In this document: one piece after another, positions 1-64,000 of the stretch | Numbering within the stretch: position 1 is the first letter of the stretch | Layout of the letters: every line of letters starts with the position of its first letter | Assembly: GCA_965287045.1 (NCBI GenBank) | Contig: OZ336882.1 | Span: 64,666,001-64,730,000 of the forward strand | Source: Carcharhinus amblyrhynchos | Taxonomy: Eukaryota | Direction: 5' to 3' | DNA: 64,000 nt | Made by a program: the position numbers and the translations under genes | The notes under the pieces: generated by a model | Told to the model about the DNA's origin: nothing | What the model saw: the letters and a program-made list of their open reading frames with translations, nothing else | Databases searched by the model: none

Positions 1-122
1 TTTTGGCTGAGATGTCAGCTGTTTTGGTTGAGGTGGCAGAGGGCTGCTGGCAACTTTGCAACTGGGCCTGGCAAGATTCAGCACCTTCAGGAAATGAAGA
101 GAAAGGGGAAACCTCAGTACAC
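1..122 (-). CDS. Candidate exon of an unidentified minus-strand host gene (runs off the window edge)
   Basis: Unique sequence; minus-strand acceptor ctgtttag| at 123; two reading frames open to position 1 (e.g. VLRFPLSLHFLKVLNLARPSCK). No homology recognised. Confidence 0.15.
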
Positions 123-599
123 CTAAACAGGGCAGCTACAATATCAAAGTATTTGCAGAATGAATTGATGAGGCATATTTATTGTATGATTCACACCCCT
201 GATTTGCTTTACACAGCTGTTGGATCCCTTTTATCTGTCTATTTTCAGATCTTGAAGCAGACCCAGCTGTTTTCATAAGTATATATATATATATATTTTA
301 AGTACTTTGTTGTTTCATTTATTTGTAAATCTTCTGTTCATAATTTTGGATACACAACATTACATTACCAATTAGCTTTTGCTATGAATTGAAATGTCTT
401 TCATTAAATTTCAATGATATTTAATGGTGCATTGTAAATTTAATTAATAGAAATAAATATATGATTGATTCTAGAGACACGAGCATCAATCAGTTTGTCC
501 AAGTGATGAATAAATAAATTAGAAACTGCTGCTATTGAACAAAAGAGTAGCATGCAGCTCTCCGTCCTCATTTAACTGCTTCAGCACTGGCTTCGCCAA

Positions 600-790
600 C
601 ATTGGCAAGAGGAGCAGAAACAGGACCAGAAAAGATTTCTTCACAGAGCGAGTGGTTAAGGCCTGGAAAACGCTGCCAGAGAGTGTGGAGGTGTGCTTGA
701 TCGAAGCACTGGAAAGAGTATTGGTCTGCCACCTGAAGAGGAAGAATGGGTTATGGGGAGAAAGGAAGAGAATGGGCTGGAATTTCTGCT
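600..790 (+). mobile_element. Old CR1 LINE 3' fragment
   Basis: Translates RKDFFTERVVKAWKTLPESV, the CR1 ORF2 C-terminal FFxxRVVxxWNxLP motif. Confidence 0.65.
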
Positions 791-806
791 CCCCCCCTCA
801 TGGCAT

Positions 807-1073
807 GACATCTCTTTAACCTGTGCATAATGCTCTTTCCACTCACATTGTCAGCATCTTTAAGACTTGAACAGCAGGTTAGTTGTAAAGACTTGCGTTC
901 TAATCAGGAACCTGTAAGCTGTGTGTGCTGTTATATGCTCTGTCTGAGGCCAGAACTCTCCAAACCCCAAAAGCTTGTGAGTTTACTATCAAATAAATTA
1001 GTTGGACTTAAACCTGGTGTTGTCAGACTTCTTACTGTGTTTACCCCAGTCCAACGCCAGCATCTCCACATCA
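807..1073 (+). mobile_element. Penelope-like terminal repeat, family A, solo copy with the hammerhead core deleted
   Basis: Colinear with 24075-24322 plus the 3' tail (ccagtccaacgccagcatctccacatc); the ctgacga core and part of stem II are missing near 960. Confidence 0.75.
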
Positions 1074-1109
1074 TGCTTTCCAATACCAGGGACAGCTTAC
1101 CATTGGTCG

Positions 1110-1273
1110 GCAGTGGGACCAGAAGATCTCGCTGATGTCTACAGTGTCTTGTGTTGTTCACACCACCTCGTAATGGGTTCCTTGATCATGGAAGGTGCAA
1201 ACAACACAAGACGCTGTTAACATCTGCAAACTGGAAGATCCCGCTGGCAGGGAGGGCCAGGAAATTCAGCCCA
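1110..1273. mobile_element. Quasi-palindromic MITE, probably PIF/Harbinger-derived
   Basis: Ends in ggaaattcagccc, the TIR type seen at 7064, 11520, 37953 and 56797; shares the agaagatcc motifs with 7064-7225. Confidence 0.45.
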
Positions 1274-2639
1274 ATTGCACTAATGATTTGCTTATTCGGA
1301 GAAGCGCTGCAAACACTTGGGCAGCGACCGAGTCATATTTACCAAGAAGGTCTCACACGATGGGCCGAATGGCTGCCTTCTGGCTGTAGTAATTGTGTGA
1401 CATTTTCAGGCTTAATTCGGGGCCATTTCTGGAGTGCCTTAATGGGCCTCATGGCTCAAATTAGCAGGACAGATGCGGCCAAAGTTCCTGCTCCTGATTG
1501 TTGTCCACAACCTCCTGACTGGAAAATATATGACTGGGATTCATTAATCAGGATTAGGCTTGGTTCTAAATTCCTTCACAGTCGAATAGTCTGCCCCAAA
1601 GTCACTTAGTAGCCCAGTCAATGAAGAACTGGAACAGTGCTGCCATCATTGCAGTTGTACCCTACTAACATCAGGATAGGAGCTGGCTAAGGCTAAGGAA
1701 GAGCAAGACTCAGAATCAATAGACACATTTAAGAAAAACCTAAATCAGCACATGAGAGAAAGACATATTAGGTTCGACTGATAAAATTAGAGAAAGCTCA
1801 TTGGAGCATTTCCACCAGGATAGAACAACTGGGCTGAACGGCCTGTTTCTTCACCGCAAATTCTATATATCACCCCATGCATCTACCATGAACTCTATCA
1901 TGTGCTGGAAGTGTTCGACCTCTAAAGAGAGACAAATGATGTAAATTCTACTTCAGTCAGTAACAAAGATGAACACAGTGGTGCAATGGGATTCAGGTAC
2001 AGAATGAAACAAAAACCTGGCTGTGTTCTGGTTATTGGATGGATGAGCACATTCTCTTTGTCAGCACTTAAAGGCTTGGGAAATTATTCTGTTATTATGA
2101 CGCTGGTAAAATAGGAATTAAATAAAACAACTGACTGTGTGGATTTGACTCTGGATGTGAAGTAAATGTGTTAAAGGTTGGCAGAATTGGGCTCAACTTT
2201 CAACTTTCACTGTTCTAAGTTAACTGTGCTGGTGTTCTTGAGCTGAAAATGCCAATTTCTCAGTAGTTTACTGCCTGTTAAGAATATTGGAAATTACGAT
2301 TCACTTCTGCATTTCCTACTCTAACTCATTTCTTCCGTGGACTACGTAACTTCAGAGCCCGCTCACATCACCTGACTTTTCTTCCTGTGATATCAGCTGC
2401 GGCTCAATCCTCTGATTCAGAAGGTTGTAGGTTCCTAACCCATTGCAGGCACAAAGTTAAGGCTAAAATTCCAATGCAGAACTGAGGGAACTCGGCTGCT
2501 TTTTCAAACAGCAATCCAGTTAGAGTTCCTCTTCCCATTTCCCTCCATTCTTTTCTTTTCAAATAGTTATCCAGTTCCACTTTGAAAGTTACTATTGAAT
2601 CTGTCTCTTGTTGTGAAGACCACAGTTCAGACCAGGTGT

Positions 2640-3630
2640 ATTCAAAGATATCCTGTGATGTCCCTCATGGTTGGGATGTTGTGCACAATTCTAGTCTCTA
2701 AATTACAAAAATGAAGTGAGGCACTCACGAAGGCGCAAAACAGATTTTTAAAAATTGATACCAGGACTGATATCTGTTAGGAAAATTGAGAAGCAGGCAC
2801 ACTGTTATGTGGAAACAGTGATCTGAACATGCTTTTTATGTAAAGGTTTGATATGGTAGTGTTGGAGAAAGTATTTTTGCTGGCTGGAGGCCTAACTAGG
2901 GTAATAAATATGTATTTACTAATAGATCCAATAATAGAGCTCGGGGATGCAGAGGGACCTTGGTGTCCTAGTATATGAATAGTAAAAGTCTAGCATGCAG
3001 GTACTGCAAGTAATTAGGAACGGTAACAGAATGTTATAGTTTACAATGAGGGGAATTGAATACAAAAGTAGGGAGGTTATGTTTCAGTTGTACAGGACAC
3101 ATTTGGACCATATGTAGAGTACTGTATACAGCACTGGTCTCCTTAATCAAGGAAAGATGTAAGTGTGTTAGAATCAGTTCAGAGACGTTTGACCAGACCA
3201 AAACCAGGAATGGGTGGGTTGTTTTATGAGGAAAGGTTGGAGAGGTTAGGTTTGTATCCACTAGAGTTTAGAAGAGTAAGGGGTGACTTGATTGAAACTT
3301 TTAAGATCCTGAGGGGTATTGACAAGGTGTATATGGAAAGGCTATTTCTTCTTGTCGGAAAATCTAGATCTAGAGGTCACTGTTTAAAATCATCCATTTA
3401 AGACAGAGATGAGGAGAATTTTTTCTTGCAGAGGGTCCTTGAAACTCTCTTCCTCAAAAAGTGGTGTAAGCAGAATCTTTTGTTTTTAGGCAGAGGCAGA
3501 TATATTCTTGATAAGCATGGGGTGAAAAGTTATTGGGGATATGCAAAAGTTTATGGTCAGAATTGCCATGACTTTATTGAATGGTGGAAAAGCCCAAGGT
3601 GCCGAGTGGCCTACACCTGCTCGGGATACA
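2640..3630 (+). mobile_element. Decayed CR1 (HER1-type) LINE, 3' part of ORF2 plus 3' UTR
   Basis: ORF 3165-3401 LESVQRR...YEERLERLGLYPLEFRRVRGDLIETFKILRGID; CR1 3' UTR (gccatgactttattgaatggtgg...ggcctac). Confidence 0.9.
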
Positions 3631-3702
3631 GGATGTCTATTTAAGAAATTCAGGAGAAACCTCTTTACCCAGAGCATAGTTAGAGTGTAGCACTTGCTAC
3701 AG

Positions 3703-4020
3703 AATTATAGAATCCATAAAGTGCAGAAGGAGGCCATTTGGCCCACAAGCCTGCACCAACAACAATCCCACCCAACCTCTATCCCTGTAATCCCACATAT
3801 TTACCCTGCTAATCTCCCTAATCTTGGGGCACTAAGGGGCAATTTATCATGGCCAATCAACCTAACCCTCACATCTTTGGAGTATGGGAGGAAACCTGAA
3901 CACTCGAAGGAAACCAATGCAGACATGGGGAAAAAAATGCAGACACCCCACAGTCAGCCAAGGCCGGAATTGAACCCAGGTCCCTGGGGTTGTGAGACGG
4001 CATTGTGTCGCCATGCCACA
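3703..4020 (-). mobile_element. HE1/V-SINE inserted in a CR1 3' fragment (3635-4195, +)
   Basis: Reverse complement of a tRNA-like head (ggcatggcgacacaa...gggttcaattcc) and V-domain (ggtttccttcgagtgttcaggtttcctccc...gattggccatg); CR1 sequence resumes at ~4023. Confidence 0.85.
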
Positions 4021-5624
4021 CGTTGAGGTGAATAGCAGATTTGTGAGAAAGTTAGATAAACACATATGGGTGAAAGAAATTGAAGGCTATGCTAATAGCA
4101 TTCGATGAAGAGAGGGCAGAGGAGGCTTGTGTGGTGCAAAAAAACTGGCATGGACCTATTGGTCTGCATGGCCTGTTTTGGTGTAGGACATTCTATGAAT
4201 AATATATCACAAGATGCACAATGCCATATTCCGCTACTAATGTGGATCTGCATTTAAAATGATGGTCATAGTTCTTGTAAACTTGAACTCAGTCCTCATG
4301 TTTAATTGTTATGTGATCATTGGCACCTAGTCGACTGAAGCATGCCTGCTGGATTGATATCTCAGTGAGGAGCAGAGATCTATTTTACATCTGGATCAAG
4401 GTGGGAACCTGTAAGTTAGACAACTGGGAGGGTCGCATCATGATATAACACTGAACTAGCCACCTGTCTCCTGGCCCACAGGTAGGTGTGTGAAGCATGT
4501 CTAGCTGCTAATGCACCCTGTCCATTTTAAGACCACTTCTCAGGTCAAGTGGTCCACACCAATGCCTGAGGGAAATATTTCAAAGTAAAATGATTATTAC
4601 TGTTGAAGGGAAATGCCAGATCATTTAAGGGTGAGGACAAAAGGCTGCCTTTTTCCTTGGATTTGCATATTGGTTGTGGTTTGCTCATGTTTCTCACAAA
4701 GTGTGATGTCTGAGTTATAACACATTTTATAGGGAGAGAGAAAGATAAAATAACAGACATGTGACAATGGATTTTAGACCATGAGTTCTTAGACTGTAAT
4801 CTAATCTTGGGTTCAGAGGACTGCTTAAACTTCATGTCCCTTTACAAAACCATACGCAATGATATTTGATCTCCCCATGAAATGTCAGGCCTGCAACTCA
4901 ACTTCAGGTATCCATTATTCAACATATATTTCATTCAAATTTGACGTTTTAGATTCCTGTGTTTCCATACCATGTAATACCTTCATCTGTCTCAAAATCA
5001 CAAATTCCCTCCAGTTAGGTCAGTGCTCTATAAAGTATATAAATCTCTTTCACTACCATAATTTTATGACTCTCAATATAATCCTGTGCTTGTTGACTCA
5101 GGGCAGATACAGCTTTGAAGATTGCTGCCAATAATGTTATTTTGCAATATTACAAGCGTGTATCAAACCATTATTGTTACAGAGGCACTAATAGGCCGTT
5201 TACAATGAATGGGGAATACCGTCTGTTAAACTAGCTGAGGAAGACCTTTGATTTGTGCACATTAAATGTTTCTGCTGATATTGCACATGGATTGAATTGT
5301 GATCTTGATCTATACATCTGGTATTCGGGCTCAAGCACTTAACAAATATTCACATCATCAATTATCTGTAATTCCACCTTGCATTTCTCGTGATTCAAAT
5401 GGACCAACTCAAATGTTCAATACATAATTTCATTCCCTGGGTTTTTTGGAATTCCAATAGTGGAAGTTGTTTCCCGTCTTATAGAATTTTAACGGAGTAA
5501 ATCACTCCTCGTGTTATATACATGAAAGGACTAAGCGCTCCCAATTGTGCGGAATTCACATTTCATATGGCTCCATGTCCCAATCTGCAATCCCACACTG
5601 GACTTATCCCACCGCAGCATGGGA

Positions 5625-5930
5625 TATTTAATCCAGGTGTTTAAAGTTTTGATAGAGTGAGTACGGGAATACCATTTCCTCGTACTGGAGAGGCAGTGAT
5701 GAGAGGATATCTCTTTCAATTTCTTACTAATATGGTGCATGGAGAGGTCAGGAGAAATGTTTTCTTATTCAGAAATTGTTAGAGAATGGAACGTTTTGCC
5801 TAAGGGAATAGTTGAGCCAGACACCACTGGATCTTTTAAGGAAGCTTGCACAAACATGTCAAGCTGAGGGAGATATAAGGTCGCATGGTGCGGGCACTGC
5901 AGTTGGGATTAGTCTTGGATTGTTGTAGTC
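5625..5930 (+). mobile_element. Old CR1 3' fragment
   Basis: Degenerate FKVLIE / RRNVFxxRIVREWNVLP motifs. Confidence 0.5.
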
Positions 5931-6214
5931 TGCAAAGTGAAACAAACACCTTTTAAGCTTCATTCTCATTGTACAGAACTATAGTACAAGACAAAATTGC
6001 TCCAAAATATGAATCTTTTACATATCCTACATTTCTAGCTGATGTATAACACTCAAACATGGAGTCAGTGTTGAAGCATAAGATCTTCAATGAGTTGGGT
6101 ACTTATTTCTGAAGACCCCAAACCATCAGTTCAGATGGCCTGTTGCCTTTCATTACGTAAAGCCATCGCATATAACGTAAGGGACAGTGAAAGCAAAGCA
6201 GTTGAATGTCCATC

Positions 6215-6760
6215 ATATCATGGAGTCAGGCCCATCGGCCCAACTCGTCCATGCCGATCAGGTTTCCTAAACTGAATTACTCCCATTGCCTGCGTTTGGC
6301 CCATATCCCTCTAAACCTTTCCCATCCATGTACCTATCCAAATGTCTTTTAAATGTTGTAACTGTTCCCGCCTCCACCATCTCCTCTGGCAGCTCATTCC
6401 ATATACACACCATCCTCTGGGTGAAAAAAGTACCCCTCAGTCCTTTTTAAATCATTCTCCTCTTACGTTAAAATTATGCCCCCCAGTTTTGGGCTCTCCT
6501 ACCCTGAGGAAAAGACCTTGGCTATTCTCCTTATCAGCGCCCCTCATGATTTTATAAACCTCTGTTTATATGAGGTCACCCCTCATCCTCCCTCAGGGAA
6601 AAAAGTCCCAGCGTCTCCTTATAATTCAAATCTTCCTGTCCCAGTAACATCCTTGTTAACCTTTTTTGCACCCTTTCCAGTTCAATAACATACTCCCTAG
6701 AGCAGGGCAACCAGAATTGTACACAATACTCCAAACGTGGCCTTAACAATGTCCTACATC
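6215..6760 (-). mobile_element. CR1 LINE 3' fragment
   Basis: Reverse complement reads RPRLEYCVQFWLP...QRMVCIWNELPEMVVEAGTVTTFK, then the CR1 tail. Confidence 0.85.
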
Positions 6761-6764
6761 CTTT

Positions 6765-7395
6765 TAATGTATTGAAATCAGTTCAGAGAGGGAGTATCAG
6801 ACTAATGCATGGAATAGGCAGATTGGACAGGCTAGGCTTGTAACTGTTGGAGTTTAGGAGAATAAGAGGTGACTTGATTAAATATACAAGATCCTGAGAG
6901 ATCTTGACTGGGTGGATGTGGAAAGGATGTTTCATTTTGTGGAAGAATTTAGAACAAGTTTAAAAATAAGGGGTTGCCCATTTAAGACAGAAATGAGGAG
7001 AATCTTTTTCTCTCGTGAAGTTTTAGAAACCTCTTCCTCTAAAGGTGGTGGAAGCAGAGCTTCTGGGCAGGATTTTCCAGCCCTTCTTGCCGGTGGGAAC
7101 TTCAGATCCTGTCAAAAGTGACTCCTCACAGTTGGTTACTCCAGCAGCGGAAGGGGCAACACAAGGAAAAGGCTATAGACATTTGCGGAAACCAGAAGAT
7201 CCCAGCAACAGCCAATGGCAATCCAAATATTTACAAGGCTGAGGGAGATAGCTTCTTAATTAGCAAGGGGGTGAAAGGTTATCGGGCGTAGTGGGAATAT
7301 GCAGTTGAGATTATAATCAGATCAGCCATGAACTTATTGAATGGTGGAGAAGGCTGGAAGAGCTGAATGGCCTGCTTCTAATTCAAATGTTCACG
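6765..7395 (+). mobile_element. CR1 LINE 3' fragment interrupted by a MITE (~7064-7225)
   Basis: GDLIKYKILR..VDVERMF..FKTEMRRIFFS; the MITE starts gggcaggattttcc. Confidence 0.85.
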
Positions 7396-8135
7396 CAAAA
7401 GTGAGGAACAATGCAGAATTGTTGTTACAACATCCCCATTGACTAATTATTCACCATGTTCCCATCATAAGCTTCAGTTCATACCACAGGGAATTATATA
7501 AATGCAAATACACTGATTCAGTTGGCAGCATCTTAACTGTGAGCCAAGAACTTGAGAGTTCAAGAACCAAAATTCAACCGAATAATCTAGGCTGACACTG
7601 AGGAGGGCAGCAGTTCCACTGGTTCCAGCTTTCAGAAGAGAGAGATCAAGTTGACTTCTGATTGTTCAGGTAGATAATGGAGAGGACCACAATGATAAGG
7701 CTGGCTTTTCCTCCTCACAGGACATCAGTAAGAACAGATTAATTGATCATTAATCTCATTGCAGTTTGGGGGAACATGCTGTGCCTATACAGCAGTGGCA
7801 AGATTTCAAAGTCGTTTATATTTGTGACGTGCTTGGAGGTGTTTCTGAGAGATATAACGAGGTTCCACAGAAAGACAAACCTCGCTTTATTTCCTATGTT
7901 TCTAGTCAAGACATTTTTTTGCTTTGATGGGATGTGGAGGTTGCTGACAAGGTTGGCATTTAATGTCCATCCCAAATTGCCCTTGAATTGAGTGACTCGT
8001 GAGGCCATTTCAAAGGTCAGCTAAGAGTCAACCACATTGCTGTGGCTCTGGAGTCACATGTAGGCCAGAGTATTTAAGGACGGCAGATTTAATATCCCTA
8101 AAGTACACTGGTGAACCAGATGGGTTTTTATGACA

Positions 8136-8234
8136 CTGGCTTTGACAAAGGTTCATCTGAACTCAAAACATCAGTTCTTTTCTCTCCTTACAAATGCTGC
8201 CAGTCCTGCTGAGATTATCCAACATTTTCCCTTT
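8136..8234 (+). mobile_element. Penelope-like terminus, family B, decayed hammerhead, 15-bp TSD
   Basis: ttgacaa-aggttcatctgaactc-aaaa-catc is a decayed CTGANGA/stem II/GAAA; flanked by tgggtttttAtgaca (8121-8135) and tgggtttttGtgaca (8235-8249). Confidence 0.7.
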
Positions 8235-8267
8235 TGGGTTTTTGTGACAATTCATAGTTTTGTGGTT

Positions 8268-9248
8268 ACCATTTATATAGATGATCTGAAGGAGGGAACA
8301 GGGTGTATGGTGTCGAAATTTGCTGATGACACTAAGATTGGTGGAACGGCAAATTGCGCGGAGGGTGTGGAGAGTCTACAGAAGGATCTGGATAGGCTGG
8401 GCGAATGGGCCAGGAACTGGCAAATGGAATTTAATGTTGCAAGTGCAAGGTGGTCCACTTTGGCAGGAATAATGGTAGGAAGGATTATTACTTACGTGGC
8501 AAAAAACTGCAGCAGGCGACGGTGCAGAGGGACCTCGGGGTCCTTGTGCATGAGTCGCAAAAACCCAGCCTGCAGGTGCAGCAGGTGGTCAGGAAGGCAA
8601 ATGGGATGCTGGCCTTCATAGTGAGGGGGATTGAATGTAAAAGTAGGGAGGTCTTGCTGCAGCTGTATAGGGCATTGGTGAGGCCGCAGCTGGAGTACTG
8701 TGTGCAGTTTTGGGCGCCGTACTTACGCAAGGATATTTTGGCCTTGGAGGGAGTGCAGAGGAAGTTTACTAGGCTGATGCCGGAGTTGAAGGGGTTGAGC
8801 TATGAGGAGAGGCTGAATAAACTAGGCTTGTACTCGTTAGAGTTTAGAAGAATGAGGGGAGATCTCATTGAGACATATAAGATGATGAATGGGATGGATA
8901 GGATAGAGGTGGAGAGACTCTTCCCGCTCAGAAAGGACAGTAGGACGAGGGGGCACAGCCTCAAGATAAAGGGGGGGCGGTTTAGAACAGAGTTGAGGAG
9001 GAACTTCTTCACTCAAAGGGTGGTGAATCTCTGGAATTCTCTGCCCGTTGAAGTGGTGGAGGCTGCCTCGCTAAATATTTTTAAGATGCGGGTTGATGGG
9101 TTTTTGATAAGAGAGGGGATTAAGGGTTATGGGGAGAGGGCGGGAATGTGGAACTGAGCCACGACAGATCAGCCATGATCTTATTGAATGGCGGGGCAGG
9201 CTCGAAGGGCTAGATGGCCTACTCCTGCTCCTATTTCTTATGTTCTTA
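8268..9248 (+). mobile_element. Young 5'-truncated CR1 LINE (RT C-terminus, one frameshift)
   Basis: IYIDDL...KFADDTKIGG, then ORF 8450-9157 (RPQLEYCVQFWAP...FFTQRVVNLWNSLP); tail ctcctatttcttatgttctta; CpG-rich. Confidence 0.95.
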
Positions 9249-9449
9249 AGAGCACTTTTACTTCCAGGTTTATTAATTTTAATTTAAATTCCACCAGCTG
9301 CTGTGGTGGAATATGAACCCTCGACCCAGAGATTTAGCCTGGACCCCTGAATTAATAGTCAGTGACATTATCGTAACACCACTATCTTCCCTTTTGTGAG
9401 TGTATTTTTATGCTCCGCACGGCGAAAGTCATCAGCATTTCCATCGCCT

Positions 9450-9725
9450 GCCCTTTTCTATATTATTACTGAACTATTGAATTTAAAATTCTCCTCCCCA
9501 TGTTCAAATCCATCCATGGCCTCATTCATTCCTACCTCTGCTGTCTCCTCCTTTCCTGCACTTGTCCAGAAAGTCTGAATTCCTCCAATTCCTCGCACAT
9601 CTCCAAATTGCTTTGCGTTACCTTCAGCCATTTCAGCTCAGTGGATGAAATTCCCTCCCTAAACCTCTGTCTTCTGCTTTAAGATGCTTCCTGCAACATA
9701 TCCCTTTGATCAAACAATTGGTCTG
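9450..9725 (+). mobile_element. L2-like LINE 3' fragment (continues ~10385-10450)
   Basis: FKILL..FKSIHGL..SYL..LL / AFS....WNSLP-like motifs; a related piece lies at 57275-57600. Confidence 0.55.
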
Positions 9726-9734
9726 AGGAACTTC

Positions 9735-10385
9735 AGGCCTTAGGAGCAGGAGCTGGTCATTCAACCCTTCAAGTCTGCTCCATCATTGAATAAGATCATG
9801 CCTGATCTGAATATAGCCTAAACTCTACTTTGCTGTCCACCGCTCAGAACCTTTGACTCACTTGTCTATGAAAAATCTGTCCAACTCTGCCTTAAATAAA
9901 TGTAATGACACTGCCTCCATTGCTCTCTGGTGAAATGAGTTCTACAGACTAGTTTATTTCTCTGAGAGAAATAAACTCTCCTCATTTCCACTAATATGGT
10001 AGACGTCCTACACTTAAACTCCTCATTCCAATAGGTTACTTGGCTTCTTCTCTCATAAAAACATAGAAACTAGTAGGCCATTCAGCCCTTCGATTCTGTT
10101 CCACCATTCGTTATGATCACAACTGATCATTAGATTCAATATCCTGATTCCCCTCTTCCCCCTCTCTCCCTTGATCCCTTTAGCGACAAGAGCTTTATCC
10201 AATTTCATCTTGAAACCACACAACATTTTGGCTTCAACTACTTTCTGTGGTAGTGAGTCCCACATATTCACCACTCTCTGGGTGAAGAAATGTCTCCTCA
10301 CCTCGTTCTAAAATGTTTACTCCTTATCCTCAAACTATGACCCCCAGTTTTGGATTCTCACACCATTGGGAACATTCTTGGTGTA
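9735..10385 (-). mobile_element. Two CR1 3' ends (9735-10025 and 10053-10385)
   Basis: ORF 10053-10301 (-) MRRHFFTQRVVNMWDSLPQKVVEA; CR1 tails present. Confidence 0.85.
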
Positions 10386-10739
10386 AATGTTTGTCTAATT
10401 GTGTCTCTGTGATGTGCTTCTGTGTTGAAGGCACTACATGAATGCAAGTAGTAGATGGCTGGGCTTTCTCACTCCTGCCAGCAAACCCCTCGTACAAGTT
10501 ATTTTCGCTAATTAAAATAAACTTCAAAATTCTCGGAGCTGTCAGAAGCAATTGATATCCAGCAAGAAAGATGTTACAGGAGAAATCTTAACTGTAGTTG
10601 GAGCTAATTTGTGTAACTATATCATTCTTTATGTTCTTTCCATTCTGGCATGAGTAACAAAGTGGGTCATTGCACAAATTAGAATGTACAGAACACTAGG
10701 TACAATAGGTCCAGCCAAATGTCCACAAAAATGCTAAAT

Positions 10740-12925
10740 AATCAAGGGACAGTGTGGTGGGAGGGGGTATAAATACAATAACTATCACCTAGAGAAAAAG
10801 TACTCGGGAAATAATGGGGCTAAAGGCCAGTAGGTCCCCAGGACCTGATGGGTTCCATCCCAGGAAATTAAAGGAAGTAGCTACAGTGGGTGCATTAGTA
10901 TTACATCTCCCAAGAATCATTAAATTCTGGAAAAGTCCCAGAGGATTGGAAAACTGCCAATGTTATTGAAAATGTGAGAAAGACACAAAACAGGTAACTA
11001 TAGGTTAGTTAGCTTGACTCTGTCATTGGGAATATGCTATGAGTCCATTATAAATGATGTAATCGCAGAGAATTTAGAAATGAATAATATAATCAAGCAG
11101 AGGCAGCATAGCTTCATGAAGGGGAAATCATGCCTGACAAGTTTACTGGATTTCTTTGAGACGGTAACAAGGAGGATAGATAAAGGGGAACAAGTAGATG
11201 TAATATACATGGATTTCCAAAACGCATTTCATAAGGTACCGCACAAAAAGTTACTTAATAAGATAAGAGTCCGTTGATTGGGGGTTATATAGATGTTGTA
11301 TGGATAGAGAATTGGCTAATTGAAAGAAGATGAGTTGAGATAAGAGGGGCTATTTTAGAATGGCAACATATAACAAATGGAATGCCATAGGGATTAGTAC
11401 TGGGTCACAATTATTTACAATAGTATATTATATATGAATGATCTGGACAAGGGAAGCAAATGTTCTATTGCAAAGTTTGCAAATGACACAAAAATAGGTG
11501 GTAAGGGTGAGGTAAACAAGGAAATTTTCCTGTCCCACCCATCATGGGAATCATAGAAGTGGGGGGGAGGGGAGCGATGGGGGGCGCTGGGAGACCATAC
11601 AAAAGGTCCATTGACCTTGGGTAGGATTTTCCAGTTTTGGGATGAGCACAGCCAGAAAATCCTACTCAAAGGGTATAGCCATCTTAAGTGAATGGACAAA
11701 AATTTTACAGATGGAATACAATATAGGAAGATGTACAATTATGCCCTTTGGTAGGAAGAATAAAGGAACTGAGTATTATTTAAATGGAGAAAGACTGCAG
11801 CAAACTACAGCACAGAGATTTGGATGTCCTCATGTATAAATCATAAAAAGCTAGTATGCAAATTCAGCAGGTAATAGGGAAAGCAAATGGAATGTTGGCC
11901 TTTATTTCAAAGGAAATTGAGCTTTTGTTTTATTTGTTCATGGGGCATGGGCGTCGCTGGCTGGCTAGCATTTATTGCCCATTCCTAATTACCCTTGCTA
12001 GGCAATTTCAGAGGGCAGTTGAGAGTCAACCACATTGTTGTGAGTCTGGAGTCACATGTAGGCCAGTCCAGGTAAGGATTTCCTTCCCTAAAGGACATGA
12101 GTGAACCAGATGGGTTTTTCCAACAATCAACAATGGCTTCATGGTCATCGGCGGATTCTTAATTCCAGATATTTTTATTGAAGTCAAATTCCAGCCTCTG
12201 CCATGGTAGGATTCGAACCTGAGTCCCCAGAACATTAGCTGAGTTTCTGGATTAATACTGTAATGATGATACCAAAAGGCGATCGCCTCCCTCAAAAAGT
12301 ATAAAATTGGGGAAGTTTTACTAAAACTATACAAGACACTAGTTAGACCAGGCCTAGAATACTGTGAATTATCTAAAGAAAGATATACTGTTATTGGTAT
12401 TCCAGAAAACGTTCACTAGGTTGATCCTAGGTCTGGAGAGATTTTCTTAAGCAGAGAGGTTGTGTAGATTGGGCCTGCACTCATTGGAGTTTGGAAGAAT
12501 GAGGGGCAAACTTATTGACACATACAGGATTCTCAGGGGCTTGACAGGGTAGATGCTCAGAAGTTGTTTCCTCTTGTGGAAAGATCTTGTACCTGAGGGC
12601 ATAATTTCAGAGCAAGGGTTCACCCCCATTTAAAACAGTGATTTAGAAGAATTTTTTCTGAGTGCAGTGAATCTGTGGAATTCTTCATCACAGAGAATTG
12701 TAGGGGTTGAGTCCTCAATCTTTGAACATAATTGATGACTCAGCCCCTACAATTCTTTGAGATTGACAGATTTTTAATCCGTAAAGGAATCAAGGATTAT
12801 GGAGATAAAGCAGGAACGTGGAGTTGAGGATTATATCAGATCAGTCATGATCTCATTGAATGGTGGTGCTGACTCAATGGGCCAAATGGCCTACTTCTGT
12901 TCCTATGTTTAGTCATCTAATGGTT
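10740..12925 (+). mobile_element. Long decayed CR1 ORF2 with a nested MITE (~11520-11667) and SINE (11922-12291)
   Basis: SPGPDGFHP, PEDWKTANV, GNYRxVSL, QHSFMKGKSCLT, DFQxAFxKVPH and KFANDTK motifs in order, then the 3' UTR. Confidence 0.92.
11922..12291 (-). mobile_element. tRNA-headed SINE with a LINE-shared 3' tail
   Basis: Head with B-box-like ggttcgaatcc; the tail matches the 3' end of the LINE at 56535-57235. Confidence 0.8.
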
Positions 12926-14344
12926 CACATGGGCCTTTTCACCTCTCCCTTTTCATCAAACCCTGCTGGCAGATATTAATTCTTTCTCCTTCATGTGTTT
13001 ACCGGACTTCCCCTTAACTCTGTCCATGCTACTCTTTTCAACTCTTCCTTGCGGCAGTGCATTCCGCAGTCTCATCAATCTCTGGTGAAGGAGGTTTTTC
13101 CTGCTTTCCTTATTAAATGTATTGATGACCATGTTATATTTAGGGGCCCTAGTTTTGGACCCCTGTTGTCACCCAGTCACAAAGTGATTACAAAGAGCAG
13201 TCATCAGAAGCTCGCAGATGCCTTAATCCAAGCATAACAGAAGTTGAGAAACCGGTGGGCTTTCGAAAAGAGCTCTAGACAGCTGCGTTGCTTGTTTAAA
13301 ACATCTGAAATCCTTTCATACATTTTTGTTTATGTAAACGATAACTTGTGGGTTTTGCCTGTTCGAGAACAATATCAAACATGGTTATCTCTGTAATTGG
13401 ACGTTCAAGCAAAGAGTGAAAAGAAAGGTGAGTAATCTAACAAACTGTTTACACTTTTATTCAACTGAATAATGCAACATTTCAATAAGTCTCAGAATAA
13501 AAACACCTTCGTCTATTTATTAGCTTAGATCTTGGCGTAGAAGGTGGTATAAATAGCACAAATGAGCATGCACAGATTGTGCACACTGGTGTATTTATAC
13601 AGCGACCTTGAATACTGACTCACAAGTACCATTACACTAAGGTCACCCACTCTTAATGCGCCACAGTGAAGGGTAGGGTGGAATGCACAGGAGGGTACAA
13701 ACCAGCAAAAACACCCCATGGCACTAGTGCCATGTTATAATTATCATGCAGAGCTTTAAAAAATTTGCTTTCATTCTCCAGTTCTTCACTGGCATCTCCC
13801 TCACCTGCAATCACTGCACCCCCACCTCCCCCCAACTCCCCATAACACAGCACATCATTAATAGTTAATACTCCTTCACGCACACTTTGAATTGTCACAA
13901 CTTCAGCGTCCCACTGTGCTATCAGGCACAGCACTGCAGGTATATCACTCTAAAGCATACATCTGAGATTTAAAAGGTTTAACAAACTTCAGCAGACGCC
14001 CTTCGTAATTCTATTGTTGAGAGCAGCACGAAAAAATATTCTGCAGCAAGAATCTTATTTACAATGGCGCCATTTCCATTTCAGTGAAGTGGGAAGCAAT
14101 CACTAAAGCTAACAGAGATTCCTCAGGCTGTGGCCCATTACACCCTGCATACGTGAATCCCAACTTTCTCCCCTTTTTTCTCCCCTACAATGGAGCTAAC
14201 TGTGGCTGAGCCTTCAGGAAGGGAAGGAAAAAATAATGATATTTTTTAGCAAAGCTCCTGTGTTTTACAACTTAGCTGTAAATTAGCTGAAGTCGGGATA
14301 AGTCCATTTACGAATTTGGTTTAGTCGTTGCTTGTTGTGCTTAC

Positions 14345-14469
14345 CTCGCATTTCAAGAGACGCCACCTGAGCTACAATACACAGGCAAGGACAACTTCTA
14401 TGGAAATATAACTGGCTGATAATTTTACTCTTATCAAAGTCATCACAATGTCCTATGAAATAGCTGGCT
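14345..14469 (-). CDS. Candidate 125-nt exon of an unidentified host gene (may be UTR)
   Basis: Acceptor ttttctttcttttattgcag| and donor cgag|gtaagc; one open frame ASYFIGHCDDFDKSKIISQLYFHRSCPCLCIVAQVASLEMR; in a ~1.6 kb stretch with no recognisable repeat. Confidence 0.3.
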
Positions 14470-14591
14470 CTGCAATAAAAGAAAGAAAATGTTCGGAAAA
14501 GCAGATTCAGTCTCTCCTTCCTCGGGCACTGTTCTGAGTACAATGTCATTGTATGCAGGGTTGAAAACATAAAAGGAATGAAGTAGACTAC

Positions 14592-14607
14592 CTTCCCCTT
14601 TTCCCGT
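14592..14607 (-). CDS. Candidate 16-nt micro-exon
   Basis: ccttctctgtttttcag|acgggaaaaggggaag|gtagtc; can splice in frame to 14345-14469 (xGKRGR). Confidence 0.15.
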
Positions 14608-14814
14608 CTGAAAAACAGAGAAGGTCTAACATTTGGGTGGGTGATATATCAGAATTAAAAGGCATGACATTCTCATCCCTCGATGTAAACATTGACCTGA
14701 CTCCCCGATACAGTAAATAATTGCACCCAATTCTTCAAGCTCACAGAGGGTGCAAGATGGTGGAGGTTTGTCACGAGGATTCAAGCAATCAAAGCAGGAA
14801 TTACCAAACCCCAG

Positions 14815-15240
14815 GAAAGATCCAGGAATTAAAATCTTGACATCTGAGGAGCGTTTGAGAACTCTGCGTTTGTACGCGATGGAGTTTAGAAAGATGAGGG
14901 CGGATCTCATTGAAACTTCCAGAATACTGAAAGGCCTGGATAGAGTGGATGTGGGGAAGATGTTTCCACGAGTAGGAGAGACTAGAATCCGTGGGCACAG
15001 CCTCAGAGTAAAGGCACGATCCCTTAGCACAGAGATGAGGAAGAGTTACTTCAGCCAGAGGGTTGTGAATCAATGGAATTGATTGCCACAGAATGCTGTT
15101 GGAGGCCAGGCCATTGACTGCATTTAAGACAGAGATAGATAGGTTCTTGATTGGTGAGGGAATCAAAGGTTACAAGGAAAAAGCGGGAGAATGGGGTTGA
15201 GAAACTTATTAGCCATGATTGAATGGCAGTGCAGACTCTC
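14815..15240 (+). mobile_element. CR1 3' fragment
   Basis: EERLRTLRLYAMEFRKMRADLIETSRILKGLDRVD...YFSQRVVNQWN. Confidence 0.9.
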
Positions 15241-15873
15241 TTATTCTGGTTTTATCCTGTAGAACAAGAGACTCTCAAGAAAATAAATTCCATCTTGGCA
15301 CCAAGGAAAGCCTTTAAGGCTAAAAGAGATACAAAAGATTGTAGAGAAAAAGAGGGAGTGGTCACATCTGAAGATTATAGAGATAAATATGGGCGTAGGT
15401 GATCAAATGTCCATGTGGCACAGTGCCTCACCTCGTGATGGGTCTATGGCAAGCAAACAGTCAGGGTTAACTCATTAAAAATATGAAATTGTGAAATGTA
15501 ATGGAATTCCTCCACCTCCTTGGAAGGGTCAAGAGATTTTTCAGATGATGTTTTACAAAAAAGGTGGTCATTGTGCCCCTTGGAAAGAGGGAAAGAAAAC
15601 TTGCATTGATATAGCACCTTACACAGCCTCAAGACAACCCAGAACACTTTGATTGGTGGAAGGATTGTGCTCAATTGATATGGTGGCCTTTTTGTTTTGC
15701 TCCGTGCTTTCTGTTATCTGACAGCCAAGGGGAAACACTGCTAGGGAAGCTCAGTGCAGGACCAAAGACAAAGCAGTAAAATATCAGAAACTCTCCACGG
15801 TCGTTAAAGCACACATTAACAGGTTAGATCACCTGGTCGGGGCTTTAAATAAAGGGCACAGTGATTACATAGT

Positions 15874-16160
15874 TGGCATGGTGGCACAGTGGTTAGCACT
15901 GCTGCCCTACCGCGCCAGGGGCCTGGGTTCGATTCTCAGCTTGGGTCACTGCCTGTGCAGAGTTTACATGGGATTCTTCCAGGGGCTCCGGTTCTTCTCA
16001 TTGTCTGAAAGACGTGCTGGTTAGGGGCATTGGCTATACTAAATTCTCCCTCAGCGTACCCAAACAGGTGCTGAAGTGTGACGACTAAGGGATTTTCACA
16101 GTAACTTCATTGCAGCGTTAATGTAAGCCTACCTGTGCCACTAATATATAATAAAAAAAA
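15874..16160 (+). mobile_element. V-SINE with an alternative (non-HER1) 3' tail
   Basis: HE1-type head ggcatggtggcacagtggttagcactgctgcc...gggttcgattc; tail cacagtaacttcattgcagcgttaatgtaagcctac...aataaa. Confidence 0.85.
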
Positions 16161-16312
16161 CTAAAGGAGTTCAATCAAGAGCACTTGCTCTTTAGACAAT
16201 AACATTAATTTAGATTGCGAATGAATAAGCCTGTATTACTAATGCACTTTTCATGTTGTTAGCTGAAGACAGCAGCCAGAATTTCAGCCCTAGTAGAGTG
16301 TTTAAGATATAA

Positions 16313-16662
16313 GCTGTGGCTGTCTGGTAATACTGTTGCCTCACAATCAGATGGTATTGGTTCAAGTCTTACTTTAGCATACACCGTCTCTGCCACATCA
16401 CTGTTGGAGTTGACTCCTTTTGGATGTGTTAAACTACTGTCTACCTTCTCAGTTGGATTTAAAAATCCCATATGGCCGTTTTCGAAAAGCAGGGGAATTC
16501 TTCCTGGTATTCTAATCCATAATTAAATCTCACCCAACATCATTAAACCAATCGATCTGATCATTCCATGGCTGTTGGTGGGAACCTGCTGTACGCGAAC
16601 TTGACTGCTACATTTACAGCAGGGTCAACATCTGATCAGCCGTAAAGTACTTGTGAGGATGT
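16313..16662 (+). mobile_element. Old Deu-domain-like SINE
   Basis: tRNA-like head plus aaagatccca..ggc..tttcgaa..gcaggggaattct..ctggt.t.ct body; similar copies at 2400, 7520, 27293 and 48115. Confidence 0.55.
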
Positions 16663-16664
16663 CT

Positions 16665-17640
16665 TCACAGAATCACAGAGTTGTTACAGTGCAGGAGGAG
16701 GCCATTTGGTCACCATGTCTATACTAGCTCTCCAAATGAACATCATGGTTTAGTGCCATTCCCCTGCACCCCTGTTCATTATTTCTATTCAAGTAATCCC
16801 TTTTGAATGCCTCGATCGAACCTGTCTTCCCCACACTCCCAGGCAGTGCATTCCAACCCCCAACCACTTGCTGTGTGAAATCCAGTGACATTACATCACA
16901 GTTGCTTCTTTTGCAAATCACTTTAACTCTGCGCCCTCTCATTTTTGATTCTTTTATAAACGAGGACAGTTTCCTCCTATCTACTCTTGTCCAGAGCCTA
17001 CCTGATTTTAAACATCTCTTTCAAATCTCCTCTTAGCCTTCTCTCCAAGGAGAACAGTCCCAACCTCTCCAATCTATCCACATAACTGAAATTCCTTGTT
17101 AACGTCTTCTGCACTCTCTCCAATGTGTTCATATCCTTCCTATGGTGTGGTGCCCAGGACGGTACACAATATTCTAGCTGAGGTCTAACTGGTATCTTGT
17201 ATAAGAAATCATAGAAAACCTACAGTACAGAAAGAGGCCATTCTGCCCATCAAGTCTGCAACAATCACAATCCCAACCAGGTCCTACTCCCATATCTCTA
17301 CATTTTTACCCACTAATCCCTCTAACCTACACCTCTCAGGACACTAAGGGCAATTTTTTTAGCATGGCCAATCAACCTAACCCGCACATCTTTGGGCTGT
17401 GGGAGGAAACCCACGCAGACACAAGGAGAATGTGCAAACTCCACACAGACAGTGACACAAGCCAGGAATTGAACCCAGGACTCTGGAGCTGTGGAGTAGC
17501 AGTGCTAACCTCTGTGCTACCATGCCGCCCCATAAGTTCAGCATAAGTTCAGCATAACCTCCTTGCTCTGAATTCTATGCCCCTATTAATAAACCGCAGA
17601 ATATCATATGCTTTATCAACTGCTCTCTCTACTTGTACTA
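16665..17640 (-). mobile_element. CR1 3' fragment containing a HE1 SINE (17205-17530, -)
   Basis: ORF 16724-16942 (-) FTQQVVGGWNALP; the SINE is flanked by a short ataag repeat. Confidence 0.85.
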
Positions 17641-19246
17641 TTTGTTTACAAATATAATGTAAGTTTTTTTGTATTTATTGACTGATTTTAAGATAGCTTT
17701 ATAAAGAAAGATATGTGATCCTTTTATACCTTTCCATATCTGACCTCTTTGCTCTATTTCTAGTATGTAAAATGACCTAGTGAAACAAGTTTACGCTCTA
17801 TAAATAAGACTTAGATCATTTATTTGAGTTGTATGTCCATGTCTCCATGACACTATAGCCCAGACCAATATGACAAGAATAACTGTTGACTAACCAGTGT
17901 GTTCAGTTTACAGCAACTGATTCTGACTCAGAGTTAGTTAGTCACAGAATAACCTTCAAACCTTGCCTTTCTGATCACTCGCTGACATTTATGCAGTTCT
18001 AGTGACCTGAAAGCTGAACTCCACTTCCATTTTTGATCTTCACTACAGCATCTCCACATGCTTATGGCACAGGGACATCTTTGCTAACATACCCATTCTC
18101 CACACATGAAACCCAAACAATGAGGTCTGTCCACAGGCATGGGGATGCTGATGCAAGTTTAATCTAGTTCCATTCCCAGTGAAGCAGCAAGTACTTTGTG
18201 CCAACTTTATATTTTCCCTGCAACCTGGCACCAAGCCTAAGTGGCTGCATCATGCTGGCCTGCACTAGCTTATAGGCCAGTTAAAAGGAGAGGAGTCTTC
18301 TGCTGCAGTAGGTGCTGCACCTGGCTATAGAAAACTATCTTAACAGAAAGAAGAACAAAAATTGTGTAAAAGAGCAGAGAGTGCTTCAAGATTCTTCAAT
18401 GCAGCACTAGCAACTTCAGGGCAGAAGATGAACAGGAGGAGATAGGTATCCATCTCTTAGAAACCACGAGCTCCTCTTCCCACAGGAAGCCAGGAGTTCC
18501 TCTTCCCAGAAGGCCAGGGTGTTCACTGAAAGAGTTGACATTAATCTGTGGCGTCCAAATCTCAGGTGCACTCGTGCAATTACCACTTTCTTGCTACCAT
18601 GCTGCCTTTCTATTGCCTATCAGACAGTCAGACTGTTGCTGCCCAGGTTACGATTGTGTAGTCCAAAGTCAGGCATTTTAGACCGAGTGCTGCCCGAGAA
18701 TGTCCTCCAAGGCCATCTGTCACCTCCGCGCATTCCAGATTATCACCACCTTCTGAGTAAAAAAAAGTATATCATCTCACACTTTTCAGTGTTAAATTCC
18801 ATCTGCCACCTATCTGCCCATTTGACCACCCCATCTATATCTCCTTGTAGCCCAAGAGCCTCAATCTCACTGTTGATCAGCTCGTTAATCTTTGTCATCC
18901 GCAATCTTACAAATCCCATCCCTGACATAGTCATCTATGTCATTTATATAACTGACGAATAATAGGTGACCCAGCACAGATCCATGTGGTATGCTATTGA
19001 ACACCAGATTCCAATCACTAAAGCAGCCTTCTGTCATCACCCTCTGTCTCCTACAACTGAGCCAATTTTGAATCCACTTTATAAAATTGCCCTGTATCCC
19101 ACGTGATTTCCCTTCTTTACAAGTCTTCCAAGTGGGCCCTCGTCAAAGACTTTGCTTAAATCCACACAAACTACATCAACCGCACTACCCTCATCTACAC
19201 ATCTGATCACCTCCTCAAAATTCAAGCAAATTTGTTAGGCATGACA

Positions 19247-20952
19247 TAACTGACAAATCTGTTAGCGTTCTTGGATGAGGTAATAAGGAAGTTCAATAAA
19301 GGAGAACCAGTGGACATGATTTATTTCCATTTCCAGAAGTTCTTTGATAAGGTGCCACATAGGAGACTGTTAAATAAGTTAAGTGCCCACAGTATTAAGG
19401 GGAAGATCCTGGAACGGATAGAGGATTGGTGGACTGGCAGAAGGCAGAGAGTGGGGATAAAGGGATCTTTTCAGAATGGCAGCCAGTGATTAGTGGTGTG
19501 CCTCAGAGGTCGGTGCTGGGACCACAACTTTTCACAATATACATTAACAATTTGGAGGAAGGAACTGAAGGCACTGTTGCTAAGTGTGTAGATGATACTA
19601 AGATATGTAGAGGAACAGTAGTATTGAGAAAGTGGTGGGCTGCAGAAGAGTTTGGACAGATTAGAAAAGTGGTCAAAGAAGTGGCAGATGGAATACAATG
19701 TGGAGAAGTGTGAAGTTATGCACTTTGGAAGGATGAATGAAGGCATAGACTATTTTCTAAATGGGAAAATGCTTAGGAAATCAGAAACACAAAGGGACTT
19801 TAGAGTCATTGTTCAAGATTTTCTTAAGGTTAGCGTACAGGTTCAGTCAGCAGTAAGGAAGGCAAATGCAATGTTAGCATTCATGTCGAGAGGGCTAGAA
19901 TACAAGAGCAGGGATATACTTCTGAAGCTCTGGTCAGACCCCATTTGGAATATTGTGAGCAATTTTGGGCTCCGTATCTAAGGAAGGATGTGCTGGCCTT
20001 TGAAAGGGTCCAGAGGAGGTTCATAAGAATGATAATAAGAACATAAGAACACAAGAACTAGGAGCAGGAGTAGGCCATCTAGCCCTTTGAGCCTGCCCCG
20101 CCATTCAATAAGATCATGGCTGATCTGAAGTAGCTCAGTTCCACTTTCCCGCTTTCTCCCCATAACCCTTAATTCCCTTGCCTACCAAAAACCTATCTAC
20201 CCGTGTCTTAAATATATTTAGCTAGGTAGCCTCCACCACATCAATGGGCAGAGAATTCCAGAGATTCACCACCCTTTGAGTGAAGAAGTTCCTCCTCAAC
20301 TCCGTTCTAAACTGCCCCCCGCCCCCTTATCTTGAGGCTGTGCCCTCTAGTCCTGCTATCCTTTCTGAGCGGAAAGAATCTCTCTACCTCCACCCTATCC
20401 ATCCCCTTCATTAACTTATACGTCTCTATAAGATCCCCCCTCATCCTTCTAAACTCCAACGAGTACAAACCCAGTCTATTCAGCCTCTCATCATGATCCC
20501 TGAAATGAGGAGCTTGTCGTATGAGGAACAGTTGATGACTCTGGGTCTGTACTCATTGGAGTTTAGAAGGATGAGCGGGAGTCATATTGAAACTTACAGG
20601 ATACTGCAAGGCCTTGATAAAGTGGATGTGGAGAGATGTTTCCACTAGTAGGAAAAACTAGAACCAGAGAACACAACCTCAAGTTAAAGAGACGATCCTT
20701 TAAAACAGAGATGAGGAGGAATTTCTTTAGCCAGAGAGTGGTGAATCAGTGGAACTCTTTACCACAGAAGGCTTGGAGGACAGGTCATTGCATGTCTTTA
20801 AAACAGAGATAGATAGGTTTGATTAATAAGGGGATCAGGGGTATGGGGAAAAGGCAAGAGAATGTGGATGAGAAAAATATCACCATTGAAAGGTGGAGCA
20901 GACACGATGGGCTGAGTGGCCTAATTCTGCTCCTATGTCTTATGGTGTTATG
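19247..20952 (+). mobile_element. CR1 insertion (middle layer)
   Basis: [37 protein letters not shown]; ends in the tail ctcctatgtcttatggtgttatg. Confidence 0.9.
20034..20492 (-). mobile_element. Young CR1 3' end (inner layer)
   Basis: Same subfamily as 8268-9248; splits host FIRMIPEMR with atgat repeated at 20029-20033 and 20493-20497. Confidence 0.9.
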
Positions 20953-23028
20953 GACCTCTCTCTGATGAAGCCATGCTGACTATCCCTGATCAAGCATTGC
21001 TTCTCCTTCTGAATTTTCTCCAATAGTTTCCCTGGCACTGATGGGAGACTCACTGGTCTATGGATCCCTGGTTTATCTCTATAACTCTTCTCAAATGGCG
21101 GAACAGTAGCTATTCCCTAGTCCTCTGCCATCTTCCCATGGCCAAAGAGGAATAAACAGATTGGGTCAGATCCCCTACTTTCTCCTCCCTTGCCTCCCAC
21201 AGCAGTCAGGGACACAATTCATCAGAGCCTGGAAATTTGTTCATTTTTAAGCCTACCCTATGTCAATTGCTTAAGTATCTTGCAGTCTCTCTCCCTGAAT
21301 TCCATGCCTTCATCCTCATTCTCTTGGGTGAAGACGGGTGTGAAGTATTCGTTCAACACTCTACTGATGTCCTCCAGCTCCACCCACAGATTGCCCCCTT
21401 GGTCCCTAATGAGCCCTACTCTTCCCCTAGTTATCCTCTTCCCAATGATACACTTATCGAATATTTTGGGATTTTTCCTACTTTTACCAGCCAGAGCTTT
21501 CTCATATCCCCTCTTTGCTCTCCTAATTGCTTTCTAAAGCTCCACCCTGCACTTTCTGCAGGAAGATGGCATCTGTCTCCTCTCTTACGCAGAAGAGGAC
21601 ATCACGCTGGGTGATATTAGCTACATTGTTTGTTCCAGCCAAGGAGGATTATGATGTGAAGTAATTAAGGGTCCCAGGCATGGTTACAGGCAGTGTTGTT
21701 CTTGCCCTGCATTGAACCTCCAGATTGTGTCCAAGAGGTGACAGAACTATGTACCCACGACTAGCAGCATGTGACCTGACCAGAACCCTTGCAATCAGAA
21801 CAAAAGCTTTCTCCCCCTGCTGCACTACTGTCTCTTCACAACTTTAACCAACTGTCCAAACTGCAAAGTATTTCCATCGACTCACATCAAGCCAATCAAG
21901 ATCAATTAATTAACCAGTAAGGGATTAAATATGTGTTAGTGTTACACGCTGTTCAACATCACAAACTGGCTACTCTGTGCACATCCTAATGCCTGTCTTA
22001 ATGCCGTAACCAAAATGACATTAGTCACTCAGATCAGACGCCATTTTGGTAACAAACCGACAACCATAGCAATGAAAAGCCTGACACAACAGAGCCTAAT
22101 CTTGTGGCTTATTTGTTCACAGAGAGCAGTAGGGCCAAACAAGCCATTGGTAGTTTCTAACAGGTCAGGTGGGTATGAATCACTGTCAGAGGATTTCTAA
22201 CAGAGTATGTGCCTCTCCAGTTTAGAAACACGGAAGCAAATTGAACCCTTCCAACTGGAGCCCTGGGAAAGATCAATTATCTGGGGGCAGCTAGAGAGAG
22301 GATATGAGACCTTTTTGGTCTGGATATGTTCAGCGTTTCAGGAGACATGTATATCCCCAACGCTGAGAGAGTTGGAATATAAACAATATCAAGCTACATC
22401 GAGACTTAGCTTGGAGTAATCCTTTTTAATGATTTCAATGACATTTCTAGATGACAATCTAAAAAAATAAGGAGTGCAGTTACCAGAATATTTGTTCTGA
22501 GAACAGCAGAGATAAACAGGAAAGATTGCAGAGGCAGGTGCGCAGAGCTCCACAATTGGTGTGAGTCTTTGACAGACACGCTCACAGGTCAGAGATAGAG
22601 AAGGTCAGAGATAGAGTTACAAAATTATTGTTACAATTTTCCCATCCAGGCAGAGAAACATTGAAGGATCACCCTTAATATCACAGTTTTATGCCCTTTA
22701 CCTCTTTTATTAATTTGTCAGTTGTAGGAACTGGTTCGGAGGAAAATTCAATCAATTATTAAATGTAAAATCACAGCAGGGAGATTTCACCCAGTGTCTG
22801 TGTTTCACAGATTCATGAACATAGTGTGAAAACTTTCCCTTGGTGTTTGTGTCTTTTTAAAATGTATTCTTTAATGGGATGTGGGCATCGTTGGCAAGGC
22901 CAGCATTTGTTGCCCACCCCTACTTGCCCTTGAAATGAGTGACTTGCTCATTCTCCTTGTGTCTGGTTTCCTCCCACACTCCAAAGATGTGCAGGTTCAG
23001 TGGATTGGCCATGCTAAATTGACCCTTA

Positions 23029-23154
23029 GGTCGGAATTTTACCAGCACGCTCGCCTTAGGCTCACAAGATCACACCCGAGGCCAACAAAGAGTGCCGTTC
23101 TGCAAACCTCGCCCGCCCCAATTTCAGGGTGGGTGTGTCAGTAAAAGCAGGACC
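23029..23154. mobile_element. PIF/Harbinger-type MITE with TTA TSD inside a partial HE1 SINE (22950-23315)
   Basis: tta|ggtcggaattttac...gtaaaagcaggacc|tta; removing it restores the SINE sequence gacccttagtgtcc. Confidence 0.75.
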
Positions 23155-23488
23155 TTAGTGTCCAAAAAGATGTGCAGGTTAGGTGAATTAGCAATGGTGA
23201 ATGCACAGGGTTCTGGGTTAGGGCGGAGCATGGGGCTGGGTAAGATGCGCTATTCAAGGCTCAATGCAGTCTCAATGGGCTGAATGTCCTCCTTTTGCAT
23301 TGTAGGGATTCTATGGGCCATTTTAGGAGTCACATGCAGACCAACCCAGGTAAGGATGGCAGACTTCCTTCCCTAAAGGGCACTAGTGAACCAGATGGGC
23401 TTTTACAACAATCAATGATAGTTGTCATAAGACTGGCTTTATAATTCCAGATTTTATGAATTGAATTTGAAAAGCATTAGCTGCCGTG

Positions 23489-23751
23489 GCAGGACGGTGG
23501 CACAGTGGTTAGCACTGCTGCCTCACAGCGCCAGGGAGCCGGGTTCAATTCTGGCCTTCGACACCACTTGTGTGGGGTTTGTACGTTCTCCCCATGTCTG
23601 CGTGGGTTTCCTCCTGGTGCTCCAGTGACCTCCCACACTTCAAAGATGTAGCGGGTTAGGTAAATTGGCCTTAAGTGTGGGGTTAGAGAGATAGGGCCTG
23701 GCTGGCATTGTTATCGGTGCAGGCCTCCTTCTGCACTGTAGGGTTTCTATG
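23489..23751 (+). mobile_element. HE1/V-SINE
   Basis: ggacggtggcacagtggttagcactgctgcctcacagcgccaggg head, V-domain and ctgcactgtaggg.ttctatg tail. Confidence 0.9.
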
Positions 23752-23840
23752 TTGTGGGTATGCCGGCGTTGGACTGGCGTAAACACAGTAAAAAGTCTGA
23801 CAACACCAGGTTTTAGCCCAAACGATTTATTTGATAATAG

Positions 23841-23880
23841 ACTCACAAGCTTTCGAGGTTTCCCTCTTCGTCAGGTGAAT
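23841..23880 (-). ncRNA. Minimal type I hammerhead ribozyme motif
   Basis: Exact reverse complement of 24230-24269. Confidence 0.75.
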
Positions 23881-24229
23881 GGAGAGTTCTGGCCTCAGAC
23901 AGAGCATATAAAGCACAGACAGTTTAGAGATTACTGATTAGAATGCGAATCCTTACACCTAACCTGCTGTTCAAGACCTGAAGTGGCTGACAATGTGAGT
24001 GGAAGGAGCACTGATCACAGGTTACAGAGATGTGTATTGTCTCCAGACAGTACAGTAAGTGAGGTTTTGCAAATACACATCTCTGTAACCTGTGATCAGT
24101 GCTCCTTCCACTCACATTGTCAGCCACTTCAGGTCTTGAACAGCAGGTTAGGTGTAAGGATTCGCATTCTAATCAGTAATCTCTAAACTGTCTGTGCTTT
24201 ATATGCTCTGTCTGAGGCCAGAACTCTCC

Positions 24230-24269
24230 ATTCACCTGACGAAGAGGGAAACCTCGAAAGCTTGTGAGT
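24230..24269 (+). ncRNA. Minimal type I hammerhead ribozyme motif
   Basis: Stem I AUUCAC/GUGAGU; core CUGACGA plus extra A; stem II GAGG-GAAA-CCUC; GAAA; palindromic AAGCUU stem III; predicted cut after U24263; AATAAA at 24279. Confidence 0.78.
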
Positions 24270-24529
24270 CTATTATCAAATAAATCATTTGGGCTAAAAC
24301 CTGGTGTTGTCAGACTTTTTACGGATTCTATGTCTCAGAGGATCAATCTGAGCCTCTGGATTGCTAATCCAGTGACACTGAAGCTTCACCTCCACCTCCC
24401 AAGACATTTTAATTTACAATGGGTAATTCCCCTGCTGCACAGGACCCTCCACATGTCTTTGACTCTGAGTTGGAGATGTACCCTTCAGGCAGTTCCGTGG
24501 GAATGTTAGACAGAAAAGTCTTAATCTAA

Positions 24530-25010
24530 CCCCTGGGTAACTCCAGAACCGACCCCCTAATCACCCACTCTTACCTTCCCCTTAAATCCCCAACAACCTC
24601 CCCTGACTCTCTGACTATCCACTGACCCAACCCAATTACCCCGTCCCAACCAAACCCAAATATTCCCAGTCCAACCCAACTATGCCTTCTGAACACACTA
24701 ACTCCCAACCATCCAACTGCTCCCTACTCAACTTGATTAGCTCCTGTCCTGATTAACCCCACCACTCAATTAGCACCTGACCCATCTATTCATCCCTGAC
24801 CCACTGACCCACTCATTACCTACCCACCTCAACCTCCTCACCACATCACCCTCCTGCCATCGCATCCAACTATCATTGTACCCACCTATCATCCTAACCC
24901 CCTACAGTCCTACTCACGTATCATCTCATCCATCTGACACCCTACACACTTATACATCTATCTACCCACCCAACACATGCACTCAATCATCCACTCATCC
25001 ATTCACTAAC
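24530..25010. repeat. C/A-rich low-complexity tract
   Basis: Dense cccaac/cccac/ccatc motifs with almost no G on the + strand. Confidence 0.6.
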
Positions 25011-25407
25011 ATTTAAGCTGCCTTACCATATGGTAACTAGTGCTGTAAGAAGTGGCTTGTCCTGTCCTCCCCCCTGACATGACAGTGATAGAGCCCTCTA
25101 CGGAAGACCTGAAAAGAGAAGAGGAGCAATGTCAGAGCTGATGGCTATTGTTTCACAGAGGATCCGGACCTGTATCTTGTTCCTCTTCAGTCATTCTCAA
25201 TGTATCAAAATTGAGCTTTCCTGTATGCAGGGCACAACTAGAAATTAATACTTCATAAGCACCAATAGCCATTAGCAAGGAAAATGTGTGTTCAGAATTG
25301 GGTGGATCCTGCCTGATCTCAACAATCAGTGTAATTGTGTGACCCTCTGAACACCACCTTTGTGACCTTGGAATGGGTTATAAATCCCCATCAACTAATT
25401 ATATCCA

Positions 25408-25528
25408 TAGAAATGCTGGAAATTCTCAGCGGGTCTGACAGCATCTGTGGAGAGAGAAACAGAATTAACATTTCAAGTCTGTATGACTCTAGGGCTCTGA
25501 GGCAGAGTTGTATGGACTTGAAACACTG
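25408..25528. mobile_element. Decayed head-to-head pair of family B PLE termini
   Basis: aacatttcaagtctgtatgactct is mirrored by agagttgtatggacttgaaacact; the right copy is cut by a MITE-like start gggtagaattctcc. Confidence 0.6.
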
Positions 25529-27292
25529 GGTAGAATTCTCCCATCTAGCTTTAGATCCTGTGGTGGAGGCCAGCGTGAAACTCTGCCGCATCTTCCGGCC
25601 CCAACCTCATCACTTACGCACCCAGGGGTTTAACCCATATTCAGTGCTGGGGCAGACATGATGGTATGCGTCCTACATTGAAAAGATGTCATTGACCAAC
25701 CATTGGAGAAAGAAGATAGACTCCCTGAAAAAGACAATGGATCCAGGATCACTGATGACCTCCATCCCAAACTCCAGAGGCTGCCCCAGGCATTCTTCAG
25801 GTGAGTCCTGACTTCTGCTCACGTCATAGTTCTAGACATATTCTGGACCAGTGTGAATTCTCACTGGCATCATGGAGAATTGGATATAGGTGGAAGAAAC
25901 CTGTTGGACCTTCATCAAATCCCATTCATGCAATGAAAATCAATCTGATGCCGGCCTCCAGCGGGTCTCCCTATCCGCTGCGCGAGGCAGGAAACCAAGT
26001 TTGGACACCTCCCAAAATTATGTTGCACGTCCTAACCATTCAATGTCATTGAAGCAGAATTGGAGGCAATGGTGTCTCTGATGCATTGTATCTCTGGTGG
26101 CATTTAAGAATGCAAGCCAAAACTTCAAAACAGGGGAGTTTGAGATTTAGGAGGCAAATCATGGCTTGAATTGTTTATGGACAGGAATGCATCACTGCAT
26201 TCCAGTTTACTTAAACTACGGAATATAAATTGGCATTCGTCAGTACTGAGGTTCAGTCCTAGTCACATCTATTGTTGTCTGCACCTATCTGCACCTTTAT
26301 CTAATTTGTGTTCCGTGGCAATACACTTGATGATCTGTTCCCACATCCATTCACTTTCCGTTTCTTTTTTTATTACGCAATTCCAGTTATTTATTAGAGT
26401 CTTTCATACAATATTTATCACACAGTGACTGCAGTTAACACTCTTCAGTTATGTTTAAACAATAGAAAGCAATATTCCGATCTGCTGGAATTAAGGCATT
26501 ACTGCAGTAAATGCTTTTACTTACTGCCCTGGAGAGAATGCTGTAAGCTCCAAGCCATGGCTTCTGGTTGCATTGAGTAAGGCAATCAGTAGGGTTAAAT
26601 ACTCAGGAGTTGGCGTAACAACATTATAGGTACCCTAGACAAACCCACACCCTACAATTAACTTTTTGTAAATGAATATTGTGCATTAGTATGAATAAAA
26701 ATACTCCATTTAGAGTAATAAATTTATTTTACGTGAGAAAGGAGAATATTATGATTCTGATTATCCATTTTTATTGTTCTACACTTTTCACAGGATATGT
26801 GCTAAAAAAAAGTACACTATAATGTGTAATTTGACTCACATGATGTGACACATTGTGTTCCTGTAATAGTTATGAGATGATTTTATGTGCAATTTGCACA
26901 ATCAATAATCATTACAATAGAGTGGACTTAATTAAACTACATTATTGGATATTATTTACTGGTTCGCAGTTTTGGAATAGTCACTAAGATGCACAAATTA
27001 GTAAAACTTACATAAAAAGAATGAGGAATACAATATAACATTTTGTGAAAGATTGCAATGTGGAAGCCTGTGTGTGTATATCAGCGTCTGTGAATGCGTA
27101 TCAGTGATCAAGACCTTTCATTGCCACCAGTAAAATTAACTGAGTTTACTTTAATAGTTTCATGAATAGGCCATTCTGTCTTTTGCCAGCACCCACCCCT
27201 GCAAATTCTGCCACTCCAGGTGACCACTTAGCTTGCCTGATGGTTGCATCGGCCCTGTTAGTACTTAATTAAGCATGAACTGATCCACTCAC

Positions 27293-27660
27293 TGCTGTAG
27301 CTCAATTAGTAGCATGTTCTCTTCTGAGTGCGGCCGTTGTGAGTTCAAGTCCCAATCCAGCCTCTAAAGCACATTTGTTGTGCCGATACCCCTACAGAGT
27401 GCTGCACTGTGATGCTGTTTTCAAGGCGAGATATTTTAAATCAAGGTCCCTTCTGACCTCTGAGGTGAATGTGAAAGATCCCATGACACTAATTCATAGA
27501 GGAGGGGAGTTGCTGGGTGTCCTGGCCAGAATTTCTCAATTAGCTCTTAAAACAAATGATATGGCTATTATGATTATACAATTAGGGGATCATACTACAA
27601 AAATATTTTGTTTGGTTTAAGATCTTTAGGGTAATGTGAAAGGCAATTTAAGTCATTCCT
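27293..27660 (+). mobile_element. Old Deu-domain-like SINE
   Basis: Head gctgtagctcaattagtagc...gagttcaagtccc; body gagtgctgcactgt, aaagatcccatgacacta, ggtgtcctggcca. Confidence 0.6.
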
Positions 27661-29589
27661 TCTTTCTTAGCTCACCAATTGAGGATGATAGAAACACAAC
27701 TGATGGAGAATGACCAGCCATATCAAACAAACATAGACAAGAGTGACTGAGGAGAAAATGGCAGTGAATTAGGGAAGAGGCTACTGTTCAGCAGGTAGTT
27801 AACTCAGAACAAGTCTCAAACCCTAAAATCAAAGACAGTGGAAGAAAGATACCTGGCAGTTGAAGAAAATTTGGCAATTCAGGCAGGAAGGGGTGAGGCA
27901 GTGTGAGAAGAAAAGAACCATGGGGAAGATTAGGCACACAGCCCAACCAGGAGAACAACTGGAAAAATGTCCCCTGGCAGCTGTAGAGATTGACAGATGT
28001 TGCAGAGAATAGGCTCCAGCTGTTCTGCATTAACTGTGGAAGGAGTCATGAGAAATAATGTTGGGTGTTTTGCTTTTAATACAGAGGGTTTTCCCTTCAG
28101 TTCATTATACTTTTAGGAAAGTCTTACTTAACCAGCGGCTTGGCATTGTGAATGGAACAGGATGGCATCCTGTTGCTGAACCCACGCCTTATGTCATGCA
28201 ATAATTGTCGGAAGATAGGTGTGTACCTAACAGCTGATGCTGTCATGGAGCTACAGTGATATAATACTAATGTATACAATTCTCTCTACCAATTAACCAA
28301 CACCATCTGGAGCTAAGGGACACATAGCGACAACACACTGGCAACCACAGCCAGCAAAAGCAAGGAGCACAACTGTCCTGGGACCCAGCGTTAGAACCTG
28401 AGAAACCTTCAGCTACTTAGGGTTACATGTCAACAACACTCGGGAGGTTGATTTTGGACAAGGCCACTGTCACTTTGAGACCCACTGACCTCCTTTGAAT
28501 GCGGGTGAGCTGCAGGTGTAAAAAGGTTGCCATACAAAGCCTGTCTGCTCTTGGGTCTCTGCAGCCATCTGGGATGCTGTCAGAGGGCCAGAGGTGGGTC
28601 AGTGAGGTGATGGAGTGGGAGGGGATGCGAGGGGAGGGAGGAATGTGAAGGAGTTACAATACCGAGGCAGGATGAAAGTGATTTTGATCATTTTTGTGAA
28701 GCCAGGTGTAGGGACACACCTAATCATTAGTAATCCACTTAAAAAATATATAATCTTATAATTTTTTCTGGCTGCTTCCAATCACAACACCAGTCCACAT
28801 TGAAGGAATTCTCCTGTCAGAAGCACTATCAGTGTGTCCCTTAAAACTGCAACAAGCTCTTAACTATGTCTTTGGGCCCTAGTTTGCAAACTATTTATTT
28901 CAGGCCACCCTGCTGTAGGCTTTGTTCCAAATGTCATCAGCCTCCTTGTCAGGCTTGATGGACCAATAAAGCTACTTTTCTTTTAAGCAATCTTCACACA
29001 CAAACTGTTTTTTCCCTTTGTGGAATGATTGCCGAGCGGATTATCAGCCTATTGAACCCCTTTATGAACGTTCCTTCCATGATCAACAAGTCCAGATGTT
29101 GGACTTGAACCCAGAGCTTCTGGTCCAGATGTAGGGGCACTAGCACTGTGCCTCAAGGCCTCCTAATGAGCCTACTGACCCCAGTAGCCTCACTGGGGCT
29201 ACTGTGAAACAATTAGGGAGACTGTGCTCAGCTGCAGGCCTCATGATTCCAGAAAGTCAACCCTCAAGGGTTGGCCTGGAGCCTCTCATAACTTATTTAC
29301 AGGGTAATGTTGAGTTATCTTTACTCAAAAAAATCTTTGAGCACTTTGGTTATTAGCAAAAATAAAAACCTGACCAGGGAAAGGAGGCTGTACTGACCAG
29401 CAAAAATCATCCAATCGGATAGTGAAGTATCTACTCACTTTCCCATTGGCTGTGAGCAGAGAACTATGGCCACATTGGACAACCAATATTGGATGTATTG
29501 GGAGAAATGGAAGTTAGGTTCGGCAATGCAGGGAACCCAACAGAGAACTCAATGGACATGGAGGCAATAGGCTGATCTTCAGCTGAAGG

Positions 29590-30190
29590 CATTCAGCATG
29601 TTTAGTTTCACTGGTCAGAACATTGAATATAGGAGTTGGGACATCTTGTTGACGTTGTACAAAACATTGGTAAGGCCACACTTGGAGTACTGCGTACAGT
29701 TCTGGTCACGCTATTATCAAAAGGATATTATTAAACTGGAAAGAGTGCAGAAAAGATTTACCAGGATGTTACCAAGACTTGATGGTTTGCATTAGAAGGA
29801 GAAGCTGGATAGACTGGGACTTTTTTTCCCGTCAGCATAGGAGGCTTAAGGGGTATAGATAAGGTAGGTAGTCAACATCTTTTCCCAAAGGTAGGGGAAT
29901 CTAAAACAAGAGGACGTAGGCTTAAAGTGAGAGAGGAGAGATACAAAAGGGGCAATTTTTTCACTCAGAGAGTGGTGAGTCGTTGGAACGAGCTGCCAGT
30001 GGCAGTAGTAGAGGTGGGTACAATTTTGTCTTTTAAAAAGCATGTAGACAGTGACATGGGTAAGATGGGTATAGAGGGATATGGGCCAAATGCGGGCAAT
30101 TGGGACTAGCTTAGTGGTAAAAGCTAGGTGGCATGGACAAGTTGGGCCGAAGGGCCTGTTTCAATGGTGTAAACCTGTATAACCCCTAAG
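29590..30190 (+). mobile_element. CR1 3' fragment
   Basis: [18 protein letters not shown]...FFTQRVVSRWNELP; CR1 tail. Confidence 0.92.
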
Positions 30191-31182
30191 GGTAATAATT
30201 GCACAGTCCAGCCAAATGCTATAGTGTGATTAATCATTGTAATTCCAACAGAGACCACCCTGTAGGTATCCAGTGTGACTGTTGTTATTGGAGTTAGATC
30301 CTCTCCTTCTCAAGAACACTAATTGGATGAGTGGTTGTTTTTAGTCAATCTGAACATCCAATTTTCCTCAATGGTAAATCCATTTGAAAACTGTCAGAAA
30401 TATACGTGCAACAAAGCCACACTCTATTAAAGAAACAACTTTTTGGATTAACTGGCTGGAAACCACTGATTGCATTTTTAAAAGACTGAGGCCACATTCC
30501 ACTGACTTGCAGCCACAGCTTTCAAGATGGTTGAAAATTTACATCACAGTGCACAATAAATTCTATCAAAGACAATTCCATTAGGCAAATGCAAATGATC
30601 CACATCTCCTGTCCCCATTCTCAAGATATTGAGACTGAACTGGGTGGGGAACCAATATTAGGCACACTCATCTAAACAAGTGGCTAGGTGTAGATCCGCT
30701 GGTTGAGAAAGTAATTCCAACCAAAATCTAATCAAGTTACAAGTGGAGTCCACTAGTCATGACCATATATAGGCCACTGGTCAGTCAGAGAGAGATAATC
30801 ATGTGACAGACCAACTAACTCTTTTTGTGACTAAGAAGCTGTTTTTTTTCCCAGACTGAGTCAAAAGCAGAATCAGCAAAGAGGCAAAGTGGCAAGATCT
30901 TATGTGGGCTTTGTTCTCTCCCTCTGCCATCTTGCAAAGCCGAACCCTTTGTTTGGTTATCCATGTACTGCATACAGAGATTTTAAAGAACTCAACCCAG
31001 CAGCTGCTGTCTCCAGAAGAACAGATAAATCATCTGTATATATCGATAAACTGCCTTGTCGTCAAAAACAGAAAGACCACCGAGCCCAGCTTGCATCTAC
31101 CTACTAGAACCATATCACTTAAAGCTATCCTCAACTTTAAAATAATTCATTAATCTTTCCTCACACTCTGTAATCTGTTTTT

Positions 31183-31765
31183 GTGTATGTGAACCTGAGT
31201 GTGTGTGTNNNNNNNNNNNNNNNNNNNNNNNNNNNNNNNNNNNNNNNNNNNNNNNNNNNNNNNNNNNNNNNNNNNNNNNNNNNNNNNNNNNNNNNNNNNN
31301 NNNNNNNNNNNNNNNNNNNNNNNNNNNNNNNNNNNNNNNNNNNNNNNNNNNNNNNNNNNNNNNNNNNNNNNNNNNNNNNNNNNNNNNNNNNNNNNNNNNN
31401 NNNNNNNNNNNNNNNNNNNNNNNNNNNNNNNNNNNNNNNNNNNNNNNNNNNNNNNNNNNNNNNNNNAGGTTAGAGAGTGAGTGTGTGTGTGTGAGTAGGT
31501 TAGAGAGAGAGTGTGTGTGTGTAGGTTAGAGAGTGAGTGTGTGTCAGTGTATGGTGTGTAGGTTAGTAAGTGTGCATGTGTGTGTAGGTCAGAGAGTGGG
31601 TGTGCATATGTGTGTGAGTGTGAGAGTTAGTGAGTGAATGTGAGTGAGTGAATGTGTGCAGGTGAATGAGTGTGCACGAGGGAGCATATGTAGGTTCGTG
31701 AATGTCTGTGCATGTACATGTGTGAGTGACTGTGAAGATGAGTGTGTATGTGTGTGTGTGTACAT
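31183..31765. repeat. Compound (GT/GA)n microsatellite spanning the gap
   Basis: gtgtgt/gagtga runs with recurring aggttagagag. Confidence 0.9.
31209..31466. other. Assembly gap (258 N)
   Basis: Run of N. Confidence 1.
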
Positions 31766-33571
31766 TTACATATTATTTTTCTTAAATAGATTAAGTACAA
31801 TAAATACAACTATCTCTTATTTTTAAAAACGTGAGGAAACTGTCATGGAATAGTAAACAGCTAAACACTCAGTGAATTTGTAAATTTCTTTTATAAAGCT
31901 TGCCGGAAGATGAGAAGCGGGCAAAGTAACATATTTGATCTTAAAAAACACTCGACCCTTTAATTGTTAAAGTGCTCGAGCATCAACTGCATTGGTCCAA
32001 AATTGTTCTCCCAACTCCACAGAAATCAGTACAGGACCCCTCAACATCCTGTAATATCTCAAGCCAGCAATAGTTTGTGGGAATACATCTCTTGGGATTG
32101 CTACATCTGCAGGACCTAGTGACCATTCTTTATGTGTAAGAGCAGAAAACGATATCGGCAGTGTATTCAGCCTGAGGAGCGCATGATAGCCTCGGCCGAC
32201 AGTCGTTATCAGGCACCAACATACACAACTTCATTAGGGATGAGGGAAGTCATTTAGCTAAGCTTAGTGCAGGCACCAAGGAAGACTCTACAGTGCCACC
32301 CCTGCCAATACAATGCCCAATTTGCTCTTATGTTATTCTGCTATTTTTGGCTCCATAACTCTGCGAATCTAATCCCTGGATTTATCGCTATTCGTTTGAA
32401 GGCTAATGTCAATCTCAAATTTGCCTTTTATTAATTTGAAACTGTGTCCCCTTTTCCTAATCTCATTATAACTTCAGATAAAATTGCAGAAAGGTAGTGG
32501 TAATTAAGATGCCTAGGCAATGGCAATTTGAGAATTTGAGTTCAAGTTTATTTTAATACTGAAAAGTAAGAACTGGCTTTGGTTTAAATGATCAGTTGTT
32601 GTAATGTCCTTGAGGAAGAAGACTTGGAGCGGGATTTTACAGCCTCGCTTGAGCGAGACCAGAAATTCCTACCAGAGGTCAACAGACATTTCCATTTTCG
32701 GCCCCTCGCCCGCTCCGATTCCATGGCGGATGAAGCGGTAGCAATCTGGAGTTGATGTTATTCTCCAGTTCCACAGTGGCTTCAGACAAAGGCTCATCTC
32801 TACCTCCTCAGGACAACTAGATACATACAAAAATATTGGCCTTGTTAGGCATACTCACATCCTTGGAATAAAGAAAAAAAATTACCTTTACCCGAGACTA
32901 GCTTACTTCCACTGAATCATCCATACCATTAAGTATTTATACCCTAGTTCTCCATATCTTCATTATCCATACCCTTAACTAGCCATACCGTAACTAACAT
33001 ATTCTTAACCACCCACAACCTTAACTAGCAATTCCATTAGCTATTCGTATCCTTTGCAGTCTTTCTAGGTTCAAGAATGGAAGGCCCTGAAACTCATGGG
33101 ATCTTGCTCTGCCAACACAAGTGCTTCTTACTAAGAACCCTGAGGGAAATTTTAACTTGACCGAGTGAGTGGGCTGGGCAGGGGCAATCCGAAAACCAGC
33201 TGGAAGCCGCTGATTTCTGCCTGTGGCTACAACGTGTTTGGCTGTGTGTGAGAAAGCCCCTTGGAAGAGTTGGATTGCCAATTTAAATATGTCAATCGTT
33301 CATGCGTCTGGGGTTTTCAACTTCAACTGTGGCTGCGTGTGTTTCCCAGGCTTCCTGGAACTTGTTGGTGAAAGGAAGACAGGAGCACAGCACTACTTGA
33401 GCAGGCTGAACAAATGTTAAGCCAAAAAATCCCCAGCAAGTACTGAAATCTGTCTGTTTCCTCGCCTAAGTGAAAGGTACTTGCTTACAGAACTTTTGTT
33501 TTCACTACTTTGGAGATCATTTTTACTACTTTGTAATGCAGTATCTATTGCTTTCTGAAAGTTGCACTGTT

Positions 33572-33875
33572 GCATAGAATCCCTACAGTGCAAAAGGAGG
33601 TCATTCGGCCCATCAAGTCTGCACTGACCACAATCCCACTGAGGCTCCATTCCTGTAACCCCACATACTTACCATGCTAATCCCCTGACACTAGGCTCAA
33701 TTTAGCATGGCCAATCCACCCAACCCACACATCTCTGGAGCGTGGGAGGAAACTGGAGCACTCGGAGGAAACCCACACAGACATGGGAAGAACATGTAAA
33801 CTTCACCAGGCCAGAATTGAACCCGGGTCCCTGTCACCATGAGGCAGCAGTGCTAACCACAGTGCCATCATGCCA
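33572..33875 (-). mobile_element. HE1/V-SINE
   Basis: Full head, V-domain and gggattctatg tail in reverse complement. Confidence 0.9.
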
Positions 33876-34084
33876 TTCCAAATTAAAGTGGAGAATGTGG
33901 GCATCCCTTCTCTCTCATGAAGCTGTTGCTTAGTGAGGACATGGCAGAGGTTGTTGCCACTCCTGTTACTTTTGTAGCTAGTGTTGGGGCACTTATTCTT
34001 GGTACTCAGCTTGGTCCTCATCTGCAGTCCGAGGTAAAAGTGTATAGATGTCACCCAGGCCGAATTAGTATTTGACAGATGGAA

Positions 34085-34340
34085 AGCATTGACCATGAAT
34101 CGTCCAAGCAACCACTGCCCTCAACTTCTTCACCCAGGCTCCCTCCCAGCGATCTGCAGCAGATTGTTTCCAAAATTTCAGAATCAGCTGGCCCACAAAT
34201 GCATCACACTGGTGGCTGATGCTTCATTTGCCAGAGTCGCCACCAACAAGGCCAGTCCAAATGAACGGGTGGTAACGTTTGCGACTTTGGCTGGTCTCCC
34301 ATGAGTCCAGGGAGTGATTGCTTGCACACATGTGTCTGCA
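34085..34340 (+). mobile_element. PIF/Harbinger (HARBI1-like) transposase remnant
   Basis: TALNFF...AHKCITLVADASFAR...FATLAGLP*VQGVIACTHV resembles the GFPxVxGxIDCTH motif; stops and frameshifts. Confidence 0.75.
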
Positions 34341-34369
34341 GATCACCCTGAACTTTTCAATAGGATCCA

Positions 34370-34705
34370 AAGTATCCCTGCAGTGTAGAAGGAGACCATT
34401 CAGGCTATGGAGTCTGCACCAACTCTCCAAAGGATCATTTTAACCAAATCCAAATATCACCCACCGCCTCCCCCCCCCACCCCCCCCCCCCCCCCCGCCC
34501 CCCACCCAGCATGACAGTCCTATCCATGTAAATCTATGCATTTACAATGTCTAATCCACACATATTTGGACCAGGGGGAGAAACCATGGGAACTCCCAGA
34601 GGAATCAGCGAGACATGGGGAGAGTGTGCAAACCAGTTACCTAAGGTTGGAATCGAACCCAGGCCCCTGGCACTGAGGCAGCAATACTAACCACTATGCC
34701 ACCAC
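34370..34705 (-). mobile_element. HE1/V-SINE with poly-C expansion
   Basis: Head at 34650-34705, V-domain, C run at ~34468-34503. Confidence 0.75.
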
Positions 34706-36164
34706 GCTAGCTGTCAACGTCATCAAATGCAATGGTTTCCACTCCATCAATATGTGCCTCATATACAATCACATAAAGGTCATCATTTTGTGTGTACAGG
34801 ATTTCCACAGAGCTTCCATAATGCACCACTCCACCCTCCCTGAGTTCTTTAGAACCTCAAAACAGAGTTACCAGTGGCTCTTTGACTGAAGTCATGGCTG
34901 ATGACACCAAATCAAACTCTAGAGGCCCAGGATTGATACAACTAAAACCACAAATCCATGAGAAGTGACACTGAGCAAACAACAAGAAAATTGGAAATGT
35001 GCTTTTAATCCCTGGGCAGATCTGAGACACATATCAATATGCAGCAATCTGACATGGAGATTGAAAGTGGTGAACTGCGCTCTGCAGTGAGGCTTGGAGC
35101 AGCCAGAGTGACTGTATCTGGGGGTACGAGCAGTTGAATGCAGGAGGCAAAAAAGGAACATGGTATGACAGGGTTACAAGCAGAGACTTACCTTGCTTCC
35201 CGAGTTGGCCTATTTTTGTCCAATTGCACTCATCTGACACCAATGGTTTGACCTTACTTGCCACCCAGCCTCCCCGAAACTGCCAGCTCAAAGCAGAGCC
35301 ACAGTTAACAAAGCATAATTGTCACACACACCCATTTCTCACCTTGAATCTTATCATTCATCACAAAGTGAGAAGGTCACTTGTGAGGATGAAATGGGAA
35401 ATATGGAGAATGATGCAAGTAAATCATTTTTATGTGCATGAAAAAAGGGAACAATCTGACATTGTGTAACACACTGAAAAAGTATCAAAGTCTTTTGATA
35501 TACTGACCCTAACGTTCAAGCTACAGATCAAAAAGGTTGATTTTCTCAAACAATGCCGTAGCTGCTTGACACAACAACTTTCTACCTTCCTTGCAGATTT
35601 TTCGAGGACTTACCCTTTTCTCTCCAGATGTCGGTGTCTTAGTGACGTTAGGCCGATCTAATCTAGTTTAGTGTCGTAGCGCGAGGTCTCATGATGAAAA
35701 TCACAATAGTGATTAATTGAATGCCAATTAAACCATATACAAACAAACTTGGTACAAATACAGGTCTGGTCCCACTGAACCCAAGTTCGCACTGTAGGTT
35801 CCCTCCTATCAGGACCCATTCCTAAGCACCCAATAAGTGACGGTTCATTCGCATCCCCCTGATAGGTCCTAGGAGGGTCATGAACACCCGCCCCTTAAAG
35901 CGGCCACACTACCACAGAGGGCGATGGAATGTGTGAGTTCGACGGATTGTTGAATAAAATTCGTTGAGGGTCACTATAACGGATAGGTGTGATTTTGCAT
36001 TACAGTGAGGTGTCAGTGGTGAACGGTCAGATGGGGATGTGAGGTGATCCACAGGCAGAAAGTGATATGTGCACCTGGAAAGTAAAGAATGATGAGCTGG
36101 GGGAGGCACATTGAAGGGAATTGGGTTTAGCTGCACATCAGGGTGCACCAGAATGTGCCATTTC

Positions 36165-36390
36165 ACATACCTCCCCTAGCCTGATCAGGTCTTTGAATCT
36201 CTTCCTGCACTGTGGATAGGGATTTGACATTGCATTCCCGCTGCAAGCCTCCTTTGCAATTTCCAGCCGTGCCTTCTTGTTTCCATGCTCCCCCCACACC
36301 TGCGAGGAAGGTAATTTCTGTGGGGACCCGATAGCTGCAGAATCAGCTCCAGAGAGAGGGGTGGAAGGGGGCATCACTGAAGAAAGTTGC
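36165..36390 (-). mobile_element. Harbinger-associated Myb/SANT-like gene remnant
   Basis: KKARLEIAKEA...PQCRKRFKDLIR followed by gag|gtatgt; resembles the AWxEIA...QCRKKFxDL motif. Confidence 0.55.
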
Positions 36391-37952
36391 AATCCAGCCA
36401 CATTGGCAATTCGTCGCTGCTGTTCCTTCCTCTATTCAAGTACTTGAACATTCCTTCAACTATCACTTTGCATGGTCTTTTTAAAATAACTGAAATAGAC
36501 ACAAGTGGGTCATCATCACACTCACTCGCACTAATTATTCAGCAGATCAGGAAGTCAGATGCTGATGTAATGCTGCATTAAAAGCCATTGAACAAATGAG
36601 CTGCCGAAACCTCCAGGTTCCTCACTCTGAGCACGTCTCCAAGTTCAAATTCGAACCTGTGAGTCTATTTGCAGCTCAGGGCATGCACAGCAAACTAACA
36701 TGAGGTTTTTAACCAGACTATCTGGTGTTAACAAAAAATCTTCTTTGGAAGACATATCTTGCTGTAGAATCTTAGCCTCACAGAAATCAAATGCAGTGGC
36801 TGCTGCTTATGTGCACAATGAGGCCTCACAAAAGATGAATGCCCTGATTATGCCTGTTGAACGACCTTGATAGATACTTGAACAGGAGGCAAACAGAAAC
36901 CACATATCGACACAGGCTTGATGGGCCATAGTTCTTGGGCTGTATTGTTCTTCGTTCTATAGGGAGTGATGAGATTACCAGAGGAACTCACTGCTCACCA
37001 TCAATTAGGACCATTGGATCTCTAACGGACACCTGAACCACTAAAGGGGGCAGGAGAGGCCTCATCCCAGCCCAAGGAATGTTCCTTTGAAAATGCAAAC
37101 TTCACTATAATAGAATCAAAATCTTGGAAATATAGGAAATCCTTCGAGACAAAATTCATTGGACTGCATATAGAATTACCGGGAACTGAACAATGAATTA
37201 TTTTCTGGTAATGGGGCACCAATGACTTTGGAAAGGAGGTTAACATCACCTTGTGAGGTTATTATGCCTCCTCTGACACAGTATGAAGCAACCATTCTGG
37301 TGCCCATTTAAAAATAAAGAATATAAATATTACTGGAAATAACAGATGCCAAAGAATGAGTTAAAGGCTGTAATCTAACCGTAGAGTTCAAGTGACATTT
37401 ATTAATGACTCAAGCTTTCCTCCCACAGTTCGTGACATAATCCAAAACCCTGATTAGATTTCAGAATTCCAGCTTGCTGCCAACTTAGACATTATTTCAT
37501 TTTTATTCAAGGAACACACTTCATGAAGAAGCATTATTTGCTGTTGTGGTATTATTTATGAGTGTCATTGAGTGTTGGAGCATTGACCTGGGGTAGGAGA
37601 GCAAAGGTTACATTCCCAACTCCCCTCCGTGCATGGTTAGAGCCAAGCTGAGTGAGGAAGCACTGACCAGAGACTGCAATATTTCCCAGAAAGGGAGAGA
37701 GAAATTCCAGAGAATTGGAAATAAAATTGATTCATCCTGTTGCTGTTTGCTGGATCTTCTGGATCTTGCTGGATCTTCTTCAACTTTTGTTCTGGTTGTG
37801 GTCTGATCACATTTATAGTTCATCCAATTGTCCAATTGCTTTGTATGGTGCCAACTCAGAGTGTATCAAAAAGGCAACCAGACAATGTGATAATGGAGTC
37901 ACGGATAGGCCAGAATGGGTTGTTCTGCCCACAGGAATATCAGTGAACCCAT

Positions 37953-38270
37953 TGGGTGGAATTTTCCTAGCCTGCCCACCACGGAAATCATAGTGGGCGT
38001 GGGAGAAAGATCAAAGGACCATGGCTAATGCACCTAACCTCCTGACTTGTGCCTTGTAGATGGTGGACAGGCTTTGGGGAGTCGGGAGGTGAGTTACTCA
38101 TCACAGTATTTCCAGCCTCTGACCTGGCCTTGTAGCCACAGTATTTGTATGGCTGGACCAGTTCAGTTTCTGATCAATGGTAACCCCTAGGGTAAAGTTC
38201 ATGCAAAAGTCTGTTGACCTCAGGTGGAAATTTCTGGTCTTGAGGCAAATACGAGTGGAAAATCCCACCC
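37953..38270. mobile_element. Harbinger-type MITE with an internal LINE fragment (~38040-38190)
   Basis: att|gggtggaattttcc...gaaaatcccaccc|att; the insert matches the 57148-57230 LINE sequence. Confidence 0.6.
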
Positions 38271-39299
38271 ATTGTGTTTTTACAATAATCTTGAAGCTTT
38301 TCTGGTCACTTCTGCTGCTCTAATGCCACCCTACAAATTAACAAGTTTATAGAATATAATTATGGGAATTAAGCTCTTTATTGGGCAGACTTTTGACTGC
38401 CAAGTTTTGGGCAGGTAGCTGCTTCCTCCTATCCCCCCAGGTACCATGGCCTTAAGAGGATGTTGGTGATCATCACTCTCTTACTCTTTACCTTCTGTCC
38501 TTAGGGTTATTGGAACGACTTAAGACTGATTGTCAACCTGTTGGGTGATATTATGAATGCATCTTCTTTGGCCATCAAATCCTGGAATGAGACTTGAACC
38601 CAGAGCTTCTGGCCCAGAGGCAGGGACATTACCCACTGCACCACAAGACCTTCATCTTGGAGTTAGAGTCCCTAAAAATGGCAACAGTTGAGAAATCTGA
38701 CATCGTCCTCACCACTTTGGGTTTCATTAAAGTGTGTTTACAAATGAGCAGGAAACCTGCTTGAACTAACCGGTCTGTTAATTAAATAATCAGTTGTTTG
38801 TGAACTTACCCTATAGTTCCAGCTTTAGCAATCAGCACACGGGTTTCCCAATCAGCTGCATGGAGCCAGCAATCTTTCAACCTGCCAAATTCAAGAGGAA
38901 AGCGTTCAATCTAGGCACCAACAACCCCAGCTTTAGGTCACCCTTGTCCAGGAGTATTATAGCTTGCACAACACACAAGCCATTTTAAACATCACCTTCT
39001 GGATGGCAAATTGGCAGAGCAGATCGCTGCCAAATCTACAAAGGGCACTGAAACTGGTGGGTGAACAGCTTTGGTCTTTTGCCATCTTAACTGGAGACAG
39101 AAATTGCCAACCTTGTTCTTTCTCTCCCCACTAAGGCCATCTACTATATCAACCTAGCTCTGAAAAGAAGGGGATCATCCAAATGTGGAAAGATACTAAA
39201 GAGTTAAACTTTTTCAATTGATATATTTCGAAGATTTGCTTTCTGTACAATTGGCTGCCGAACAAACTGGAGCAGGTCGGGAGCCAAGCAGGTACTCAC

Positions 39300-39426
39300 T
39301 CTGGCTTCAGAATTAACTGTGCAGCTATTTTGGAGCCAATCACAATAATAGGTTGGCTCTGACACATTTTTCAATGGGTGGCCTGAATTTTCTCTGCAGT
39401 AAAGCTGCGAATATGAATGAGGTATT
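39300..39426 (-). CDS. Candidate 127-nt exon
   Basis: catatatttcag| ... aga|gtgagt; single open frame IPHSYSQLYCRENSGHPLKNVSEPTYYCDWLQNSCTVNSEAR; no homology recognised. Confidence 0.2.
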
Positions 39427-40564
39427 CTGAAATATATGCTCCTGTTTAGTCATGGTCTCAGGCACAAAGTGCTTGCTTGATGTCCAAGGAGAGAGAAACA
39501 ATATCGCAACATGGGCAATAAATTCCCACTGGCATTAAAGGTAATGGCCACAGGGAATTCTGTTTAAGAGAGTTCAAAACTGAGTACAAATTGGTGTTGT
39601 CTGTTATCACCACTTTCCATCCATTCTGAAATATTTGCACTGCTGTTAACACTATTAAAATTTGCATGTCAGGAGGATCCCAGCCTGAGAAAATGTGCTA
39701 GTTTCCTGAAGGTGGAGATGAAAATGACTGGGAGTGTTCTGACTCACATGCATGTGGCAGTTATGACAGAACTGTGAAATCTTTAAGTGTAAAAGCAACT
39801 CAGATAGAAGTAATATGTCAAACTCAGAGAACGAGTGCAATGACAAGGTATGGTTGTGGTACTCATGGAGATCAACAAACCAAAAGAACCAAATTTGCTG
39901 AGTGACCCCCCCCCCCCCCCAAAGAAAATTGATACGATTTCACTTTTTATAGCTTGCACTTTAACAATCGGACCAAAATCAATGTCAATTAAATATTAAT
40001 TGGCAGACAAATTGCGGACTATCTCTTATAATTTCCATGTTAGATAGCAGATACAACAAAGGTTGTGGGTTTACAGGCTCAGTATATGTGGCACCAACTT
40101 CAGCCTTGCAGTCTCTGACATACCTCAGGTAGAATTCCAGTTGCTTTTCTTCAAAGATTTAGCCACTGATCCCCTTTGGACAGCAACTCCCAAACAACCT
40201 GAGTTCCCCAAGTACAATCTTTAACAAAGTGGTGGACTTTTCCAGAACCACCTCAGCTTGTTCATAGTTTTGATAGTGTAGATCTGCCATTGTTACCTCT
40301 ATCTCAACCCTTGAAGACAATCCTGAGAGTGGCTGAGTTTGGTCATTAGTTTACTTCGAGTACAGAAGCAGCTGCAACAACCTTGTATTTGCCAATTGCC
40401 AACTCCTGGATCCAGCCTTCGTTTTCTTCAGCATGCCTGCACTACACTTGGGTTCAATCAGTTCAGATGGCTGCGTTTGGTTTCAACTAGTTTCAATTTC
40501 CCAGAAACCTGAAGTTTCAATTTGTTTCGCTAAGTATCTGAAGTTTCAGTTTCCATTTCAGTCG

Positions 40565-40865
40565 GAGTGGCACAATGGTTAGCACTGCTGCCTCACAGCA
40601 ACCAGCACTCAGGTTCAATTCCAGTCTCAGTCACTGTCTGTGTGGAGTTTGCACATTCTCTCCATGCCTGCATTGGTTTCCTCCAGGTGCTCTGGTTTCC
40701 TCCCACAGTCCAAAGATGTGGCGGTTAGATGGATTGGTCATGCAAAAGTACCCCTTAGTGTCAGGAGGATTAGCAGGGGCTATTGGGGTAGGGCCTGGGT
40801 TGTCGGTGCAGACTCAATGAGCCAAATGGCTCCTTCTGCACTATAGATTCTAGTCTGTGATTCTA
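40565..40865 (+). mobile_element. HE1/V-SINE
   Basis: Head, V-domain and tccttctgcactatagattct tail. Confidence 0.88.
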
Positions 40866-40894
40866 TTCTCAAATCAGACTCAAAAAATATAGAG

Positions 40895-41100
40895 CACGTT
40901 CCCCCCTGTCTGCATGGGCTTCCTCCAGGTGCTCTGGTTTCTTCCCAAAAGACGTGCTGCTTAGGTGCATTGGCCATGCTAAGTTCTCCCTCAGTGTTCC
41001 CGAACAGGGACCGAGTGTGGCAAGTACGGGATTTTCACTAATTTCATTGCAGTGTGAATGTAAGCCTACTTGTGATGCTAATAAATAAACTTTAAAAAAA
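40895..41100 (+). mobile_element. 5'-truncated V-SINE with the alternative tail
   Basis: V-domain followed by the same tail as 15874-16160. Confidence 0.8.
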
Positions 41101-41405
41101 ACATAAGTAATTGGACAAAAGTTGGCCTAAGACCCTTTGCCACTTGCTTCATCACTCACTGAGATCATGACTGATCACCCACCTCAAACCCACTTGTCTG
41201 CCCCAGCCCCCAGATTTCTTCAGAGTCTCAGCCTTGGGTATACCAATAACTTAGTACCAATAGCTCTCTGGGGTTAAAATAATCCAACGATTCAGAACCC
41301 TCTGTGTGAAGAAATCATTCCTCAGCTCAGACACCTTATTCTAAGTCTGTGACCCCTAGTACTAGAATCTACCCTCTAAACGCCAACATTTATTAGTTTC
41401 TCACT

Positions 41406-43600
41406 GTGGTAGAATGGGTTAATTCTAACTGTTCAATATGCTAATCATAGACCATGTATATCCCCACAGGAAGTGATACAATGTCACAGAATGTTCTCTC
41501 TCTTGTATTGCCGTGTGTGGGGTATAACCAGGGCAGTAAGCTGGATTCCAATAAAGTATGTGTTTTATTTACTCCTGCAGATTCACATATATATTCTGTA
41601 TTAACTGAACAATGCTAAGAATATTATATGGGGTGGCAGCAAGTGAAAGAACAGTCCTGGAGAAGTCTTTCCAAATCCAGAAAGCTTCGAAAAAGTCACA
41701 GGTCCCAACCAAGCAGAGGTATAGCTGAAATATTGGAGATCAGTTCAATATCAAACCATGTCAGGCCTTGCTACGAATATGAGAAGTGAGCGGGTCAGTA
41801 TGCTGTGTACTGTGAGGGTGATATCCTTGTCAGACAAGACCAGCCCCTCCCAACATGACTGATCTTCAAAGAACCACGGGTATGGTAAACCAAGTTGGAA
41901 AGTTCCTGCCCAACCTTGATGTCATCAATAAGCCACTAGGTCAGCTGTTACAAGATAATACGTGTTGTTGAGTGGAAGCATAACAAAGTTCCTATGAAAA
42001 TCAAAGAGGTGATGATATCACCTGACAGTTAGCTCACTATGGCCCAGAGATATCCAGTATCATTGCTGCCAATGCACCTTCTACAGGATTGGTAGCTGTA
42101 TGCTTTCAAATACAGATAGATGGAAAGCCCAGACCAGTTTACAATGCATCCTATTCACTGAACAGATCCTGAACAGAGATCTGCAGTGACAAAGAAAGAA
42201 GCTACAACATCGACTTGTGAAAAGTTTGCAAATTATGTTTGTGATCCTCACTTCAAGATAGAGACTGCCCAGGAATCTTTAGTGATGCTCCTAAAATCTA
42301 AGGAGTTAGCAACAATGCTTCCATAAGGACAACAATTCAGACTGAAAATGATGAGGTCTGATGCAAAGATAGGGTATGTTCTGGGAAATCAACAAACCAC
42401 AGCAGGTACTTTATTCTAGTGTCAAGACTGGAACAAGGAGATGTAATTCTTTTCAAAGAGGTAGAACCTTTTGCAACAAAAACAACCATAACTCTACCAG
42501 AAACAATTCAATGACTGAATGAGACCAGGGATGCACAGAACTCTGATGAAGAATGTGCTTGAGTCAGAGAACACTGCACCCAAGGATGGCCAGCATACAT
42601 GCCACACAATTGCAGTCTCTGGTAATACTACCAATAGGGAGGACACCTCTGTGTAGTTGACAATTTACCCACTTACGATTACAGAGTGTATACCGAGAGT
42701 TATGAGACTCAACATACTGCAGCGATTGCAGCAAGAGCATTTGAGCATCAGAGAATGACGAGCCAGAGCAAAATATTCTGTTTGGTGATGCAATCTCTCT
42801 AAATCATTGGAATTGATAATATCAAGCTGGAGTACTTGTGTTATTCATCAGCAGAAGACAAGAGAATCGTTGATGCCATCTTCCTTTCCATCAAGACCAT
42901 GGGAACATTTGGGGATGGACATCTTTGAACACAGAGCTAAAATATTCCTGATCATAGTAGATATTATTCAGATAGATAGAAGTCAACAACTGCAGGGTTA
43001 CATTTCTGAAGCAGCGATTACATTGCTGAAGAAGATATTTGCAACCCATCAAATCCCAGACCTTGCAATCTTAGACACTGGAACGCCATATGCTAATTAA
43101 CTCTTTAAAGAGTTCACAGTATCATATAGATTTGTTCATACTATCAGTTCACCAAGGTACCCTCATGCCAACAGTGAAGTTGGAAGTAAAGTAGATATAA
43201 TGAAAGCATCACTGAAGAACAACATCAGCATCCAACCTGCACATCTCAACCATTGTTCACTTTCACTCCAAAATGGAGAGCACCATGTGAACTCTTCATA
43301 GGAAGAAGATTAAGCACTCAATTCCTTTGGGCAAACTGAGAGACAAAGAGGACAAATTTGTCCCAGCCAGATGTAGAACATTGACAAGCATAACAGAACA
43401 TGCAACTTGCCAGACTACCAAACAAGAGAGGTCGTTTGGATCCAAGACCAACTCAGCTGTGGACAAGTGGTTGATCAGATAGCAAGATCACAGACCTACC
43501 TCATCCAAACACAGCATTGTTCAGTGAAGCTGAGCTATGGTTGCTATACAGAATGGCCTTCTATCCTGTTGAAGAGCAATCATCTACACCATCAAAACCA
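41406..43600 (+). mobile_element. Decayed Ty3/Gypsy LTR retrotransposon (probable 5' LTR ~41406-41628, then RT/RNase H/integrase remnants)
   Basis: tg...aataaa...then PBS-like ggtggcagc; GMVNQVGKFLPNL, EQRSAVTKKEA, CEKFANYV, PSRPWEHLGMDIF, IFATHQIPD, SSPRYPHANSEV; many stops; no 3' LTR seen. Confidence 0.85.
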
Positions 43601-43704
43601 GCCAGAAATGCTGCATTCACAAGTGCTAGTATCTAAAATGTTTATGACTCTTCTTGGTAATATTAAATACTTCTTCTTTCAATCTGATATCCTTAATATT
43701 CTGA

Positions 43705-44257
43705 TATCATTGAGAAAGGATATATTGGCCTTGGAGGGAGTACAGAGAAGGTTCACCAGGTTGATACCGGAGATGAGGGGGTTAGCTTATGAGGAGAGAG
43801 CGAGTAGATTGGGCCTGTACTCATTGGAGTTTAGAAGGCTGAGGGGGGATCTTATAAAGACATATAAGATACTGAAGGGGATAGATAGGGTAGAGGCAGA
43901 GAGATTCTTTCCACTTAGAAAGGAAACCAGAACTAGAGGGCACAGCCTCAAAATAATGGGGGGAGGGGTGGGGGGGGTGCAGTTTAGATCAGAGTTCAGG
44001 AGGAACTTCTTCTCTCAGAGGGTAGTGAACCTCTGGAATTCTCTGCCCATTGAAGTGGTGGAGGCCACCTCGTTGAATATGTTTAAGTCACGGGTAGATA
44101 GATTTCTGATCGATAAGGGAATTAAGGGTTATGGGGAGCAGGCAGATAAGTGGAACTGATCCACTTTAGATCAGCCATGATCTTATTGAATGGTGGGGCA
44201 GGCTTGAGGGGCTAGATGACCTACTCCTGTTCCTATTTCTTATGTTCTTATGTTCTT
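43705..44257 (+). mobile_element. Young CR1 3' end
   Basis: LRKDILALEGVQRRFTRLIP...FFSQRVVNLWNSLP; tail (ttcttatg)n; same subfamily as 8268. Confidence 0.95.
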
Positions 44258-44429
44258 AACCTCTTTAGCTAACCATGATGGATCACTTTACCAACAGTGT
44301 TTTTACTCCTCAATGTAGTGTGTATTTGTTAAGAATTATGAAATATTTATTTAACCATCTTCCATTGCTTATCTATCTATATACCTCTTAATCAAATTTC
44401 CCAATCTACCTTTGTCAAATTGCACCTCT

Positions 44430-44590
44430 TGAATCATAGAATCCTAGAGTGCAGAAGGAGGCCATTTGACCAATCGACCACAATCCCATCCAGGTCCTTT
44501 CCTCATACACCCATGCATTTACCTTAGCTCGTCACCCTGATACTTCGGGGCAATTTACTAAGGCCAACCCGCTGAGCCTGCACATGTTTG
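44430..44590 (-). mobile_element. HE1 SINE 3' half
   Basis: gaatcatagaatcctagagtgcagaaggaggcc tail. Confidence 0.7.
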
Positions 44591-46938
44591 AGCTCGTACT
44601 TTTTAAATTGAAATTGAAGGCGAAGTCCATGTTTTTTTTTCTATTTCATGGCTTCATTTAAGCTTAATGCTCTAGTTTGGACTTACTCACATCACTTGTG
44701 AATGCACTGTCAAATTCCATCATATTGTGATCATTCTTTCCCATAGAATCACTTATTGTGAGATTAACCCACATTTATCACATAAGACAAGATCTAAAAT
44801 AGTTTCCTCCCTGATTGGTTCCATTACATCTTGTTCTGGAAAATTGCTTAGAATATGTTCCATGGGCCACCTTCAAACTACTTTTAAGGGGAATCTGCAA
44901 TTTGTTTTGTCAGATCCAGGTGAAGGTTAAATTCTGCCACATGTATTGCATTGCCTTTTTACACGCTCTTATTATTGCTCGATTAATACTCTGTCTGGCA
45001 ATATTACTACTGCTAAGGGGCCGATAATTTTCACCCACCACTGGTTTCTTTCCTTTCCTATGCTTTACCTTCACCCACACTGATTATACATACTGCACAA
45101 GATCCTTACTCACTACAGTCATGCTTTATTATCCCCCAAACATATTCACTGTTTCTGTGTTGTATACCCAATATATTCCTATGTAATGTAATTGTGTTTG
45201 TCTTCAACTACCCTGGAAGGTTAATCAAATGCTGAACAATATTAGGCACTGGATTGGACAGTGGACGAAGTCACCATTGCATTAATTCTTCAGGATGTAG
45301 ATATCCTACAAGGATAAACAGGTTCAGTATCAATCTACAAATCCTTCCAACGTAGGCCAATAGCAGGTTGTAAGAGTGAGAGAAATGACTTGTCCAGCCA
45401 CATGTTGGGAAGAAAATTGAACCTTTCACCATCACTATTCATAACTCTGAACTGCTATATGCATATAAAAGTGCATGTTGCCTTGGCTACCAGATCCCTT
45501 GGGGTGGAGAGTGGGAGTAGGGGGAGTGTCTTTGGTTGGACAGCCAGAGTGGATCAGATTGGTGTCAACAGCACAGGGTTCATTGCCCATTCCAGCAAGG
45601 GTGGATTTGGGGATTTGTTGATGTTTTACCCCTGGTGGAGATCTCAATGCCAAGTCAGACCTGCCTTTGGGCAGAGAACTAAAGAAGAAGGAAATTATCT
45701 TACACGGTATATCACAGATGTTGGCTATCTAGAATTTCATTAAAAGACAGCTGAAGCCTAGCAAAATTGTACAATGCCAAATTGTATGAACCCTCGGCCA
45801 GCGAAATTTGAAAAGTTCAGAGCTGCTTATATTCTAAGTCAATTCACTACACTGGCCATCGAAAGTGAAAATGAGACCTTTGCTGTTGCCTCAGGGTTTG
45901 GGTCTGGCCCTTTGACAATATTGTACAGGTCTTTGAAGGCAGGAGTCATCTTCTCCAAGACATGTTGGAAATGATGGGGCTACACCCCACACCTACACAA
46001 ATCCACTTGACCTGTTGAAGATGCCACTGCACTAATCGGGAACATATTTCTCTTTCCAGTCATTTATATGATGAGCAATGCAACGTTGCCAGAATAAACA
46101 AGCCAAAGATTCTTTCACTAATCTGCTGAAACTTTATGCATAGTCAGTATTTGCATGCAGCAGCCAAATCACAAATATGTAAGTATAGACTAAGCAAAAG
46201 ATGGAAAATAAAAGCGCTGTTACAACAAAGGACATTAAAAGCAGATGTAAAACACACCCTGTTTGAGATTAAGTGAGGAAACAGCTCAGATTTACAAGAC
46301 TGTTTTTCAATTAAACATGAATAGGTCACTTTAGAAGCTACGGGTATTGTAAAGGTAAACTAAATGATTGAGCAAATTATTCCTACAAACAATTATGTTA
46401 CAGGATAATAGATTGGAAGATTTGATGACCTGGCACGCCAAATAAAAGATGCAGGCTCGGGCCATGAAATAAGAAAAGACAAGACTATAGATACAGATCA
46501 GTGTCTGAACACAGAAAAGATGGACTCGCTGAAGATTTTAGCTGAAGATTCTTCATCAGACCAAATTCTCAGTTCTAACAAAGATTGGTCCACACAAAAT
46601 GGCAGCATGTATTCTCTCCATTCAAACATCTGGTGGATTGTTCTGGACTACAAGCCACTACTAACCTTATTTCAGATTTTAAAAAGCAAAGTTCAATAAT
46701 ACTTGAAAACAAGAGGAGGGATCACAATACATGATTAAACAGTAGCCACTGTTATTGATATAGGCAGAAGGCAAACCTTATGCTCATTTGAATGATTGCA
46801 GAGCGCATCCAGTGCTATAATCCTCAGCTCCACTTTCCCGCCTTATCCCTGTAACCTTGATTCCCTTACTGATTAAAAATCTGCCTATCTCAGCCTTGAA
46901 TATACTTAATGACGCAACCTCTGCACTAAAGAATTCCA

Positions 46939-46966
46939 TGATGTGGGTATGTGGGTCAGACTTTTT
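46939..46966. mobile_element. 28-bp collapsed remnant of a family A PLE fold-back with a perfect 14-bp TSD
   Basis: actaaagaattcca at 46925-46938 and 46967-46980; the insert tgatgtgggtatg..gtcagacttttt matches the two outer ends of 23752-24322. Confidence 0.75.
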
Positions 46967-47080
46967 ACTAAAGAATTCCACACATTCACTCCCTTCTGAG
47001 AAATTCCTCCTCATCTTGGTATTTTTTTAGTCTGCGATTACGCCGTCTGGTCCTAGGCTCTCTCACAAGCAGAAACATCT

Positions 47081-47217
47081 AGGTAAAGGCAAAATACTGT
47101 GGCTGCTGGAATCTGAAACGAAAACAGTAAATGCTGGAAAATCTCAGCGGGCCTGGCAGCATCTGTGGAAAGAGAATACAGCTAACATGTTGAGTCTGGG
47201 TGACCCTTCATCAGAGA
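47081..47217 (-). mobile_element. Family B PLE terminus with decayed hammerhead
   Basis: Minus strand ctgatga-a-gggtc-accca-gactc-aaca (GAAA mutated); imperfect TSD agaaacatct/ggaaatatct. Confidence 0.7.
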
Positions 47218-47324
47218 GGAAATATCTGCCATGTCAAGTCCTGTCTCAGTTTCATTCTTCTAAACTCCAGCAGGTGCTAGATGTCGTTCCCGATGTAAAT
47301 TTGATCTGGGAACAAACAAGGATT

Positions 47325-47400
47325 AACATGGCAGAGAGAAAGCCCAAAGTTCTCTGACACAGCATTGGAGGCCCTGCTGGAAGAGGTGGACAGGAGTAAA
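47325..47400 (+). mobile_element. Harbinger-associated Myb-like gene, 5' fragment
   Basis: MAERK/PKFSDTALEALLEEVDR. Confidence 0.45.
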
Positions 47401-47479
47401 CAGGCCCAATTATACACAGGAGACTAGAAAGCCCTCCAAACAAACACCAAAAAAGTTGTGCAACTGTTTATACAGCTTA

Positions 47480-48080
47480 ATGTAGCCCTGAGGCATTTGA
47501 TAAAGTGCCACTCACACGGCTTGCCAACAAAGGTGAAGTCCATTGAAAGAAATAGACAAGAAGCTGGCTGGGTGACAGGGAACAGTGTACCAGTGAATGG
47601 TTGTTTTTCAGACTGGAGAATTGTGATGTCCTCCAGGGGTCGGTCCTGGGGCCACTGCTTTTCTTGAGATATATTAATGAACTAAACATGGATGTATAGG
47701 CACAATTTCAAAATTTGCAGATGACATATGTTTTGCAAATTAAGACGAGCATAGTGATGGACTTCAAGAGGACATTAGCTGGTGAAATGGGTAGACAGTT
47801 GCCGGATGAAGTTTAATTCCGAGAAGGATGAAGTACATTTTGGCAGGAAGATAGAAGAGGCAATGAGACAATATAAACCAAAGAGTACAATTCTCAAGAG
47901 GATACAAGAGCAGAGAGGCTTTGGGGTATATATGTACAGGTTGTTAAAAGTGGTGGGGCATGGTGAGAAAATGGTTATAAAGATATACGGGATCTTGGGC
48001 TTTATAAGCAGAGGCATAGAGTCATGACAAATCTTCATAAAACATTGGTTCAGTCTCACTATAATATTGTAGCACTGCTG
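47480..48080 (+). mobile_element. Decayed CR1 RT fragment
   Basis: AFDKVP, QGSVLGPLLF, KFADD, MKFNSEK..VHFGRK. Confidence 0.85.
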
Positions 48081-48114
48081 GTTACTATATAAATGCTGGC
48101 CAGGACACATACAG

Positions 48115-48335
48115 GACCTTCCCTTGTCTTTGAAATAGCATGATGAGATTGTATATGCCCACCTGAGAGGGCAGAAGGGTCTTCGTTTTAATGTCCCATT
48201 TGAAAGTCAGCACTTTCAGCAGTACAGCACTCCCTCTGTACTCTGCTGGTGTCTCAGCCTAGGTGATGTGCTCAAGGCCCTGGAGTGGAACGTAACCCAT
48301 CGACTTTTGGACTGCAAGGCCACTGCGCCAGCGTT
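48115..48335 (-). mobile_element. Deu-domain-like SINE
   Basis: Reverse complement of the head/body seen at 27293; contains cagtacagcactccctctgtac. Confidence 0.6.
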
Positions 48336-48784
48336 AACACTTTGGATTCCTTGGTAGAGAAGGAACCCAAGAGTGCTAACTCACTGCACCATCAAATCCC
48401 ACTACCCAAATATCATTATTTCCGACTAGCTGATGCTTTCTTGAGATGATTCACAGGGGACATAATACAGATTTCTCATCTCACTGAAATACTTTGCTTT
48501 TTCATCCACTAATAATGTAAGCATAAGTGGTCAGGAAAAAAGCTTTGAGTTTCGAAAATTGCTTTCATAGAGTGGATTGCTGTGATAAGTGCTTGACTAG
48601 TTATCTTGTGCCCAGATGGCTATGAGTTCAAGTCTCTCACTGGCCCTTATGGCAGGTTACGTGGGAGTAAGGATAAGTGTATTTGATTTACATTTTTCAT
48701 CCCAGATTAGAATGGTTGAATTCCAGGGTTCCCCAACCATAATGATGAAATTATTACAGTCCTTTTGCTGCTGAAAATAGAGAC

Positions 48785-48820
48785 ATGTCAAAGCTTTTCA
48801 CCTTATACTCATCAGGACAC
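48785..48820 (-). ncRNA. Minimal hammerhead motif with weak stem II (family C)
   Basis: GUGUC-CUGAUGA-GUAUAAGGU-GAAA-AGCU-UU-GACAU; the sister at 51198-51233 (+) has GAAA changed to AAAA. Confidence 0.5.
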
Positions 48821-50228
48821 TTCACAAGCATACCAATGTGAAGGGAAAACAACAATTTATACCATATGAGAAGACAATGCTGATTGTCGAAAAGTAGACT
48901 CTGACTTTCACATGCAATGCATTCGCACCTTACAGTATCGGAGGGCCATAAGAACAACCTAGACATAAAGCTGACAAAGGGATATAGTCACCCTTACCAA
49001 GCCTGACAGTATCAACAAAATGCACTTCAATCTTAATGTTCGGTCCAAATTCATATCAATTGGACCTTCAGCTCACAATGACTGGATAGCCTTGCTCAAA
49101 AATAAATTTAAAAATTGTTTGGTGCACTTGTGTAAGAGTGATAAGTTGCCATGAAACATTTATGACAGGCTTCACCCTCATAGCTTGTTGTGTCTGCCTG
49201 AGACACGCAAATCCGATGGCCCTTTATGCCCTACCCTATCTATGACTGCTGCATATATCATGAACTGGCCACATGGTCGGGGTACAATGGTTTGCTATAT
49301 TTAATGTGCATGTCGGAATTCCCTTACCTGTCTTAATGGGCTCCATCCTGTGCTCAAATTCACCTTTGAAATGGAGCAGCCAAAATGAGCTTCCTTTCCT
49401 TGACACCTAGTTAGGAAATCTGTCATGGGTTCTCTACTATTGTCCACAGCAAGCTTATCTTCACTGGTCAATATACAGGTTGGGATTCCTATAGTTGCAC
49501 ATGCTGGATTGGCCTTATTGGCAACCCCTCATTAATAGGGCCTGAGGCCTGAAGCTTGATGCTGAAATAGGGGACATCAAAGCCATCCTGTGGGACAATG
49601 GCTACTCTGATCAGATTGCTGGATCTCACACAAACTTATGAACAGGCCTACGGCTGCCACTTATTTGCCCAGTCGACCTCAGAATACCCTGAAAAGGTAA
49701 GGTATATCAAAAATTTGGGCAACAGGTGAAACTAGCTGTTTCACACTGATACTTTGCAGTAGCAACACGAGTGGTATTCACCACTAACAAGATGCTGCTG
49801 TCAAGTCAAAAAAAATTCCACCTATCGCACAAATTAGTAATGTACTGTTTGAATTTCAGTGCCAGTGTAATGCATGGTTTGTCGGCTGTATGTCCCAAAG
49901 ACTATCAAGTAGCATGTCCCTTCCACTGTGAGCATAAGGTAAGGTACAAACCGTAACCAACCAGCCCTTGCTTGCAAAACTCAAACTTTAGATGTGATTC
50001 CTCGATTGGACAACATTTGCTAAATAATCCCCAGTGTGTTAAGAATTACGCTAGCAACCAATGTAAGATTGTCGGTCAAACTCGCAGCGTGATGTTGGAA
50101 GTGGCATCTATGAATACACGGGACCCTGTTCTTTGCGGACAGGAAGAACATGTGCACACATTGTTCCTGTTTCAACTAAACAAAATAAGCAACTACCATT
50201 CGCTGCTTCATTCTTCTTGTCCAATCAG

Positions 50229-50430
50229 GATGTGGAGATGCCAGCATTGGACTGGAGTGGGCATCAGGTTAAAATCTAATAGGTTTATTTGGAATCACGA
50301 GCTTTCAGAGGACTGCTCCTTCCTCAGGTGAGGAAGGAGGAAGGACTTACCTGAGGAAGAAGCAGCGCTTTGAAAGCTCATGTTTCCAAATAAACCTGTT
50401 AAATTTTAACTGGTGCGGTGAGACTTCTTA
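50229..50430. mobile_element. Short head-to-head pair of family A-like PLE termini with ~13-bp TSD
   Basis: cttgtccaatcag (50216-50228)/cttgaccaatcag (50431-50443); hammerhead motifs at 50295-50331 (-) and 50347-50383 (+). Confidence 0.8.
50295..50331 (-). ncRNA. Minimal hammerhead motif
   Basis: UCAC-CUGAGGA-A-GGAG(CAGUC)CUCU-GAAA-GC-UC-GUGA; core intact, CUC cleavage triplet. Confidence 0.6.
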
Positions 50431-52049
50431 CTTGACCAATCAGAGTCAAGCTCTGTTTCAAATTTCAAAAAGCAGTCAACTGTCAGTCACCTGGTGGATT
50501 CTCCATAGCAACACCTATCAACATCCTGATTGGACAAGAGGAATGAAGCAGCGAATGGTAGTTGCTTATTTTGTTTAGTTGAAACAGGAACAATGTGTGC
50601 ACATGTTCTTCCTGTCCGCAAAGAACAGGGTCCCGTGTATTCATAGATGCCACTTCCAACATCACGCTGCGAGTTTGACCGACAATCTTACGTTGGTTGT
50701 TAGCGTAATTCTTAACACACTGGGGATTATTTAGCAAATGTTGTCCAATCGAGGAATCACATCTAAAGTTTGAGTTTTGCAAGCAAGGGCTGGTTGGTTA
50801 CGGTTTGTACTTTACCTTATGCTCACAGCGGAAGGGACATGTTACTTGATAGTCTTTGGGACATACAGCTGACAAACCATGCATTACACTGGCACTGAAA
50901 TTCAAACAGTACATTACTAATTTGTGCGATAGGTGCAATTTTTTTTGACTTGACAGCAGCATCTTGTTAGTGGTGAATACCACTCGTGTTGCTACTGCAA
51001 AGTATCAGTGTGAAACAGCTAGTTTCACCTGTTGCCCAAATTTTTGATATACCTTACCTTTTCAGGGTATTCTGAGGTCGACTGGGCAATTTATGGAACG
51101 AGAAGTGGCAGTTAGCGTCCACTTGCCAAACCATCAGTTCTCCCTTCTTATACTGTATAGATTGTTTTTCTCCCCCTCATACTGGTATTCTTGCAAAGTG
51201 TCCTGATGAATGCAAGATAAAAAGCTTTGGCGTGTCTCTTTCTTCAGCAATACTAAATTCTGTACTCCCAAACGATTACTTATTTTATCCCTATAAATGA
51301 AGTGATTATTAAACTTTAAAAACCTAGAGTACCTTCCAGCAACTAACATGTGGAAAGGCTAAATGTGACACTAAGTTGTATTGTTTTTGGCACAGAGCTT
51401 TAAGCCTCCAGTTATACATGGGCCAAAGTGACATTGATGTGCTCTGCCTTGGTGCCTGAGCAAAATGGCGTTCACGTCTGGTGTTTCTTAAAGGTACAGA
51501 CCAGCACCTTCCAATCTTTCTGAATCGATGCAGATTAACCCATTTTGGACTTGTGCCTGGTTTGACTCATCCCCAGTTTTACCAATTCTTGGGTTGGCCA
51601 CTAGATGGAGTACCATCTTAAAAGGGCATTTTCCTCTTTCAGCCCTAAGGCAAAACATTGCCAATGATGGAAATGGGAAATAAAATCAAAAATAGGAATG
51701 CTGGAAAGACTCAGCAGGTCAGGCAGCCTCTGTGGAGAAAGAAACAGAGTTAACAATCGGGTAGATGGCCAAGGCATCAGAACTGAAGGAAAGTAGAATT
51801 ACTAAACAAGGAGAATTGGGGTGGGTGAGGATGTTGGTGGTGGGGGGAAGGGGAGGGGTGGGAACAGGAAGAACAAAAATGAATCTCTGTGATAGGGTGG
51901 AGGGCAGGTAAGATTAAGAACAAAGAACAAAGAACAACCCAGCACGGGAAACAGGCCCTTCGGCCCAACAAGCCCGCGCCGCCATCTTAACAAAATATTT
52001 CATTATCCAACAGCCAAAGAGAGTGGTAATGGGTATAGAAAAGAAACAA

Positions 52050-52565
52050 TCATACAATCCCTACAGTGTAGAAGAAGGCCATTTGGCCCATCAATCCTGC
52101 ACTGATAACAATCCCATCTAGACCCTATCCCTGTAACTGCATATATTTACCCCACCAATCCCTCTAATCTACACATCCCAGGACACTAAGGGGAGATTTA
52201 GCATGGCCTATGAACCGAACCCACGTATCTTTGGACTTTGGGAGGAAACCGGAGTACCCGGAGGAAACCCATGCAGACACGACGGAACATGCAAACTCCG
52301 CACACACAGTGAACCAAGCCAGGAATCAAACGCAGGTGCCTGGAGCTGTAAGTCAGCACTGCTAACCACAGTGTCACCGTGCCACTGACATTGTAGGGAA
52401 TCATAGAATCCCGACAGTGCAGAAGGAGGCCGTTCAACCCATCGAGTCTGCAAAAGCAACAATCCCGCCCAGGCTCTATCCCCGTAACTCCACAAATTTA
52501 CCCTCCTGATCCACCTGACTCTAAGGGTCAATTTAGCATGGCCAATCAACCTAACTTGCACATCC
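52050..52565 (-). mobile_element. Two HE1 SINEs (52050-52385 full, 52398-52565 partial)
   Basis: Head, V-domain and tails in reverse complement. Confidence 0.88.
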
Positions 52566-52882
52566 CCAGATTGTGTTGTGATAGTGCATCCATCAGAATG
52601 CAATACGAAGGGTTAAAGTAAAATACAAATTAGCAAAAACAACTCAAAAAATACACAGGACAAGATGGAGACAAAGGTTATGTTCTAAAGTTCTTCAACT
52701 CAATATTGAGTCTAGAAGGCTGTAGCGTACCAAGACACAAGATGAGGTGCTGTTCCTCAAGCTTACATGGTGCTTCACTGGAACACTGTAGCTGGCCAAG
52801 GACAGAGAGATCAGAGTGGAAACCTGGTGGAAAATTAAAATGACAAGTGGCAGGAAACTCAGGCTGATGTTGCAGATGACCA

Positions 52883-53085
52883 GAAGCATAGAAAATAGGA
52901 GCAGGGGGTGGAGCCTGCTCCACCATTCAATATGACCATGGCTGAACCTCTATCTCAATACCATATCCCCATGCGCTCCCCATGCTCCTGGATGTCTTTA
53001 GAATCTGGAAATCTATCTATTTCCTTCTTAAACATATTCAGTAACTTGGCCTCCACAGCCTTCTATGGTGAAGAATTCCATAGGA
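52883..53085 (-). mobile_element. CR1 3' end
   Basis: WNSSP*KAVEAKLLNMFKKEIDRFPDSKDIQE, then the CR1 tail. Confidence 0.8.
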
Positions 53086-53088
53086 TCA

Positions 53089-54622
53089 TCACAAAAGGCT
53101 GTGCTGATACAGTTGTCAATGCAAAAAGCAGCAACGATACAGTTGTCAATGTAGTACCGATACAGTCATCAATGCAAAAGTGCTGCTGATACAGTCACCA
53201 ATGAAACATGGATACAGTCGTCAGTGAAACACCAAAACGGTCCTCAATGCAAAAAGTAACAATGATACAGTCATCAATGCAAAAAAGCAGTGACGCTACA
53301 ATTGTCAATGCAAGAAGCTGCACAGATACGGTCATCAATGCAAAAAGCTGCATGGATACAGTCGTCAATGCAAAAAGCAGTGTGGATAAAGTCATCAATG
53401 CAAAATGCAGGGATGATACAGTCATCAATGCGAGGAACAGCACCGATAGAGTCTTCAATGCAAAACACAGTGACAATGCAGTCATCAATGCAAAAAGCAA
53501 GGACGATACAGTCATCAATGCAAAATGTAGTGATGATACAGTCAGCAATGCAAAACGCAGTATTGATACACTCATCAATGCAATACGCAGTGATGATACA
53601 GTCATCAACGCAAAATACGGGGAAGATACAGTTGTCAAAGCAAAAAACAACACTGATACAGTTGTCAATGCAAAACACAGTGACGATACAATTATCAATG
53701 CAAAACACAGCACTGATACAGTCATCAATGCAAAACGCAGCACTGATCCAGTCACCAATGCAAAATGCAGGGATGATACAGTCATCAGTGCAAAAAGCAG
53801 GGATGATACAGTCATCAGTGCAAAACACAGTGACGATACAGTCATCAATGCAAAACGCAGTGATGACACAGTCATCAATGCAAAACGCAGTGATGATACA
53901 GTCATCAATGCAAGAAGCAGCACTGATACGATCATCAATGCAAAACACAGGGGTGATACAGTCATCAATGCAAAACACGCGGATGATACAGTTGTCAAAG
54001 CAAAAAACAGCACCAATACTGTCGTCAATGCAAAATGCAGTGATGATACAGTCATCAATGCAAAACACAGTGACGATACAGTCATTAACGCAAAACGCAG
54101 CACTGATACAGTCACCAATGCAAATCACAGCACTGATACAGTCATCAATGCAAAATGCAGTGACGACACAGTCATCGATGCAAAATGTAGGGATGATACA
54201 GTCATCAATTCAAAACACAGTGACAATACAGTCATCAATGCAAAACGCAGTGACGATACAATCATCAATACAAAAAGCAGCACTGATACAATCATCAATG
54301 CAAAATGTAGGGATGATACAGTCATCAATGCAAAACGTAGTGACGATACAATCTATGCAAAACGCAGCACTGATACAGTCGTGGATACAAAACACAGTGA
54401 CAACACAGTCATCAATGCAAAACGCAGTGATGATACAGTCATCAATGCAATAAGCAGCACTGATACAATCATTAATGCAAATCGCGGGGATGATACAGCC
54501 ATCAATGTAAAACACGGGGATGTTACAGTTGTCAAAGCAAAAAACAGCTTCAATACAGTCGTCAATGCAGCAGTGAAACAGTTGTCAGTGCAAAAAACAG
54601 TGCCAGTGCAGTCATCAATGAA
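53089..54622 (-). repeat. 30-bp minisatellite, ~50 units, derived from the Penelope RT catalytic motif
   Basis: Unit (-) attgatgactgtatcagtgctgcgttttgc = IDDCISAAFC; the first unit is the RT's own FIDDCTGTVFC at 54622-54590. Confidence 0.92.
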
Positions 54623-55064
54623 TCAAAAAAAAATGAGGAAGAGAGCCCAGATACGATTGAAATAGTGAATGTTTCACGTAAGCCACAAAAAAAGTATGCA
54701 TAACTAGGAGCCAATAGCAATAGCTTTTATTTGGAGGAAGTGAGTGGAGTTAAAGAAGTTGTTCAGAGTGAGAATAGGTTGAGTCAGTTAGAGGAGGATG
54801 GGAATGGTGAATGGGACAGGTTCAACAATCCAAGAGGCAGAGAGCTCTGAGCCTATCCTGATGTGGGTGGAGGTGCAGAGAGATGGAATGTCCGTAGTGA
54901 TGAGGAAATGGTTAGGGTCTGGGAAACTGGAACTGCTGAATTGACATAGGGCATCGGAGGAAGCGTTTGTAGTTTAAAGTTTATTTATTAGTGTCACGAG
55001 AAGGCTGACATTCAAAAGGAGAGAAAAGAAAGGAGTCAAGTTCGGAAGGGCAGCCTTGGTGTAG

Positions 55065-55448
55065 TAGAATGGCCCTCGGAAATAGAAAAGCCAAAGCCTA
55101 GTTGCAAAACTCAACAGGCTTTACCACCACTAGTGAATTTACATCCATGAGAATGGCCAGACTAACCATGAGAGAGGCTACATATAGATTTTCCTGGGCC
55201 ATTTATGGGTAATATGTTTCTCACACAAGTGGATACAAACTCCAAGTGGTTAGATGTGCAATCGATGAAGTCCACAACAGCTAGAGCCACTATTGACAAG
55301 TTAAAGAAGATATTTGCTAGGAATTCCAGAGGCAGTTGTTTTGACAATGGCACATCATCCACAGTGGAAAAATTCCAAAGTTTCTCAAGCCCAATGGCAT
55401 TCGTCATGTGAAGTTCAGCACCTTACCAGCCAGAATCAAATGGGCAAA
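55065..55448 (+). mobile_element. Ty3/Gypsy integrase fragment
   Basis: RLHIDFPGPFMGNMFLTQVDTNSKWLDV...KIFA/GIPEAVV/DNG...SAPYQPESNG. Confidence 0.88.
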
Positions 55449-55450
55449 TC

Positions 55451-55584
55451 TGACTCTCTGGCAGTGCAGCACTCCCTCAGTACTGACCCCCTGACAGTGC
55501 AGCACTCCCTCAGTACTGACCCTCTGGCAGTGCAGCACTCCCTCAGTACTGACCCTCTGGCAGTGCAGCACTCCCTCAGTACTG
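55451..55584. repeat. 33-bp tandem repeat x4, SINE-derived
   Basis: Unit tgaccctctggcagtgcagcactccctcagtac; the core matches the SINE body near 48220. Confidence 0.9.
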
Positions 55585-55637
55585 TAGTACTTACACTGAA
55601 GCGTTCGTCTAGATTAGATAACCAATGATCTTTGGAT

Positions 55638-55760
55638 GAATAGAATCATATTTTTTATGGCTCAGCAGGAGGCCATTTGGCCCATTATGTCTCCCTAAAA
55701 AAAATCATGATTTAGTGCCATTCGTCTGCATTTTCCCCATACCCCTGCACATTTTCTATA
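55638..55760 (-). mobile_element. CR1 3' tail
   Basis: Matches the tail at 16665-16795 (ggaggccatttgg...tttagtgccatt). Confidence 0.7.
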
Positions 55761-55772
55761 TTGTTACTTTTT

Positions 55773-55955
55773 GCGAGGATTCTGACTTAGATACGTTCAG
55801 TCATAATCCCACAGATGGTATTTTCGCGCCATTAGCTCTTCAACCAAGCACATACACCAAATGTCTGAACCTGCGGTTCTTCTCGTACTGAGCAGGATTA
55901 CTATTGCAACGCCACTTTGTAATCATCAGTAGGGTAAAGCTAACCTGTCTCACAA
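55773..55955 (-). pseudogene. 28S rRNA 3'-domain fragment (pseudogene)
   Basis: Reverse complement reads gtgagacaggttag.tttaccctactgatga...gtaatcctgctcagtacgagaagaaccgcaggttcagacatttggtgtatgtgcttgg...ccatctgtgggattatgactgaacg; includes the sarcin-ricin loop agtacgaga.gaac. Confidence 0.92.
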
Positions 55956-56534
55956 TACTATGATAACACTACCTACCGACCCATAGACCTCAGAATGATC
56001 TTGCCAGAGTAAAGAAAGGTTTAAAATCAGTCAAATCTTTCAGTTTAACCACTGTTAATCAACTATCTATCAACTATCTATATTTCTAATCTCTCACATT
56101 CTCGTCTACTTTGATGATGCTGAATATGACTTCTGTCTTCATAAGTATTTTAGATTTTCTTTAATTAAAGATGTGAAGCAATTATTGTGATACCAACTCA
56201 ACTAATTTCTTCCCAACTTGAATGAGAAAGGAAAGGTCAGGATGCACACCAATAATGGTAAATCAATCGAGGTGATTGAATTTAGATTTTATCATCTGGG
56301 TGCACAAGGATATTGGAGGTCATGGAAGCCCGGAGAGATGTTTCTTTAGAGCAGTATTTAAAGTAGAATGTAGAGAGATAATCAGAAGAGAAATGCAAAG
56401 GCCAGGGTAACACAACTAATGAACGTGATTGTTTGGTAGTGAAGTAGTTTGGGTATCCCACCAGCTATTGGAAGTAAAAAGCAAACCATGTTCATCAGCC
56501 CCTCAAAACAGTCATCTTCATCAAATTTTATAAA

Positions 56535-57235
56535 AATGCATTCATGGGATGTGTCCAGGCCAGCATTCATTGTCTATCCCTAATCGCCCTTGAGAAGATG
56601 GTGGTGAGCCAATTTTTTGAATTGCTACAGACTATCTGGTTTCGGTAACCCACAGTGCTGTTAGAAAGGAAGTTACCCAGTGACAATGATAGAAGGGCAG
56701 ATGTATTCCAAGTCAAGATGGTACACAATTGGAGGGGAACTTGGTGGTGCCTCCATTATTCTGTTGCCCTTGTGCTTCTAGTTGATAGAAGTCATGGCAG
56801 GAACTCTACCCCCTCATCCGCCATGGAATTGGCAAGTGCGGGTGTCCGACAACAAAAATTTCTGTTGACTTGTGGCAGGAATTTCCAGCCTTGCCTGAGG
56901 AAGGCCATAAAATTCTGTCCCATGTGTTTAGAAGATTCTGTCAAAGGAGCTTTGGCAAGTGATTGCAATGCATCTTACAGATGATGCAAAACACTGCCAC
57001 TGTGCCTCGGTGGTGCAGACAGAGAATGTTTAATGTGGAAAATAGATAGTCAATTAAGCAGGATGACCTATTTTGGATGGTGTTGAGCTTTTTGAATGTC
57101 ATTAGAGCTGCATTCATCCAGGCAAGTAAAGAGCATTCCATCACACTCCTGACTTGTGTCTTGTAGATGGTGGACAGGCTTTGAGGAGGCAGGAGGCAAG
57201 TTATTCATTGCAGAATTCCCAGCCTCTGACTTGCC
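56535..57235 (-). mobile_element. 3' end of a second CR1/L2-group LINE lineage, with a nested MITE (~56797-56921)
   Basis: MECSLLAWMNAA...KKLNTIQ...LHHRGTVA...KMHC; tail shared with the 11922-type SINE. Confidence 0.8.
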
Positions 57236-57274
57236 TAAAATAATTGAACTAAGATGTCTTCCAGTCCCAACAAA

Positions 57275-57600
57275 TCTAGATATTTGAATTCTCATCCTCA
57301 TGTTCAGACACTTCCATGGCCACATCCTTCCTGATATCCCTAACCTCTTACTGCCCTCCAACAACTCCAAGTTCCTCCAATCCTGGTATCTTCTATATCT
57401 CCTCTCCACTTCACCCACACTTATTGGTGGTGGACCTTTAGCTGTTAAGGCCCTAAACTCTGAAATTCATTAGCGCCTCTCCGTCCTCTTTTAAGATGCT
57501 CCTGTCGCTGAACTTTTGGTCACTTGTCTATCAATATCTGATGGAGTTCACTGAAGTGTCTTGTACCGACCAGAGGCATTGTAAGTGCAAGCTGGTTTTG
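57275..57600 (+). mobile_element. L2-like LINE 3' fragment
   Basis: Similar to 9450-9725; ends ggcattgtaagtgcaag. Confidence 0.55.
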
Positions 57601-57744
57601 TTATAACGGGCCAAGGAGTACATTGAACATTTGTCCATTATCACCTACACCGTTTGTTCAACTTATAATAAATGTATTATTTATGTTCATCTTTCTTTTC
57701 TTCAGCAGTCCATGTATATCTGAAATTTAAATGTTTAACATTGC

Positions 57745-58300
57745 TTTCTGATTTGATTTGATTTGATTTGTTATTGTCACATCTATTGGTATACAATGAA
57801 AAGTATTGTTTCTTGACACTAAGGTAGGGCCAGTCAAAAGTCTACTGGCAGCAGGGAAGAAGCTATTCTTGAGTTGGTTAGTACATGATCTCCGACTTTT
57901 ATAACATTTTCCCAATGGAAGAAGTGGAGGAGAGTATGTCAGGGTATGTGGGGGTCCTTGATTATGCTGGTTGCTCCACTGAGGTAGTGGGAAGTATAGA
58001 CAGAGTTAATGAATGGGAGGCTGGTTTGTGTGTGGACTGAGCTTCGGTCATGACCCTTCGTAGTTTCTTGCAGTCTTGGTCAGAGCAGGAGCCATACCAA
58101 GTTGTGATATATCAGGAAAGCGAGCATTCTATGGTACATCTGTAAAAGTTGGTGAGAGTCATAGTGGACATGCCAAATTTCCTTAGCTTTCTGAAAAAGT
58201 AGAAGAATTGGTGGGTTTTCTTAACTATAGTGTCTGGACAACTAGAAACATGAAGCTCTTGACTATTTCGTCATATTGATGTAAACTGGGGCATGTCATT
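57745..58300 (-). mobile_element. Rex1/Babar-like LINE 3' fragment
   Basis: TNFYRCTIECSLS..IT.WYGSCS; GKCYKSRRSCTNQLKNSFFPAASRLL; (aaatc)n tail. Confidence 0.8.
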
Positions 58301-58691
58301 TTCTATGATTCACTTTGACCTATTCTGTATGGTGTCCTTCCTCAGCCCTTCATCTAGGTTTCTCTAGTGATTCTCTGATATTCAGTTTGTTCCTTCAGTC
58401 AATGTTGTTGGCAAGACTTTTATTGGACTCAATGGTAGAGACCCTTTGGTATCATCAAATAGGGGCTTCAGCACTTTAGGAAGTGAGGCTTACCTTTCCC
58501 TCAGCAGTTTTCTTTCCCTATCCTGGACATTATGATTCATATTGAGTGACAGCTACCGAGGGATCAGTACTTCTGTTACCTAATGTGCCTGATGCTAAAA
58601 AGATGAGGAAAAGAGGGTTGTGTTTTTATAATGACATTAGGGCACCAATCACTCATAAGGGATTGTGCAAGCAGGCTGAGGGCTTGTTTAT

Positions 58692-59997
58692 TAAGAAAAG
58701 GCACATTGATCAGGAATAGTCAGCATGGTTTTGTCAAGGGCAGGTCGTGCCTTACGAGCCTGATTGAGTTCTTCGAAAATGTGACTCAACACATTGACGA
58801 AGGAAGTGCAGTGGACGTGGTGTACATGGACTTCAGCAAGGCGTTTGATAAGGTCCTCCATGCAAGACTTCTTGAGAAGGTGAGAGGGCATGGGATCCAA
58901 GGGCCTTTGGCCTTGTGGATCCAGAACTGGCTTGCCTGCAGAAGGCAGAGAGTGGTTGTGGATGGGTCTTTTTCTGAATGGAGGTCAGTCACCAGTGGAG
59001 TGCCCCAGGGATCTGTTCTAGGACCCTTGCTGTTTGTCATTTTCATAAATGACCTAGATGAGGAAGTGGAGGGATGGGTAAGTAAGTTCGCTGATGTCAC
59101 GAAGGTCGGTGGTGTTGTGGATGGTCTGGAAGGATGTCAAAAGTTGCAGCAGGACATAAATAGGATGCAGGACTGGGCGGAGAAGTGGCAGATGGACTTC
59201 AACACGGATAAATGTGTAGTCGTCCATTTTGGCAGAACCAATGGGATGAACGAGTACACTATCGAGGGCAGGAGTCTTAGTAGTGTTGAAGAGCAGAAGG
59301 ATCTTGGGGTCTGGGTCCACAGGACTCTTAAATCGGCCTCGCAGGTGGAGGATGTGGTCAAGAAGGCGTATGGTGTACTGGCCTTCATTAATCGAGGGAT
59401 TGAGTTTAGGAATCGGGAGGTAATGCTGCAACTTTATAAGACCCTTGTCAGGCCTCATTTGGAGTACTGTGCGCAGTTCTGGTCACCTCACTATAGGAAG
59501 GACGTAGAAGCTATTGAAAGGGTACAGAGGAGATTTACAAGGATGTTGCCTGGACTGGGAGGCATGCCTTATGAAGTTAGGTTGAGGGAGCTGGGACTCT
59601 CTTCCCTGGAGAGACGAAGGTTGAGAGGCGACCTGATAGAAGTTTATAAAATGTTGAGTGGAATAGATAGGGTGGATTCTCAGAGGCTATTTCCCCGGGT
59701 TGAAATGGTCGCTAAGAGAAGACACAGATTGAAGGTGCGGGGAGGCAAGTACAGAAGTGATGTTAGGGGTAAGTTTTTCACTCAGAGGCTGGTGAGTGAA
59801 TGGAATCGGCTGCCGTCAGTGGTGGTGGAGGCGAACTCACTGGGGTCTTTTAAAAGACTTCTGGATGAGTATATGGAATTTAATGGGATTGGGGGTTATA
59901 GATACGTCTATTGATTGGTAGGTGTTGATGTGATCGGCGCAACTCATGGGCCGAAGGGCCTGTTTGTGCTGTAGTGTTCTATGTTCTATGTTCTATG
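58692..59997 (+). mobile_element. Young 5'-truncated CR1 with an uninterrupted ~400-aa RT fragment
   Basis: SQHGFVKGRSCLT...SGVPQGSVLGPLLF...KFADVTK (catalytic DD changed to DV)...FFTQRLVSEWNRLP; tail (ttctatg)3. Confidence 0.96.
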
Positions 59998-60441
59998 TTA
60001 AAACATCTATACAGAGGCATAATACTTGAAGACATCAGAACTGCATAAGTACGCTGCTAAAATGCAAAAGTGAAACTAAAACTGGATCACATGGCACACT
60101 TCCTTTCTAGTGATGTCATGTTGCAAATCCCTAAAAGGGATACTACAATGAAGGGAGGACCCATATCACCCCACTATTCAGATCAAGAGTTCAACAGACA
60201 TTGATCAGGAACATGAAGCGTGCCTAAGTTCCCCCTTCCTATCTAAGAGACCCCAGTGGGAATTGAAGCATGTCCCACTGTCACCAGAGTAAAGATCACT
60301 TAATTCAACCAGCCCAAAGTGGAAGAGGTCCCTGGGGCAATTCAGTTCTGTACGGCTTAATTTCTTAAACAACAAAATCATCGCGCGATGGGGAGCTTGT
60401 ACCAACACCTTTTAACTGAAGGAATAACTTTGTGTTTGTAC

Positions 60442-60512
60442 CTGCCCGAAGCAAAATCCAGAACCCAATGTGTTAATGGAATGAAACCTGTATTTAGCCA
60501 AGCATCCTGTGT
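60442..60512 (-). CDS. Candidate 71-nt exon
   Basis: Long pyrimidine tract tctttctctgtttccttttcccttctgcaag| and donor cag|gtacaa; two frames open. Confidence 0.15.
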
Positions 60513-61339
60513 CTTGCAGAAGGGAAAAGGAAACAGAGAAAGACGAAAAAAAAATGCTTTTGTGCCACCCATGCTTCTTTAGTCTAGCCCACCAGGAGGC
60601 TTTTATGTTCATCGGCTCCGCTTCTGAGAAATTACTGCCTCAGTCGCTTTGATGGTGTCAATAACAATTTGCAAACACTGACTAAAGTAGTTGGTAATTT
60701 ATTTGTAGAACACTAAGACCTCAGGTTTTGTTGCTGCTGAAAGCATTCCCACCTTGCTTTCTGTTGTTTGTTGACAGGCTGATTTCCCTCTGGGCCGCTT
60801 CCATCTGTGTTTGTCTTGTTCTCCATCCTGCATCTCTTTCTTCCTCACTTTATTTTTACCATGGCCTCCCTCACTTGACTCTCAGGGGCTTCCATCAGCT
60901 CTTGCTTTCTACTGGCTGCAAGGAGTCCACTGCCATCAATCACTCAGCAGCTGTTAGAACCCCTCAGCGTCAGATCCACCCCCTTTGGGAGACCCCCAAA
61001 AAATATTTCCAGGACAGTTTCAAAAAGATTTTTTTTTGTCTCTCTAAAGTAAGTCCTCTGGCACATTGGCTTCAGATTTCCCCTAAGACTGTGTCCAAAC
61101 AATATGAAACACTGGCCAAAGAAACTACTTCCGCATATTGTATACCTCAGAATCATACTAAAGAAGTTTTATCCCTTTATAGAATAGACCTTTTGTAAAA
61201 TAGACACAGATCAATCTTCTCCTCGAGACTCTGTGGGGAAATAAAGAAGCAATAGGACCTGATAGAATTGCATTTTGTATTTCCCCAGCTGTCGGTAGTA
61301 TTCGTTCTCCACAGCAAGTCTACCCTATATTTCGATTCA

Positions 61340-62645
61340 GAGTCATAGAGGTAAACAGCACAGAAAAGGGCCCTTCGGCCCATCATGTCTATGCCAGTCA
61401 AAGACAAGCCACCCAACAGTTGTAATCCCATTTTCCAGCAATTGGCCTACAGCCTTGTATGCCTTGTTGCGTACCTAAATATTTCTTAAGTATTTTGAGG
61501 GTCTCTGCCTCCGCCATTCTTTCAGGCGGTGAGTTCCAGACTCCATCACACTCCCTCTAAAACTCCTGCCCCTTACCTTAAATCTATGCCCCCTAGTTAT
61601 CGATCCTTCCACCAAAGGGGAAAGTTTCTTCTTGTTTACTCTATCCATGCCCCTTAAAATTTTATATATCTCAATTATGTCCCCTCTCAATCACCTCGGC
61701 TCCAAGGAAAACAAACCCAGTCTCTCCAATGTCTCTTCATAACTAAATCTCCAGCCCAGGCAACATCCTGGCAAATCCTCTCTGCTCCTTTTCCAGTTCT
61801 ATCACATCCTTCCTATAATGTGGATTCCAGAACTGCACACAATATTCTAGCTGTGGCCTAACCAACATTTTAAATCATTTTAGCATAACTTCTCTGGCTC
61901 GGCTAATAAAGTATAAAGCTAATAAAGCATTCTTAACCATTTTATCCACCTGTCCTGTTACCTTAAGGGACTGGTATACATGCACACCAAGGTCCCTCTG
62001 ATTCTCGGCACTTCCCAGAGTCCTGCTGTTTATCATGTATCCCGTTGCCTTGCTTGTTCTGCCCAAGTGCATCACCTCACACCTATCAGGATTGAATTCC
62101 ATTTGCCATTCATCAGTCCAACTGACAAGCCCATCTATAACCTAATAAGGCTATCCTCCTCACTATTTACCACATATCATTCACAAACCTACTATCAACC
62201 CTCCTACATTCAACTCTAAATCATTTATGTAAACACAAGGGCCCCAACACTGATCCATGTGGGACCCTACTGGACACTGGCTTCCAATCAGAAAAACACC
62301 CCTTAACCATCACCTTCTGCTTCCTGCCCCTCAACCAATCATGGAGCCAATTTGCCAAATTTCCTTGGATCCCATGGGCTCTTACTTTTGTTATCAAGGT
62401 CCCATGTAGAACCTTGCCAAAAAGCTTGCTGACATTCAGGTAGGCTACGTCAAATGCATTTCCCGCATTAACACACCTCTTTGAAAAATTCAATCAGGTT
62501 GGTCTGACCTGACCTCACCTTAACAAAATCAGTCCTGCCTCTCCAACTGCACATTAATTCTGTTTCTCAGAATTGCTTCCAATTGTTTTCCCACCTCTGA
62601 GGTTAGACTGGCCCATAGTTTCCTGGTTTATCCCTTCTTGAATTC
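61340..62645 (-). mobile_element. Decayed CR1 ORF2 3' half
   Basis: VPHGSVLGPL, MEFNPDRCEVMHLGR, RGDIIEIYKILRGMDRV; CR1 tail at 61340. Confidence 0.92.
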
Positions 62646-64000
62646 TGATGGATGCACAAGGATTGACATTCCTGGTGCTAGAGGGGATGGGGAGAGTGGG
62701 TGGCAGGGATTTAAGATGGAACCTGACCATGCCATTTCTGGGAGGAGACCACAGGATACACCCATGTTCACCACCTACCCAAAACCCCATATCAGTTCTA
62801 TGCTGGGAGTCTGACACCATCTGGAATACCTTTAGCTTAAAATCAACTTCTTGGTTAGCTTTTGCTTTTATTAGATATTGTTGATTGAGTTTCACAATTC
62901 TATTAGTCTATTGCCGCATTCCAATGGCCCCGTTGACTGCAGGTGCAAATCTCATAATGGCCACTAAATCTCACGAGAGGCCAGAAACAGGATTTGTCTT
63001 GGCAAACTCTTCGCCTTTGTCATTGATATAATCACGTTCATGACTAGGAAGGGTGCGAACCTGATTTGCATAAATTAATATCACATTAACAGGCTTGATG
63101 CAGCAACTTTTGTCCTCACCCTAATGACCCACCCAGCCAGCGTGATGTCACGCCAGGGTGAATCACTACTGGTTTTCAAAATCAACAACGAGTCATGATG
63201 ACCATGCTAGGGGAACACAAGTAAGTATAGCCCCTGAGTGATGAGGGTCATGCCTGGGCATTGCTCCCTTTCCTTGGATTACCACCTTGCCATGGTGGAG
63301 AGGATTGAAATTGAGTTTAACTTTGATTCTCTGACCTCAGGCAGATGAGGGTGCTGGATGTGGTTTTCCAGCCAGATTGGAGAATATTTTTAAGATGGCT
63401 TTTCTAGCCCTTTCCCCTTGTGGGGTAAGCACAGTGGATCCTGAAGATCTAATGTGAAAAAAGCTGCCAAAATGCTCTTCTGTTTTTATTCTGAGAGTGA
63501 AACGATTGACTCAAACTCCACTGCCTATGTGCCAGCCTGAAGGTGGGATCTCACAATCCGGTCCCCTTCACCTCTCGCTGATCATTGCAGGGCTTGTCTG
63601 TATGGTGGGGTGTGCTGGTTTCCTCTAGTAGGCTCCTTGTGCAGGACGTCTTTTAACAATGGTATGTCTTTGCATATCAGCAGACAAATAGTCCTTGACA
63701 GAGATAGGGTCCAGTTCCAGTGGCAAGGAGACCTCGATAACTGGGGATCTCCCTACTGCTGCAGCCTCCATCCACCATTGCAGATGTTGATACCATCAAG
63801 TATCTTCTGCCTGATCTGCAGTTGAGGACTTGTTTTGGACTGCCCTTTCTCTGGTTCCTCTCCTCTGACTTTTCTGTCATTTGTGACCCTGCCAGGGGTT
63901 TAACCCCTCTGAAGGCACCACTCTCAGGATCAACAAGCTGTATGAATTAAAAGGGACCAAATTCTCTCACTTCTATATTGACCAAATAAAGATGCTGGGA

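Follow-up and report, generated by a model that had tools for sequence, protein, structure and literature searches.

A 30-bp insert holding the two outer ends of a Penelope-like family, possibly left by aborted priming from both DNA strands

The window analysed here, i.e., the whole 64-kb stretch of DNA, is eukaryotic repeat-rich DNA, shark-like in its repeats, with LINE-type reverse transcriptase fragments. At 46925-46980, a target site duplication (TSD) encloses two fragments of the same element, which point in opposite directions and each come from a putative priming site. This locus raises the question of whether such a two-ended micro-insertion was made directly at integration or is the scar of a longer copy that lost its middle. 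The articles cited below were accessible in part, and what is said of them refers to those parts.

The 14-bp word ACTAAAGAATTCCA is found at 46925-46938 and again at 46967-46980, on both sides of 28 nt, as the original prediction had described. The AC that closes the right end of the element also forms the first two letters of the second repeat copy, and the host-repeat paralogs seen in contigs of public runs join straight onto TAAAG at 46969, where they are preceded by different letters. For these two reasons, it is safer to read the TSD as 12 bp around 30 inserted bp (46939-46968), and to count the remaining 2 nt as an overlap with the element end. The features of the locus are the following:

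46812-47020, no strand: high-copy interspersed host repeat carrying the insertion
46927-46938, no strand: left copy of the TSD, 12 bp (46925-46938 if the 2-nt overlap is included), a word that occurs once in each of six host-repeat paralogs within the window
46939-46951, minus strand: outer 13 nt of the PLE tail, matching the left ends of the other family A copies
46952-46954, no strand: 3-nt filler, which completes an exact 8-nt tandem repeat (46941-46948 / 46949-46956)
46955-46968, plus strand: final 14 nt of the pLTR, reaching the proximal start site; identical to 24309-24322
46969-46980, no strand: right copy of the TSD, an exact direct repeat

The 13 nt of the left part have one mismatch to 23750-23762 and two to the minus strand of the copy lying at 1073-808, a fourth family member that the original prediction did not mention. 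The proposal that both parts match the respective ends of an element at 23752 is therefore borne out, with one mismatch on the left and none on the right; only the start of this element has to be corrected, to 23750. The insert keeps a third of the 38-nt tail, 25 nt of which are missing, and has neither inverted repeat nor hammerhead, nor any notable fold (z 0.96 and -0.28). It shows no sign of a host function. In the copies examined, CA or TA precedes the left end (46937-46938, 1074-1075, 23748-23749), and the true left end of the element may extend 2 nt further and overlap the target. The host repeat, whose depth corresponds to thousands of copies in each of four public runs, lacks in this copy some 10 nt immediately left of the TSD (46920-46926) relative to the six paralogs; this loss may be older than the insertion or part of it.

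The window holds four copies of the family concerned, family A, which range from 30 to 573 bp and have no open reading frame. Besides the 30-bp insert, they are:

808-1073, no strand: one-armed copy, with a 38-nt tail at 1036-1073
23750-24322, no strand: long copy, 573 bp, with the tail at 23750-23787 and the arms at 23788-24038 and 24072-24322
50229-50431, no strand: short and more diverged copy, 203 bp, with arms paired at 56 of 65 positions

In the long copy, the arms are paired at 250 of 251 positions around a 33-nt centre that is not palindromic. An inverted 5'-truncated copy lies beside the pLTR in this copy and in the one at 50229, and is absent from the 30-bp insert and from the 1073 copy. 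The 38-nt tail is found at one end of the 23750 and 1073 copies, 13 nt of it being present in the 30-bp insert. The long copy is flanked by an 8-bp TSD with one mismatch and the 50229 copy by a 12-bp repeat with one mismatch, which may not be a true TSD, the word being present twice in the outer element that surrounds it; no TSD was found for the 1073 copy. A search of both strands of the 64 kb with a hammerhead descriptor (core boxes, helix II, helix I and NUH) gave three sites, all within family A: minimal hammerheads at 24236 (plus strand) and 23874 (minus strand) in the long copy, and a hammerhead at 50327 (minus strand) in the 50229 copy. Their predicted folds give helices I and II as expected. 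Rfam reported no hammerhead in the whole window, where its sole match was a piece of 28S rRNA, and found just two chance-level matches, none of them a hammerhead, in 24180-24340.

An inverted truncated copy, a one-sided tail of 30-40 bp and a short TSD are described for PLE insertions (PMC8557442, PMC3846280; see also PMC8969392 for insertion marks), and a minimal hammerhead in the pLTR is a described mark of these elements (PMC4209133). Because it combines these four features, family A, known here from its non-coding ends, has the appearance of a terminal part of a Penelope-like retroelement (PLE). Pattern searches for short two-end copies in public collections of metagenome and genome contigs, and for the general tail pattern in metagenome and viral contigs, gave no match; as these collections do not contain the family, the zeros carry no information. 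Its resemblance to the endonuclease-containing PLE insertions (Arkhipova et al. 2013, PMC3846280; Craig et al. 2021, PMC8557442) includes the inverted truncated copy, the one-sided tail, of 38 nt here, and the short TSD, and family A carries the same minimal motif as the pLTR hammerheads (PMC4209133). However, the copy at 46939 is reduced to two terminal stubs of 13-14 nt, and no such minimal form was found in the accessible text of PMC3846280 and PMC8557442. The PLE type and the asymmetry of the tail are already known. The original prediction noted three insertions with nearly the same asymmetric end points; these ends are indeed common to the copies, but their asymmetry is not new, since it corresponds to the 30-40-bp tail described for PLEs in the sections accessible (PMC8557442, PMC3846280). 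A MITE or the footprint of a DNA transposon was considered and rejected, as the two termini are different words and the inverted repeat begins 38 nt inside the left end.

The matches at 46939-46968 are just 13 and 14 nt long, and a local duplication whose random filler happens to resemble both ends could be put forward on this ground. A control by shuffling had been named beforehand. The window was shuffled 200 times with its dinucleotides preserved, and the end words were taken from the other three family A copies only. The left word with at most two mismatches, followed within 40 nt by the right word with at most one, was found in none of the 200 shuffles, for a chance expectation of about 1.5e-4 per window before any TSD is required. 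With looser thresholds, pairs occurred in 1 of 200 shuffles (2/2 mismatches) and in 5 of 200 (3/2 mismatches). In the real window, 46925-46980 is the sole site that fits the pair of end words. Furthermore, a scan of the whole window for exact direct repeats of at least 12 bp with a spacer of 10-60 nt gave 44 pairs: 39 fall in two regions of tandem arrays and were set aside, 4 are part of a 33-bp tandem array at 55456-55580 and the last one is this TSD. The order, orientation and register of the two words are all correct at both edges of the TSD, which makes a chance origin hardly credible. The matches to both ends are above chance, in agreement with the claim that an independent family A insertion kept only its two outer ends here.

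For the origin of the 30-bp insert, we lean towards priming of both strands, an early abort and end-joining at the time of integration. On this view, 46939-46951 would be the cDNA that the top-strand nick primed from the distal start site, the sense strand of the PLE being minus here, and 46955-46968 the one that the bottom-strand nick primed from the proximal start site. An endonuclease would nick both strands 12 (or 14) nt apart, as deduced from the TSD. Reverse transcription would then be primed by each 3' end, with one cDNA begun at the distal site and the other, 38 nt away, at the proximal site; two start sites around an RNA stem-loop were shown in vitro for the anole element and are assumed for family A. 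In the usual outcome, both cDNAs would extend across one and the same pLTR, and the product would be a fold-back whose tail is one-sided, like the copies at 23750 and 50229. In the present case, a 9-bp stem would have halted both cDNAs: the first at its base, after 13 nt, and the second at its entrance, after about 14 nt. End-joining at 2-3 nt of microhomology, perhaps accompanied by a short templated repeat, would finally have united the two stubs, followed by filling of the gaps. Such a scheme would require no palindrome at 46925-46980. The long fold-backs would be the same event with longer cDNAs, which would explain the intact outer ends, the variable middles (573, 203 and 30 bp) and the non-palindromic centre, and the 30-bp insert would be the short extreme of this range. 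What supports both-strand priming is that the TSD and the outer ends are intact and that only the middle varies.

Work on the Poseidon element of Anolis carolinensis (Frangieh et al. 2024, PMC11167929) provides the closest biochemical parallel, as its protein was shown in vitro to cut both strands of the DNA and to extend them, and its tail is delimited by two start sites of reverse transcription located in an AC-rich stem-loop. The ends of family A appear to fit this geometry. However, the accessible part of this study does not derive inverted copies from both-strand priming and describes no aborted genomic products; it leaves the later steps of PLE integration unvalidated. TSD-bounded pairs of inverted short cDNAs are also known from twin or dual priming by L1 (Meyer et al. 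2010, PMC2837659), in which one or both of the opposite cDNAs can be very short and little microhomology is seen. By contrast with these L1 products, the insert at 46939 has neither poly(A) nor L1 sequence, and the primers of family A would start at fixed internal sites close to the RNA's 3' end, giving fold-backs as long products rather than inversion-deletions.

Inverted PLE copies were explained earlier by self-priming on an antisense template (PMC3846280). From this published explanation, it could be proposed that a self-primed fold-back was then skipped or, more generally, that a palindrome was removed by hairpin bypass during second-strand synthesis or by replication slippage. A hairpin like that of the 23750 copy spans position 39 to the last base, so that its bypass should leave the 38-nt tail in place and eliminate the right end. 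The opposite is observed at 46939-46968, where 25 nt of the tail are gone and 14 nt of the right end are kept, and the insert has no inverted repeat or notable fold, as seen above. Skipping of the hairpin during second-strand synthesis, one of the two origins suggested by the original prediction, is argued against by this geometry, and we consider hairpin bypass improbable.

The other suggested origin is the later deletion of a palindrome: a full fold-back would have inserted, its palindrome would have broken by cruciform or hairpin cleavage, and, after resection of both sides, end-joining of the polymerase-theta type would have sealed the break, with 13 + 14 nt and a templated 8-nt repeat remaining. 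The young copy of family A is a near-perfect palindrome (250/251), and the junction repeat looks templated, as in alternative end-joining (Chan et al. 2010, PMC2895639), which likewise makes short insertions copied from the flank at joins with 2-3 nt of microhomology. Alternative end-joining is a process of break repair, however, and on this likeness the broken integration intermediate and the palindrome broken later are not distinguished. Microhomology-mediated deletions were reported to disable rotifer PLE copies (PMC3846280), which favours later collapse and counts against both-strand priming. Nevertheless, such a deletion would have to cross 25 nt of non-palindromic tail and halt within 13-14 nt of both ends while sparing the TSD, and the 4-nt microhomologies common to the tail and the right end were left unused. 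Collapse of a full fold-back is the main rival, and appears to us as a possible but less likely origin.

Both-strand priming and later collapse can also be confronted with other short copies. Contigs of four public runs (X4, X21, X22 and X10, picked from 22), whose unique flank diverges from the window by roughly 1%, 1.5%, 3% and 6%, respectively, were aligned to 46400-47500. In all four runs, the unique flank contigs end at 46845 and 47140-47161, short of the insert site, and neither a long nor an empty allele was read there. At least 8 indel rows cluster at 46950-46954 among the best 12 of 20 rows. All 8 of those listed are reproduced by clean joins of a left end to a right end, of 26, 29, 31, 32 and 33-34 nt, with 0-2 nt of microhomology and with the inserted letters that the family ends predict, the scoring of the aligner being assumed. 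Ordinary single ends with perfect flanks halt at 46951 or 46955 in five of six scoring schemes, and cross the junction too under the sixth (1/-1/-1). The clipping of contigs, checked by hand, indicates that a mismatch costs at least as much as two matches, and this sixth scheme was excluded.

By depth, X4 gives 102.4 = 16 + 14.6 + 71.7 (5 contigs), for a single-copy depth near 16, and X21 gives 64.1 = 27.5 + 26.5 + 10.1 (6 contigs), for a single-copy depth near 9. According to these sums, no contig of X4 or X21 holds the exact junction of the window. This would agree with an artefact of assembly or library in which the assembly of the window collapsed a long palindrome or gained one extra G. 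However, an assembler has no overlap by which to join the two stubs, similar joins apparently occur in three independently assembled runs, and a hole in contigs proves nothing; X22 keeps 8.9 depth units that are tied to no listed indel, and the depth of 0 of X10 at 46950-46954 is likewise no evidence. An artefact is judged very unlikely. In X4, about 15 depth units, i.e., one copy's worth, cover 46950-46951 and not 46953. This one-copy step fits either a longer allele at the site, as later collapse would have it, or a chance paralog.

Further two-end joins of 26-34 nt are probably present in three of these runs, as deduced from indel labels and depth sums, and other short two-end copies probably exist because there are more join classes than one locus can hold. 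The original prediction would have been refuted if no other collapsed copies existed and the end matches arose at chance frequency, which does not seem to be the case. Some of the 29-nt rows could be mutated single ends. Counting breakpoints from the tail end for the left part (L) and from the inner end for the right part (R), four of the five inferred join classes break at L13. The P value of this clustering among detectable joins is 0.001-0.016, varying with the weighting of microhomology, and 0.006-0.05 if the 29-nt class is left out. Of the five detectable joins that have at least 2 nt of microhomology, three break at L13 regardless, and the best deletion product (35 nt, with 4 nt of microhomology) lies outside the detectable set. 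Beyond a shared TG, later collapse leaves the recurrent left breaks at L13 unexplained.

The position of these breaks can be compared with a predicted RNA structure. The sense 3' ends of the 23750 and 1073 copies share the same predicted 9-bp stem, in which R14-R22 pair with L22-L14; the two copies differ in it by one U-G/U-A change, and in the diverged 50229 copy, 2 of the 9 pairs are broken. The pair probabilities are 0.79-0.98 in 81-nt folds and about 0.53 in a 201-nt fold. A similar stem is predicted in single-stranded DNA (-5.4 kcal/mol), and hence the stem is not specific to RNA. The breakpoints of the insert lie at the predicted borders of this stem, on the left at its base (L13|14) and on the right at its inner border (R12-14). 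Both-strand priming has to be read with some caveats here: the match to the stem was noticed post hoc and its folds are not above shuffles (z -0.83 and -1.29), just as the other joins are inferred and neither an empty nor a long orthologous allele was read. The filler at 46952-46954 may be a templated insertion; a 29-nt join at 2 nt of microhomology followed by two later changes would explain it as well.

A wider and more tentative reading is that PLEs routinely prime both nicked strands at two fixed sites and that the 9-bp stem acts as a stall checkpoint. Hidden TSD-flanked inserts of 26-34 bp, with a left break at 13 nt, would result from this, and the 8-nt repeat would come from a telomerase-like realignment by the PLE enzyme, on the 3-nt terminal redundancy of an 11-nt template, instead of host repair. 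Against such a realignment, 3 of the 64 possible fillers are templated over at least 8 nt, i.e., match or exceed the observed repeat; the 8-nt tandem repeat is absent at the three other family A left ends; and the 29-nt join with two changes suffices.

The new elements are the 30-bp form, made of the two start sites alone, and its use to discriminate both-strand priming from self-priming, neither of which was found in the literature searched, from which most subscription journals lay outside. Within the same scope, no paper on PLEs using the terms 'twin priming' or 'dual priming' and no paper on the structure of shark PLEs were found, and neither inverted nor minimal copies are discussed in the accessible part of a 2026 retrozyme preprint (10.64898/2026.07.22.740005). 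The support consists of one locus that was read and several that are inferred. Two-ended micro-insertions would be a direct product of both-strand priming, whereas self-priming would need an extra deletion, and these models could be told apart, with no further experiment, from their number, breakpoints and orthologous alleles. Collapse scars, if this is what they are, would give the rate at which the long perfect palindromes made by PLEs are purged from vertebrate genomes. Either way, they would provide markers nearly free of homoplasy, putatively too short for ordinary repeat libraries, and it is plausible that such short copies escape repeat annotation, as had been suggested.

Several other features were observed in the surrounding DNA. 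A larger fold-back at 49665-51089, with arms paired at 563 of 572 positions, belongs to a second PLE family. Its arm translates to a broken stretch (SNVLFEFQCQCNAWFVSC) that we take to be GIY-YIG-like, and Pfam gave no match on the one open frame scanned in this fold-back. The family A copy at 50229-50431 lies at its centre, yet looks older (arms paired at 56/65 versus 563/572); a joint insertion of two templates, or a later homogenisation of the outer arms, could account for this arrangement. Nested diverged inverted repeats at 20042-20952, paired at 74-78% and centred near 20507, consist of the same host repeat as at 46812-47020, in both orientations. The tandem array at 53163-54665, which is open in several frames on both strands, is probably a minisatellite. 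An isolated 28S rRNA fragment of 148 nt was located by Rfam at 55763-55910 (minus strand), and an assembly gap at about 31200-31470 (258 N in the window) has simple repeats on both sides. Finally, a 435-aa open stretch at 58607-59914 (plus strand) matches Pfam RVT_1 (E 2e-23) and corresponds to a fairly intact fragment of a LINE-type reverse transcriptase.

Follow-up and report, generated by a model that had tools for sequence, protein, structure and literature searches.

A single-locus minisatellite whose 30-bp unit matches the reverse-transcriptase catalytic motif of its host Penelope-like element

Jurka and Gentles reportedly described Alu-derived minisatellites in 2006. According to the available text of a survey of the human genome, 7,276 minisatellites derive from transposable elements (TEs) and may come from any region of the element; 6% of the cases are explained by the mechanism postulated there, and the Alu-derived ones average ∼2.3 units, as given in a figure legend (Ahmed and Liang 2012, PMC3389668). 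Several satellites are related to open reading frames (ORFs) of retrotransposons, among them chicken HinfI (CR1 ORF2), PROsat and Pvc20 (both L1 ORF2), and a rye satellite (gag), all of which are named in the accessible part of a satellite review in which the word Penelope has 0 occurrences (PMC9659126). The birth of a minisatellite is placed between flanking direct repeats of 5–10 bp in the model of Haber and Louis, as set out in the available portion of the source (PMC6947457). A search of titles and abstracts, which covered mostly literature outside subscription, returned no minisatellite made of a reverse-transcriptase (RT) catalytic motif or of an ORF from a Penelope-like element (PLE). 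Here we describe an array of which the unit matches such a motif and which lies inside a PLE copy.

The array is located in a window of 64,000 nucleotides (the whole stretch of DNA that was analysed) and is composed of ∼52 head-to-tail units of 30 bp each (Table 1). TRF reports a period of 30 with 44.4 copies over 53240-54569 (76% matches, score 1156), and splitting by hand at an anchor yields 46 units in register plus 6 that are shortened to 23–29 bp, in agreement with the ∼50 copies estimated in the initial annotation. The span proposed there (53089..54720) holds for the array proper, 53091-54619, but its remainder, 54620-54720, is RT flank. With this period and copy number, the array falls within the definition of a minisatellite (head-to-tail units of 10–100 bp, up to ∼100 copies). 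The first unit keeps the register of the [Y]IDD motif, opening with its Ile codon at 54619 immediately after a Tyr codon that is mutated, and the array runs down from there to 53091. Each unit corresponds to the codons IDDCxxxxxC, and the translations that had been read from the sequence (IDDCTGTVFC, IDDCISAAFC, IDDCIVTVFC, IDDRISAASC, and IDDSIGAVFC) are all found among the units. Excluding units of 23, 27, and 29 bp, the mean pairwise difference is 7.1 of 30 positions (24%) and the mean difference from the nearest unit is 2.5 of 30 (8%); two pairs are identical. A block of six units recurs 17 units away (P = 0.013) and an eight-unit block gives P = 0.03, and tests on blocks of three to five units are not significant (P = 0.07–0.45). 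The block structure is weak, and several unit types are present.

Table 1. Coordinates of the array and of the sequences around it in the window.
Feature	Positions	Strand	Basis
Minisatellite, ∼52 × 30 bp, from codons IDDCxxxxxC	53091..54619	-	TRF, unit splitting, profile, folding
Decayed PLE RT fragment, ∼360 bp upstream of the IDD motif, with frameshifts and stops	54620..54966	-	blastn, tblastn
CR1-type LINE 3′ end, presumed family, 5′-truncated, at the break and abutting the last array unit	52911..53092	-	Identity and tblastx
PLE resumed: C-terminal end of the GIY-YIG endonuclease and following sequence	52621..52876	-	blastn, tblastn, alignment
Tail of an unrelated repeat of very high abundance, bordering the PLE remnant at the 5′ side	54965..55019		Contig pile-up, matches elsewhere

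The flanks of the array match copies of one PLE family on both sides, which bears out the Penelope-type assignment made from the sequence alone. By blastn, the RT fragment is 66–76% identical to family copies over positions −360 to +13, counted from the Tyr codon, and the fragment beyond the array corresponds to about +827 to +1060; by tblastn, the former matches a natural 556-aa ORF (E 2e-6), and the two pieces map to residues 94-181 and 508-547 of the ORF of the natural copy L044. The PLE sequence is thus collinear on the two sides of the array, with ∼800 bp of the element missing between the array and the GIY-YIG end, and the missing stretch was not found within the window or 10 kb to either side. 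The initial annotation had ordered the downstream features as a CR1 end followed by the C-terminal part of the GIY-YIG domain, and this order is confirmed (53092-52911, then 52876-52621). The upstream RT string that it had read exists, but requires three frame changes and crosses a stop. The LINE 3′ end, which we take to be of the CR1 family, shows 61–72% identity and tblastx matches to the 3′ ends of CR1-type ORFs in other parts of the window. CR1-type RT 3′ fragments with open frames of 240–435 codons are located at 8115-9157, 43377-44159, and 58607-59914, all on the plus strand. At the other border of the PLE remnant, thousands of contigs stack on the tail of the abundant repeat in all four runs compared. 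Farther along the window are a decayed fragment with stops and a presumably Gypsy-like integrase core (55090-55450, plus strand), multi-copy in all four runs compared; a 33-bp tandem repeat at 55450-55584 (TRF, 4.1 copies, 95% matches); and a dispersed rRNA piece, a fragment of the 3′ end of the large-subunit rRNA that scores 104.7 bits, above the gathering score (55550-55914, minus strand).

The 471 bp upstream of the array have matches at 39 other places among the best 40 of 498 candidates, and a protein query derived from one PLE copy gave at least 150 matches among the best of 6,969 candidates. The copy L044 has a 557-codon open frame, of which the product matches RVT_1 below the curated cut-off (E 2e-4) and has 133 homologues at E ≤ 0.001, many of them from sharks, rays, and invertebrates; some of these have precomputed GIY-YIG domains, and homologues carry PF00078 and PF01541. 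A Pfam search with a 92-aa RT piece gave no match, and a search by sequence found no solved structure. Judging from L044 and its homologues, the family has a single ORF encoding an RT (DKG, YxDD) plus, at the C terminus, a GIY-YIG endonuclease, the two separated by a CX2-5CxxC zinc-finger-like linker that is deleted from the window copy. No hammerhead ribozyme was detected at E ≤ 0.1 at positions 50000-58000 of the window, where the copy is a fragment. By these domain features, the host is assigned to the EN+ PLEs of Neptune/Nematis type as characterized in the available text of PMC8557442, from which it differs in that the window copy is a fragment and the clade is set by features rather than by an RT tree. 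PLE copies in the genome are of two types after the catalytic aspartates, YIDDYF and YIDDCI (L005, L017, and L044 against L062-L073), and the YIDDCI type agrees with homologues in other sharks, rays, and invertebrates. Three database proteins (P0002, P0020, and P0064) that match the PLE ORF at 55–58% identity carry the names of host genes, respectively a divergent kinase, a protein with a chitinase domain, and a nicotinamide riboside kinase isoform, and represent either mis-annotations or exonised PLE copies.

The relationship between the unit and the parental element was examined with a profile of 40 YIDDY-type copies (46 anchored copies less 3 duplicates and 3 with core indels), which were chosen without regard to the second half of the unit except through the protein query. 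Most fetched copies read YIDDYFGAASC, and a pattern retrieved 12 of the YIDDCI type. A comparison of the unit with the family sequence after YIDD had been suggested in the initial annotation, and the mismatch that would have refuted its reading does not occur: the units match the profile best at the Ile codon, with a mean of 11.1 bits against −17.2 at the next offset; for 300 shuffled units, the mean at the best offset is −15.9 bits and the maximum 7.6. Nucleotides 16–30 alone score 1.4 compared with −22.8 when shuffled, and the match therefore extends past IDD. Against the nearest of the 12 pattern-selected YIDDC-type copies, the mean identity of the units is 23.1 of 30. The best flank identity among copies is ∼73–76% and no close young parent was found, so we infer the original boundary letters of the window copy. 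The register, the profile match, and the presence of PLE sequence on both sides support the origin in place from IDDCxxxxxC that had been envisaged, and the array was almost certainly amplified from these codons of its host copy.

The trigger first suggested for this event, a microhomology between cattga at the start of the unit and cactga 30 nt later, does not hold. The two strings reflect unit 1 and unit 2 of the array, and the microhomology is absent from 52 of 52 parental PLE copies; cactga lies in the second unit (23 bp), which aligns to the units with a score of 6.5 and to the parental downstream sequence with −3.7. In all 52 parental copies, the longest exact match spaced by 30 nt at the boundary is 1–3 nt, which does not exceed the background in the rest of the element. 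The codon following the final Cys is mostly TCT in the family, and only a T-x-C match crosses the 30-nt boundary. Direct repeats of 5–10 bp flanking the seed occur in none of the 52, the pre-duplication state of the window copy itself not being visible.

A second candidate trigger is suggested by the codons around IDDCI, which form a quasi-palindrome. The mean predicted folding energy of 45 array units is −2.9 kcal/mol compared with −1.5 kcal/mol for dinucleotide shuffles, and 36 of the 45 are predicted to fold more strongly than their own shuffles; for a stretch of nine units, the predicted z values are −5.1 for one strand and −6.1 for the other, and four other arrays show no predicted folding excess. 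When windows are ranked by predicted strength, the hairpin site falls into the top fifth in 7 of 12 YIDDC-type copies, for which the selecting pattern itself dictates part of the stem, and in 5 of 40 YIDDY-type copies. For the first array unit, the predicted energy is just −1.4 kcal/mol. The most frequent of the derived unit types has a perfected stem, which fits either a hairpin-templated change or a simple triplet slip. The predicted hairpins are weak and may be regarded as a candidate trigger; a hairpin step would be the weakest in the birth of the array, and we give it somewhat less than an even chance.

The minisatellite very probably arose from the IDDCxxxxxC codons of its host PLE, at this locus only, through one local tandem duplication, possibly aided by a hairpin, followed by growth through unequal exchange or gene conversion. 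A PLE would have inserted and then decayed. A 30-nt segment would next have been duplicated with only the T-x-C match at its boundary and no direct repeat of 5–10 bp, possibly with the help of the hairpin, and single units and blocks would have been recopied by unequal exchange or conversion, giving rise to several unit types. CR1 may then have inserted at the 3′ edge, with the loss of ∼800 bp at that time or later, and turnover of the array would have been slow thereafter.

Other origins of the array can be weighed against amplification in place. Were it an unrelated minisatellite that had inserted beside the RT motif and resembled it by chance, a boundary at the tenth codon without a parental direct repeat would be accounted for, but the exact register, the match of each half of the unit to the PLE family profile, and the failure to find a source array elsewhere in the genome leave this reading with a negligible probability. 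Four genome-wide searches yielded no second array: an exact two-unit pattern (6 of 6 matches inside the array), a single-unit pattern (1 of 1 inside it), the array DNA as query (one candidate region only), and a period-30 pattern for both PLE subfamilies (29 matches, of which 13 fall within the array and 16 belong to an unrelated repeat that is not tandem). These searches relied on exact patterns or best candidates, which diverged arrays could escape. They also cover a check proposed in the initial annotation, and found no further array of the unit, with or without PLE flanks. As these searches found no second locus, the satellite appears not to be carried by the element, contrary to what had been conjectured. 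That the PLE family carries the 30-mer as a satellite seed, or that its YIDDC codons act as a hot spot at which arrays arise repeatedly across copies, is thus quite improbable; TRF found no array at the motif in 77 other loci (∼55 of them distinct anchored PLE copies), some of which were chosen by homology on both sides and are biased against arrays. On the side of a hot spot are the hairpin-prone YIDDC-type copies mentioned above and a second single-locus minisatellite, with a 15-bp unit, in another PLE copy (L017, G000:C12:40842315-40845552). Its ∼29 + 6 units (∼506-1033 and 158-244) are interrupted by a different repeat, and beyond them no PLE sequence follows within the 9.6 kb fetched. However, this array starts 358 bp past the motif of its own element, and although its units match the YIDDC codons at up to 12–13 of 15 letters, 15% of shuffles reach the same level, which is not significant. 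Derivation of the 15-bp array from its local PLE sequence found no support. A broader proposal, in which the IDDCI[G/S/N] quasi-palindrome of YIDDC-type PLEs is a recurrent minisatellite seed, the 30-bp and 15-bp arrays are two independent births, and the stem-perfecting units record hairpin-templated mutation, appears improbable.

The enzymology of the element offers another route, since PLE RTs have a common ancestor with telomerase RT, as stated in the available text of PMC8557442. The telomerase-related RT could have written the array at insertion by copying a 30-nt stretch of RNA reiteratively and then jumping toward the 3′ end, which would fit the coincidence of the array with the loss of ∼800 bp of the element. 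The several unit types and repeated blocks point instead to stepwise genomic recopying, the CR1 end at the break is a simpler cause of the loss, and no other examined PLE copy shows such an array; writing by the RT is therefore highly improbable. Recruitment of the array as a coding repeat or expressed element might be suspected from the four frames over both strands that are open for 309–486 codons, and from the single net 3-bp deletion in the 42-unit core. However, for three of these frames, and for the motif frame, the openness simply follows from a unit that lacks a stop there; the IDD frame of the array does contain a stop. The synonymous fractions in the six frames (0.19–0.40) are near expectation (0.21–0.32), no frame has the synonymous excess expected of purifying selection, and the kinds of variants are evenly spread over codon positions (17/19/18). 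Protein searches, restricted to near lengths, gave no match for the IDD frame and four weak partial matches for the longest plus frame. A coding role is scarcely plausible on these grounds; most likely, the array has no function and it is incidental that its seed is a catalytic motif.

Part of the region is contained in 19 runs, of which 4 were compared over 54500-55440, an interval that includes the first four units of the array. Over 54500-54996, a contig from run X3 is identical to the window and one from organism B has 17 mismatches and 5 gaps; a contig from organism C spans 54500-54660 with 5 mismatches, and for organism A only the flank of the array appears in the matches listed. The junction and the first four units, which are the part of the array seen outside the source genome, where contigs of relatives did not span it, are thus common to two other labelled organisms at ∼3% divergence. 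Set against the 24% difference between units, this value suggests that the age of the array is probably great. The splits that the ∼3% divergence marks came after the junction and at least four units had formed, and much of the variation among units probably goes back to before those splits.

The locus provides a clean record of the birth of a minisatellite, for which many sister copies reveal the seed, its register, and the parental sequence. It is common to several related organisms and permits testing of how minisatellites with long units start, in a case that lacks the flanking direct repeat of the textbooks and has a predicted hairpin as the candidate. It gives no sign of a novel function or of a novel mobile system. 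With the model of Haber and Louis, as given in the available portion of the source, it shares a first duplication with subsequent slippage, conversion, or unequal exchange, and differs from it in the parental copies, 52 of 52 of which are without a flanking direct repeat (PMC6947457). The retrotransposon-ORF satellites covered in the accessible part of the review likewise are tandem repeats that share sequence with the coding region of a retroelement, but those are satellite families, whereas the present array has a 30-bp unit, occupies a single locus, and lies in register inside its parent copy (PMC9659126). The closest likeness in kind is to the TE-derived minisatellites of the human genome, in which, by the available text, part of an element that has inserted is duplicated in situ and then expands; here, the unit is homologous to the element at a collinear position and the host element is present on both flanks, the differences being the length of the array, ∼52 units, and its seed, a PLE segment that codes for the RT catalytic motif (PMC3389668). 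The array is an ordinary instance of a well-known kind of event, the seeding of a tandem repeat by a mobile element.
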